DNA of 61,724 bases, counting the filler, from Sphacelaria rigidula (Eukaryota): the NCBI GenBank assembly GCA_964200075.2. It is 9 parts of 9 records of this genome, joined end to end, with 100 filler letters (N's around TTAATTAATTAA, not from the genome) between each part and the next. Parts side by side here need not be neighbours in the genome. Positions count along the whole stretch, not along the records: positions 20,611 to 27,380 come from CAXNAA020018168.1; 8 more parts are not named here. One strand, written 5' to 3'. Each line of letters starts with the position of its first letter. Positions within the stretch are counted from its first letter, which is position 1. Below the pieces are notes generated by a model that saw only the letters and a list, made by a program, of their open reading frames with translations, made no database searches and had not been told where the DNA came from. The translations under genes were made by a program, and so were the position numbers. Shown here in pieces: positions 1 through 61,724 of the stretch.

Positions 1-160
1 CCTACAAAGCCGGGACGGAGCACGCCGGGTTCTGGCCGGACCAAGCTAAGGGGTGGGGGGGGGGGCGTACTCATTTGTTGGTTACCTTAGTCGTTTGACC
101 ATTGGCTACGTATCTTTGTCGAGACGGAGCACCGACCGGCGGGGCGGGGGGCGGGGTGGG
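1..160 (+). repeat. Dispersed modular repeat family A (GACGGAGCAC / G-run GTACTCAT), partial copy
   Basis: GGGACGGAGCACGCCGGGTT..CCGGACCA..G-run GTACTCATTTGTTG..TTAGTCGTTTGACC; similar text at ~16240, 17942, 20430, 23120, 23830, 25140, 27510, 33460 and 55140. Confidence 0.8.
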
Positions 161-429
161 GTGAAAGGTAACAACAAATCGAAGCCGAGAAATATTGAGG
201 TCGAGTAAAAACACAAAACGACACCGGCGGGAGGAGGGGGGGGGTAAGGTACCATTTGGCCTGGTGGTGTCGAGTCCCCCCCCAAATTATTCTTGTTCCC
301 ACGAAAAAGGTTTGTTCCCATTCTTCAGGATCCCCTGTTATGACCACTTTTGAAGCAGACACGAGTCTCACATGTTCGTCCTCGAACTGGACGGGAAACG
401 TGAGAACCTTTCTGAACATGTTTGAACTG

Positions 430-620
430 ATTGGTTCTGATTGTTTGATTGATTTTGAATGATTGATTGTCGCACTTTTAGTGACTCCCCAGGGATCCAC
501 ATGATAGACGTACCCAAGACAAAACAAAACTGAATACTCGCTGGAGAATAAAAAAAAAAGAAGGAAGAGAAAAAAGTCGAATAGAACGACATAGTAGACT
601 AGGACGTGAAAAAGAAAATG
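430..620 (-). repeat. Non-LTR retroelement-like 3' end with (CAAT)n tail
   Basis: Reverse complement matches 11770-11930 (TATGTCGTTCT..CTTGGGTACGTCTATCATG..GGATCCCTGGGG..GCGACAATCAATC). Confidence 0.65.
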
Positions 621-1107
621 GATCAAAAGTCAAGAAAAGCAAAGCACAAAAAGAAATGACTGGTCTAAAACAAAACAAACAAGGGAAAAAAAAAAAAAAG
701 GACTGCTAAAAGGGAGAGCCTCAGGTAACCACCTTTGAATCGGTTCAGGAACATACACGAATACATGAAAAAAAGGCATGCGTGAATTTCTGGGCACCTG
801 AAGCAAGTACCATCGCGCGTACAATTATACGAATTTGTTTTGTTTTTGCCATGGGCGTGACAACAGCGCACACAATACACGTGGGATTAGGGGTCGGAAG
901 TGAGCGTGGAATGAAGAAATCTGTATTTTTTGCCGTGCACGCACGTGGCTTTCCGTGCAAATATCGCGTGGTATACCTATCAATCTTGTGAACATGTACA
1001 GCGAGGCAGTTCTACGCGGTGTCTGCCTACGATTCGGTCAGTCACAACTAAAAGTCAGAGGTCTTACCTCCCGGCAATCAGCAGACACGGATACTGGCGT
1101 TGCATAG

Positions 1108-1415
1108 GTCTCGCTGTTCCAGTAGTCATGTTGCAACTGAAACTACGAGGTCTGAAAAATGCGGATTCGATTCCCGACAGCTGCATCCTTTGGTTTGTTT
1201 GATGGAGTATATCGTTTCCGTCGTTGAAAATATGAGACAGCGGGTAGCAATAAAGATTTCCATGAATTGACGAGGATTGGCGCGGTGCGGGAGTGCTGAT
1301 CCAGTCCGTGGTACCGAATTGTGCGGCGTGTACCGGGGGCGAGAGAGACGGTTGATCCGACGAGACCACAGACTCGTCCCAAAAGAAGGGGAGGGGTTGA
1401 CTGTGAACAAAAAAT
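1108..1415 (+). mobile_element. tRNA-headed SINE-like element, family S2
   Basis: B-box-like GGATTCGATTCC at ~1163; body CGCGGTGCGGGAGTGCTGA..GTGTACCGGGGG..GAGACCACAGACTCGTC..GAGGGGTT shared with 6871-7153(-), 17690-18305 and 41003-41118(-). Confidence 0.65.
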
Positions 1416-3490
1416 ATATATCACAAAGAAACCACTACTATTGAATACTCGACTTGTCAACGTCTACGACAACCGCCATTGCCCTTGAGCGGTTGGCTGC
1501 TCTGTTCAGGTGACTCCTTTGTCAGACAAATTTGAGCTACTAGTGCTGAGGGGATAAAGTCGTATGTGTCAGGATTATTGGGGGATATAGCACGGGTGGA
1601 GAGTGAGCATGCTCTATAATCAAGCTAGAAATGCACGGGGCAACTCGCACACTTGTTTTCCCGTCGGCCACCGAGTGGTGCCACGATAATTGTTATTTTT
1701 ACTATTATTGTTATTGTTGCTATTATCATCATCGTCATCACCACCATCATGAGAAATAATGATGAAAAACAAATCCGCGTCTTAGCCCGATCTCTCGAAC
1801 CCGTGGTCACAGACGTGGGTGTCATCATAGGGGTGAACATATTTGTCTCTCAGGTTTGAACGTTTAGAAAAGCCCTTTGTCGCAACCAAGAAAAGCACAT
1901 GGAGTATGTGGCAGCATGCCACGATTAGCACTCCAATGGGCTAGGGATATCTCAGTCTTTTCGTCTCTTGCATTCATTTTTCTACGTTTCATTTCTACTT
2001 TTCTATTTTTCATTTCTTTCAAGTTTCCTCCATTTTTTTGTTTCTGATCACGAGCTGGATTGTTGCAATCAGCTACTTAGTGCCAGATAATCATCTCGTT
2101 GTTGTTGTTGTTGTTGTTGTTGTTGTCGCTACTTCCTTTCTTCTTTCCTTTCTGTGGCTGTTGCTTCAGTCTTTTCCTGTTCCTTACCTTCTTTCTTACT
2201 CTTGTTTTTTCTGCTGCTCCTGACCACGAGCTGGATTGTTGCAATCAGTTAGTGTGAGATTACCAATAAATCAATCGATCAATCACCCCGAACAAACTAA
2301 AAAAACGACAATGTCCTGGTCCGTATATCCTTGTGTATAGATCCTAACTTTCGGAGTCTCCGAGCGAGAAACATCTTAGCCCAAACATACAACCCCTACC
2401 GTGGCATGGTTCCACCGTTGTTGGGGAAAAGGTACCGCACATGTACATGTGGTTGGCCGTGCGCCCGAACCATTCGAACAGGGTAGCGTCACCAGCCGCA
2501 ATCTAAACCCCCCACGTTTTTGGCCTTTGGCCAGAATGGGGGAACGCGCACGGCCGAGAACTTTGTGATCCTCTAGTTGGTGTATTCTTCAAGATCCCAA
2601 GACTACGAATAATAGTAGTGTGTTTCTGGATCGGTCTTGCTCATATCTGCAGGCGGCGCACTCGTGGGTGTACAGTATCGGGGCTGCGAGTGCCTCCAAC
2701 TGTGGAGGACACAACAAGCAGCAGTGCTGATTTTCGAGGGCGCCCTCGTTCAAGATCTAGAAATAATGGAGAAGAAACTCGCGACGGAGAAAGATTCGCG
2801 CACTCTCCCGCCTCCCAAAAACATCATCATTTGATACTTCCTCTGCCCCACTAATAGCATTCTCGGTATACTCTTTGTATGGGGCCTTAACCATGTCCAA
2901 CTATGCTTCCGGAGCAATGCCACGGTAGGGGTGCACATTTTATTTCCAAGGCTCCGCACTGTTGTCGGAGTGTCTGGATGATGACAAACATCTGGGCCTT
3001 GGTGTGCGGTCTTAGAACACTTTCGGACTAAAAGTGCACATCCCTACTACTACCGTAGAGTCCCCTTTTTGTCTTAATTACAGAAATTATTTGAAATTGA
3101 TAGATGGGAACAGTTTTGTTGTCGTACTTGCCGTTTTCCCCATGCAGGCGAACGGTCGATAAAAGAGTAGTCGGCTCGGAAAAATAGCCGGATTTCGCCC
3201 CTTCTCTCGGAGAGTACACGAAAAAAATGAAAAACCGGGGAAAATGGCATGATGGTCTAGAGAGTGAAAACACGCTTCGTGCAAGGTTACGTCTCGTACG
3301 AGGCTAGCGGCCCCTCGTCCTAGACCATTTTTGTAAAGCTATCACTTCTGTCCAGCTCGCGAGTGGTCAAAATCCGTTGAATTTGTCTGAACCGTATTCG
3401 CAGTGGCCAAAAAATGGGTCAACTCTGACCCCAAATTGTGTATACGATGCTGCAATACACTTCGTTTTATCCATGTCTATGTACGCACAC

Positions 3491-3820
3491 CGGTCGCCTC
3501 GGTGGCTCAGTTGGTAACCTCGAAACCTCATGACGGTTGGGTGGTGGGTTCAATTCTCGGAGCGACCTGGGATTTTTTCTCACACTATGCCCAACAGTGG
3601 AGAGCGACTATGTCGTAGGTACACAAAACTCGACTTGACGGTCGACGAGGGAAAGGGACCGCTGAACCCCACTCGCGATAGAAAATGAAAAGGCAAGCAC
3701 CGCAGAAGGAAGGTGGGGTGCCAAAAACAAATNNNNNNNNNNAAACAAATAAAAAAGAAAAAGCTCCTGTGTTGACCTTCCTCCAGTGTGACCCCGGCTG
3801 GTGCGCCCACATATACACTT
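3491..3820 (+). mobile_element. tRNA-derived SINE, family S1
   Basis: Pol III A-box TGGCTCAGTTGG (3503-3514), B-box GGTTCAATTC (3547-3556), then a ~250-nt non-tRNA body (GTCGACGAGGGAAAGGGA..GAAGGAAGGTGG..GACCCCGGCTG) shared with the copies at 4488 and 50577. Confidence 0.8.
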
Positions 3821-4487
3821 CTTGTTCTATGAGCATCTCGATAATTTTATCTCTTCATCGATCCAACAGTCACTACAGCACCTTAAGCGCCCACGTGCAG
3901 GAGGTACGAGTGCCACCCGCACGCCAAATCCGAGCAGAGTTATGGGAAAGGGAAAGTATTTGCACAGCATCCGTGCGAAAGCACATGAGAAAATATGCTC
4001 GTTTCCCACCACCGTCAAGCCTAGACTTCGTATACGCGTCGAAATATCCCGACCACCATCTACAATCACACGTTATATCTGGACTCTCACACCGTTGCTG
4101 TGGCCGGTATCTCGAGAGAGGCACCACCAGGAGGTAGATGCACAAGCGACAATACAGCAAGGGACCGCGGGGTTGCCACAGACAGATGTTGGTCTACTTT
4201 CACGAGTTGGCTTGCAACACAGTCCGAGCCACAAGCTGACTACACAAGGTACACGTGTTGGGGTCATAGCGAACTGTACACGGAGTGCGCTGACGTCGAT
4301 TTCAATGTAAACATGGGCGGATCATATGGACCCATGTTCGTGACAACAGCATCTCATCGACCGCAAACAAGAACACAGCGCTCCAGTCTTCTCCACCATC
4401 GCTCGTCTTCCGTCTGTGTCGGCCGATTTGAGGAGTCGTTGACACGATGTACTTGTGCCATGTTCAACTGTTCTCAATATCATGTCA

Positions 4488-4860
4488 GATCGCTCCAGTG
4501 GCTCAGCTGGTAATCCTTGAGACCTTCTGACGGTTGGAAACTGAGTTCGAATCTCGGTAAAGTTACAGGGTGTGATCTTGTTTTTCTCACACATAATGCC
4601 CAACAGGGGAGAGCGACTACGTTATGGGTATCCAAAATCAAGTTCAACAGTGAAGAGTGAGTACGTCGTGAGTGAGCGCAAAATTCAACTTTACGGTCGA
4701 CGAGGGAAAGGGAACGCTGAAACCTTCTCGCGATGACGTGGAAGGCAAGCACCACAGAAGGAAGGTGGAGTACTAAAATGAAAATAAAAGAAAGAAACCA
4801 AAACTCCTGTGTTGACTTTCCTCCTTGTGAGACCCCGGCTGTTGCGCGCACATACACCGG
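4488..4860 (+). mobile_element. tRNA-derived SINE, family S1
   Basis: A-box TGGCTCAGCTGG, B-box GAGTTCGAATC, same body as the 3491 copy. Confidence 0.8.
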
Positions 4861-6770
4861 GAAGAAATACAGACTGGCGTCTAGACTCCACGAGAAAACA
4901 ACACAACACAACACATACACGTGCCACGTACAATATCTTACAACCTGTCTACTATATTAGTAAGCGAATACCGTGGGTCTGAAGTTGGAGGGAGACGGCA
5001 ACCAAACAGCGCACGTCTTACGCGTTCGGCAGAACTTTCAGGCAGGCCTCATTGCCAGCTAGGGATTATTCAATGTTCGTGCGTGCCCTGCTCGCCTGAA
5101 AGCTCCGTCGCAAACTACCGATCGTTTCACCGATACCTCGGCAGAGCCCATCTACCGCGATGCACAACCCTACTTGCTGTCGTCCTTTCCGACCAGCTGA
5201 ACACAAGGCAAGAATACCACGGCGCTTCGTCGCGGGATGCGTCGACACCAAGTGATTCGGGTCGACGAATGGAGTACGCCCTACCCCGCCTCGTACATCA
5301 ATACACCCCCATCTCGTGAGATAAACGACAAACGAGGCACCACACCACAGGTCGCTGACACGACCAAACAGGTAGCCGCCGAATCATCCCAGCGACTCGA
5401 ACGACCCACCAAAACGATAAACGACACGCATGACTTCGCTTGCATTACTGGACGAGACAGCCACTGACTGTCGGTGGCTCTCCTTCATCTGCAAGCAGAC
5501 ATCAAACAGAGAAACAGATTATCGCACATCACCACAGCTGAGTCCTTCGAAGGGGTCACCTCATGCGATCATCGATCAATCAATCAACATGTACCCATCT
5601 GCTATAGATCCAGTCCCGGTCACCAAGACAGACGCACCCGACGTGAATACACGCGAACACTCCCGCCAGGAAAATCCAGGAGCATTCCCTCTAGGAAAGA
5701 TCACAAGGAGACAAGAAAAAATCAGCTGTCTTGCAGCGGTTCCTGTTCACCGTTGAAAGGTGACACGCCGCTCAATATCAGAAATTAGGTGCTGAAATTT
5801 TGACTTGGGACTTCAAGGATCGGTACGCGGAACATATTCGAAGCAGCCGAGGAAAGAAAAAAAAAAAGTTAGGGCAATGTGAAATTTCAGCACAAAGACA
5901 ATAGTGCCATAAATCCATAAACAAAACAAAGTTTCTGTTACTGCTTCGAGCGCAATTTAAAAGCATGCGAGCGGAAAATCGTTGTGAGCGGTCGGCTCCA
6001 AATTCCCCGGGATGAAGCTGTGCGAGCAACTTTTTGATTTAGAGTGCGCCGATGCGCCCCGGTAATCTACGTAATACAAGATATTTCAATTGCAGACATC
6101 ACGAGTTCAAATCCTTCATGATGGAGTACATTTTCCCTTCGTTTTCTTTTTGGGGGGGGCACACCATGTATAACCACGTTGATCTACAGTTCGCAGCGAC
6201 ATACTCACATCCGGCTGATTCGGAAAACTGATGAAAGTTGATAAAATCTGTCGTGTGTCCGGGATATCAACACTCTACGGCCGGCCCAGCTCGTACGAAA
6301 TGAGAGATGAAACAAATGAAGCAAACCGACTAGGTGCCGGGTTATACACTAGTTCCGCTTCATACGATAAAACGCTCAACAACATTCTGCCGGGGCTTCA
6401 GCGGATGAGACCGTACAAATAACATGGCCGTAAAAACAGATGTACCGCTGTCTTTACATCACAAAACACTGCGTACGCGAGATTCAGGGAAGAAACAAAC
6501 CACGACGCACTCTGCATGAAACCAAAAACAGTCTCTGCACACATGATCGCGTTCCCCGCAGGTGTGCTTCCTCCAACCGAAATAACACCTCAGCTTCCAT
6601 GCCTTGGTAATATCGCAATGTCGCCACTCGATCTAGGCGCCTACGCACGTGCGTCCTGTCATTACACCACTTTTTTTTTTTTTTTTTTTTTTTTTTTTCA
6701 TGTATATTTGGACATAAAACCTCTCTCCGATTCTTTTTCTAAGCATCCGTTGCATCACTCTCTTTAGTAT

Positions 6771-6870
6771 NNNNNNNNNNNNNNNNNNNNNNNNNNNNNN
6801 NNNNNNNNNNNNNNTTAATTAATTAANNNNNNNNNNNNNNNNNNNNNNNNNNNNNNNNNNNNNNNNNNNN
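6771..6870. other. Artificial contig linker (N44-TTAATTAATTAA-N44)
   Basis: 100-nt spacer with stop codons in all six frames; recurs every ~6870 nt. Confidence 0.98.
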
Positions 6871-7153
6871 GAACCCCTCCACTTCCTCGGGATGAGTCCG
6901 TGGTCTCAAGGGACCAACCCATCTTTCCCCCGGTACGCGCCTTCCATTTTGGTCTCGCGGATTGGCTCAGCACTCCCGCACCGCGTCAAGTCACACGTCA
7001 CACAAACCCAGTCGACTATTTTGTTTACTTGCGTTCTCACGCTTTCCACTGTGGAAATCATACACTACGAAGAAAAACCCCAACGCATCTGGAATCGAAC
7101 CCCCGTTCTCTCCGCCCTAATAGCGACAGTCGGACCATTACACCAACGGGGCG
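6871..7153 (-). mobile_element. tRNA-headed SINE-like element, family S2
   Basis: Minus strand begins GCCCCGTTGGTGTAATGGTC..GGGGTTCGATTCC (A and B boxes), followed by the S2 body. Confidence 0.7.
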
Positions 7154-7520
7154 CGGTGGCAGATCTACAGCATATAAACACTTCGAGTTCGTGATAGGTT
7201 GCACATGGTTCATTGATGATTGAATTAGTTTAGCATCCAAGCGCAGGGCTACCCCCGTCGGAAAATAACAATGGGGGGAACCCATATAATGGAAACATGA
7301 CCAAATATATGTTTCACGATAATTACCTGACCACCAGTAGTAAATAACCGCGGGTTCGATAGCCTACCGCCGATAACCAACCCACGGAAACGAACATCCC
7401 TGTTCACGAGTCGCTGCAGCGTCCTTAGTGTACCGCCGTTTAACTCTGTACTCCCCCATTGGTCCGCACGACCTCACCGGTCCTTACCCCTGAACGATGT
7501 ACACAGCAATTTTCTTGCAG

Positions 7521-7565
7521 TTTCGGACTCTGTCCGAGCTCAAGGGGCAACGGGCAGGCAGTACG
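7521..7565 (+). CDS. Probable small exon of the PDZ-domain gene (FRTLSELKGQRAGST)
   Basis: TTTTCTTGCAG acceptor, 45 nt, GTAGGT donor; phase 0, joins in frame to the 8154 exon. Confidence 0.45.
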
Positions 7566-8153
7566 GTAGGTTCTGTCGGTATCAGTAAGAAGGGAACCCA
7601 CTTCCCGACGGCATTTGTTCATCTAATTGCATCATCGTAATTACACCACTTTGTAGCGAGAGAGGAAGCGCACCCCCCCTGCAACAGCTTGAGCTACGAT
7701 GCCGGGTTGTCTATATTACCCCATTCGTATCATGTCAAAATCAGATAAAGCAAACTCCCTCGATCTGACTGAGGTGTCAAGAGAAGTTGACGGTAGTACA
7801 GTCAGTGCTGCAGGCGAAATTCACCACGCAGCACGCTTTGTCCCCTTTGGAACCTAGTAGAAATGAGTTCGCTCGACCGAAACACTCGTCCTCAGAATAA
7901 TGGACACATGAGACATAATCCCACCTCTGCTGCTCTCCATGTTTTTCCCTCGCCACCGCCAACCCAGCCAGCCACCCATGCTGCTACGTAGATATCAACT
8001 GGTAATTCTGATTCTGATAGACGCTAGGCTATTTCTGTCACTCACTGTTTTCCTAATTTGCTGTACAAGTGACCTGGTATATCCTCGTCGAAGCTCATAC
8101 CAACACCTGAGCCAACTGAGCGGTGCTTTCCGTCATGTCTTCCAACAATACAG

Positions 8154-8930
8154 ATCTTCATCAAAGCTTTCCCGCGAACAGCAGACGGTCGAAAAGGCCT
8201 GTTGGAAAGCACAGGGCTCGTGGAAACGGGAGACTGTCTCACCGCGATCAACGGCAATCCGTTGGCGCTATCCACCCCACTGCACGAAGTCATGGCGAGC
8301 ATCCGCGCCGCGGCATCTCCGCTGACACTCAGGTTCGCGCGATACCCTGCGGCATCTCCAACCAAGAGTATACGCCTCCCTACCCCGGGTTCGTCTCTCG
8401 AGGGCGACGATAAATTCGCCAACCATGGCACTGTCAGCGCCGAAGTCAATGGCAGCCGTGACGGTAGCGGTCCTGAGTTGGGAGGATCCGACCCGAGCGC
8501 ACAACAGCTGGGAACAGCCGGCGGTGGGGACGGGGCAGAGCTTACGCGAAAAGACAGCGGCGTTTCGTCAATGACTGTAGCGGAAGATCCTGAATTAGAT
8601 GCTGTGATGAACAGCCCTTTGTTGCTCGGATTGGGCGACCGTGTCGCCGGCATCCAGAAGAACAACGCCGTGCTGCTGAACGTGGCAGATAGGATCGCTG
8701 TCGCGGCCGCCTCGAAACGCGCTGGCGTCGAGGGCGTCGCGTCCGCCGCTGCCGACTTGACGGCCGCGGCGGAAGGGGCTGTCCCCGCAGCTTTGAAGGC
8801 CTTGGCCGCTGCGAGGGAAGACGCGACCGCGCTGTGCGAAACCATGGCGAGGCTGGATGAATCCCTTTCTGCGCGGGAGCGGGCTATGGCCGATCGGCGA
8901 CAGCGAATGAATGATACGAACCGGGGCTAA
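8154..8930 (+). CDS. PDZ-domain-containing protein, probable last exon, with Ala-rich coiled-coil C-terminus
   Basis: CAG acceptor at 8151-8153; IFIKAFPR..GLVETGDCLTAINGNPL..HEVMASIRAAASPLTLRF fits the PDZ GD-x-hydrophobic-x-AING...LTL pattern; GC-rich coding-like composition; TAA at 8930. Confidence 0.8.
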   Translation: MFIKAFPRTADGRKGLLESTGLVETGDCLTAINGNPLALSTPLHEVMASIRAAASPLTLRFARYPAASPTKSIRLPTPGSSLEGDDKFANHGTVSAEVNGSRDGSGPELGGSDPSAQQLGTAGGGDGAELTRKDSGVSSMTVAEDPELDAVMNSPLLLGLGDRVAGIQKNNAVLLNVADRIAVAAASKRAGVEGVASAAADLTAAAEGAVPAALKALAAAREDATALCETMARLDESLSARERAMADRRQRMNDTNRG

Positions 8931-9872
8931 ACACGCGCGGAATCCCAAGTGGGCGTGGGGCAGATAAGGAGAGGTGTAGGGTGGGACCCGCAGGGTGTCC
9001 AGAACGCCGATTTCTCGTGTGACTTTATTGCACGTGTTCGACAGCACATGTAACAAAGTAAACGAGAGGGCGAGCGGCATACTCATGCATCTGAGATGAA
9101 TATCGGGAGAAGAGTATATGAGCACTGCTGCTGTTGTTGTTGTGACGTGTATGTCGATATTTTGTAAGCTGTCATTGCCGATAAAACGGTGCACATCCGC
9201 AACGCCGGATTCGGAGGGTACGTGTACGACGTGTTGCAGGGAGTGGAACAACCCCACCGTGCTCTGCAGGTCAACGAGTTCCAAGTGTAGTTCGACCTAT
9301 TCGATGTGATTTGCTGTGCTGTTGCTGTCGCAGTTTTTGTGCTGCTTTTTTAGGCCGTTATCTACCGGCTTTCGGGGCTCCTTCCGCCGGGACCCCGAAA
9401 GTCGGTAAAAATATAAGAATGTATGAAATAGTTGACGTTTTTTTATGTGGAGCACCAATACCTACCGAAGTGCCTAGTTCGAGGGCGACCTGAGATTTTC
9501 TTCGACATACATAAGGGAAACCGTCAGGAGGCTTTTTGGTTATCGATTGCAAATCAACAGTGGGAATCCGATGACGCCAAAACTCCGCATCACCGAAATT
9601 CCACGGTTTGGGGTATCATTCGATCCCGTATTAAGGCTTTTTTTTTCGTTAGATTTTCCGAGCCGATGGCTTTACTACTATTAGAAGCATGTGGAGATCA
9701 GGTAGAAATGGTGTTGGGAATTCGTATTTTAGTTTCTAAACAATTTAGAGGTCTAGGTACATTTTCGCCCTTATCGCCACTGCTATGGCCTTGAACGAAA
9801 GTCTGGCCACGTCACCCTCTTCAGTTGGCCATGGCGATCACTGTGATATTGTGTATGCGGCTATTGAGTACG

Positions 9873-10026
9873 TATTGCACACCCTAGACAACGAATTGCA
9901 TTGTCAAGAAATGCACTGCGTACAGTATGGGACCTATTGTCTATTGCAATAGACGCAATAGTCAATACTGTACTGTACGCGGTATATATTTTGGCAGTGT
10001 GATCTCTTGTCCAGGGTGTGAGGTAT
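9873..10026. mobile_element. Palindromic MITE-like element, family P
   Basis: Ends (TATTG)CACACCCT..CCAGGGTGTG with an internal inverted repeat; diverged copy at 10338-10476 and related ends at 57826-58005. Confidence 0.55.
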
Positions 10027-10337
10027 TGCAAAAGATTTGTGCCGATGAGTTTTTTGGGGGTTAACACCAAGACACCAGCCTGTATGCGTATTTAGGTTCT
10101 AGGGTGGTCTATAGTGCGTGTATTTTGTGGGTTCACCTTCTGTTACTGTCCGCGCGTGTTTATGAGTCATTTTATTTACATGTGAGTAGTATTAGTGCAT
10201 TTGACCTTCTCAGGGTTTCGAGCGCTTTCCCTCGAGACGAATGATGTCAATGACGTGGTGAAAGGGCAGAGTGGGGGGTAGTGAAAAAATTATACTTGGT
10301 TGGTCGGTGTACAAGTAGGGCGTGTCGAATGCGTTTA

Positions 10338-10476
10338 GCACACCCTGAACAATATATTATATTGTGAAAAAGTGTACTGCGTGCAGTATGGAATATATTG
10401 TCTGTTGCAGCAGGCGCAAAAGTCGATACTGTACGCAGTACACTTTTTGACTGTGTATTCTTTTGTCCAGGGTATG
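10338..10476. mobile_element. Palindromic MITE-like element, family P
   Basis: AAAAGTGTACTGCGTGCAGTAT / ATACTGTACGCAGTACACTTTT inverted repeat inside CACCCTG..CAGGGT ends. Confidence 0.55.
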
Positions 10477-11769
10477 GTGTTTTGTGCGTATTGTTATCTA
10501 GCTGACACAAATCTCGACTTGAAAGTGCAGAGCCCTTTTATATAAACAGTTTATTTCAAAAGGTGTTTTGTACTCAAATCGACTCCCTCAGTGGTTGCTG
10601 TTGTTGTTATTGTTGTTGTTCGGGCATCTCCAAGTTGGAGAACAGTCAGTGGTGCTGACTGTACAGTACCTGTCTTACAATACCTCCACTGTGAGATAAA
10701 TCGAGGAGGTGCGATTTTGGGTCGACGTCCTGCACCCCCACTGGTAGGGCAAAAAGCAATAAATACACTCTGCCGTGCTCACGCGAGTAGGCATGTCTCT
10801 CCTTTTCACAGGAATTTGCGTACTGTTGCGAATAGAGCTCGGAAATGGTGCTAGTTCCACTGGCCATTATCATTACATGACAAATTTGGATAATGGTTTC
10901 AAACCATTATTGACCGTTACCGGCGTTTGCCCTTGAAATCTGGCCCAATTTTAACGTAATTTTTAGCTCTAGTGCAGCCAAATCAGGTAAAAACGTGCCC
11001 TCGGCACGGCGCCTCCAGCGGGGCCCTCCGGGAGCGCCTCCGGCGGGGCTCCCTCTGCCGGGCGGGGCTTTTCGGCTTGCGGCTGCCCCGCTTGATGACC
11101 AAACCATTATGTACCATAATATTGGTTAATGGTTACAGTAGACGAATTGATGTGCAGGGGGGATTGGTCAATTGCTGCCGTGTAGCGCCAAAATGAGCGG
11201 TTGATGGTGTATGTTTCTGTGTCGTCACTAGTATGTGGTTGGTCTGAAATTCACTTTCACCGCATCCAATCGGACAGACCGTGTGTTCAACATATTTCCC
11301 CCCTGGATTTGACCCTTCTTTGACTCAAAGGCCACTTTGGCCGAGAAAAGAACTGCGGCTACCGGAAAACGGAAAAGTGTCGCGTAACCGCCTCACGTGT
11401 TGAGCCCTACAGTACTACTCCTCTGTACGGTACTAAAACCATCGGATGACTCACCCCCTATCTACTTGGCTGACTTCCAATGTGCTCTTAGCCCTTGCAC
11501 GACGAGAGTATTGTAGTCATATAGGTCATCTATCGACTCGTCATCTAATATGATGACCCACTCTCTCCGTCTAAGGGTTAACCACGCGCTTGTGTGTATG
11601 TATATCTACGTACACGATCTACAGCAGTTGCATCACGGTGGGTAGACGGTTTCCCTTTCTCGATAGTTCATCCATTGACCCTGCTTTTCGGTCGTTCTAC
11701 GTCGGTCGATGAGCAATGTCCTGATGGGATTAAGGAAGTCTCAAGAAAACAATAATAAAAAAGAATGAT

Positions 11770-11930
11770 GAACAAGTCTGCTATTATGTCGTTCTGTTCA
11801 ACTTTTTTTTTCTTCTGTTCCTTCTTTTCTTCAGAGCGTGTTTCAGTTTCGTTTTCTTGGGTACGTCTATCATGAGACCACGGCTGGATCCCTGGGGGAT
11901 CAGTTAAAGCGCGACAATCAATCAATCGAT
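11770..11930 (+). repeat. Non-LTR retroelement-like 3' end with (CAAT)n tail
   Basis: GACCACGGCTGGATCC..GCGACAATCAATCAATC; homologous to 430-620(-). Confidence 0.65.
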
Positions 11931-13127
11931 GATGCTGCCTGGGCTGACATGGAGTGAAAAAATACTCAACAAAACACCTTGGGATGAAGAGGGATAAAAA
12001 AGCACGCATCCGATCGCGGGTCTGACGAGTATATATGGGCTAATCTTTTGCTTTGGGCTCCCAGCATCTGGTGCCTTTTGCTGTGTAACAGGCGCAGTAC
12101 TCGCCTCTCCTCTCCCTACTCGCTGCCCTTCGGTATGCACGCATCATTGATACAGCTGCCATTAACAATAGTCGCACATAGACGGCAACCTCATGCCGCT
12201 GATGAAGCAAGACGGCGGCGAGGTCGAGCTGGAGTGAGGGCCAGGGCTTCGACGACCTACGTTACTGCTGCTGCCTTTGTTCTGGTTGTCTGTTGTTCGC
12301 GTGCTTTGCCCTCTGTCCACGCGGCAGGTGTGGGGGGCTCCTCTGAAGGTATGTTTCGGAGGCACAGAAGGTTGCGGGACCGGAGGTTTAGTTGAAGTTA
12401 GGGTTGTATTGTGGTGTATTGATAGATATGGAGAGCCAGCTGTGCTGCACCGCCGATAGTGCAGTCCAAGAGCCTGTGTCGTGTTCTACCTGTGAGATGT
12501 GCAGTAGTCGACTGTTGTGCGCTCACCTGCTGCGAATAAGTGTGCCTTGGTGTATGACCTATCGGGAAAAGTTGTGGTGGTTAGTTCCTTCCTACTGGCG
12601 TAGGCACCGTGGACGTTTAACGGCGGGGGTGGACGACTTGTAGTACATATCTAAATGAGTACTGTAGAAAATCATGATGTTCTTCTCTGCCCACTGTCCG
12701 CACTGCACCGCACCTCTATTTTTCAGTCACTGCAACAGATGAACACGTGTCTTACCTTGGTGCACCTGCTGGTGCGCGCCTCATTACCCTGTCTTGTTTT
12801 CGTACTACGCTTGTGTGACTACGTGCTCATATAAAAAATTGTTCTCGTGTAACGCGATCTGCACTCGCACAACTTTTTCTACCCTGTCAACACACGAAAG
12901 CAAGCCTGTCCCCTATGCCCCAACATGAAAATACGGTGTATAACACCCCCGTGATATGTTCATCGAACGACGGATCCTCAGCCCCAAGGGATCGAGAGCC
13001 CAACGAAAATTTCGCGTGGAGAAGTATTGTGATCGCTTAAACGATAAGTAATTGGGAATAAGGCAAGAAACACGATGAAGGCGTACAGGCTAGCTCAGCC
13101 GACAGTGATTTTTGAATGTATTTCGGC

Positions 13128-13384
13128 GATGCTGTGGGTAATTCGAAAAGTTGCGCTAAAATTTTGACACAACATTCTTATCATCACTACGCACAACATT
13201 TCTCGAGGTGCATTGAAGAAAACAAAAAAAACAGGAAGTTGGAGCGATTGAAAGTTTCTCCAAAAACTAGAAAAATGCTGCAACTCCGTGAAAAAAGAAA
13301 TACAGATGCACCTCCAGAAATGTTGTGCGTAGTGATGAAAATGTTGCGTCAAAATTTCAGCGCCTAAGAATTATCCACAGCATC
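13128..13384. mobile_element. Foldback/MITE with ~80-bp inverted arms
   Basis: GATGCTGTGGGTAATTC..CATCACTACGCACAACATTTCTCGAGGTGCAT pairs with ATGCACCTCCAGAAATGTTGTGCGTAGTGATG..GAATTATCCACAGCATC; similar GCTGAAATTTT ends at 5789-5892. Confidence 0.7.
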
Positions 13385-13396
13385 CAATTTCTCGTG

Positions 13397-13470
13397 TGGC
13401 ACCCGGTGGTCAAACTGGTAGAACCGCCTCTTATTACAGAGGTCGCTAGTTCGAATCCCGACACAACCAT
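13397..13470 (+). pseudogene. tRNA-like sequence (SINE head or tRNA pseudogene)
   Basis: TGGTCAAACTGGTAGAAC A-box-like and AGTTCGAATCC B-box; no good acceptor stem. Confidence 0.45.
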
Positions 13471-13640
13471 TTTTGTTTTGCGCATAATCTGGCATAGCGC
13501 CTTGCATTTGGGGGGTGTATAGCGCGGTTTGAGGTAGTACTTCTCTCTCCTACGGTGGTAAATGACCGTCGGCTGGGAGGTTCTCTCCCATGATGGAGTT
13601 GTTGTCAACCTTGATGCCGTCTTGCAGCACTACTCGTACC

Positions 13641-13740
13641 NNNNNNNNNNNNNNNNNNNNNNNNNNNNNNNNNNNNNNNNNNNNTTAATTAATTAANNNN
13701 NNNNNNNNNNNNNNNNNNNNNNNNNNNNNNNNNNNNNNNN
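13641..13740. other. Artificial contig linker
   Basis: Identical N44-TTAATTAATTAA-N44 spacer. Confidence 0.98.
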
Positions 13741-13835
13741 TATTATTATGATTATGATTATGATTATGATTATGATTATGATTATGATTATGATTATGAT
13801 TATGATTATGATTATGATTATGATTATGATTATTA
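13741..13835. repeat. (ATTATG)n microsatellite
   Basis: Direct reading. Confidence 0.95.
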
Positions 13836-13914
13836 TTTCCGCACATTAGTCCGATCTCGCGAACCCGTGGTCACAGACGTAGGCTACATTATACGGTACA
13901 ACATACATACGAAC

Positions 13915-14040
13915 CTCGGCGAGACCAACGAGCTTTCCACGCTGATCGGCCAGAAGCTGCAGAGAGGATGTCGATTCGTGTTTGGCTAGCTTCTCCGTAG
14001 TCGCTAACGCGGACGAAAGGGCCTCGGACGCTGACACCAC
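13915..14040 (-). CDS. SEC3: Exocyst component SEC3/EXOC1, exon (VVSASEALSSAL...GKLVGLAE)
   Basis: AG/GT flanks, 126 nt, phase 0, continues the frame of the 15139-15279 exon. Confidence 0.7.
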
Positions 14041-14130
14041 CTTTGACGTAAACACGAAACAGACAAGAGGGAAACACACGACAGACAAGAGGGGAACAGA
14101 GTAGCGACGCTTCAAACAAAAAATAAAAAT

Positions 14131-14147
14131 ACAAACACACAAACACA

Positions 14148-14187
<40 letters not shown>
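14131..14187. repeat. (AC)n microsatellite
   Basis: Direct reading; lies in a SEC3 intron. Confidence 0.95.
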
Positions 14188-14188
<1 letters not shown>

Positions 14189-14877
14189 CGAGAGATATGA
14201 TGGGTTGACTTGTGGACTTGCCCGAAGACCATTTTCATCTGGCAGCCCATGGAACGAGATGCGATAAAGAGAAACGTCAGCTCAACGATCATCTGCGCAC
14301 ATGAGATCAGCCCTGTAGCTGCTCCAGTCGCAGTTCGAGTAGTTTTCAGCTAGCATCATTACGGAGAGGGAGGAGGGGAGACATTTCGAGACGTACTTAC
14401 CCCTGTGCCTTCAAAAGAATGTAAAACAGTAGACCACCATTTTAGCCCTGATTCGTTCCGCTACTCTTCCACCCAAACCTTATCCTACTAGAAAAAACGA
14501 TACTGTACTCACAGTACTGATGTTACATGCTACAAGGATTGACTCAATGTCCTTGTTTTTTCTGCACGGAAAATTGATTCATGTCAAGTCTGTGCGTACC
14601 CATCCACCCTTTACCCGTCCATCATTCCATAACATACGCTAGTGCTAATACTGCGGAACCGCACCGACGAATACTATAACGAAATACTTGAGCGCACAGA
14701 CTTTCCTGCTCCATCAAACACAACAAATAAAGTTTCGTTTTTAATCATATATTGAACATCAGACTCTTCCCGTGGTTATTGTATTCGCTCTTATCCCACA
14801 AGTTGCCGTGTACTGACCAGCAAATGCCGAGTCTGCTTATTTCTGTGAGGATAAATAAATAAAGCTGATTTGGAATA

Positions 14878-15092
14878 TGTACCTTTCTCGTGCGCAAATT
14901 GCCGCGGTACCACTATGCCCTTTGCGAGTGTCGTATTGTACCTTTTCAAATGGCGCAGTACGCTTATTAGTCCTAGTGTACCTCTTTAGCGGCGCACTGT
15001 GCCTTCCCAAGTGGCGCAGTACCTACAGCAGTCGTTCATGGTGAAACCTTTCAAGCGTCGCGTTATACCTATCAAAGCGACACTGTACCTCC
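14878..15092. repeat. Degenerate ~20-bp minisatellite (TGTACCTT..GGCGCA)
   Basis: Repeated TGTACCT / GGCGCAGTAC motifs. Confidence 0.5.
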
Positions 15093-15138
15093 ATCAGTCT
15101 CCGAATAACTCTTCCCGAGCTGCACGATAATCGTGTAC

Positions 15139-15279
15139 CTGTTCGACGGCCTGAGAAGCATCATCATCAGCATTGGTACGAGCCGCGTCCAGCACCACCT
15201 GAGGATTTCTCAGCGTAGCCTCGTCCGAAGGTGTGATAGAGATAGCCTCCACCAAATTCTTCAGGTACTCGTGCAAGTT
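15139..15279 (-). CDS. SEC3: Exocyst component SEC3/EXOC1, exon (NLHEYLKNLVEAISITPSDEATLRNP...)
   Basis: AG/GT flanks, 141 nt, phase 0; follows the Sec3 coiled-coil motif. Confidence 0.8.
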
Positions 15280-16234
15280 CTGTAGCACACACATCAATGA
15301 GAGGCCCGGATAAGCGACACAGGACTGTGAGACGAATCAAGTCTGCCGGCCAACACCATAAAATGAATAGCGACAAAATCAGTACAGTAACATCACGGTG
15401 CGCAGGTTGTTCAACGGGCCTCCTAACCGTAAGTTGCACAGTTGGGCATTCCTGGCTGATGAAACGACTGCTCGGACCCCAAACCCTCGACTGCCGAGGA
15501 GGTGTTATTCCGGCGAGGGGTGGGGGTGGGGGAATGGGGGGGGTATATACTACATTGCAATATAACACGGTAGCTACTAAGATGATGTCATGTATAGTGA
15601 CTAATCGACCAACGGAGAGAGGGTGTTATACAACATACCAGTGGTGCAAAGAGTACCGGCGATTTTACGGCGTTAGAGCCATTCTAAACGGAGCGTGTTC
15701 TTACATTCTTCAGATTTTTTGAAGAAACAATAATGATACAGGTATAATGTGGAACAACTTCCCCGAGCAAAATCGGAAAGTTGCCTACCCCGCGTCTTGA
15801 CCCCTTGGGAATAGAGTGCTGATGTTCCCAGTCATTTTTACGTCAAAATGATGCCGACTCACAAAAACAAACATGAGCACTGGGTCCCCAAAGAGTTTAA
15901 TAAAACTAGGAAAGCTTTCCTTCAACATCAACAACATCAGCAAAATCAACATCAACAACAGCCCTAGCCTACGCCGCTTGCTGCAGTGGGCAATTTCGCG
16001 ACGAAGTGGTTTGACCAAGTGGGTCGGCCGGCTCCTGATGCAGCGGAAGCGAAAACTGCACATATTACATATTTTTTTTATTTAGATGCCTCACGCGACC
16101 GTGTTCATGACGCTAAGGTGATGACGTGTGGGGGTCTCAAAGACACGGGGTGGTATACAACGTATGTCGGTGCAGTGCGGCAGTTGCCCGCACGGTGCGC
16201 AAAAACAGAAGACACGTGTCATCCGGGAATGTTA

Positions 16235-16745
16235 TTTGGGGGGGTGGGGGCGTACTCATTTGTTACTCATATGTTATTTGGGAGGGGGGGGGGGGGTCAA
16301 GCTTCTTCATGCTGTAGTTGTATGACCGTTGACCTTGCATTCTTACAAAGCCTGGACGGTGCACGCCGGGTTTTCGCCGGACTGGGCTCCAAATTCATCA
16401 CCGAGCGCGAAGCGCCGTGTATGTGTTCGACGAGTCACATGAAGGATGAGTTGCATCCTGTCAAGATTGATCGGCCCGAAGCGTACAAAATATCTTGCAT
16501 ACGGATGACAGCCTCGAATAAATTAGGCACATATTATCTGTGTTCTCGTGTCCTTCCTTTTATTCTCCTTTTCCATTATTGCCTCTTCTTTTCCCTCTTC
16601 TCTGATTGGTTCATCTATTGTTTTTGTCGTCCTCTCTTTCTTTTTTGTTGATTTCGCTGTCTCGAGCTTCGTTTGGCGAACGTTTCCATCTTGTTTCACC
16701 CGAGATGCGTCAATCTTATGGATAATGACCACGGCTGTATGTATC
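16235..16745 (+). repeat. Dispersed repeat family A, long copy ending in a TGACCACGGCTG tail
   Basis: Alignable by eye with 17942-18220 and 20430-20510(-). Confidence 0.7.
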
Positions 16746-17430
16746 TTCACCTCGGGGATCGGTTGACATGCGAAATTCAATCCACAAATTAACCAATCAT
16801 GGAGAGACAGCCGATGGTTGATTGGTTGATTGATCGATTTCGATTGGTTGATCGATCGATTTCGATTGGTTGATTGATCGATTTTGATTGGTTGATTGTC
16901 GTGCTTGCACAGTAGTTCCCCGCCAGTAGTCCAGCCGTGGTTGTGGTCATTGGACACAAGATGGACACATGTGCCCAAAAGTGAGAACAAAAAAAAGCGG
17001 AAACACTCGCCGAAGGAAACTCGACAAAGGGGACACATGGAGAGAGAGGAAAAAAACAAAGTTGACTGCGAACCAAAAAACAGGAGAAACGTAAGGAAAG
17101 GAGGTGAAAGGGGAACAGAAGAAGAAAATCAGAAGCAGTGAGACAATGGGAAGAAAAGTGTATGCGAATATGGTGTTTGTACTGAATAGTCAACACACAG
17201 ATGCAATCGTTTCCTAATCTGGTACCACATCGTTCACCACATCGTTCATCACTACACAACTCCATAACGAGAAGCTTGCGGGCAATTTTACTTCAAGCTG
17301 AGAGGGAAAAAAATGAACACACGGACGTGCAGGAATTCGGGATCCCTCTTCATATGCGTAATATTTCAAGAGGGATGACGGCATACTCCACTCATTCAAA
17401 CGAGAACGAGCAAATCGAAATATAACCCAC

Positions 17431-17535
17431 CTGATAATTTCTCCATTGGACGTCGAGCTTGTTGTTCTTCCGCTCTATGGCCGACATGTCTACCTGCATC
17501 GACTCCAGGGGTCGTCCATGCTCTTCCAGCCAGCC
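17431..17535 (-). CDS. SEC3: Exocyst component SEC3/EXOC1, exon (GWLEEHGRPLESMQVDMSAIERKNNKLDVQWRNYQ)
   Basis: AG/GT flanks, 105 nt, phase 0; matches the Sec3 signature WL..L..M..D...IE..NNKL..Q..N. Confidence 0.85.
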
Positions 17536-17689
17536 CTGACAAGAAGATGGGTAAGGTTTATCGTTAAGGTTTATCGTGAGGACCAGTCGAAGTGAAACGT
17601 TACGTACGGTTAGAGTTAGAGTTTGGGTTAGGTTTAGGGTATAAGCCGCTGACCACGGATATATGCAGGATCTTTACTGCAGGAGCAAT

Positions 17690-18305
17690 TGCACAGAAAT
17701 CAGGATAGCAAAGTGATGCACTGGCATTGGGGAACAAACGTGGTTTCTAAATCCCCGATGAGTTAGGTTTTTTGTGCGAAGTACTTCATTTCCACATTTT
17801 CTCATTTGCACAGTCGAGAGCATGGGTATAATGTATACTAGCAAAAAAGCTTGACTGGGTTTGTTAGACGACACTTCACGCGGTGCGGGAGTACTGATGG
17901 TCATGATTCAATCCGCGAGACCAGACTACAAAGTGTGTACCGGTGGGGGAGGAGGTACTCATGACCTCGCGATGTCGTAGTCGTATGACCTTTGACCTCG
18001 CATCCCTACAAAGCGGGGACGGTGCACGCTGGGTTCTCGCAGGACCAGGCTCGCAATCTATCACCAAGCGCGAAGCGCCGTGATGTGTTCGGCGAGTCGC
18101 ATGAAAGGTGAGCTGCATCCGGCTAAGACTGCTCGGTCCGAAGCGTTCTGATTATCTTACATTTGGATGATGGGCTCCAATGACTTGCTTCCTTTCCTTT
18201 TTTTGGTCTATCGCCTCTTCGTGTGTACCAGGGAGAGACGGGTTGATTCCTCGAGATCACGGACTCGTCTCGAGGAGGGGGGGGGGTTCAAAGTGTGACG
18301 AGAAA
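17690..18305 (+). mobile_element. SINE family S2 copy interrupted by a family A insertion (17942-18220)
   Basis: S2 body split at GTGTGTACC, which is duplicated at 17933-17941 and 18221-18229. Confidence 0.65.
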
Positions 18306-19109
18306 AACGGACCACTTTGAGGCCAGCGAGGTAACGGTCGGGGGTGCGCTAACACAATAGAACATACAGCAGGGCTACGCCGTGGAGTCGTGATCCAGGA
18401 AAAACGCACGATACGATACACGCGCGCAACACCTTGATATGTTCGAATCAGTATGTATTTTTCTTTCCTGAATCGAGGCCGAACATCCTCTGCCGTGAGA
18501 TTATAGCAACTGGAGGACATGCCTCACCAATAACGCTGTTCGTATGGTGTGTTTGCCTGACTGGGGATATTTTTCCCATCCAACTGCGAGTCTGAATAAA
18601 AGGACTAATAAGGAAAGATATGTCATTTCGGACTAAGCTAATGCACAATTATAACGCAGGCAGTACGAGAAACGGCAATATTTGGAGACGCCGTCGGATG
18701 TCTGAACAGCTAATCATGGATAGCCCACACATACGTACAATACGGTCTCGCTATACGGCGTCACAAGCCCAAGGGAAGCTCAGCACGACGCAAACATAGA
18801 CATGAGAAACCACCATTATAATACGTCTGTCATTATCAGTACTTCATTCTCACATCCTACAATAACAACTGGTCGGTCCAACCAACAAAAAAAAACTGCG
18901 TCGACGTCCTCCCCCTATGATACTATAATACTATAATACTTTGTCAACCATTCTCATCTCAAAAAAGCAGTTTCAGCCGCGGCTCCCTCAAGAGCTCTCA
19001 GAGGACAAGTATAGGATATTTATCACCCTATGAAAACCCACTTGTTGTCTCTCATCCAAGTAGCAGCGGTGCTCAGCCGTAATAGAGTACATACCCTATC
19101 ATATCATAC

Positions 19110-19196
19110 CTCCATGACCTCCAGCTGCTTGTCCACCTCCTCAAGCAAAGACAAGAGCGTTTCCGTCTCGGTGGTCTTCTCTGACCATGCGATGAG
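19110..19196 (-). CDS. SEC3: Exocyst component SEC3/EXOC1, exon (LIAWSEKTTETETLLSLLEEVDKQLEVME)
   Basis: GCAG acceptor, GTATG donor, 87 nt, phase 0; gives ...EVME-GWLEE, matching the Sec3 coiled coil. Confidence 0.8.
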
Positions 19197-20510
19197 CTGC
19201 ACAAACACACCAAAATAGACCACACGAACGTACCGCACCGAACCACCACAAACGCACGGGAGAGCGCCCCGAGCAGGGGGGGGCGAAGGGAGGAAACAGC
19301 ATGTAAACACAGACTTACTATTCGTTTTACACAAGAGTTACACAGGAAATATTTCGATGAAATACCTTCGTTGTTGTTGTTGTTGTCGTCTTCACATTAA
19401 AAACCGTTCCGATATCTGCCCAACACTCTTTACTGGGCATCTGATCCGGACGCCTTCCGTGGTCACAAGCTAATTACCCCAAATAGGTTATACAAGAAAA
19501 ACAAGAAGCAAAATCAGACCCAGAAATATTAATACAGACGCGACACAAAAAACGAACACATAGAACGAGAAAAAGAGAAAACGAGAAAAGGAGACAAAGA
19601 GAAAAGAAGAGAAGGAAAAAAGGAAAAAAGAAAAGAAGAAAAGTAGTGCTAACCTCTTGAGTTCCGGTGCCGCAGGCAACCATTCGGGCCACTGGAGGCA
19701 GACGCCAATGGTCCACTTAACACGCGAGGTCACACAGAAATTGAGCCAAACTCAGGAACCAAGATCACCAACGATAGCTCTACAGTCACATTACGTATTT
19801 GCAAGAACGATATCATGACTTCGATAATGTCGACGTGTCCGAGTGATTAAGGAGATTGATATCACAAACCTACCTTCATTTCGCGCGTCGGTTCGAGTCC
19901 TACCATCGACGATCGCTTTTCTCTCTTTCCGTTCCGGGTTTCTCCTCCTCCTACATTTTTTTTTCCAGGTACGATTATCTTGTGACCATCGCTGGGTCTC
20001 CCGAGGATCAATCAGCGAATGTGCGGTAATCAATTCCATCCAATCCAATAAACAATTCACAGTCCCTTCCCCCACGAGACTGCTTTGAATCATATGACCG
20101 TGCTTCATTTCACCACTTTCGCACTTAGCGTACCCGGGTCTTTCCTGCAAAGGAGGAGGAGACCCTAATTTCACTATCCCCGTACCTACAACAACCCTTC
20201 TCCTGTGAGGGAGGGTCAAATCCCAAACCTTGGGACAACCAAACCCCCTCAGATGGAGGGATGTAAAGAGACACTTGCTTGGCTACTGTAGAACAACATA
20301 CATGAGGCTGCTTGGGAGGTAAGGATCACACGTCATGTACATGTTGTCATTAGGGGTAATCAACAAAGACGATAAGACCAGGGGATGCTCCACTGTAGCT
20401 GTTGGGATTATTAACCTTAGAAAGTCGACCGTTAGCAGGATGCAGCTCGCCCTTCATGCGACTCGCCGAACACATCACGGCGCTTCGCGCTTGGTGATTG
20501 ATTTTGAGCC

Positions 20511-20610
20511 NNNNNNNNNNNNNNNNNNNNNNNNNNNNNNNNNNNNNNNNNNNNTTAATTAATTAANNNNNNNNNNNNNNNNNNNNNNNNNNNNNNNNNN
20601 NNNNNNNNNN
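20511..20610. other. Artificial contig linker
   Basis: Identical spacer. Confidence 0.98.
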
Positions 20611-21949
20611 TGTATAGTTCACATTCTGCCATTATATGACTTCTGCTCTCTATTGCTTTGCCACAGAGGCAGTTCTGTGCATCTGCAGTAGGTGGGGGGA
20701 TGAGGGTTCCCATACCGTCAGAGAAAATCTCCCCGGATTAACCATGCGTGTTTCGGGCAGTCACCATATTGATGGTTTTACCGCGTCGAATCATCCACTA
20801 TGTATTTCCCCCTGCAAATGACCCAATATCACCCCCGTGGTGGTGAAGCTGTGGTTTGGCCAAATTATGAAGACCACCCAACCGTTGAAAGCACGCGAAG
20901 GAAGGAGGCACACAACCTCTTACTCTTCGTGCAGTCTTTTGCGACCTGCCTACCCTATCTTGCGTTCATCAAGAGAGCTAGCTACCCACTGCTGTTGTGA
21001 ACACACTGATAATATCGTACTGATATACAAGGTTTCCCTTCGGGAGGTTGGTACGGGCCTCCCGGGGGTGACGCAAGTCGAAAATATATGGTCAAGAGAG
21101 GACGTTGTATCTCAATGTACAGTGGTGATCGTGGCTGTACGAAAAATTGCATGTGTTACCGGATGCCCTTTGGAAATTTGGGAATTCGGACGAAGGCCGA
21201 CGGTGGAACGGTCGGCGTAGGACATTTCCGAGGTGCGAGAGTGCGAAGTAGCTCTCGTGCCACGAAGACATGACAGCGGGAGGCACTCCCGGAAAATTGG
21301 AATGCGTGGAACATTCTTGGCATATTTTTGTACATCACTGTGGTTTCCACATCACCGGGCCTTGTTTTTGAGACCGGGTGATTGTTTTTGCGGCAAAACA
21401 TTCTTGTGCTGTTGTACTGCTGTGCCTTGTTCATCTCGCCAACGGCCCATTGCACGGTTTTGTGTTTGCTGCTGACAAAGGCCAAGGCAATCTTACATTG
21501 GTTTCAAATGCTTTGCTCTCATGTTCTCGTGACATTTACGGCATAATCGGTGTGTTCGTGGTCCCAAATGAACGAGATCGCGACTTAGAGAAACACGGGG
21601 AATTCATATCCCGCCGAAAGTAATCCTGTTTGAAGATTTCCATGATCTTCAATATACTTTTTTTGTGGTTCGGGTTCTTGTTTCAAGTTTTCCCTAATTT
21701 TGAAAAGGCTTTTGTGGTTCGGGATCGACACCCCGCGAAGAAGGGCCAGTTTGAGCGACTTTCGGTGGCCAGAACACACACCACAGGTATCAGATGACAC
21801 CCAAACCTGAACGATAATGCACCGTTGGGCCTTCTCAGTGCGCTGCAAAAGGAAGCGCGGGAAAAATTATCTTGCCACCAGAGAAAACTCGGCAAAAGTG
21901 GTAAAGAATGTGAGATGATAAATGTACATATATGGAAGGTTGTGTTCGT

Positions 21950-22425
21950 AAGGCACGGGTACGTTCTGTAGGATATGAGATTCCTTCCAGAACTTCCAGA
22001 ACTGTCGGGTACCGGTATGAAAGTCTTACAGAAATGGCCGAGCTTGTCGCGTACGGTACGGGAGGCTTACATAAAAACTGGTACCGGCAATCGGGTAACT
22101 ATTTTAGGGTATACCCGCCCCTCGGGTCAGGGTAAAGTTTTTGTACAGAATTCACAGAACTGTCGGGTAGGGTTATGGGAGGCTTACAGAACTCACATAA
22201 ACTGTGGGGTAGGGTATAGAGGTTGCACAGAACACCGTAACCGCAACCGGGTACATTATCAAGAGCATACCCGTGCCGCCCGGTAACGGTACGGGAGGCT
22301 TACAGAACTCACAGAACTATCGGGTACGGGTATCGAAATCCTACAGAAATTACAGAACTGTCGGGTACAAGTATGGAAATATTACAGAGTTTACAGAACT
22401 GTCGGGTGCGGTAAACACCCGGCGA
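21950..22425 (+). repeat. ~40-bp degenerate minisatellite (ACAGAACT..CAGAACTGTCGGGTA..)
   Basis: Many copies of CAGAACTGTCGGGTA and GGGAGGCTTACA. Confidence 0.8.
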
Positions 22426-24089
22426 AATACACAGGGTATACGGGAAACCGTACCCTACAAAACCTCCCTCCTCAAAAACAAGCGAACAACAAGGCTTTTC
22501 TGCCCACAACAAACGGTCCGGGGCCCAACGAGGAAACACAAAAAAACGCAGGATTTTGAAAGAGCGATATATCTTTGAGCACTGGAAACTGGATGCAGCC
22601 GGAAACAGCTCTGGAAGTCTCAACGGGCGTGACTGAAACTCGTGACTGAAACACGTTGCACGTACACGACCGAGCCCGAATGAACACGCACAGACACGCA
22701 GGGCACAAGCGCATCACGCCTGGCGCTAGGTCCGCGCTCATGAACGAAAGCACAGTAGTGTCCCACGGCAGTTCGTGTTAGAAGAGGGGCGGTCGCGTGT
22801 GCACCACAAAAGTTGCTGGCAATGCAGTCATTGACCGTTTGTGGCTGTGTTATACGGCACCCGTCTGACTGAAATCATCGTGTCTCGTTGAATTGTTTTG
22901 GACTAATTTATCCGCAGGCAAAAACGTTGCGCTCGGTTGATCAGTAGCTGCGGGTCAAGCTATCCGTTGCCCTGTCCTGGCACAGTGGGATCGTTCGTTG
23001 TTGTGTGCTTTGTGCCTGAGGTCCGGGCTGTCTGATAAGCATGTATACCACGGCAAGGATCGTTGCGCAGCTGGTTAATGCTCCCTTTTTATGGAAAAGA
23101 GCAAAAAAATGACGATAACGGGGAGGAGACGTCCTCATTTTTTGCTCTCCTTAGTCGTTTGACCACGCATCCCTTTCGAGATGGAGATGGGGAGGGGGCG
23201 GGAGGGGGGGGGGTACCCGTGATTCTGCATGCCGTAGTCATGAGGCAATTGGCCTCGCATTGCTGACGTAGACGCCGGGTTTTCGTATCCTTAAAAAAAG
23301 CGTGAAAGCGTGTATCTGACATATATGACTCAGCGAAGGGATATCCATATTTATACATGGCTTGAAACCAGCCAGGGGTTTCCCTGCACTAGTTTCAATT
23401 CGAATGCTCAACACTCGCATGTTTATGTAACTCCATGTGCTGTGTCGGTCGAAAAACATCATCCTTTCGAACCCAAATTGACCATGGGTGATTTTGAGCG
23501 ATCTGCGTGTGTGTGTGTGTATAGGCGTTCATATCCTGATCGCACAAATCAGCGTGTTGTGTGTCACCAATTTTGTTCCACGAAATCAATGTCAATGTGA
23601 TCTGAGGCCAATGCCATGAATATGAGGATCCTCGCAGCGGTAAGGTCAACTATTTGACCGCGGCGTGGTCATTTTGAGTCCCGCTGTACCCGTACAACCT
23701 TTTCTTGTGGCTTGATTTAGGGTTGAGAATGATCCTGAAGTCAAGACCTTCATGGGGTTTGCAGTCATTAGACCCGAGCTCTTGACCATCCAGGTTCCTA
23801 GCTGGACGCGGGTTGGACGGGGTTCTGGGGAGGATGTACTCATGATCTTGCATGCTGTAGTCATGAGACCACCGACCTCGCATCCCCACACAGCCGGGAC
23901 GGAGCACGATGGGTTTTCGCCGGGCTAGGCTCGAGGTCTCCGGTGTGTGAATGTGTGTGAAAAATAGACATTTCCGGTTGAGAGGTAACACGTGCATGAA
24001 CAACAGGAGAAGCTTGGTCCGCAAGAACTGTGTTGTTCCTGTTTCGTGTCTCGTGATTGCTCGAGCCTGATCCGAGAGCACACAGATGG

Positions 24090-24830
24090 ACTGTCGCCTG
24101 GAGGGCCATCGTGAGCGGTGACCGCGCTAAGCAGTACATGCAGCCGTGCATCTGTGGCAAGTTTTTTCGAAGCCGGGGCGCAACTGGATGCTTAAGGCAC
24201 GAAAATGACGGACATGCGCCACCCTCAATGATTGCAAGGGACTGCGATATTGAGCGCCTACCGACTAAAGAAGTCTCGCTTTGGAGCAATTCTCGCCAAC
24301 CGCCCATGCTCATCTGGCGTCCATCTGCACCTACAAACACTATCCTTTGAGAAACTCGCGGGGCTATTGGTGGAACAGGATCTCGAAACGATGAGCATGA
24401 GCGGTCGGAGCCTTAGCCCCTTCTGTTTAGTAGGGCTTACGTTTACTCTATGAGTGTTCAGGTGCTCAAATGATCAGAAGCGTTGACATTCGTTCTTTCA
24501 CACCTCTCGTCGAAACAAATTCGTGGTTTCCTGCGCTTGAGGTGAAGGACGCGTCGAGCAGACCGACCGTTGCATCATAATGTACTTGCGAGAAGGATGT
24601 CTCCGGCTCGTCGGGGACATCTTAAGTCACTGTGTACTATACCTTGCTTGCAATGGGGCCAGTGTTTTTATGGTTGACGAATGAAAAATCTTGACGCCTT
24701 TCGCCGACTTGGTAGATAAAATCGACCTGAAACGCAGCTCGGTCGGCCCTCCGCGCCGCGTCAGCGACCAGAACGAACGGTCGGTGTAAGGAGGCAATGT
24801 CAGCTCCACCATCTGCACGGTATCCAGCAC
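24090..24830 (-). pseudogene. Possible decayed tyrosine-recombinase (DIRS/Ngaro-like) fragment
   Basis: VFVGADGRQMSMGGWRELLQSETSLVGRRSISQSLAIIEGGA resembles the DIRS YR F...G....HSLRIGGA motif; stops and frameshifts present. Confidence 0.3.
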
Positions 24831-24919
24831 TACACGACAAGCGATATTTTTCTCACTTCTCGGTGAACCTGGAGGAAAACGTTTTTCCCGTCATGCTGCA
24901 TGCACATGATCATACGCAG

Positions 24920-25065
24920 GGAGAGAAGCTAGAAGACGAGATTATTGAGATCGCGACGGTGTTGAGGGAGAAGGCTGACGAGATGGTGGCAGAAACGGGG
25001 TCTATAAACTTGGAGGTCGTTCAGCCGATGATGGACGAGCTCAAGGTGCTCAAGGCGAGATACAG
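24920..25065 (+). CDS. Internal exon of an unknown helical protein (weakly WHEP-like helix-turn-helix)
   Basis: ACGCAG acceptor, AG|GTGAG donor; GEKLEDEIIEIATVLREKADEMVAETGSINLEVVQPMMDELKVLKARY. Confidence 0.7.
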
Positions 25066-25139
25066 GTGAGCGCTGCCACACTTGATTATTTATTGTACGG
25101 TATCCGCTGATCGACTTTCCCCAATGGTCAATGGTTTCC

Positions 25140-25545
25140 CCAGTGGTCAATGGTCAAATGACTAAGGCAAGCAACAAATGAGTACGCCCCCCCCCCCCTC
25201 CCTGGTCAATGGTCTTATGACTATGGCAAGCATGATCATGAGTACACCCCCCCCTCCCTGCAAGCTCACCCACAACGGTCTACTTTTGTCAAAGCTGCGT
25301 GCTATGCTTTCCCCCCAGTCTGTGCTGCCGTTACTCTCAGAGAAGATACATTATCCTTGTCGTGTGTCTCCTCCCGCCTCCCCACATGACGGCGCTTTGC
25401 GCTTGGTGATTGATTGCGAGCCTGGTCCAGCGAAAACCGGGCGTGCTCCGTCCCGGCTTTGTGGGGATGCGAGGTCAATGATCATGTGACTTCGGCATGC
25501 AAAATCATGAGTACCCCTCCCTCCCCCCCTGCCTTCTACTCCCCC
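25140..25545 (-). repeat. Dispersed repeat family A copy
   Basis: GTGCTCCGTCCC, ATGAGTAC-C-run and GGTCAAATGACTAAGG motifs in reverse orientation. Confidence 0.75.
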
Positions 25546-25573
25546 TCTCCCTTCTCTTTTTATTTGAATCAAC

Positions 25574-26948
25574 CCTCGCGCGTGCTAAAATGGGTAGCGC
25601 CTGTGATTATGATGTGTTCCGCCCCTTGTGTCCAAGATCATGCTTGGCCTGGTTCACTTCACTGCAGTCAAAGTCTAGTTGCTTCAAGCCCTGTGGGCTG
25701 TGTCCTGCGCTTGTATGGATGGGCTGCTGCTGAGAAGGCACATGTGCTGTTTGTCTGAGGTGAATCTGGAAACAGCGGTGGCCGTGATGTGTACCGTTCG
25801 CAGAACGTCAGAACTAGCTAATCTTCCATAGACGGTGCGCAGTATGGCCGCAAACTTTCCAGATTCGGTGCACAACTCACAGCACGGAATCGTTGTGGGA
25901 AAGGGTTCAGGTCTGCGAGGCGGGGTCGGAGCCCGCCTCGCGCTGGTCGATTGGGTCTTGACCTTACGAAATTACAGACAGGCCTGTGAACAATGGCCGT
26001 AACTCACTTACCCAGGACGTGTGTGTGTGTCGGTTATGACTTCTCACTTAGTGTAAGGGAATGGTGCGTGTAGGGACGCGACAGACTTGCCCTTGAACCC
26101 AAACTTTATGCGTTGAGTGCTCAGAACCTCCGGCAGATCGTTATCACTGTACTAGTGGTGTCGGTGACTCGAGGACAGTGCTTCAGGTCCGCAGGGGTGA
26201 TATGGCATACCCTTTTGTGCGGGTCGGACATCCGATCGGACATCTGTCATGTCCGACCCGCATAAAGGGGTATATGCCATATCACCCGTGTGGGCCCAAA
26301 GCATGTTCCTCGGGTTAGTCGCTGATACCACTATAGTAGCAACGCCGATCTCCCGGAGGTTCTGAGCAGTTACCGCAGCAAGGTTGGGTTCAAGGCCAGC
26401 TCTTTCAGGCCGGATGAATCATCGTACGGTGACGTCTTAGCGTACGAACACCGAAGGCTCATTCTTGATTTGGCTAGTCGTTGGGTGTACAACTAGTTGA
26501 TGGAGGGTCAGATCGATGGGGAGTCGGATCGATCGTCGTGTCGCTCGATGATATCCGCACCGAAGGATCGTTTCAGCCTCGTCGTCCTCTAGCTTCAGAG
26601 GGGTAGCCGGCTAGCATCGCTGTAGCTGGTTGCTGTAATTTTGACCGCTGCCCAGTCCGGGCTATGGTCATGCCCTTTACTTATGGCATCCGTCACGACA
26701 CCCACTGTCTATGGCTCTTGTGTTAACCTCAAGCCTGTTCTTTCAAAGCTCGCCTAGTCCAAGTCCGCTTCGCATCCCTACACGCACCGCTCCCTTACAC
26801 CGAGTAAGAAGTCATAACCGACACACGAACACCCACGTCTCCTGTAAGATAAGTCACGGCCGCTGTCCACAGGTCTGTCTTTAACGTAGGTAAACACCAT
26901 TCTGGAAATATCTGGGGACATGGGGGGGGGGCACAGCTTGCGTGCGGG
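25574..26948 (+). ncRNA. Candidate large structured RNA / nested foldback element
   Basis: Terminal pairing, a ~130-bp long-range stem, a ~310-nt hairpin and many local hairpins; no ORF >=60 aa between 25875 and 26778. Confidence 0.5.
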
Positions 26949-27195
26949 AATGTTATGTAGTAAGGAAAAAAAAGCACATAGGGGAAACCGCACGACCTTT
27001 TGAGTACAGGCTGGTTGGTCCTGCTACTAGACCCGAAGGAGTGACTCCATCGATTGCTCATTCGAAGTCGAGAGTGAAGATGTGATATTTTTCAGGAAAG
27101 GAGCGCATTGTCTATTAAAAAACAACCACCAGAGATGTGTTTCATTTTTTTCTTCAGAAATCAGGCCCAGTTGAGGGAATTTTCCAGGGGTCTAC

Positions 27196-27310
27196 ACGTT
27201 ACACGTGCCACAGCGTTACACGTTACGTTCACGTTACGTTTTGGCCGAAACGTAACGTGAACGTTACTTTTTTTTTTACGTGATGAACGTAACGTGAGCG
27301 TAACGTTAAA
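27196..27310. repeat. ACGTT/AACGT-rich palindromic repeat
   Basis: GTTCACGTTACGTTT-TGGCCG-AAACGTAACGTGAAC perfect inverted repeat plus flanking motif copies. Confidence 0.7.
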
Positions 27311-27380
27311 TTTTGAATTATTATTATTATTATTATTATATCCATCACATTAGCTCGATCCCTCGAACCCGTGGTCACAG

Positions 27381-27480
27381 NNNNNNNNNNNNNNNNNNNN
27401 NNNNNNNNNNNNNNNNNNNNNNNNTTAATTAATTAANNNNNNNNNNNNNNNNNNNNNNNNNNNNNNNNNNNNNNNNNNNN
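27381..27480. other. Artificial contig linker
   Basis: Identical spacer. Confidence 0.98.
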
Positions 27481-27752
27481 CATGGGTGTCTAATGAGGTA
27501 CCAACGAGGTAGGGAGGGGGGGGGGGGGGGAGGTACTCAGTATTCTACATTCTGTAATCATATGACCATTGACCTTGCATCCCTGCAAAACCGGGACGGA
27601 GCACGCCGAGTTTTCACCGGACCAGGCGCGTGGGAGGGGAGGGGGGCGGGGGGGGTTCAGGAATGACTTGGTGTCAGATAGGTGATGCCGGGTATGCTAT
27701 ATTCGAGAGACTCGTGGTGTGTGTGCAGCTGCCTGATGAAACACTCATATAC

Positions 27753-27815
<63 letters not shown>
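27753..27815. repeat. (ATA)n microsatellite
   Basis: Direct reading. Confidence 0.95.
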
Positions 27816-29142
27816 TAGTTTTTTCGAGTTACTTTGGATCGATTCATTGGATGACTACGAAGATTTGTGCTTGACCCTGTCCTCCAGGGTAGGTGATCTG
27901 TTGAATTGCCATCACTTGTCTCTTGCGCGTGACCCAGATCACCTACCCCGCCGGTCCGGCGGGCAAAGGGCTGCGATGTATGTTGTGGTCCGAGACGCTG
28001 GCTCAGGGTCCGCCCCTGTACTCCGTCCATAACCGCGGTCACCTAAGGAAACTAGAGAAGTCAACAGTATCCGTGTCACCCACAGAAGCAAGGAGCGGTG
28101 GCGAAGCGATACAAAACTCGAGTACGGCTACCTTTGTACTCGCATGCCTCTAGTACGTTCCGTATCCGGTATAACACGCTAGGGTGATGAGTTTTTGTGC
28201 TCCCATTAATCAGCCGGAGGTGTTTTCTAGTGATGACTTCCTCGGTCCCGTAAGTCTGCTTGGTGATGGCTATTTTATCGTCTGAGTGCGTAGCGGTTTC
28301 CGTGAAAATGCTGTCGTCGGGTTTATTAGTAGGATACAACGCAGACGATAATAAAACAGTGCGCAAAATTGGAAGTTGATTCTCTATACAAGAAATGAGT
28401 AAAAATGTGTTCATTTCTCTTCTATTTTGTTTCAACATTACAAAAAAAATGTTCGGGAATTGTCACAAAATTTCCCGGTATACCCCCACGCGATCGTCAC
28501 AACCACAGTGAAGACCCCTAGCACCGCGCCACCTCGCCAACCGGGCGCCGCCATCATATTGCTGCCCCTACGTAATGGCCGTCGATATTTTAATGGCTAT
28601 TCCGCCGTTCAAGTTGACGGCGTCGACGTGTTTTTGCCCTAGAAACGGGGCGAGATACAGCGATTCCCGGACCGACTGATTTCTTCCGGTCGTTCGACCG
28701 CATGGAGGAAAGCGGAGACTGGTGAAGAACACATGTGGTCTCACGTAAACAAACGGCAAAGAAGGCAATGAAAAAGGCGAAAAAAACAAATCGGGCAGCG
28801 TTAAGGGCCCGTACCATGACCAAGCGGACTTGTGGGACTGAGGAAGTTAACAAGCTTCCCCGATTCAGTACTGTGCGTCCCGAGACGTCAAGATGAGAAC
28901 CGTTACATTACGTTGTCCAAGTGTACTCTTTTGCAAGGAGGAATCGTGGGGGGTCAAATTTGAGTAGTCTTTTGCAATGAAGCAAAAAATATCTTTGTTT
29001 GCGGACGTCCTTTTCCCTTCATCTCATGTGAGTAATTTGGGCTCTTGATTTCTGTTGTCTCTAATTGATTCACCCACGAGAGATTGACACGTGGTTCGAA
29101 CTATATTTTTTCCCCCCATTTTTTGTTTTTTTCTTCGTGCAG

Positions 29143-29364
29143 GTGCTGTCCGGAATGACCAACCGCAACAGCAACGATGAAAACAAGCCAAGACCCACGG
29201 CGAGCAAAGGATCCATCAGCAAACCAAGGATGCCGTCGCACAGCGCTAGCATGCCTCCTTCTTCTTCCACGCACAAGAGGGCCAGGGAATCGAGTCACAC
29301 GGGCAAAGCGACCACCCCGAGAAAGAGCAAGAAGACATCGCCAGCCTCCCCTGACACGCGTAGG
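29143..29364 (+). CDS. Possible exon, Ser/Lys/Pro-rich disordered protein
   Basis: Strong polypyrimidine tract with TGCAG acceptor, GTGAGA donor, 222 nt open. Confidence 0.45.
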
Positions 29365-32300
29365 GTGAGATGACATATGACACGAAGATGTGGAGGAGGA
29401 TAGCGATGATGTTGGCCTTCAAAGACTAAGCGTGGGCTGATAATACATTCGCCATGCCACCAATGCATCAAACATCATTTTCTAGCACACCTCGGGCAGA
29501 TTATGATCCGTCAGAAAATTACTTCTCCTCAGTATACTGATCCGGATCATTTGGCCCCTCTTTTCCATTTTTGCTCCTCACAGCGCCGGACGCTGAGCAC
29601 GCCGAGTAGCGCGAAGGCTGGGCTTTGACTTTTCTGACTCCGCGGTCACATGTTGTGTTTTTATAGATCAACGCACTCGAGAGTCTTCGTTGATTGGTTT
29701 CAAACAAATCATGATCTGTCCGACGTGTATTACCTGGGGATCCACAGTATTTTTATCTTCGATAATAGAATGCACGGTAGTATCGTTGACGCAGGATTTG
29801 GCGTACGTGATGCGGGTACCTCGAGGCAGGGGGCACAACAACCAAGGTTTTCCATTTTTGAACTATTCATACTATTGAAGAAAAAGGCCTCGTTTGCCCT
29901 CACCGCGGGTACTGTGCAGTATGATGTTAATACTTTGACATTGATGATGTGCATCGATCGATGCGGGCTGATTATGTCTAATGACCATATTCTAGAGAGT
30001 GCGCCACGTATCCAGGTAATCGACAGCGTTCTCCTTTTAGGGACCAATCGCAACCCTCTGCCAACCCATGCATGTCGCGCTACGAATTGAGAACTTCGCT
30101 CATGAATTTGGGCCTTGGAAATTTTCAAAATATGAAAACCTGAGCACGAACTGTGATGTTTGAGTAAGAGCCCCACACTAAAAAACTAACAATATAATAG
30201 TGACTGTTGGTCGCCCACAGCGGAGTCAAAAACTCGAGCGTTATACCGAATAAGAGGTTCCTGAGTGGTGGCGCTATCTGCACGCGCCCTGTACGTTTCA
30301 ATACCATTTGCGTTTTTTTTTCATATCAATCTCGGTATGCGATGGGTGCGTACTTCGTACGATTGTACGCTAGGCTCGCACGGAATAGGGGCCAACACGA
30401 AGCAAGATTTGAGGATCTGAGTGTGTTGGCTTGACGCTCGTCGGCTGCCCTCGGACTGCCCCCCCCTCTCCCTCTCCTTGGAGAGGGGAAGAGGACATTG
30501 GGCGGCTTCTTTCGGATGGCCTTGGAGCGATCTTTCTCGGGGGACTTTTTGCCATGCGTTGAACAACCGGGTCAGATCCGGAACGGAAAAAAAATTCGAC
30601 TGTTTGAATTTCTGACAAAGCATCGCGAAAATTTTGTTGTGGTGACCTGCGCCGCGTTTTTTGTCGGTCCATGTCGTGAAGGTTTTCAAAAGCTGGACGG
30701 TGTGGGTTTGGATGTGCCGACGGTGATGAGATGAGATGACACCGTTTTGCCAACCCGTATGTTTCTCGCAGGCCGCTGGTGCTGGATATGGTTGCGCTCC
30801 GTCACCGAAGGATAAGAAGATCCCGGACCTGACGGTGAGAGATACTTGCTTTTTTTTCCCCCATGACCCCGTCGGCATGTTTCGTAGAGCGCATCCGCAG
30901 TCGTCAAGGGCACGTTTTTGAGATTGATCTAACGTCTTAGCCAGTTGCCGTCGTACGAAATGAAGACGAACACGCGACCGGTACCAATGGGAAGGCTACG
31001 ACGTACTTCATGTACGGAAACATTTTGTTGTCCTTGACATGACTACAAGACACTCTGGGGAAGATGTTGTCCCCTCCTTTGCCTGAGTACGTGCTAGGGT
31101 TCAGATGTATCGTCAGGGTCTGTTGATTACGACTGGTGATGCCCTTGAACAGGCGAGTTGTCACCAGAACTTATACATCTTGCTGATGTGAAATCACCCT
31201 TGCCTCCCTCCCCACCTCCCCGATGAGCATATTTTTGCCACAAGCCCCCTCCTCTGAAAGAGGGGATGTTACTCGACGTATTTGCCGTTTGCGGGCGGAC
31301 TACATGATGCTTCTAGACATGGGAGGTATAATGGCTACATCGACACCCTAAATAAGTGCCCCTAGGATAGTCAAGGCCCAAGCGCTGAAACGTCAGTTGG
31401 CGCTTGCGAAGCTGGAATTTTCGGATTCGGCCGCAACTTTTTCCCACCCGTACGAGTTCCATGGTGTAGATGTGATTTCTGGGTTGCTTTCTTTTATAGC
31501 CCGCCCTGACTACTATACCTCGAAATGGTAAAATCGAATGTCAGGTCATTTTCCAGGGAAATGGGGGACTCATAGCGCAAAAATATCATTTGGAGTAGGC
31601 CCGAAGTAATTCGCACCCCAGAAGGTGGCATATCTCAGATCTGGACCATACCCCCTACCCCCATTTCTCGGCCTTGGAGAAGTTTTCACCCATTGTCCAA
31701 GAACCACTATTGAAGCAGTACGAAAGCTACAGTAATTCGTTCATTTTCTGCAGGAGAGTTTCAACGCACACAAACAATGAGTTTGCTCGACTCATCTTTT
31801 TCTACACTCCCTTGAGACTACAGCGCGACCTCAGGAAAGCTCCAAAACTCACCTGCTTCAGGGGTGTTCTGTAGTCATCATATCAGCTCGACCTTGCTGA
31901 CTCGCGATCAACTCGCAATTAAGTTTCGCAATTAAGAGACATGATTGCTCCGACTCCGGGAGCATACCCTCGAAACGTGAACCAACTTCATTTTCACACA
32001 AGTCTGACCACGTCTGGCAGCCTGATTCCTTGCATCTAAAGTACCTCCCCCCCCCCCCCCCCCCCCCCCCCCGCCCCCTCCCCGCTCCCACCTTTGGTCG
32101 CCGTTGTTGTGGGACACACCCGCACCCCCCCGCCCCCCCCCCCCNNNNNNNNNNCTGGCAGCCTGATTCCTTGCATCTAAAGTACCTCCCCTCCCCCCCC
32201 CCGCCATGTCCTTTGGCTTACACTGTATTCAAATTTGGGTGTCGTGTCGGGAGTGACATACATGCCACCCCCTGTGCACTCCCACCTAATTCCTGTTGTT

Positions 32301-33459
32301 CACTTCCGCCCCCCTCTCGTCGTATGTTGGTCATTTCCCATTTTTCCTACGCACGCACGCACGCACGCCCGACCATGTGTTTCATGTTGATCAGGAGCGA
32401 GAGGTGATCACCAAGCCGCCCTGTCCACTGTCGGAGACGTGAGTGCATCCGTGTCGCGGTTTGACTATATACTTGCTTGATCGACTAATTAATTGGCTGT
32501 CGCATATATAAGCTGATCCCCTGCGATGTCAGTCATGGTCAAACGATGGACGTGCCCAAGGTCAATGAGCGAGTATGACGCTCGCCGAAGTAAACTCAAA
32601 TGGGAAAGATGAACAGACGATAACAAATTTCAACTGGAAGACGTAAAAAAAAATACATATTCGAGTATATATACCAGGGAATAAAAAAAATCACCATAGT
32701 ATGTGTTGCACTTTTTTTTAAGTTTTGGGCCGTGAGTCAAGTCAAGGTTCGCGTTCACAGATATCGTCGCTCCTGCTGCCTGGCCAGGTATGACCTCTGT
32801 TGACACGGGATTCTTGTCATCGAGAAATTACTGTAGGGCTCAGGTGTTTCATGTACGACAAATCGCGTAGTATAATTGGTGGACGTACGCGAAACCAATA
32901 TCTTGTACGAAGATTTGGGAATAGCGACGCGATTTCGGAGCTGGAACGATGGCGCAAGAATCATGCTCACCGCCACACGAGGGACAGCACGTTTGGATTG
33001 CAGTGGTGATATCGTTTGTTGGACTTTCGGATGTAAGGTCGTCTTCTGTGCCGAGTGGCGGCCGATGTTGCGCCCTTTGTGTCTCCGTCCCCATGAAATT
33101 TGTACAGATGGCGTTCTTTGCGAACCGGCTGGGTTTTAGTTTGCCCCACTAGTCTGCAAGTGCATGTGCCGTGCTGCTAGTCTCTCACGGGTGGGGGAAA
33201 GAAATGCGTGGCAAAGTGAGTTTGTCACAACGATCCTCATTTTTGCTCCTTGGTGTTGTACTGTACTACTGTGCTTTGCGTTTTCCATCTCGTTCGAAGT
33301 AGATGAAACCTCATCTCCCAGTACGCATGTTCAATTCAATTTTTTTGGGGGGGAAGGGGGTCGGAGGTCTGTTGTCCTTCGCTCCACCAAGGGGCCTTAG
33401 AGACTGGAAAACGGTTTATACCCCCCCCTCCCCCACCGAGGTGTCTCTATTAGGAGTAG

Positions 33460-33660
33460 GAACGGTGCTCCGTCTCGAAAGGGATGCGTGGTCAACGGTC
33501 AAATGACTAAGGCAGGCAGCAAATGAGTGCTCCACCCCTCCTCCCCCTTCCCCCCCCCCCCGCGCCTGGTCCGGCGAAAAACCGGTGTGCTCCGTCGCGA
33601 CTTTGTAGGGATGACTAAGGCATGCAATATCATGAAAACACCCCCCTCACCCTTCCCTCC
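33460..33660 (-). repeat. Dispersed repeat family A copy
   Basis: GTGCTCCGTCTCGAAAGGGATGCGTGGTCAA..CCTGGTCCGGCGAAAA..GTGCTCCGTC. Confidence 0.75.
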
Positions 33661-33903
33661 CCAGCATCCACGCCCCCGCCTCCCCTTCCCTCCCCGGCCG
33701 CACGCCGGATCGTCTTCTTTAGACCACTTTTCCGCATTCTCCTGTGTCCTATACTTGTCATATTTTCAACGCTTCCCTTCCTCGGGAAGGGTCGGTAGTC
33801 TCAAGGGATGGACGGAAGTCTCGAGGGATGAGCTCATCCAATCCCTTCCCCGGTTGGTGTGCACAGCCTGCAACCGATGTCTGTTGTGTGCCCACCCCAA
33901 TAG

Positions 33904-34056
33904 GAAAAATGGCGACAAATACAACGGTCACGTGCGCGGCGGGGAGGCGCACGGGCTGGGCGTTTTGGCCTACGCGAATGGAGAGAAGTACAAGGGGGAC
34001 TTCCGAGCGGACATGCGCTGCGGGAGGGGGGTCTGCTTCTATCCCGACGGATCCAA
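33904..34056 (+). CDS. MORN-repeat protein, internal exon
   Basis: NGDKYNGHVRGGEAHGLGVLAYANGEKYKGDFRADMRCGRGVCFYPDGS gives two MORN repeats; TAG acceptor, GTGGGT donor. Confidence 0.9.
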
Positions 34057-34083
34057 GTGGGTAATAGTACTATACTACTTGGC

Positions 34084-34128
34084 GTAGTGGTGGTGGTGGT
34101 GGTGGTGGTGGTAGTGGTAGTGGTAGTG

Positions 34129-34168
<40 letters not shown>

Positions 34169-34243
34169 TAGTAGTAGTAGTAGTAGTGGTAGTAGTAGTG
34201 GTAGTGGTAGTAGTAGTAGTAGGAGTGGGCGTAGTGGTAGTAG
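34084..34243. repeat. (GTA/GTG)n microsatellite
   Basis: Direct reading, at a contig end. Confidence 0.95.
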
Positions 34244-34249
34244 GAAGAG

Positions 34250-34349
34250 NNNNNNNNNNNNNNNNNNNNNNNNNNNNNNNNNNNNNNNNNNNNTTAATTA
34301 ATTAANNNNNNNNNNNNNNNNNNNNNNNNNNNNNNNNNNNNNNNNNNNN
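34250..34349. other. Artificial contig linker
   Basis: Identical spacer. Confidence 0.98.
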
Positions 34350-34364
34350 TGATAATGATGCTGC

Positions 34365-34419
<55 letters not shown>

Positions 34420-34454
34420 AATGATGATAATGATAATGATGATGATGATGATAA

Positions 34455-34517
<63 letters not shown>

Positions 34518-34521
34518 GATG

Positions 34522-34564
<43 letters not shown>

Positions 34565-34594
34565 TAATAATAATAATGATAATGATGATAATAA
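34350..34594. repeat. (GAT/AAT)n compound microsatellite
   Basis: Direct reading, at a contig start. Confidence 0.95.
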
Positions 34595-34698
34595 TTGCTA
34601 GCGGGAAAAAACGACATCTGCAATGATGGCCTTGTACCTCGATCAGACAATAAATGAGTAGTATGCAACTGACCTCATCGCTACAAAGAAGAGTTTAA

Positions 34699-34943
34699 CC
34701 CTTTTGGAACCGTTGATGGAAGAGTGACGATTTACAACTGACGTTTTCTTGGGGCAAAATATGCTTCTTATTCTGCAAGTGTTGATGATTCAGCCCACCA
34801 AAACGGTGCACCACTCTCAGTTCAAGTACTTATGTATGTGACAGATTTGTGAACCGAACTCGAAGTGACGTTTTCCCGGTGACGAAAGCTCACAAATAGG
34901 AGTTTGTAAATCGTCAACCTTATTATCAACGGTTCCAAAAGGG
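34699..34943. mobile_element. piggyBac-type MITE
   Basis: TTAA on both sides (34695-98, 34944-47); perfect 19-bp TIR CCCTTTTGGAACCGTTGAT plus a subterminal TGACGATTTACAA inverted repeat. Confidence 0.85.
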
Positions 34944-35214
34944 TTAAAAAAACATGAGTAGCTGTTGCTCACTAAAAGTCTTGAAAATACTCGGTAATAA
35001 GCATGTAGCATTCATATAATCTACATGAAGTCAAGCACAGCCGCAAGATACAGGCTGATTCAGGGTGAATGCCCCAACTTATTCCGCCCCATATACAGCA
35101 TGCAAAACTGATCCGATATAAACATATTTGGTATAGTAGTCAGCATCAGAAGTTTTCAGAGTTCGTAGTTGTTGTAGTTTTTGAGTTTTTCTGGAGGACT
35201 AGTCTTCACTACTA

Positions 35215-36012
35215 CTTGAAAGTGCTAGCGCCGGTAGATCTAGGGGGAAAGCGTAGGTCGCGCTCAAACTGCAGTGCTCAAGTTGGTGTTTTTGGGGCGA
35301 TACGGACTTGATACCCCGTTTATCAGGGGGTGTTATTGACTGTTTTTGGCCCAATATAAGCAGCTTGCTTTCCCGCTCTTCAGCGACGAAACGGTGAATA
35401 TTCAGATAAATGAATACGTGTAAAATTCTTCAGAATAACGATCGGGATCTTGTTCCCCTCCTATACTGCACAGACCTCAGTCTAGCATTCTCTGCGGATG
35501 GCCTATTTTCGACGTTTTTTCGCATAACATTTTCCATGAGCATTCGAAAGTGCTAGCGTCGATAGTTTTGGCAAAATAAGCAAACCGTGCTCAAATCACA
35601 ATTGCCCAAGTTGGTGTTGTGGGGGCGATATCGGGCAAAGACCCCGTTCATCAGGAGGGTGCTATCGACCGTAAATGGTCCAAGAAACATAGTTCTCCGG
35701 CTTCAGCGCAGTGATTAGATGAAATTAGGAAAAAATAATCATTTTTGAGTCTTCATTTATATGATCGGGATCGAATCGGTCCACCGAAAATACCGAAAAG
35801 CTAGAGCCTGGGGTCGCGTTTTCGCAGGACACCCGAAGGTCGGTCAAGCCCATAAGTCATTCAATATTGATCGCAGATATTTTTTCTTTCGATATATGTG
35901 AAGAGGTTTAAATATCTCCGGATGTCCATTTTTTGGCATTCAACAGTCACTGTGATGAGCGGTGGCACGCAAAACAAATTTGGACAATCTTTGAGAAACT
36001 AAGAAATTACGA
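35215..36012 (+). repeat. Dispersed repeat with internal ~130-bp duplication
   Basis: 35218-35345 resembles 35548-35675; homologous to 52665-53105 on another contig. Confidence 0.65.
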
Positions 36013-36769
36013 ATTCTGCACACTTCTGACGCTGACTACTGTAACATAATGACCCCCATGAGCAAGCGAACAGTGTGACGTGGCCAGAGTTTTTTCTCGA
36101 GTCTTTTGCCGTGGCGCCGGTTGCGAAAATGTTCCTCGGCCAGTCAGGGGCGCTTCAAACTGTCCTAAACTTGAAAATGCGAATTCCCGACGTAATTTGT
36201 ACCCAATCTCATCAAAATCATGCCTTAGTAGCCGCCATCAGCTAGGAAACCTGACGCGAAAAACAGATTTATAAACGGTTTGTGTGAGATCAAGTTATAC
36301 CCAAAACGTGGTTTTTCGGTGATGTGGGTTTAGGCGTCATCGTATTTCCACTGACAACCTGCATCAAAGACCCAGAGAGCATTCGACACTCTCCCTTGTA
36401 ACTTTCGAGAAAAAAGATCTGATAATCCTCAAGCTTGGCAGTTTGGTAAATATGGGCGCTACGAATGGGGAAAAAATCGTCGAGGAATATTTCGAAATTC
36501 TCTACCGGCTTCCGGTGGTCTCAGCGTGAAGAACCCCAGAGCCGGTACAGATTGCTTCGGAATGAAAAAAATCATATATGACTCGTCTCGAGGTGGTCCA
36601 AGAAACATTTGTACAATGTTTCGTTACGTAACTCGAAAAGCCCAGCGGCTGATGCAAGCTCAAGCGCACATGGAAGACGTCGGTAGCATACTATAATCAA
36701 GTGATTGGGGGATTCCGCGTACATTTGTATACTTCAACGCACACACACGGGCGAAACCTCAAGACGTTG

Positions 36770-37130
36770 TCTTCAGTTAGACGCTGAACATTCGCACACG
36801 GGTTCTCTGGTATATTTAGAAAGGCTGCGAAAATGGGATATTTTGATTTTTTTCGTTTTCCGCCAGATTCCCGGGGTCCTAGAAGGTGCGAGAGTAAAGC
36901 TCACGCCATTTTTTTTCAGTTGAGACGCTGAAAAATTGCACATGGGTTCTCTGATATTTTTAGAAAGGCTGTATGAATGGGTTTTTTTTTATCTTATTGT
37001 TTCCGCCAGATATCCGGGGTCGCCTATTGGGACTCCGGATATCTGACGAAGAGAAACAAACGAAAGACCCTAATTCATACAGCCTTTCTAAATATATCAG
37101 AGAAAACGTGCGCACAATTCCAACGTCTCC
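36770..37130. repeat. Direct plus inverted repeat (foldback remnant)
   Basis: GGTTCTCTG.TAT.TTTAGAAAGGCTG occurs twice directly, then inverted CAGCCTTTCTAAATATATCAGAGAA. Confidence 0.6.
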
Positions 37131-37304
37131 CTCGAAAAAACGGTGCGAGTTTCGGTTGGGAAGTGATTTCCGGGGGTTCACCCTGAAACAGCGTGTGCCA
37201 CTGTAGGCATCATCCTATTGGTTCTCGTCTGTCGATACTAACCTGCGAACAGAACAACGTGCAAGCACGAGCTTTCAATGTGACACAAGAACTCTTACGC
37301 TTAC

Positions 37305-37373
37305 CTGCTCTGTCGAACCCTCTCTGATTTCGAACTTCTTGCACGATCCATTGAGATTCCTCTCAATACAAAC
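37305..37373 (-). CDS. Putative thylakoid-lumen protein, exon 3 (VCIERNLNGSCKKFEIREGSTEQ)
   Basis: GCAG acceptor, GTAAGC donor, 69 nt, phase 0. Confidence 0.65.
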
Positions 37374-38295
37374 CTGCCCGAGATACACACATCGGGGGCA
37401 GGAGGGAGGGGGGCGAGAAGCAGAGCTACCGTGTGTGGCAAGAAAAGGGACCGGGGACTGTGCCAACAGTGATTTTGTTCAAAGACGTGATTACGAAGCT
37501 CTCCTTGCTTTGGCCAGTCAGTGGCGGACCATTAGCCAGAATACACAGACAAACCCGTCTTCGGCCAAAAAGTATGCCAAAAAATGTTGAGATATGAATA
37601 TGTCCTGAGTGCCATTTTCGAGCGATAGACTTGACGCAACCTTACCAAAGTCGGTGGCGGTCGAGTACGACTTGAAGTAATTTGATGTGATACCGCTTGC
37701 TTCCTCAGTGCTTCCTCCGTGCGCCGACATAGTAGTTTTAGCACAAGTAATCCTAAGATTTGCTAGGTGTTCACGACCGGAAAGGGAGAATAATCTGGTT
37801 GTCTCACAAACTCGCATGCTTCGTGCTCAACATCAACATTGAGTCTCTATGCACTCGAAGACTGCAACCCGGTGGTGATCTCAACACAACACCAGTGGCA
37901 TCCCCGCGAACACTTCGGTTGTCCAGTGGCTGTCGATTGTTCTCACTATTCACGGCGAGACAAAATGGGTGTAGCACAGGTCGAGTCATGGTGGGTAAAG
38001 AGGCGGTGTTGACGTGGACGTCTGTAACGATCATGAAGATGGCCACTTTTCCCCGAACACACCGTCACGATGTTCTTGGCGAACAGCCACGTTTGCCCTG
38101 TAAACCTCGGCTGCGGGTTTATTGCACGTTGGAATCGCAATCGCCTAAGCGAAAGCCAGTGGCGCGGGATTCGGATTCCATAAACCTCCCACCGGTACTG
38201 GCGGCTTGTCTCGTTGCTCCTCTACTTCACGTCATGTGGTTCTCTGGGGGGGCACGTGGCGAATCTCGGGAAAATCTAACAGATTTCGTTCCCAC

Positions 38296-38419
38296 CTCCT
38301 TGTCTTTGAACATTTCCAAGGGCGGGTCAGCAAATGCTGCCAGCGGCAGTGCTAGAGCAGCCACACCTCCAGCCAACCCGCCGAGAAACTGCAGTCGAGA
38401 TTCCGGTGATTCCTGGCTC
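38296..38419 (-). CDS. Putative thylakoid-lumen protein, exon 2 (SQESPESRLQFLGGLAGGVAALALPLAAFA-DPPLEMFKDKE)
   Basis: CAGCAG acceptor (alternative end 38422), GTGGGA donor, phase 2 to 0; hydrophobic lumen-targeting-like peptide ending AxA. Confidence 0.65.
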
Positions 38420-38900
38420 CTGCTGCGACAGCAAAATCCATGACATTTTCGTGCGCGTACTCAGTGGGCAGAAGTACCCGTGTGCGTCCAGTAACGCGAG
38501 CGACATGATGATACGGTCCGCTGTTTATTATTATAATATTTGCTGTAGAAACATGAAACGCCACAAACCTGGCCTGTAAGGTGTCGATGATGCGCATGTT
38601 GATCTTGGCAATAGCAGCAAAGTCACACCTGGCAGCGTTTTGTCGCCACAATTTTATGCACCAACTGTCGACTCTCCCGGGGGAAATATCCGCGCACGGA
38701 TGCAGGCGACGGGGATCACCAGACAAATGAGGAGCTGGGATGGTGTGCGGTAACTGAAGGCAACACCGACGGTGCCAGTTGAACGTTTGGACCTGTAATC
38801 CACACCAAAACAGTTTGCATCCAATATCCTTCAGCGACCATCGTCTCTAATGCTTCGTCACAGCAGCCATACACAGACCCATCCGCCGCCAAACACTTAC

Positions 38901-39118
38901 CTTCGAGGTGGAGAGCTCATCATGCGTATTCTACCGCCCCTGCAAGGGCCCACAGTCGACTCCCGCGACTGAGGTTGTGATCGTTGCCAGCTGCTACTCG
39001 TTCGGATGGTGAAAAAGCCCGTCACGACAACAGCATGGTTTTGTAACAAAAGTAGAACTGTCGCTATTGCTATCACTATGAAAGCGTTCGATGACGATAG
39101 TGATGATCGAGAAGCCAT
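38901..39118 (-). CDS. Putative plastid/thylakoid-lumen protein, exon 1 (signal peptide + transit peptide)
   Basis: MASRSS..FIVIAIATVLLLLQNHAVVVTG-FF then an S/R-rich transit peptide; AG|GTAAG donor. Confidence 0.7.
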
Positions 39119-39360
39119 TTATCCGTGCTTGTTAGCGGGTGTACATAGAGGTCGCACTCGCGAGATCCTCATGACCGAGTACCACCCTAGATCCTTAAAC
39201 GGACACTCTCAGTCGTTCCCGTAGATCGTCGTTATGAACGAATTCAAATTTTCTGTTCCGAAAACTCAGCAAAATCATCCCGTGATCTTCCCCTGACCCT
39301 TATACGCGCTACGACAGTGTACGACAGAGAAGACTTCCACTTGTCTGCATTGCATTCCAA
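39119..39360. promoter_or_regulatory. Probable bidirectional promoter / 5' UTRs
   Basis: 242 nt between divergent ATGs at 39118(-) and 39361(+). Confidence 0.5.
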
Positions 39361-39828
39361 ATGGCGAGGAAATCAAAATCAGCAGCAGCAGCAGCAGCAG
39401 CTGAAGAATCACAACAATCAACCCAAGACTTGTCTCAAGGGATGACAACTGATGAACAAGCAGACACCCAGGACTCTGTCCTCGACTACGACGACTCGCA
39501 AACACAGGAAGCTGAAGCAAAGGAGCAAGGGGAGGAGGAGGAGGAAGCGGAGACGGAGGCGGAGAAGGCGGGGGACGCAGGGAGTAAAAAGGAGAAACAA
39601 AGAGCAGGCAAAGCGAAGAAAAAAAAGGCTGATGAAGATATTTGCACCGAACGCGATGTTCTGCGGAGAGTACCGCTGCCTACCGGGGATGGACGTGCTG
39701 CTGGTGGTAACAAGAGTTTCACCGTTCTGGCGTGGAATGTGAATGGACTGAGAGCCACGGTGAAGAACGGCCTGAATTTGCTGAGGAAGATGGTAGACAC
39801 TGAGAAGCCCGACTTGGTGTGCTTTCAG
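39361..39828 (+). CDS. APEX1: AP endonuclease (ExoIII/APE1 family), exon 1
   Basis: Charged N-terminal extension, then FTVLAWNVNGLRA...EKPDLVCFQ|GT: the canonical WNVNGLRA and PD..C.QETK motifs. Confidence 0.9.
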
Positions 39829-41002
39829 GTGCCAAGCGAAACATGATGTGCAGAGTGTGAAATGTGAACATGGCACCTTTCTGTTGTTTCGGAATATTTT
39901 CGGTGTGCTGGAATCCTGGCCCATTGAAGTTCTCCGCCCGAACCGCGGGTTGACCACTAGCCAGACGTGTTTTTCGAGGTTCAGATTACGGGTTGTTTCT
40001 AGTGGAGAGCCGATGTCCGCATCTAAAATGCCGTTGCCACGCATGTCCCGCGCGTCATAGTTCTCCGTAACCCAAGACCAGCAGCATATCGCCGTCTCAA
40101 AACAGCAACATAGTAGCGGTCACATGTGACCATACATGCATGACGGAGTCAGTTAAATGCGCCCCTTCTGTACATGCGCCTGATGAATTATGTAGAGGCT
40201 ATGCGCCTATCCTTGAATCAAGATAAAGGGGGTTTACAACGCGTAAAATGTCTAGAAGGCGTATAAGAGTAGAGGGCTACGGCTGATGGTGAAATTATGC
40301 ATGAAGAAAAAGGCACAACCTCCTCCCTTCTAGACGATGGCAAATCCTGCTGTACTCACATTGGCTATAATGTTCGTTTTGTATCACTCCTGTTGAGCGT
40401 GCATCTCCATGTCCTAGGTCAACGTACGCCTGCAAATCCACTCTTCCGTAGTTCGCGGCGATGTCAGCGGGCAAAATCTCGGAATAAAAAGCATGGGCAG
40501 TCTTACACCTTAACTGACAGTCTCCTTGTTGGACGCCAATCGGACGGGCTTCTTGCGGGGTTTGGAGCAGTCGCTTTTGGTGAAATAAGACGTGAATAGA
40601 ACCGAGTGGCTCAAAGCCTGGAAGGACCGTATCACAATATACGCCGTGTGCCAAAGTTTGTGTGTTAGCCACGATCAGACACATTGCCGCCACTGCTGAC
40701 GCCATAACATGAGCAGCATCTCGCGAGGAATCCGAGATGGAAGTGGTCGCAACAGTAACCCGCTTTGCCCCTGACTTGGGTATCAACAGGGTAGGCGGGG
40801 GTAGCACGGAAACTGACATCCCCCGGTCGTGCCCTGTGGATTATTGACTTCCCTCCGAGGCTTGCAACTCTAGCCGTGAAGCAGAAAGACCATCGGAAGT
40901 GGTGATCGTGCCAGCAGTAGATGCAGTCATGCTTTTACGAAGATATTACAAGCTGTGGCGCAAGTGAAAAACTGAACGATGGGTTTTTCTTCGTCATACT
41001 TT

Positions 41003-41118
41003 AACCCCCCCCCCCCCACGCCCTCCTCGGGACGACGAGTCCGTGGTTTCAAGGGGGTTAACCCCCCTCTATTCCCCGGTACGCGCCTTGCATTTTAGTG
41101 CGGTGCGGCACCGCATCG
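41003..41118 (-). mobile_element. SINE family S2, 3' part (truncated at contig end)
   Basis: GAGTCCGTGGTTTCAAGGG..CCCCGGTACGCGCCTT matches 6890-6945. Confidence 0.65.
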
Positions 41119-41218
41119 NNNNNNNNNNNNNNNNNNNNNNNNNNNNNNNNNNNNNNNNNNNNTTAATTAATTAANNNNNNNNNNNNNNNNNNNNNNNNNN
41201 NNNNNNNNNNNNNNNNNN
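41119..41218. other. Artificial contig linker
   Basis: Identical spacer. Confidence 0.98.
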
Positions 41219-41524
41219 CAAGCTGCGGAGAGATTCCGTCGTCTCTTCTTGCCTGTCTCCAACGCGAAGATCGATTCCTCTCTGCCTCTCCTTTTGGACA
41301 GGACGCGCCTCTGTGCGCTGAAAAACATGTTGAAAAAATAGGGCTATGTTCCCGTCACCGCTACTACTGTTCTCTGTCACACACATGCCAGGAAGGAAGA
41401 TGCTGCGGCAATAACAGATATATCCAATTTGAACACAAGGGGTGTTATTCATCGTTGATTTTCGCCGACCTCTCCCAATGGGGTGCCCAACGAGAACAGC
41501 CTGTCACACGCCAGTTGAGGGGGG

Positions 41525-41848
41525 TGTATGAGAGATCAAACACTTTTAGATACCTTTTTGACATGCGGAGTGAAAAAAGATACCTATGGTGGTAACCTAA
41601 TTGTTGCTAGCGTGGCGCATAGGCAATGTGCAGCACGCTGGTCACATGAGCAGCTCGGTACAATACGAGTAGCTTCCTATAAGTAATAATTATTCCGATG
41701 TCAGGAGGACGTGGTCACGCTAACCAACTGCATCGAAGTCGCAAGACCTGTGAAAGCTAGAGAGTTTGATTTTTATGATCTGGATCCACAAAATTGAAAC
41801 GATTCTGAAAACCTGAGGGAAGGTGGCCGCTCCGGGTCCAGTCAAACA
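41525..41848 (+). mobile_element. Putative 3' LTR of a second LTR element, abutting the Gypsy pol
   Basis: Polypurine GAGGGGGG (41517-41524) immediately before TGTATGA; ends TCAAACA (6/7 inverted match); pol-like sequence follows directly. Confidence 0.45.
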
Positions 41849-41977
41849 TCCGAAGAAACCATCGAACAGCAATACGAAACTTTTCCGGGATCGGCATACT
41901 TCAATATATCCGCCTCACCCCCGACTCGGATTTCTGCGGTGGAATCCGATTGACGCCCTGCTAAACCTCCTGATGAA

Positions 41978-43470
41978 GTGCTTCAACGCTTATCGGTCGA
42001 GTCTCGGGAACATTTCCTGCAAATGTGGAACCAACTTCCACCTCATTTGCGTGGTATCCATTTTGACCTACATTGTCCGGGCTGGGAGCCCGCCGTAATC
42101 CAAGAGCTACAAGATGTTCTCCTGGAATATCAGGACAGATTTTTACGATCCAAAACGGATCTCGGGCATTGTAAAACAATGCCATTCGAGATCACTCTGC
42201 AACCTGGCGTTTCGCCAATCTCATCTCGACCATATCGAACGAATCCCCTCGTCACCAAAAAAGTAAATGCTATATTGGATGCATACTTAGGAGCTGGTCT
42301 GATTCAACACTCGTCTTCGCCATGGGCCTCACCCCTCGCGGTTGTCCCCAAAAAATATGGCAACATACACATCACCGTGAACTACAAACGGCTGAACCGC
42401 GTCACTGTCGTGGGAAAACTTCCCATACCTCGCATCGACGATGTCTTCGACTCTCCCGGCGAAGGAAAAATATTCAGCACTTTCGATCTGGCATCTAGAA
42501 TTTTCCAAAATGCAATTCACCCCTATACAGTTCCCTTGACAGCGTTCTGTACATCTTCAGGGGCTTTTTGAATGGCTTCGTATGCCACAAGGCGCTGCCA
42601 TCGCACCGGGCTGCTTTCAATGAATGCCTCATGCAACGCGTTACTGGCGGTCTCGAGCATGTTACCATGTATCTAGACGATGCTATCGCTTTTGATGCCT
42701 CCCCCAAGGCGCATGTTCGCACTCTACGGGAATTCCTCTCCCGCTTGCGTACACATGACTTAAAATTGTCTCCATCCAAAGCTCGACTCGGAGCCACTGA
42801 ATTGGATTTTTCAGGACACTCTAATTCTCCTGCTGGATTGCACCCAGACACGAATAAAGTCAAGGCTATGACTGATATACCCATGCCCACCAATATTTCG
42901 AAGCTTCGCTCGCTGTTGGGCGAACTTTCATATTGTCGAAAATGTTTGCCCAATTTGTCCAAGCGGATCACGCCCATCACAGATTTAGTGAAGAAAAACG
43001 TCCCGTTTGTCTTCACTGAAGAAATGGAAGCCGCCGTCCGCGAACTGCTCAAAACACTGACCGAAAAACCGGTTCTTTGTTTTTCGGATTGGGATGCGGT
43101 ACAAGACGGCTCACGCCTTTTCCAACTACACACCAAAGCTAGCACAGATGGGTTCGGCGCCGTTTTGAATCAGCCTCAACCGGATGGCTCTGTCTGACCT
43201 ATTTTGTACATCAGCCGCGCAACCCTCCCAAACGAGGCAAACTGGAGTCCACTCGAACTCAAAGGCGGAGTCATAACTTGGGCTATTAAAAGGCTTCGAC
43301 AGTACTTGTTCGACGTGCCTTTCCACATCTATACAGATCACGGAGCTCTTGAACAACTCGCTGAGGTTGAAGAACATAACCCCCGCGTACAACGGTGGCT
43401 GGAGTTCTTGACTGCCTAGCAGTACATTGTTAATCACCTTCCGGACAAAACCAACGGCAATGCTGACCTT
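41978..43470 (+). pseudogene. pol: Gypsy pol: reverse transcriptase + RNase H (frameshifted, with stops)
   Basis: RPYRTNP, SSSPWASPLAVVPKK, VNYKRLN, FSTFDL, YLDD (42670-42681), ASTDGFGAVL, FHIYTDH, RVQRW, NGNADLLSR; frameshift near 42570, stops at 43197 and 43419. Confidence 0.95.
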
Positions 43471-44149
43471 CTTTCGCGATTGCCTCTATCCCCTACAGCG
43501 GTAGATTTCAGTCCCGCTTGCCGCTTGACCGAACCTGACGAACCAGGCGTCTACCCCATTCGGTGTTTTTCTACGCCCATCTACGTGCTCGACCTGCAAT
43601 GTCCTGAAACAGGTCTGCACATGGGGGCGGGGTGCCCTCTGCCCCCTGATACAGTTTTGGATGGCTTAGCGCCCACAGCTGCTGATTTTGCCGACTTCCG
43701 CACTTTCGGCCCTCGTGCGAACATATCGGCGCCGCCACCACCAACTGTTCACCTCATCTCCGACAACACGCGCTCTCGGTCGGCAGCCCGTGCAAATTCT
43801 TCGCGTGCTGTAATGCCGCCACCGCCGCCGGCCGCTTCTGACAATGCATCGCCGCCGCCGCCTCGTGCCCCCACGGGCCGTACCACGCTTCCACAAACCG
43901 GCCGCGTGCCCAGTGTTGTACCAACACAGCCCGCGCCCCTTGTGCGCCCCACGCGCCGATCACGTTAATCACCTCGCGCTACCCCCTCGCCGCCTTCTGG
44001 GGATCTCCCAGCACCTGCGCCACTGACTCGTGATACACATGCGTCAGATCCACTTCCGAATCAAGATGTTGACGTCGGCACCCCTGCTTCTTCACCTGTG
44101 CCACCCCTTCCTAAGCCACCATGTTTGGTTGGCTCCCCGGCTGAAGGAC

Positions 44150-46290
44150 AACTCCGAGAATTTCTCGCTAGCTACTCTCACCGCGATTGGGCTCGCGACC
44201 GACAACAGGAACCGCTCTGTCGTGCGACAATGCGGTACTTACGGCTCAAATGCCCCACCCCTTTCCCGGCTGAGATCCTGACTCCCGTGGACTCTCTACC
44301 CGCCCGTCAGATCTGACGTGCTCGAGCTGGCACCCAAAGGTACTATCTTCACGACTGACGACGACGTTCATTTGCTTGTTCGCCGGTTCCACTCACATTT
44401 GGGCACGGCTGCCACAGTAACCGCTGCCACTTCGGCACATATGCGTCATGAAGCCCCTATCCGCATCTATGTCCCTATAATGATGCGTCCATAGGTCATG
44501 AAGGGCTGTCACTCTGATTTGTCCTGCCACTTAGGCGTCACGCGCACGTTAGCGCTCCTTGAACGCTTTTATTGGTGGATTGGCACGGAAGCATCCACGC
44601 GTTTTTGGGTCCGACGAAGTTTCAAATGTCAGGCTCGCGAAACCTCTCGACGGACTGTGCGATGGCCGGTGATTTCCATGGAGCTTCCAAACACTCCTGG
44701 TCACTTCGTATCGTTTGACTGCTTCGGCCCTTTACCCCCAACTGACCGTGGTAATATCTACATTCTGCTCTTCACCGACCTCTTCAGCCGTCACGCGACT
44801 ATGTATGCTGTTACTGCTAGCGATTTCACTGCTGCCGGCACAGCGGACATTCTCGTCCATGACTACATTAAGCACTATGGCCGCCCGCAACGGCTCCTCT
44901 CCGACAATGGTCAACAATTTTGCTCCGAACTCTCGGATGCTTTGTACAAGCTCCTCGGCATTCGCAAAATTGCCACGAGCGCCTACCACCCTAACGGTAA
45001 CGGTGGAACTGAACGTATGAACCACACGATGGCTCAAATGCTATCCATGGTCGTAAACGACCGACAAAATGACTGGGACCCTCATCTTTCGTATGTCATG
45101 CTGTCTTACAACAATTCGGTTAACGCGGCTACGGGCTTCTCGCCCAACGAGCTGCATCTTGGATGCTACCCTCGTCTGCCCATCACCGTTTTCGAAAGAC
45201 ATACCTTCGATGGTCACCAAGGTCTGGAACAGGATCAGATGTCCTACCACGACCTTGCCAGGGCTCGTCAGCGCAAAGCTTTCACTTTGGTGCGCGAACA
45301 ACACGCTATCAACGCCTCACGCCTTGAAAGATCCACATCCGCCTTCTACAACTTGATGCACAAACGCCCTACTTGGAAGATCGGCGATTGGGTCTGGATC
45401 TACAACAGTTTGCCCACCATCCGTCAAGGCGCTGACCGTACTGCCCAGGCAACAGTCTTGAAGACGAAACTGTCCCTCAATTGGACGGGTCCGTTCAAGA
45501 TTCTCATATTCGGACCTTCGCCGACATCTCCTGACGGCAAGCCCATTGGCGACACATTCCCCTTCCTCGATATACCTCGTGACCTCCAGGGGCACGGCGC
45601 TAAATCTCCGGTCTCTGTGCATCGTTGCAAGCCTTGCACGAACCCGCATGACACTACGGACATGCCTCAATACCTGCCTGCAGGTCTCACTCATCACGTG
45701 CTCAACAGCTACTCAACAAAATCTCCACCGTACCACGTGACCACCGATGGCGTGACTGAAAAACCTCTCCCCTTGGCCGTGTCCCACATTTCCGGCCACC
45801 AAATCACTCAAGGCCCTGGCGGCAAAATTGCCGTTATGTACAAGGCACACTGGCAAGGTCTTCGGCGTGCGTCTTGGGAACGCGAGTCCGACCCTCAACT
45901 GCACCGTCGTGCCATCCTTCTCTATTGGACACAATCCCAGGACTACGTTTTGTAGCCGATTGTTACGAACTCGTATCCACCAAAACACGGGACGAAAAGA
46001 TTCGCGCGAAACAACAACCGCTTCCTAAAGGTGCCTACTTGTGGTATAACGGCAGCGATTACCTCTGGTGGCTAGGTCAGATCCACTCCGTCGATGCCCC
46101 GCGGCCGACACGTACATCGTACGTTTCCTCGACGATCCTGAGCCCGTTCAGCTCAAGCTTCGCCCCGATTTTTACACGACCAGCCCCTCCACACCCCGCG
46201 GCTCCTGGTGCCTACCACGTTTCAAGTCACACGGCCTACGCCGAGGTCTTCAGCGCAATATCGATCGTACACACGACATTAATGCACCAC
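44150..46290 (+). pseudogene. pol: Gypsy pol: integrase (zinc finger, DDE core), chromodomain, Tudor-like tail
   Basis: CHSDLSCHLGVTRT..FYWW..KCQ; FDCFGPLP; LLSDNG; AYHPNGNGGTERMNHT; WTGPFKI; MYKAHWQG..SWERE; WWLGQI..YIVRFLDDP. Confidence 0.93.
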
Positions 46291-46895
46291 CTTGAGTCCT
46301 ATCTCTTCGCACTCCCTTCATCGCGATCTTTATCTCCTCTCCCAGTTTGGTTCTGATACTTCCCTTGTTCCCACTCAGGTACGCTTTCCTCTTCACTGCT
46401 TCACCTACGTGGCTCTCCTATCGCGGCTCGTCTCTACCCTCATCAGCTCCTTCGTAACTTCCTCTGGACCCCCTTCGCCCCCTTCCATCGGCTCTAGGCT
46501 GCCGCTACCTTGTCTAGCTGGCACTCGACCCTATTCGGGTCTTTGAGTTTTTGTTTTCCTGCTTGAGATTGCCACTGTGTCCTTTGCGAGGTTTTCCTGT
46601 GCTTTTTATCTAGTTAGCGTGTCAAAGCATTGTGTGCTTTTCCCGTCTGTTCGCTAGCTCGCAGCAGCATTGTATGCCACTGCGCAGTCAACCATAGTTG
46701 CGTAATTGCGCCTTTTGAGGCACCTTTGGTTTTTCTCGTTTGAGGTTTGGGAGGATCGGGCACCGGGCTGGTCATTGCCCTCTTGTTCTTTTTTCGCGTT
46801 GTCTCCTCATGACTTGATGGGTGAGACAAGCCTCAATTCTAGTTGCTCTTGAGACTTGATCGCAACTCACATAGAGGTTCGTCTGGGTGAGTGAG

Positions 46896-47369
46896 TGTCA
46901 TGAGGAAGGAAGATAGAGAGGCGTTATTTGTTCCCACAGACAACTTGAGGGCAGGCTGGCTCACAGATCATTCGATTCATCCATGGGAATGCTCCCATAG
47001 TTCTGGGGAAGGTTGGTGTACAGACTGGTGTACCCTAGCTGGGGAAGGTTAGTGTGCAGGCTGATATGCCCTGGTCCCGAGGAGGCAAAACGCCTTCTCG
47101 GGCCGAGGTCGGATAGGTCGCGTTCCATGCACACTCGCCCACTCTTGAGCTACCCTTCGAGCCGGACCATCTGCTCCTACCTTTTACCTTTGGTGAGATC
47201 AGTGTGCCGGGCGATCAAGGGAATAATCAATGAGAGTTACAAGGTATCAAGCCTTCGAGCTTCCTTTGTTTGTTTGCTACTGCGACCAACAGTCAAGTGA
47301 ATCCTTTGAGCTCCCCTTGTTTGTTTGCCACTGTGACCAACAGTCACGAGAATCTGCACGTGTGAAACA
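46896..47369 (+). repeat. Putative 3' LTR of the Gypsy element
   Basis: TGTCA after purine-rich GGGTGAGTGAG; internal tandem duplications (CTGGGGAAGGTT x2; GAGCT..TTGTTTGTTTGC..GACCAACAGTCA x2); the end CA is uncertain. Confidence 0.45.
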
Positions 47370-47529
47370 CATAATTGCAGCTTGTTCTACTCGGACATAT
47401 TGCACCTCGTGCATCTTACAAGCTTGCAGTGCATTGGTCTATCAAGGAAGGTGTGTGGATTCTGTCCATACGTATCCATATTACAGAGGATCGTACATAC
47501 TGCATTTCAATGTTTTTTCTTTGTATATC

Positions 47530-47730
47530 AGAGAGTTTCGGAAAACGATTTCTTGTCATTTCAGAGTGCAAATATCTCAGGATCAGAATGCAACGAAAAA
47601 ATATTATCCCCTCCGTCAAATGTGGTATCTCCCTAACGTTTTTTCTATGAGTGTTTACTTTATTTTTTTCTGCGCTCCGATCCTAAGATATTTGCACTCT
47701 GAATGGCAAAAAAGCGTTCTCTGAAACTCT
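47530..47730. mobile_element. Foldback/MITE with ~70-bp inverted arms
   Basis: AGAGTTTC..CAGAGTGCAAATATCTCAGGATC / GATCCTAAGATATTTGCACTCTG..GAAACTCT. Confidence 0.65.
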
Positions 47731-47987
47731 CCATTGTCACTTCTTTTAGTGCTGTATTCGCTTCCTTTTGCTTGTTCTCCTTTCCTTGTCTCCTAACACT
47801 ATGTTCGTGAGATTCAGAACGTAGTTTCAGATTCAGAGTGGATGCTCCAGCGTTCCCAACACGCAACTTTTGTTTTTTTTTGCTTGAGCACACGTCCTGT
47901 GCATGCAGCTACCGTACAGTACCCAAATTAAGGAATTCGGCGGTCTGGTTGATGAGATACCGCACAAAGCATTTTTACGCCTGGGGG

Positions 47988-48087
47988 NNNNNNNNNNNNN
48001 NNNNNNNNNNNNNNNNNNNNNNNNNNNNNNNTTAATTAATTAANNNNNNNNNNNNNNNNNNNNNNNNNNNNNNNNNNNNNNNNNNNN
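47988..48087. other. Artificial contig linker
   Basis: Identical spacer. Confidence 0.98.
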
Positions 48088-48179
48088 TTATTATGCCCTA
48101 CTCATTGTCCATACCAAATTTCAGGGTCCAGCTCCAAGTATTGGCCGTATAATGGGCCTGCAAACTGCAGAATCGCTTC

Positions 48180-49712
48180 TCGGCTGGCCCAGCTCGTAGT
48201 CGCATGAAGTATCCGAGGGCCTGAAGTACCTCATGCAGCCGGCGCGGGCCCCTAACCGAACCACCACCAACAGCAACATATGGTACGCAAATAATCGATT
48301 TCTTACCCGTTCAGTTGCCTTTCACCTAAACAAAAAGACCGAAACTGACATGTTGTTTCCTAAACAGATTTCCGAGGTTGTTCCCACAAGCAACTCCCCG
48401 TACACCGAGACTCCGTCGTAGGTTATGCCGCACTTCAAACGAAGGTTTCCAGCACGCCAGAATCCGAGAAGCAATTCCGAATATGGACACAGGTTCTCCG
48501 CGTTTCAGCCGGACATGATATGATTTTGGTTCTCGGCCCATTGACCTGGTCGTCTTGTCTCGAAAATCGCCGTTTCCACATCCATGCACACAACAACGAG
48601 TGTGCTCAATGTATGAGACGCACCAAACACGGAATATTTTTTCGCTTCTTGAGCTCTTCATGCTGCCTCACACCGTGTTGTGAAATAGCTGCACACTGCT
48701 GTATCGCCAAACATCATGCATGCAGCGACAGCTACAGCTTATACTGCTGTTTGGGGTTGATGGTGATGACACGCGGATTGTTTTAGCTGCTGATGATGCT
48801 TTTGGCTGTGAATTAAAAGTGAACTGTACTGACTGTGTCGTGTCTGGCAGCGAGATGTACAGGTACAGCCGTCGAAATACAAACAATAAAGTAGACAGGA
48901 GTGAACAACACCACACCACAACATCATGATGGAATTCCCGCGGCTGCTGCAAAATGAAATAGGAGAGAAGAGAGCCCAGAAACGGTCTGAGACTACCGCA
49001 CAAGAATACCCACAACAGTACGGACAGGACGGTCCAGCAATGCAGACATTAGGATAGTGCGAATTCAAACATGCTCGAGGTGTGGCGGCACGGCCACAAA
49101 AGTGTCAACACGACGAAAGGGTAGGCAGAGGGCGTGCCATTTGGGTATTCCGTAGTAGTAATGGGAGAGAGCGTGCACCAATTGCAATGCAGGGGCTCAA
49201 CGAAATGGTGAAACACTGAAAAAGTCCGGTACCCTCATCGAACGAAGATGCCACGTATGCTCTCCTCCCTCTAATACGTTTTTTTTGTTACGGAGGGGGT
49301 GACGACACAAAGTTGTGTGCTGTGCGGATGGGTTGGTCCTCGCGGCAAGATGAACAGGTCAATTAATCGGGAACCAAAATCAAGAACGTATCATACCCGC
49401 TTGGAACGCGGAGAACTTGTGAATTCACGTTCTGAATTCCCGCTGGGATTCCGGTGTGCCGCAATCCCTCGTTCGGAGTGTGGGGAGTTGTTTGTGGGCA
49501 CAACCTTATAAGTCTATTCTGGAGAGGACACGTCGGTTGCGATCGCGATCGTTGCGCTTTGGTAAACGGCAAAAAAAATGGTATGTAAGCGATTCTTCGG
49601 ATGCCATGGTTGTTGTTGCTGGTGGTTTGGTCAGCGGTACGCTCCGGCTGCGTGAGGTACATGAGGTCCTCGGGTGGTGCATGCCCGACTAGAAACGATC
49701 GGGACGGCCGTT
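48180..49712. mobile_element. Long inverted-repeat structure (~360-bp diverged arms around ~800 nt)
   Basis: 48180-48550 is the diverged reverse complement of 49354-49712 (e.g. GTTCTCCGCGTT / AACGCGGAGAAC; GTACCTCATGCAGCCGG / CCGGCTGCGTGAGGTAC). Confidence 0.7.
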
Positions 49713-50576
49713 TATCAAAGGTATTTAGGAAAACGAAACGCCAGGTCGGGTACACCTCTGGCATTTCCGTTCAGCGAGGGCTTGGTGGAATGAAAGATGA
49801 GCTCCGTTTTGCGTATGAATCGTACGAGGCACGAATGCCCCGCGCTCCATTTGTTTTCACGGAGCAGGTGTAGCATATATACCTAATTGATGTACCAGGA
49901 TAATTCCGACGGACAAGGGTGTTTCTGGCGCGTTTTCCTCATCCTGCAGATGTGGTTCGAAACAATGTATCTTGTAAAAGGCGTGAAGGCATAACGTTTT
50001 AGTCTGAAGCCCAGACATCAATTCTCCGGGTCGGATGTTATATAAATATCTTCATTCATCCGCGGAGAATATGAAAGCGTCGAAAAAATCGACGCAAAAA
50101 AAGAATGCACAGGTCGTTTCGTTCATAGAGAAGTTCCCTGTCCAAACTTGGCAAATTGCAAATACGTTGTCTCGAGCAGTAGGGTACTGTTGTCCACAAC
50201 CATGGGCACGATCGAAGCGCTTTTGCTCATACGGTAGTGCGAATCCCCATCTGCATTGCATATTGACGGTACCGCGAGAAAGGAAACAGGCAGTTTACAT
50301 TTGTGTGTCCCCGCCGTCCTCTTCGGCTTGGACCGGGCGAGGGCGCGAAGAAGTGGTGAATTACATGATGGAATACCACAGATCAAGGTCTCAACGTGAT
50401 AGATCGATATTTCGAGCTGTATGCCGATGGCGCAATCGAGCCATGTGTCGCGTACTGTGCAATACTTCTCTCGGTCGCTTAGAAAGTTGCCAGAAGAAAA
50501 GACAGCGTAGGTCGTGCAAGTTCTTGTAGGTTAAAATCACGGACTGGCACAGGCCATATACTCGAAGTATATAAGC

Positions 50577-50890
50577 CGGTCGCCCCCGGTGGCTCAGTTG
50601 GTAACATCGAAACCTTCGGACGGTTGGGTCGTGGGGTCGAATCTCGGTGGAGTCACACGATCTTGGATTTTTTCTCATACCATGCCCAGCAGTGGAGAAC
50701 GACTACGCGTGGGTACACAAAATTCGACGTCACAGTCGACGAGGGAAAGGGATTGGTGAACCCCTCTCGTGATAAAAAATAAGGCAGGCACCGCGGAAGG
50801 AAGGTGGAGCATGAGAACAAAAAAAAAAGAAAAAAAAATTCAGTGTTGGCCATCCTTCTGCGTGACCCCGGCTGATGTACCCACACATAC
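50577..50890 (+). mobile_element. tRNA-derived SINE, family S1
   Basis: A-box TGGCTCAGTTGG, B-box GGGTCGAATC, conserved S1 body. Confidence 0.8.
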
Positions 50891-52664
50891 CGAAATATGT
50901 TAAGGGGCGTCCAGAATAGATGGGATGTCAACACAACAAGACATGCGCTGTACAGTAGATGGGTGACGAAACTCCCAACAAAAAACGCAAGCGATCGATA
51001 TTGTTACGAAATACAGAGACACAGCGCAGGTAGAGGGCATACCGGGCCGGGCTCAGGTTTCTCTGCGTGCAGCAAGAGCTTGTACAGCATGGTTGCGTGC
51101 AGTGCCTACTTTGAAGCAGTATGACGGCAGTGGTGAGCTGTACTGGGGCGTAGCCATCATCATGCCGTGACTCTGAACAAAGTTTGGTCGTCAATGTCCG
51201 TCTACAAAAGCATGTTATGACGATCAAGGACCGATATTCACTAGAGCGTGTGATATTTTTCTATATACAGCAGCTGTCTCAACAAGGCAAGGAAGGGGGG
51301 TGAAGTGCAACGTACAGCCGGGTGTAGTGTTTGGTATAGCTGTGAAATGGCCTTGCCAACACGTTGCAGCGCACGTGGTGTAGTGCAGATTACCATGCAG
51401 TGGTGCTGCAGCCGTCGACCTTCAAACTGTGGGATTTCGATCCGTTTTTTTAGCGACCTTCTTTCGCGAGCAAGCGATTTCAGCGCCGTGCGTGGGCAAT
51501 TGTCACGCACTAAATAGCAACGCGCACAACTCTTGCCGAGTCACTACACTGCATGAAATGAGGTCCACAATTTGTTTTTTTATCGTTGTCCTCTTGTGCG
51601 CACATCTTGCACACGCTTTTCTAGGGTCGCGACACACGCACACACCATCGGATAGCTGTGCCGACCTTCGCCGTGGCTTGAATACTTCTAAACCGTGTGA
51701 TTGGTCGGCTTGGAAAGCTCGAATTGAGGACCGCTCCAGGGAAAACTGTGATGATACTATTTTTACGACCAGAATAATCTGACCCGCTCATATCCAGTTT
51801 TGCCATGGCGCTTCACATCTTCTCAGTCGTTGCCAAGCACATGCACACGCGAACATACGAAGCTGTCAATACCGCATATTGTACTTTAAATATATCGGGC
51901 GTCTATGCTTACGGTTTCAGACCCATTGATCGTGGATCGAAGACCCCGAGGAAGATACTGTGCCGCAGAGTTGAGGACAAGGCTTTCGGAATAAACGATT
52001 GCAACGGCAATCTCCCGTGTGATGTCTCGTGGACATGAGGGAAAGTAAGAGGGAAAGGTACTATGGTACGAAGACCTCAACCCTTTGACCCTTCCGTTGT
52101 GTATGCGCGCGATGTTTTTTTCCAGGCCTAGATCTTCAAGCCTCCTGAACACGGCACCTGCGCCGGTCCAACTCTCGTCGGGAGCTTCTCGAGGGGGCGG
52201 GGATGCACGCTGTCAGAGACTTGGCCGGAGAAAGCAGCGCCGGTGGGACAACGGTACGTCTTTTTTCTTTGTCTCCTTCATCCCGTAAAAGCACTACGCA
52301 AGCGCATTGGTAGGCTGAAGGTCCCGCTACTATGCACTACCCGACGCTCCCACACTGGTGGTGCTGTACGGGGGGTGGTTCGCTGTCGATGGATTTGCTG
52401 TCGTTCTGTTGTGCGCGTAGCGCGTAGAGAGTGCAGGACCGTGCCGCGTGTGTGCCGGGTGAACACACTGGGGGAGTTGATGTTTTGCGCGTCCTCGACG
52501 GCTGTATCGCTTTCTGTATTGTCTGTTTTTGATGCTGGAAGCTCAAGTATCCGTTGAATGGGTGCCCCTAGTGTAGACACGGATGCACTCCTACAGTCGT
52601 GGGCGGTCTAACTATTCAGGGGTGTTTTGCGATTTTCCTCGCTTGCTACTCTTCGCTAGAACTC

Positions 52665-53105
52665 AAAATTGCCAGCGTCGGTAGATTTGGGTATAATCAA
52701 CAGATCATCCTCGAAACACAGTGCTCAAATCAGTGTGAGTTGTTGTTATCGGGCGATACGACTAAATACCCCATTTATCAGGAGGGTGTTATTGACCGTG
52801 AAATTCAGTTTTTCGGCTCGAGTGCAATAAGTAGGTAGAATAAAAAAAATTCAACTGTACATTTCTTCACAAATATGATCTGGACAGGCTTGATCGGCCG
52901 AAAATACGGAAGAGTAAAAATCTGGACTGCAACGTGGCAGGACCCCCGATGACCGGTCAGCCCGTAAGTCGCTCAATATTGAGTGCAGATGTTTTTTTTT
53001 TTCTTGGAATGTGGAGCGGGAAGAAATATCTTCAGATCCCCAATTGTAATACGCGGTGGCAAGCGAAAAGAGCCTGAGAAAACCGCCAATTACGAAAAAA
53101 TCACA
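52665..53105 (+). repeat. Dispersed repeat homologous to 35548-36012
   Basis: GGGCGATAC..ACCCC.TTTATCAGGAGGGTG.TAT.GACCGT; GCCC.TAAGTC..TCAATATTGA. Confidence 0.65.
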
Positions 53106-54124
53106 AAGTGCCACAAAATGAACAGTTAGACCGCCCACCACTGTACATTGCCAAGTGCTACGACTGCTTGTCCCAGTCGTTAGCGATGACACGCACATTT
53201 CCCCCTCTCCTTGCACTATGGGTGGTGTACTGTACTCTATTTTGTCTCCCTCAATCACGCGAAGATAACCTTGTCGGTGTGGAGAAGCTCCTGCGCGGTC
53301 GTCACGCCTGCGAAGAAGGCGAAGCCGATCATCTCACGGTGAATATAATAGTTTGAACGTATAGGTTTGCTCACTCCATTGTCCGACGATAATGATCTGA
53401 TTCACCGCGAGTGCTGTCGTGGTGGCGTAGTATATTTCGGCCTGTTGAAAAAATATGAAAGCCGTGGCCGTCGTTGTTCAAAGAATTGAAGGGAATACAG
53501 GGGGATCGGTTAGTGCGCAACACAGTCGATCAATCAAAATCAACAGTGAATGTGATCCAGAGTGAAGTAGCTGAATATATAGGGTAGTGGCGAGCAAATG
53601 CGGTCTGTTTGTCATGCTCAGCTGCGATCAAACGATAGCCCGCAAGTAGAAAGCTACACATACCATACACCGCATTTCCAACGTGTGTGCGAAAGTTTGG
53701 TTGGAGATATTCTAAACACGAATAATTATGCTGCCAGACGTGGTCAGACATCTACAGTAAGTAGCAAAAGTCAGTGCACTTGGTGAGAGCATATGACCGA
53801 AGTCGGAGCAAGGGCATGTACTGTTTTAGATAGATCGTTCAGAACTGGCCGCGAGTTAGAGGAAGCGAGCATCTGTGGTGAAAACAAAACAGCGAGGCGG
53901 TTGAATTTTGGAGCTGCCGGAAACCACCCCGCAGCGTAAAGAGAAGGGATGTAGGAGGACATCACTTCACCCTCTGTTGCTGTTGCTGAGGCACTCAGAG
54001 TATGATTTCATGGTGCTTTACGCTGATGTGTAAACCTCCCCCGTAAAATAACAACACGGTATGGGGGCCGGATTGAGATATGCGGCAGCCATTGCGGCGC
54101 GTGCACACGTTGCTACTGGGGGCA

Positions 54125-54345
54125 GGCTCCTGGACCTTGAACACCTTGCGCAACCTGTCCAGGCAAGGTAGGTTATCCACCTTTGGTAAGGTGTGAGGTT
54201 GCGCAAGGTACCTTGCATAAGGTCCTGGAAGGTCCGGTAAGGTACGTTGCACAAGGTCCTGGAAGGTGGTCCTATGAGGTACCTTGCATAAGGTTCTGTG
54301 TTACCTCCCACAAGGTCCCGTGTGTAACCTTGCACAGGGTCCCGC
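54125..54345. repeat. Degenerate minisatellite (ACCTTGCATAAGGTCC)
   Basis: Repeated, self-complementary ACCTTGCA.AAGGT units. Confidence 0.7.
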
Positions 54346-54856
54346 ATTTGGACAGGTGTCAACGTCTCCAACACGTTGGAGTCAACAATATGAAGATTTC
54401 CTTGCAGTTGATTATGTCGTGTATGTTTCCCGTCTTTGAATCACATGAACCTGCCACCTTAAGGACATAATAACACGAACAAATATACCCCCCAAAAGAG
54501 TGACAGACTGCGGCCCAAGAACGATCCTGTGAGTAATACTTCCAGCAAGTCGCAACCCATACTAAGACCATTCCGTAGACCCATTCAGCGGTTGAGAACC
54601 GTGGTGTATGACGCCTCTGCCATATATATATATATATACATATTTTTATATATGTAGTAACTATCGTGGCCATCAAACGTAAGTTTCACACTCCCCCCCC
54701 ATCTTGATCTTCGACAGAAAAAAACAAACAAGGAGTGTTATAACCCCCCATCCATCTTGATATCGAACAGGAAAACACAACCCCCCCCCCCCCAAGGGCT
54801 AACTAGTTGATATAGAACATGACAAAAACTAAAGAGCTCCCTTATACCGTAACTTC

Positions 54857-54956
54857 NNNNNNNNNNNNNNNNNNNNNNNNNNNNNNNNNNNNNNNNNNNN
54901 TTAATTAATTAANNNNNNNNNNNNNNNNNNNNNNNNNNNNNNNNNNNNNNNNNNNN
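54857..54956. other. Artificial contig linker
   Basis: Identical spacer. Confidence 0.98.
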
Positions 54957-55139
54957 CTTTATGCGGAGTTGAGGTTCTCCCACGCCGCACAACATGATCT
55001 AGCTCGACAACCATCATGGTTACCGCAAAAATAAACGCAAGCGTGCAAAAAAGAACCGGTAAACTGATTGCCTAGCTTACGCAGTGAGTGAGTGGCGTGT
55101 TATAAAACATCATGGCCAACCGACGCCAACCCCATCGGG

Positions 55140-55290
55140 GGTCCGCCCCTACAAAAAGGGACGGAGCACGCCGGGTTCCCGCCGGACCAGGGTGACGGAG
55201 GGGGAGGGGGGTACTCATTTGTTGCTTGCCTTAGTCGTTTAACCACTTACCACGCACCCCTTTCGAGACGGAGCACGGGGTGACGGGAGG
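55140..55290 (+). repeat. Dispersed repeat family A copy
   Basis: Nearly colinear with 1-135. Confidence 0.8.
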
Positions 55291-55711
55291 GGAAACACTT
55301 ACTTCAGTTAATCGACGGACGTAGGTTTTGGCGACGTACGCGTTATTTTTGTCCTCATTTTTGTACTTGCCATGTCATTGTCAGTCATTCTTGGTGTAAT
55401 ATGTGGACTCCTCGTGTTGTTTGATTGTCGCACACTGACCGATCCTCACCGAAGCCAGATGTGGTCACGAGATAGACATACCCGAGATTGACAAAAACAC
55501 TTGCAACACTTGCTGGTGGAAACCCGACGAAGGCAAAAGATTACGAAACGCATGATCAAACAGCGCACATACGATCACCCGTCGAGGATGCTGTTCCCTC
55601 CGAGGGTAAGGTGGGCGGACATGGCATGAGAAGGGTAGGTTGTAGAGTGCCGCGAGTAGCGATGGCGGATAATCATATATGTCTGGCCTCGCGTGTTGGG
55701 TGGGAATGTTG

Positions 55712-57180
55712 CACACGTCGGACAGATCAGCTGCCTATTGCTCGAGATAGCTCTTTTTGAGCGTAGCTCCCTACTGAGCTATGAGACCTATATGAGCTAC
55801 GCATGTTTTTCCTGAGGTGGGCTATGAGAGCTGTATGAGCTACGCATGTTTCCCGTACGTGAGCTACTAACCCGTAGCTCATCAGCTCATATTCGTCCTG
55901 AGTGAGCTATGGGAGCTGTATGAGCTACGCACGTTTGTTATAGGTGAGCTACCATCCGTAGCTCATCAGCTCAGATTCGTCCTGGGTGAGCTATGAGAAC
56001 TGCATGAGCTACGCATGTTTGCCCTGGGTGAGCTACCAACCCGTAGATCATCAGCTCATACTCGCCCTGGGTGAGCTATGAGAGCTGCATGAGCTACGCA
56101 TGTTTGCCCCGGATGAGCCATGAGAGATGCACGAGCTACATATTTTTGCCCCGGATGAGCTATGAGAGATGCATGAGCTACACATGTTTGCCCTGAATGA
56201 GCTACGAGAGCTATGAGAGATACGATGGCTTATCCCTTTGACCGCGAGGGTGGGAGGTCTCTGAATCGGTATCACTCACACCCGAAAAACGAAGGGAATT
56301 ATGGTGATTTATTAGATTGCCTACCCTCGCGGTCGAAAGGCCAACCCCTTAACGGCGAGCATAAGTCATCTGTTGAATCGGCTCCAATTTCACTCGAAAA
56401 ACGTATGCATGACCAGATGGACTCGTTCCCTCGAGGCCAACCGATCAAAAGAAATTAATCCGTCGATTATTGTAGACACTGAATATCAACACTTTTTTCA
56501 ACCATCCGACCATGCGAACGAGGATACGTGTTGGCTTCTTTTCTTCCTATAATAGCGCAAAGAGTGGGGCAAAACATCACAACCTAATGGTATGTGGCGC
56601 CATCGTTCGAACCGTTCGAGCAAGAACTTTACATCGTAAGCGACACGGGGGTTGGCCAGCGGCGAGCTAGGCATATGACGTGAGTGAGCCACGACCGTGT
56701 GTCCCTGGGGTAAGCTACCGGGCGTAGCTCATCAGCTCATGTTTTCCCTGGGTGAGCTGTGAGAGCTACATGAGCTGCACATGTTTGCCCTGGGTGAGCT
56801 ACTAACCCGTAGCTCATCAGCTCATATTCGCCCTGAGAGAGCTATGGGAGCTGTATGAGCCACGCACGTTTGCGATAGGTGAGCTACCATCCGTAGCTCA
56901 TCAGCGAAGATCCGTCCTGGGTGAGCTATGAGAGCTGCATGAGCTGCGCATGTTTGCCCTGGGTGAGCTACCAACTCGTAGCTGATCAGCTCATATTCGC
57001 CCTGGGTGAGCTATGGGAGCTGCATGAGCTACGCATGTTTGTCCTGGGTGAGCTACCAACCCGTAGCTCATCAGCGCACGTTTACCTTGTATTGAGCTCT
57101 CGGAGGTAGCTCACATGTACATGTTTGACTACAAGTGAGCTACCGCCCGCAGAGCAAGCTCATGAGCTGTCCTACGTGTG
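55712..57180. mobile_element. Non-autonomous TIR DNA transposon (hAT-like, 8-bp TSD) with GAGCT tandem arrays
   Basis: TSD GAATGTTG at 55704-55711 and 57181-57188; TIR CACACGTCGGACAGATCA vs CACACGTAGGACAGCTCA (16/18); ~85-bp tandem units at 55770-56220 and 56700-57075. Confidence 0.85.
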
Positions 57181-57825
57181 GAATGTTGGGCTCCGCCTCC
57201 AGTAGTCCGAATGGTCATTTACGGCCCCAGAAATAGTGGGTCAGCGGCGTTTCTTTTTATTTTATTCTTGTATCGCGTTTGTGGTAATTTTTTCGAGATC
57301 CTAGTTTTTTTTCATCTTCATTTCATTATCCTTATTTTGGGTAGTTAGGCGTCCGCATTAGACGCCCAGCACAAAGTACTGCGCAGATATCGGAATGGTT
57401 CTTGATGTGGAGACAACAACAACAATACAATCGCTTCAAGACATACTGGCTACAAACCTAGCATCACATAGACCAACCACTACTGCTCTTGCGCTTGCAT
57501 CGGCGGAACTGTGATATGACGACTGCAATCCTGTCTAGGTTTATTTACTCTCACGCCGATGACAAAGTGTTACCTGTTGTTCGGTTGTCAACAATGTCAT
57601 CATCGCTTGCGTGCAACCAGGTCTTCTGATGCCACACTGCAAAAGCGCTTATCCGCAACACCCTTGCAACCTACCCTCCTCATGCCATGTTCTCCCAACT
57701 TATCCTCGCAAGGAACAACATCCTAGACGGGTCGACACGCTTTCGATACATACCCGTGCTTAACACCGAAGACCGCACGCATTCAGGCCTTGATCATACA
57801 TGTTGGTTTGTGCTTTAGATGGGAC

Positions 57826-58005
57826 TATTGCACACCCTGGACACTATATGGTCAATAGATGCAACAGACAAAAAAAAAGCTGGGTAAAGAATAGACCTAT
57901 TGCAACTGTTGTCGGTCGTCAATAGTTGCAATAGGCCCTTACTCTACCCAGTACATGTTTCGTACGTTGCATCTATTGACAATGTATTGCCCACGGTGTG
58001 GAATA
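57826..58005. mobile_element. Palindromic MITE-like element, family P-related
   Basis: TATTGCACACCCTGG..GTCAATAGATGCAAC..CTATTGCAACT / AGTTGCAATAG..GTTGCATCTATTGAC..GGTGTGGAATA. Confidence 0.65.
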
Positions 58006-61000
58006 TTGTAGCTGCAACATACGTTTTTCACATCATCGAGGTGGATAGGGTTAGCATCGACATGTACTGGGCACGAGGGTGCTCCCCGAACGATATGTTT
58101 TAGTATGTACTTTTTCCGCCAACCGTGGATATATGGACTGGTCGGTACGAATTAACTATGCTACTGTAAGGAAATCATGTTATCCTGTGCATATCATACA
58201 ACACGGGCCATCGGTACGTTGTACGAACATATACTGAAGTCGTATCGGGAGATATACGTAGGAGACGTTGTGCACCTGGCAATATATTGTCAGACAGCGC
58301 CGACGAGCCTTAAAGTGCACTTAATACGAATTTCCAGATATGTTTCGATATGTGATACCCAACACACACTGTATGTAGTGCGCGTCGACATTTATTGTAC
58401 CTGTTGACCCACTGGTATATTGCACGCCCAACGAACTTTACAGTCACTTATGCACAACATATTGCGGCAGCAACTTATTGGTCCTTTCGGGTGTGCGATA
58501 TTTTTCATGGTCAATACAAACTGCGCTCGTTTGGCATCGAATCCATTACTTGGGCATGTGTTAAAGCATCTAGCGAAGGAACATGCTGTGAGAACAATAT
58601 ATCGCGATGTCTTGCGTGGCCGACTACATGCATATTAAATACTGGCATCGGTCCCCTATACATATATACAAATATATACGTTGTGGGCGCACTGTAGATA
58701 TTCTGACTTGCCTTTTTCGCCAGGATATCGTTCAGTCAATAAATGTTGTATGTGCTGTACGCCGATGCACTGTGGGGGCGATATATAATATAATATAATA
58801 TATATATCGACCCAAGTATAATTATTTATCGACGCACCGACGGTGTGGTAGAAGCATATTCTTGTTTCGTCAATCATTTTTTTGTGATGGCACCGCGTGC
58901 AGACACGTGCAAGATGCACATTCGCGCACGACGATGTGACTGGTGCTCATGAAGAGATGAGGATTGCACCTATCCGGCGGTGTAAGTCTTGAGTGATACG
59001 AATGGTGCCCGGCGCGTGGCGAATGACTCGAGTGCCTTACAACAGGATGTCGGTTTCGGCGACATCCAGGACAACCCAGTTTCAACAGCCAGCTTGCAGA
59101 CCCAGTTCTGTAGAGGACAGCCTGAAAAAAAGGCGATGGTTTTCCGTTTTTCAAAGTGTCTCAACTCCCATTCGCTGGCGAGATATGGATATAACTCAAC
59201 AACGAAATTAGACTGCGGCAAAATCATTCTCCACTGTGAAAATTTCATACACGAGTCGAGGCTAATTGTTTGTTTCCGGATGGTGCTGCAGCGGCATGAA
59301 GGTTTTTTTCATGTAGTGGTGGTACCAATCATCACATGCCCACCAAACCATTAACCTGCTCAAGTCACAACATTTTCCCAACGAGTTGGATAAACTGTTC
59401 CAGACGCGTTGTACATACCGTACGACTGGCCGGCCAATAAAACATGGGCCGACAGCAGAGCAACACTTTGCATCGCTGTGTTTCGCACATGTTTGACTCG
59501 TCCCCATGGTCAAGTTGTGCCATGACGTGTTGCACGGGTCTCAATACATGGCTAGATTAACGGCGCATGCCGTACATGTCCGGTAGGAACAACAAGATCA
59601 TAAACACCAGGAATATTTCTTGTCCTCGCCATCCAGTTTGTTTTGTGATCGTACTCCGTGTGTGGTAACCCCCCCCCCCCTCCCCTCACGAGACGGCCAC
59701 GTCGATCCAGGTTCATTCCACTAGACTTGTACATGCCGATCACATTGTCACGGAACCTGCCCTCTGTGACGATATCCGGCTTACCGTCGACGAGCGCACG
59801 GTGTAGTGACAGCAAAGACTCAAAATGAGGCTAGTTTCGGCGTGTGAAACTTGTTCAAGTGTACGTCAAGGGTATTTCGTCCTCCACACATGCCCAAGCG
59901 CGGTTGTTGTCCCTCCTACTATGGTGTATCACAAACGCCGGTTCCTCGGGCATGGGCCGATTTTGTCGTTCTATTTGGCGTTATTTTGTCCGCAGCGGAA
60001 ATGAGGAAATTCTTTCGTGTACCCGTCATCGAGTACAGCGTTGGAAGTTCTGCTCAGGTCTCTGTGTTCTTTTTTACACATCAAGCGCACGCACCCAACA
60101 CGACATTCCCACACATGAAACAATCCTTGACGTACACTGCGAGTGATCTAAAAAACACCGCGCATGCGAAGGTAGATTTTCAGGGGATGTGAGCATGGCT
60201 TGCGGAGCGTTTTTCGGTGCCCTAAACCTCCGTATTTCCGCTGACGTCAGCAAGGACCCTCGGGACAGAGATCTCTTGCAGTGACGTGTTTCGTCGGCTG
60301 TCGGTGACGACTTTACACCTCTTTCCCGTTAGCCATTTCCAGCGTTATGACTGTGGATCACCACCTCACGACAGTTATGCCCGTGAATCGGGTCCAATTT
60401 TGGGCACTATATATATATCGGGAAAATGGACCGACCGACAACACCGTCAGTTGAATGCAGAAGAAATGAAACCTACATGAGCCGATCAGTATCAATCACA
60501 CAAGTACACGCGTCACTCGAAATGACGACGACGCCCATACAAAATGTACTATTACTATGGTACATTCTACAACAAAACCTGTGACTGACGTTGCTGTACA
60601 CCTGTACACACGGTTACAATAACAGGAGGACAGAAGCTGCTGCTCGTGTTGTTGTTGTGCTCCTCTTGTTGCAGTATGTTGCTGTGCCTATCTTTCAACG
60701 CAGTTTTCTCGGCAACGAAGCAGAGGATTCGACTGCGGTTTGATGCGTGCGCTTCTCACACACCAGAACTAGTCAGAGTGGCGGCGGAATTCCCTAACGC
60801 GTGCCGCAGAGGCCGCAGCACTCTGCAAACCGCTGCACCAAACACAAAATGTACTAAAAAACGCGTTTTCTTCAACGTTCTGGGGCTTTTCGGATCCGCT
60901 GTGTCGAATTGAGTAACTCCGCAGCCACACTACACTGACGAGGTGTAGTGTGTGTGCGGGGGGGGCGTGAAGTACCACAGGCCGGCTCGCTTCCTGTCTC

Positions 61001-61724
61001 GAGTAAAATGCGATTGAAAAATCACAGCTGTCGCATACTTGACCTAGGTAACTTGGGATGCAGCGTGTGTTCTGTTCGGCAGAGGTTCAGCAGAGGTTCA
61101 GCAGAGGTTCGGCACAGGTCCGACCAGTCTATGACGGCTTCATGATTCCTCATTATTCCTCCGCGTTTTTTTTTATCGTTTGTTGCCCACGGATTTCTGG
61201 TCGCTAGGGCCTTCATTCACGGGCGTAACAGGGGTAGTGCCGAGATTATGTGATCCCGGCCATTTTTGCCGCCCGCTTGACTCTCGCAACTTCATTTTCT
61301 TGTGGTGGCTCGACACTGGATCGAACTCACGACTTTCCGAGCCTGCTCCTTGCGACAAGTGGGAAAATGTTCCGTCGTCAATATCTCACCAAAAAAAAAA
61401 ACGTTAGAGAGGGAAAATGGGGTCTTCGCACGTACGTCCAGTACATCGTGTCGAAATTTCGAAAATTCATGGTAAATGACACAAAATTGAGAAATATGAC
61501 GGCGTCCTAGGGTCGAAAACCGGTTCCCATGAGGAGATGGACCAGCCACGACGGAAACAGAAAAACTCTGAACCGCGGTAACGCAGTTCAATTCAAGTTG
61601 TTTTCCCTCAAATTTTGGCATGATGTATTTGCGCTACGTTCAAAGACCCTCATTTCACCCCCCCCCCCACCACCCCAACTCCACCCACACACCTACACAT
61701 CCATCCCCTCAGCTCATCCTCATT

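Follow-up and report, generated by a model that had tools for sequence, protein, structure and literature searches.

An old foldback remnant of a Ty3/Gypsy retrotransposon probably accounts for a stable branched fold in an intron of Sphacelaria rigidula

The segment 25574-26948 of the Sphacelaria rigidula window (the whole 61,724-nt stretch of DNA analysed here) is best explained as an old, decaying foldback remnant of a Ty3/Gypsy retrotransposon inside the intron of a spliced brown-algal gene, a reading to which we assign a probability of about two in three. The data below establish the identity of its parts, their head-to-head arrangement at about 26240, the single-copy nature of the composite and its intronic position. 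The window consists of separate contigs of almost equal length, ~6,770 bases each; between them stand 100-nt N linkers that have a stop-codon core (6771-6870, 13641-13740, 20511-20610, 27381-27480 and onwards). Because the contigs are separate, features on either side of a linker are not neighbours, and the true neighbourhood of the locus is 20611-27380 only (contig C18168 of a 244-Mb assembly). A 113-nt inverted repeat (25417-25529/27518-27630), considered as a flanking pair of terminal inverted repeats, was rejected since it spans the linker between two contigs. Other contigs of the window carry exons at 33527-34087 (+) and 39286-39846 (+), which resemble exons for, respectively, a MORN-repeat protein and for an AP endonuclease.

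A similarity search of the genome returned 69 matches at 37 candidate places, all of them partial save the locus itself. About two-thirds of the locus (943 of 1375 nt, within which 25931-25975 depends on one weak alignment) matches loci of one dispersed family, while 25574-25960 has no other copy in the genome. The family carries a repeat of ~350 nt that has fixed ends and begins with TG (alignments of 14 and 12 stretches). This repeat precedes an open reading frame (ORF) region in copies C8536, C9162, C6255 and C780. In 5' copies a primer-site-like motif comes after it, and in all four of the aligned 3' copies a G-rich (purine) tract comes before it. Copy C8536 displays the order LTR, ORF region, RVT_1, RT_RNaseH, Integrase_H2C2 and rve, which is that of Gypsy elements (Pfam E-values: RVT_1, 5e-6; RT_RNaseH_2, 2e-24; Integrase_H2C2, 4e-5; rve, 1e-5); its frames are broken, so only the RNase H matches pass the Pfam cut-off. 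Since C8536 carries pol in Gypsy order, the family belongs to Ty3/Gypsy and the ~350-nt repeat is its LTR. The ORF that we call gag gave no Pfam match and is named for its position between LTR and pol. Among the family copies examined, none had an LTR at each end of a full interior, and no named Ectocarpus family was found to match.

Judged by similarity, the bulk of the locus is evidently a rearranged Ty3/Gypsy retrotransposon remnant. It shares LTR, gag-position and pre-LTR sequence with a Ty3/Gypsy (Metaviridae) family of RT-RNaseH-integrase order; unlike an element of that kind, it lacks pol, a 5' LTR and a primer site, and it is a rearranged fragment with an inverted duplication. Nor does it qualify as an intact or mobile LTR element, TRIM and LARD classes included: its LTR pieces are inverted and its G-rich tract has decayed. 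The Ty3/Gypsy (Metaviridae) remnants of Ectocarpus introns, as the accessible portion of PMC12477816 describes them, are likewise short, degraded and intronic. Elsewhere, a separate contig of the window carries a decayed Gypsy-type pol at 41954-45955 (+), with RT, RNase H and integrase-like frames recognised by eye, and in C9162 (L022:4829-7065, -) a pol that appears by eye to be of Copia type adjoins a copy of the Gypsy family.

The overall shape is that of one ~930-nt hairpin, head to head at about 26240, with a left arm that is short by 354 nt. The left arm is made of the inverted 3' third of an LTR on its outer side (25961-26089, -; up to 82-84% identical to LTR copies), which pairs with 26760-26891, and of an inverted gag-position piece on its inner side (26074-26246, -), matched by tblastx and blastn to the LTR-pol ORF region of family copies. 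The turn-around, or loop of the inverted duplication, lies at 26232-26248 and is closed by the longest helix of the foldback, 24 bp formed by 26208-26231 with 26249-26272. The right arm begins with a decayed gag-position piece (26241-26572, +) that contains stops, indels and shared peptide blocks and has 64-70% DNA identity to family copies L035-L041. It continues with a pre-3'-LTR segment (26587-26633, +; 82% mean column identity in a 5-sequence alignment), in which the family's G-rich tract is decayed, and ends with a shortened LTR (26634-26887, +) that lacks roughly 100 nt of the 5' part of the ~350-nt family repeat and whose 3' third pairs with the left arm. On the left the gag piece is joined straight to the LTR piece, and the 354 nt equivalent to 26407-26760 are absent. 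This leaves a loop-out of decayed coding and LTR sequence in the right arm, 26407-26572 of the gag piece included, and hence the nested, branched look for which the locus was originally singled out.

The locus as a whole gave z -18.1 on the + strand and -17.5 on the - strand (8 shuffles only), and its DNA fold energies are near-equal by strand (-248.3 and -248.8). The earlier note, which read the segment as a candidate large structured RNA, was correct about the main helices: the long-range stem 25961-26089/26760-26891 contains 109 Watson-Crick pairs, and the hairpin of ~310 nt said to lie within it was recovered as 26080-26406 (z -19.2 on +, -16.8 on -). A small GC-rich hairpin at 25902-25965 reached weak significance (z -1.5 on +, -3.5 on -). 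The run of small hairpins that was to make up the branched part did not withstand shuffling: section 26407-26760 folds at chance level (z -0.6 on +, -0.4 on -), and the individual hairpins, with hand-picked bounds, reach only z -1 to -3. The gag part of the loop-out is no different (z -0.1 on +, -1.9 on -), and its counterparts fold at chance in 7 of 7 homologues (z -0.6 to +1.5). Paralogous copies folded jointly gave weak consensus structures (12 LTR stretches, -7.4 kcal/mol; 8 gag stretches, -24.3), in which the small hairpins do not reappear. The motif CACCGAAGG does occur twice, as claimed (at 26449 and 26558); it is missing at both equivalent places in two family copies checked and is not conserved in an 8-row alignment. 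We also confirmed that no ATG-started ORF of at least 60 aa covers 25875-26778.

The same note had described the inner-stem mismatches as mostly G.U, a sign of selection on RNA. Counted on the + strand after strand-neutral alignment, they comprise 14 G.U and 5 A.C (p=0.064) together with 15 other mismatches, so the inner stem is not mostly G.U. The bias is reversed in the outer stem (5 G.U to 10 A.C), and the two long stems pooled give 19 G.U, 15 A.C and 20 other mismatches. The 142-nt hairpin at 25744-25885 has 10 G.U to 7 A.C and the terminal pairing 9 to 0; the five stems sum to 40:22 (p about 0.03, a hand estimate), or 31:22 once the chance-level terminal pairing is left out. Polarised changes in the inner stem number 7 G.U against 2 A.C, and a skew equal to that of the inner stem was seen in only 1 of 22 background inverted-repeat rows. 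The inner-stem bias, the rarity of its skew and the 40:22 sum count against the decayed-foldback reading. Transcription-linked mutation bias can also yield a sense-strand G.U lean.

The host gene is represented by a coding exon at 24920-25065 (+), with AG before it and GT after it, that belongs to a protein of unknown function conserved in brown algae. Its product has 69-81% identity to 16 proteins, of which the named ones are all brown-algal (Ectocarpus, Scytosiphon, Hapterophycus, Pylaiella and, as P0012, Cladosiphon); the exon as first called is confirmed. The homologous proteins run ~25 aa beyond its end, and a 790-nt contig of an RNA-like run, whose match is limited to 24918-25065, extends further on both sides. 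Because both continue past the exon, the locus lies in a sense-strand intron, a position previously judged probable. A pattern search for the last exon of the gene returned 2 matches, neither convincing. At C22247:3213-3398 (-; L031) there is an exon similar to the host's upstream exon, with 53% identity to an Ectocarpus homologue; the link is putative, as it may be either the missing upstream exon or part of a paralogue.

Sequencing runs X1-X4 were taken as RNA by guess and are called RNA-like here. Low-depth contigs of X1-X3 overlie parts of the locus and likewise other parts of the intron; contig depth cannot rank expression, so this coverage was used neither for nor against any reading. 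Outside the foldback, 25131-25560 consists of dispersed high-copy repeats, recognised by contig pile-up and by matches to arbitrary stretches (for 25380-25540, 22 matches in 14 of 40). Very many contigs stack over 25131-25560, with enormous summed depth in the RNA-like runs, and these repeats are possibly an abundant transcribed non-autonomous element. A small palindromic repeat of ACGTTAC-type units at 27195-27310 is high-copy in run X5.

The two arms are 77% identical in gag and 84% in LTR, whereas their identity to sister copies is 68-73% and 82-84%, respectively; arm-to-arm identity is thus slightly above or equal to that with sister copies. A tree of 11 gag pieces places both arms and both arms of the C780 foldback in one clade (100/100) without order inside it. 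A sister relationship of the two arms is thus not recovered, and we infer a single local duplication as the simplest reading. An internally deleted element comprising a gag piece, the pre-LTR segment and the 3' LTR would have sat in the intron, and a local foldback duplication would have made a reverse copy of it. A deletion of 354 nt from the left copy, perhaps between short stretches alike in gag and LTR, would have come next, before decay of both arms to their present identity of 77-84%.

Foldbacks were also sought in a background sample made up of the opening 10 kb from each of 40 long contigs, taken by arbitrary number and hence not at random (399,548 bases). It contained 30 inverted-repeat rows with arms of at least 100 nt, in 17 of the 40 stretches, which merged into 23 foldback regions; degenerate palindromes of great length are very abundant in this genome. 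Some of these palindromes (L097, L108, L062) exceed 1 kb and have nested arms, and the background palindromes look like foldback or MITE-type families. The excess stability of the locus, ~184 kcal/mol, was exceeded by 1 of 33 random 1375-nt tiles (33 folded out of 280, with one shuffle each), and 3 of the 33 exceeded 100 kcal/mol. Among 52 other family contigs, six carry family pieces in both orientations and four a foldback of family sequence: C780 (L021:824-1423), C1086 (L027:4693-6266), C1218 (L050:1504-1806) and C23072 (L052:1562-1824). These sister foldbacks consist of LTR or gag-position pieces, none being built from pol. The gag subfamily of the locus was found at only two loci, both foldbacks; this may mean selective retention and so tells against the ordinary reading. 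The turn-around of C780 lies within ~10 nt of the gag position at which the left arm of our locus breaks off. In the window, 48197-49691 holds a further inverted repeat, its 352-nt arms 66% identical, to which nothing matched within 629 kb of compared sequence.

The 142-nt hairpin at 25744-25885 (+), also listed in the earlier note, is confirmed (-64.3 kcal/mol; z -6.0 on + and -3.7 on -, or -5.1 and -2.6 in a second estimate). It is separate from the foldback, of pre-miRNA size and a fair pre-miRNA candidate. That it might be the only functional element here, a lineage-specific intronic miRNA precursor beside the remnant, we regard as possible if short of probable, and this is compatible with a decayed foldback. 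The hairpin has no other copy in the genome, and its second estimate is distinctly stronger on the + strand; z -5 was reached by none of 160 random 150-nt windows, although these were not centred on hairpins. A candidate U-starting 21-mer at 25779-25799 has 19 of its 21 bases paired in a duplex scan. Six U-starting 21-mers with at least 17 paired bases occur in this hairpin and many in the gag hairpin. Its G.U:A.C ratio after strand-neutral alignment is just 10:7, three of the four miRNA criteria, namely reads for both miRNA and miRNA*, a 2-nt 3' overhang and a homogeneous 5' end, are read-based, and none of three hairpin motifs occurs in the Ectocarpus miRNA table; to our knowledge, brown-algal miRNAs are not conserved at the distance between Sphacelaria and Ectocarpus. 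Its length and energy fall within the range of Ectocarpus precursors in Table S2 of PMC4513859, and its pairing with the other arm exceeds the 15 nt or more asked of a miRNA in the methods available from that source, a threshold that any long stem easily passes. Brown-algal miRNAs are mostly intronic and sense in the sections of PMC4513859 and PMC5381526 available to us.

The foldback itself may act as a putative hairpin-RNA precursor in the intron, and of the readings in the earlier note this is the useful one. Judging from gene structure, host-gene transcription would pass through the hairpin and produce a long dsRNA in the intron, with a predicted ~270 imperfect pairs and helices of 24, 20, 17, 16 and 15 bp. 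Such dsRNA could be diced to mixed 21-nt small RNAs as a by-product, with no selected higher-order fold. The idea is plausible because the genome has a multi-exon Piwi-domain gene and because of what is recorded for brown-algal small RNAs. In the available text of PMC4513859, transposons come next after structural RNAs in Ectocarpus small-RNA coverage, complex palindromes several hundred bases long harbour many of the small-RNA loci, and the miRNA esi-MIR3469b resides in an intronic inverted repeat of roughly 1500 bp; on Gypsy elements, 21-nt RNAs concentrate towards the 5' end (PMC12477816).

A stronger version, which we consider rather unlikely, is that selection retained the foldback in the manner of maize Mu killer: host read-through would yield gag/LTR dsRNA, whose siRNAs would repress the Gypsy family in trans, or the locus would be a nascent miRNA. 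The sense-strand intron of a spliced gene, the Piwi-domain gene, the inner-stem G.U lean and the five foldback loci, ours included, built from LTR or gag-position parts of the family all fit it, as do the small-RNA palindromes and the intronic inverted-repeat miRNA of Ectocarpus and the 81 of 912 21-mers that come within one mismatch of another family locus (53 loci compared). Against it, the bias of the outer stem runs the other way (5:10), and many mismatches cannot pair at all. Only 5 of the 912 21-mers match another locus perfectly, so present-day useful silencing is doubtful. Stops occur in the two family copies that were translated or read in detail, so a live target stays putative. Published brown-algal miRNA precursors, moreover, are reported to lack transposon similarity (PMC4513859, PMC5381526). 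Six motifs from the window were absent from the Ectocarpus miRNA table, and of six Ectocarpus genes that host a miRNA and are annotated as 'expressed unknown protein', none showed a link to the host gene of our locus.

The anatomy has precedents. The locus is an inverted transposon duplication within a host transcription unit, and the same anatomy, a partial inverted transposon duplication with a host read-through hairpin, is reportedly that of Ac/Ds silencing loci. As in Mu killer, according to the accessible part of PMC3440606, transposon coding and terminal sequence is partly inverted-duplicated, with host read-through and a long hairpin; unlike Mu killer, the locus derives from a retrotransposon rather than a DNA transposon and is the shorter of the two (about 0.9 kb against about 4 kb). 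Its arms and the family copies are 16-35% diverged, the likeness is one of anatomy, and any silencing or siRNA is putative. The locus also resembles the 'weak miRNA candidate' loci of Ectocarpus in being a complex palindrome of several hundred bases in a protein-coding gene; those loci are defined by small-RNA reads, whereas ours is known from sequence alone. The corresponding account in PMC4513859, as far as it is available, reports no transposon origin for Ectocarpus precursors, whereas our palindrome is plainly retrotransposon-derived; the 65 Ectocarpus weak candidates may include similar cases.

The initial proposal of a single 1.37-kb structured ncRNA, or of an RNA-mobilised non-autonomous element with paired ends, is very improbable. 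The fold model does pair the ends, at a mean pair probability of 0.73-0.79, and one low-depth RNA-like contig starts at 25574. Against shuffles, however, the end pairing is near chance (hand-picked bounds, p=0.39 for DNA and 0.03 for an RNA duplex; unpicked wider bounds, 0.75 and 0.42), and the contigs listed for two other RNA-like runs start at 25829 and 25784. An undescribed ncRNA finds no support in a Ty3/Gypsy remnant whose branched part is unexceptional here and in seven homologues. Mobilisation through RNA fares no better: the composite has no second copy, a search for target-site duplications (TSDs) at the locus returned only 5-6-nt coincidences inside the claimed ends, and the hammerhead core motif CTGA.GA is absent from both strands of the locus. 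Nothing in the window reached an Rfam gathering score, and ARAGORN found 0 genes in contig C18168. Sub-threshold Rfam matches in 25400-27100 to mir-BART12 (27 of 70 bits) and Six3os1 (17 of 50) were taken as generic. A retrozyme or viroid-like circular RNA was rejected for want of a hammerhead core, an Rfam ribozyme family and a second copy.

A DNA transposon of the foldback or MITE type, bounded by terminal inverted repeats, is less probable still. Such families abound, 19 of the 23 sampled foldback regions matching other loci, but the arms here are retrotransposon gag and LTR sequence, and the composite has no TSD and is single-copy, which already contradicts it. Lastly, a palindromic chimera of the assembly, conceivable in a fragmented assembly whose contigs are concatenated with linkers, is hardly credible given arms that differ by 16-23% and a run X5 contig that spans 25456-27205 with 1 differing letter (X5 may be the assembly source).

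As it stands, the locus is unremarkable, the outcome of transposon decay together with a local inverted duplication, and it cautions that a very stable branched fold in the Sphacelaria rigidula genome is not evidence of a new RNA. The remnant would matter if small-RNA reads map to its arms, for which the locus and its four sister foldbacks form a test set. It bears on the source of dsRNA triggers for transposon small RNAs and on how the 'genomic hairpins' underlying brown-algal miRNAs arose; in a search that lay mostly outside subscription journals, we found no title or abstract opening that presents foldbacks of retrotransposons as triggers of silencing in these algae. Since published precursors lack transposon similarity, small RNAs from the locus would add something real, if modest. 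A more speculative model, which we hold to be a long shot, is that brown algae tame retrotransposons through recurrent Mu killer-like intronic LTR/gag foldbacks (five loci in this family), kept as dsRNA triggers of the 21-nt small RNAs at Gypsy 5' ends and ageing into new miRNAs. If true, it would contradict the published view that brown-algal miRNAs are not transposon-derived.
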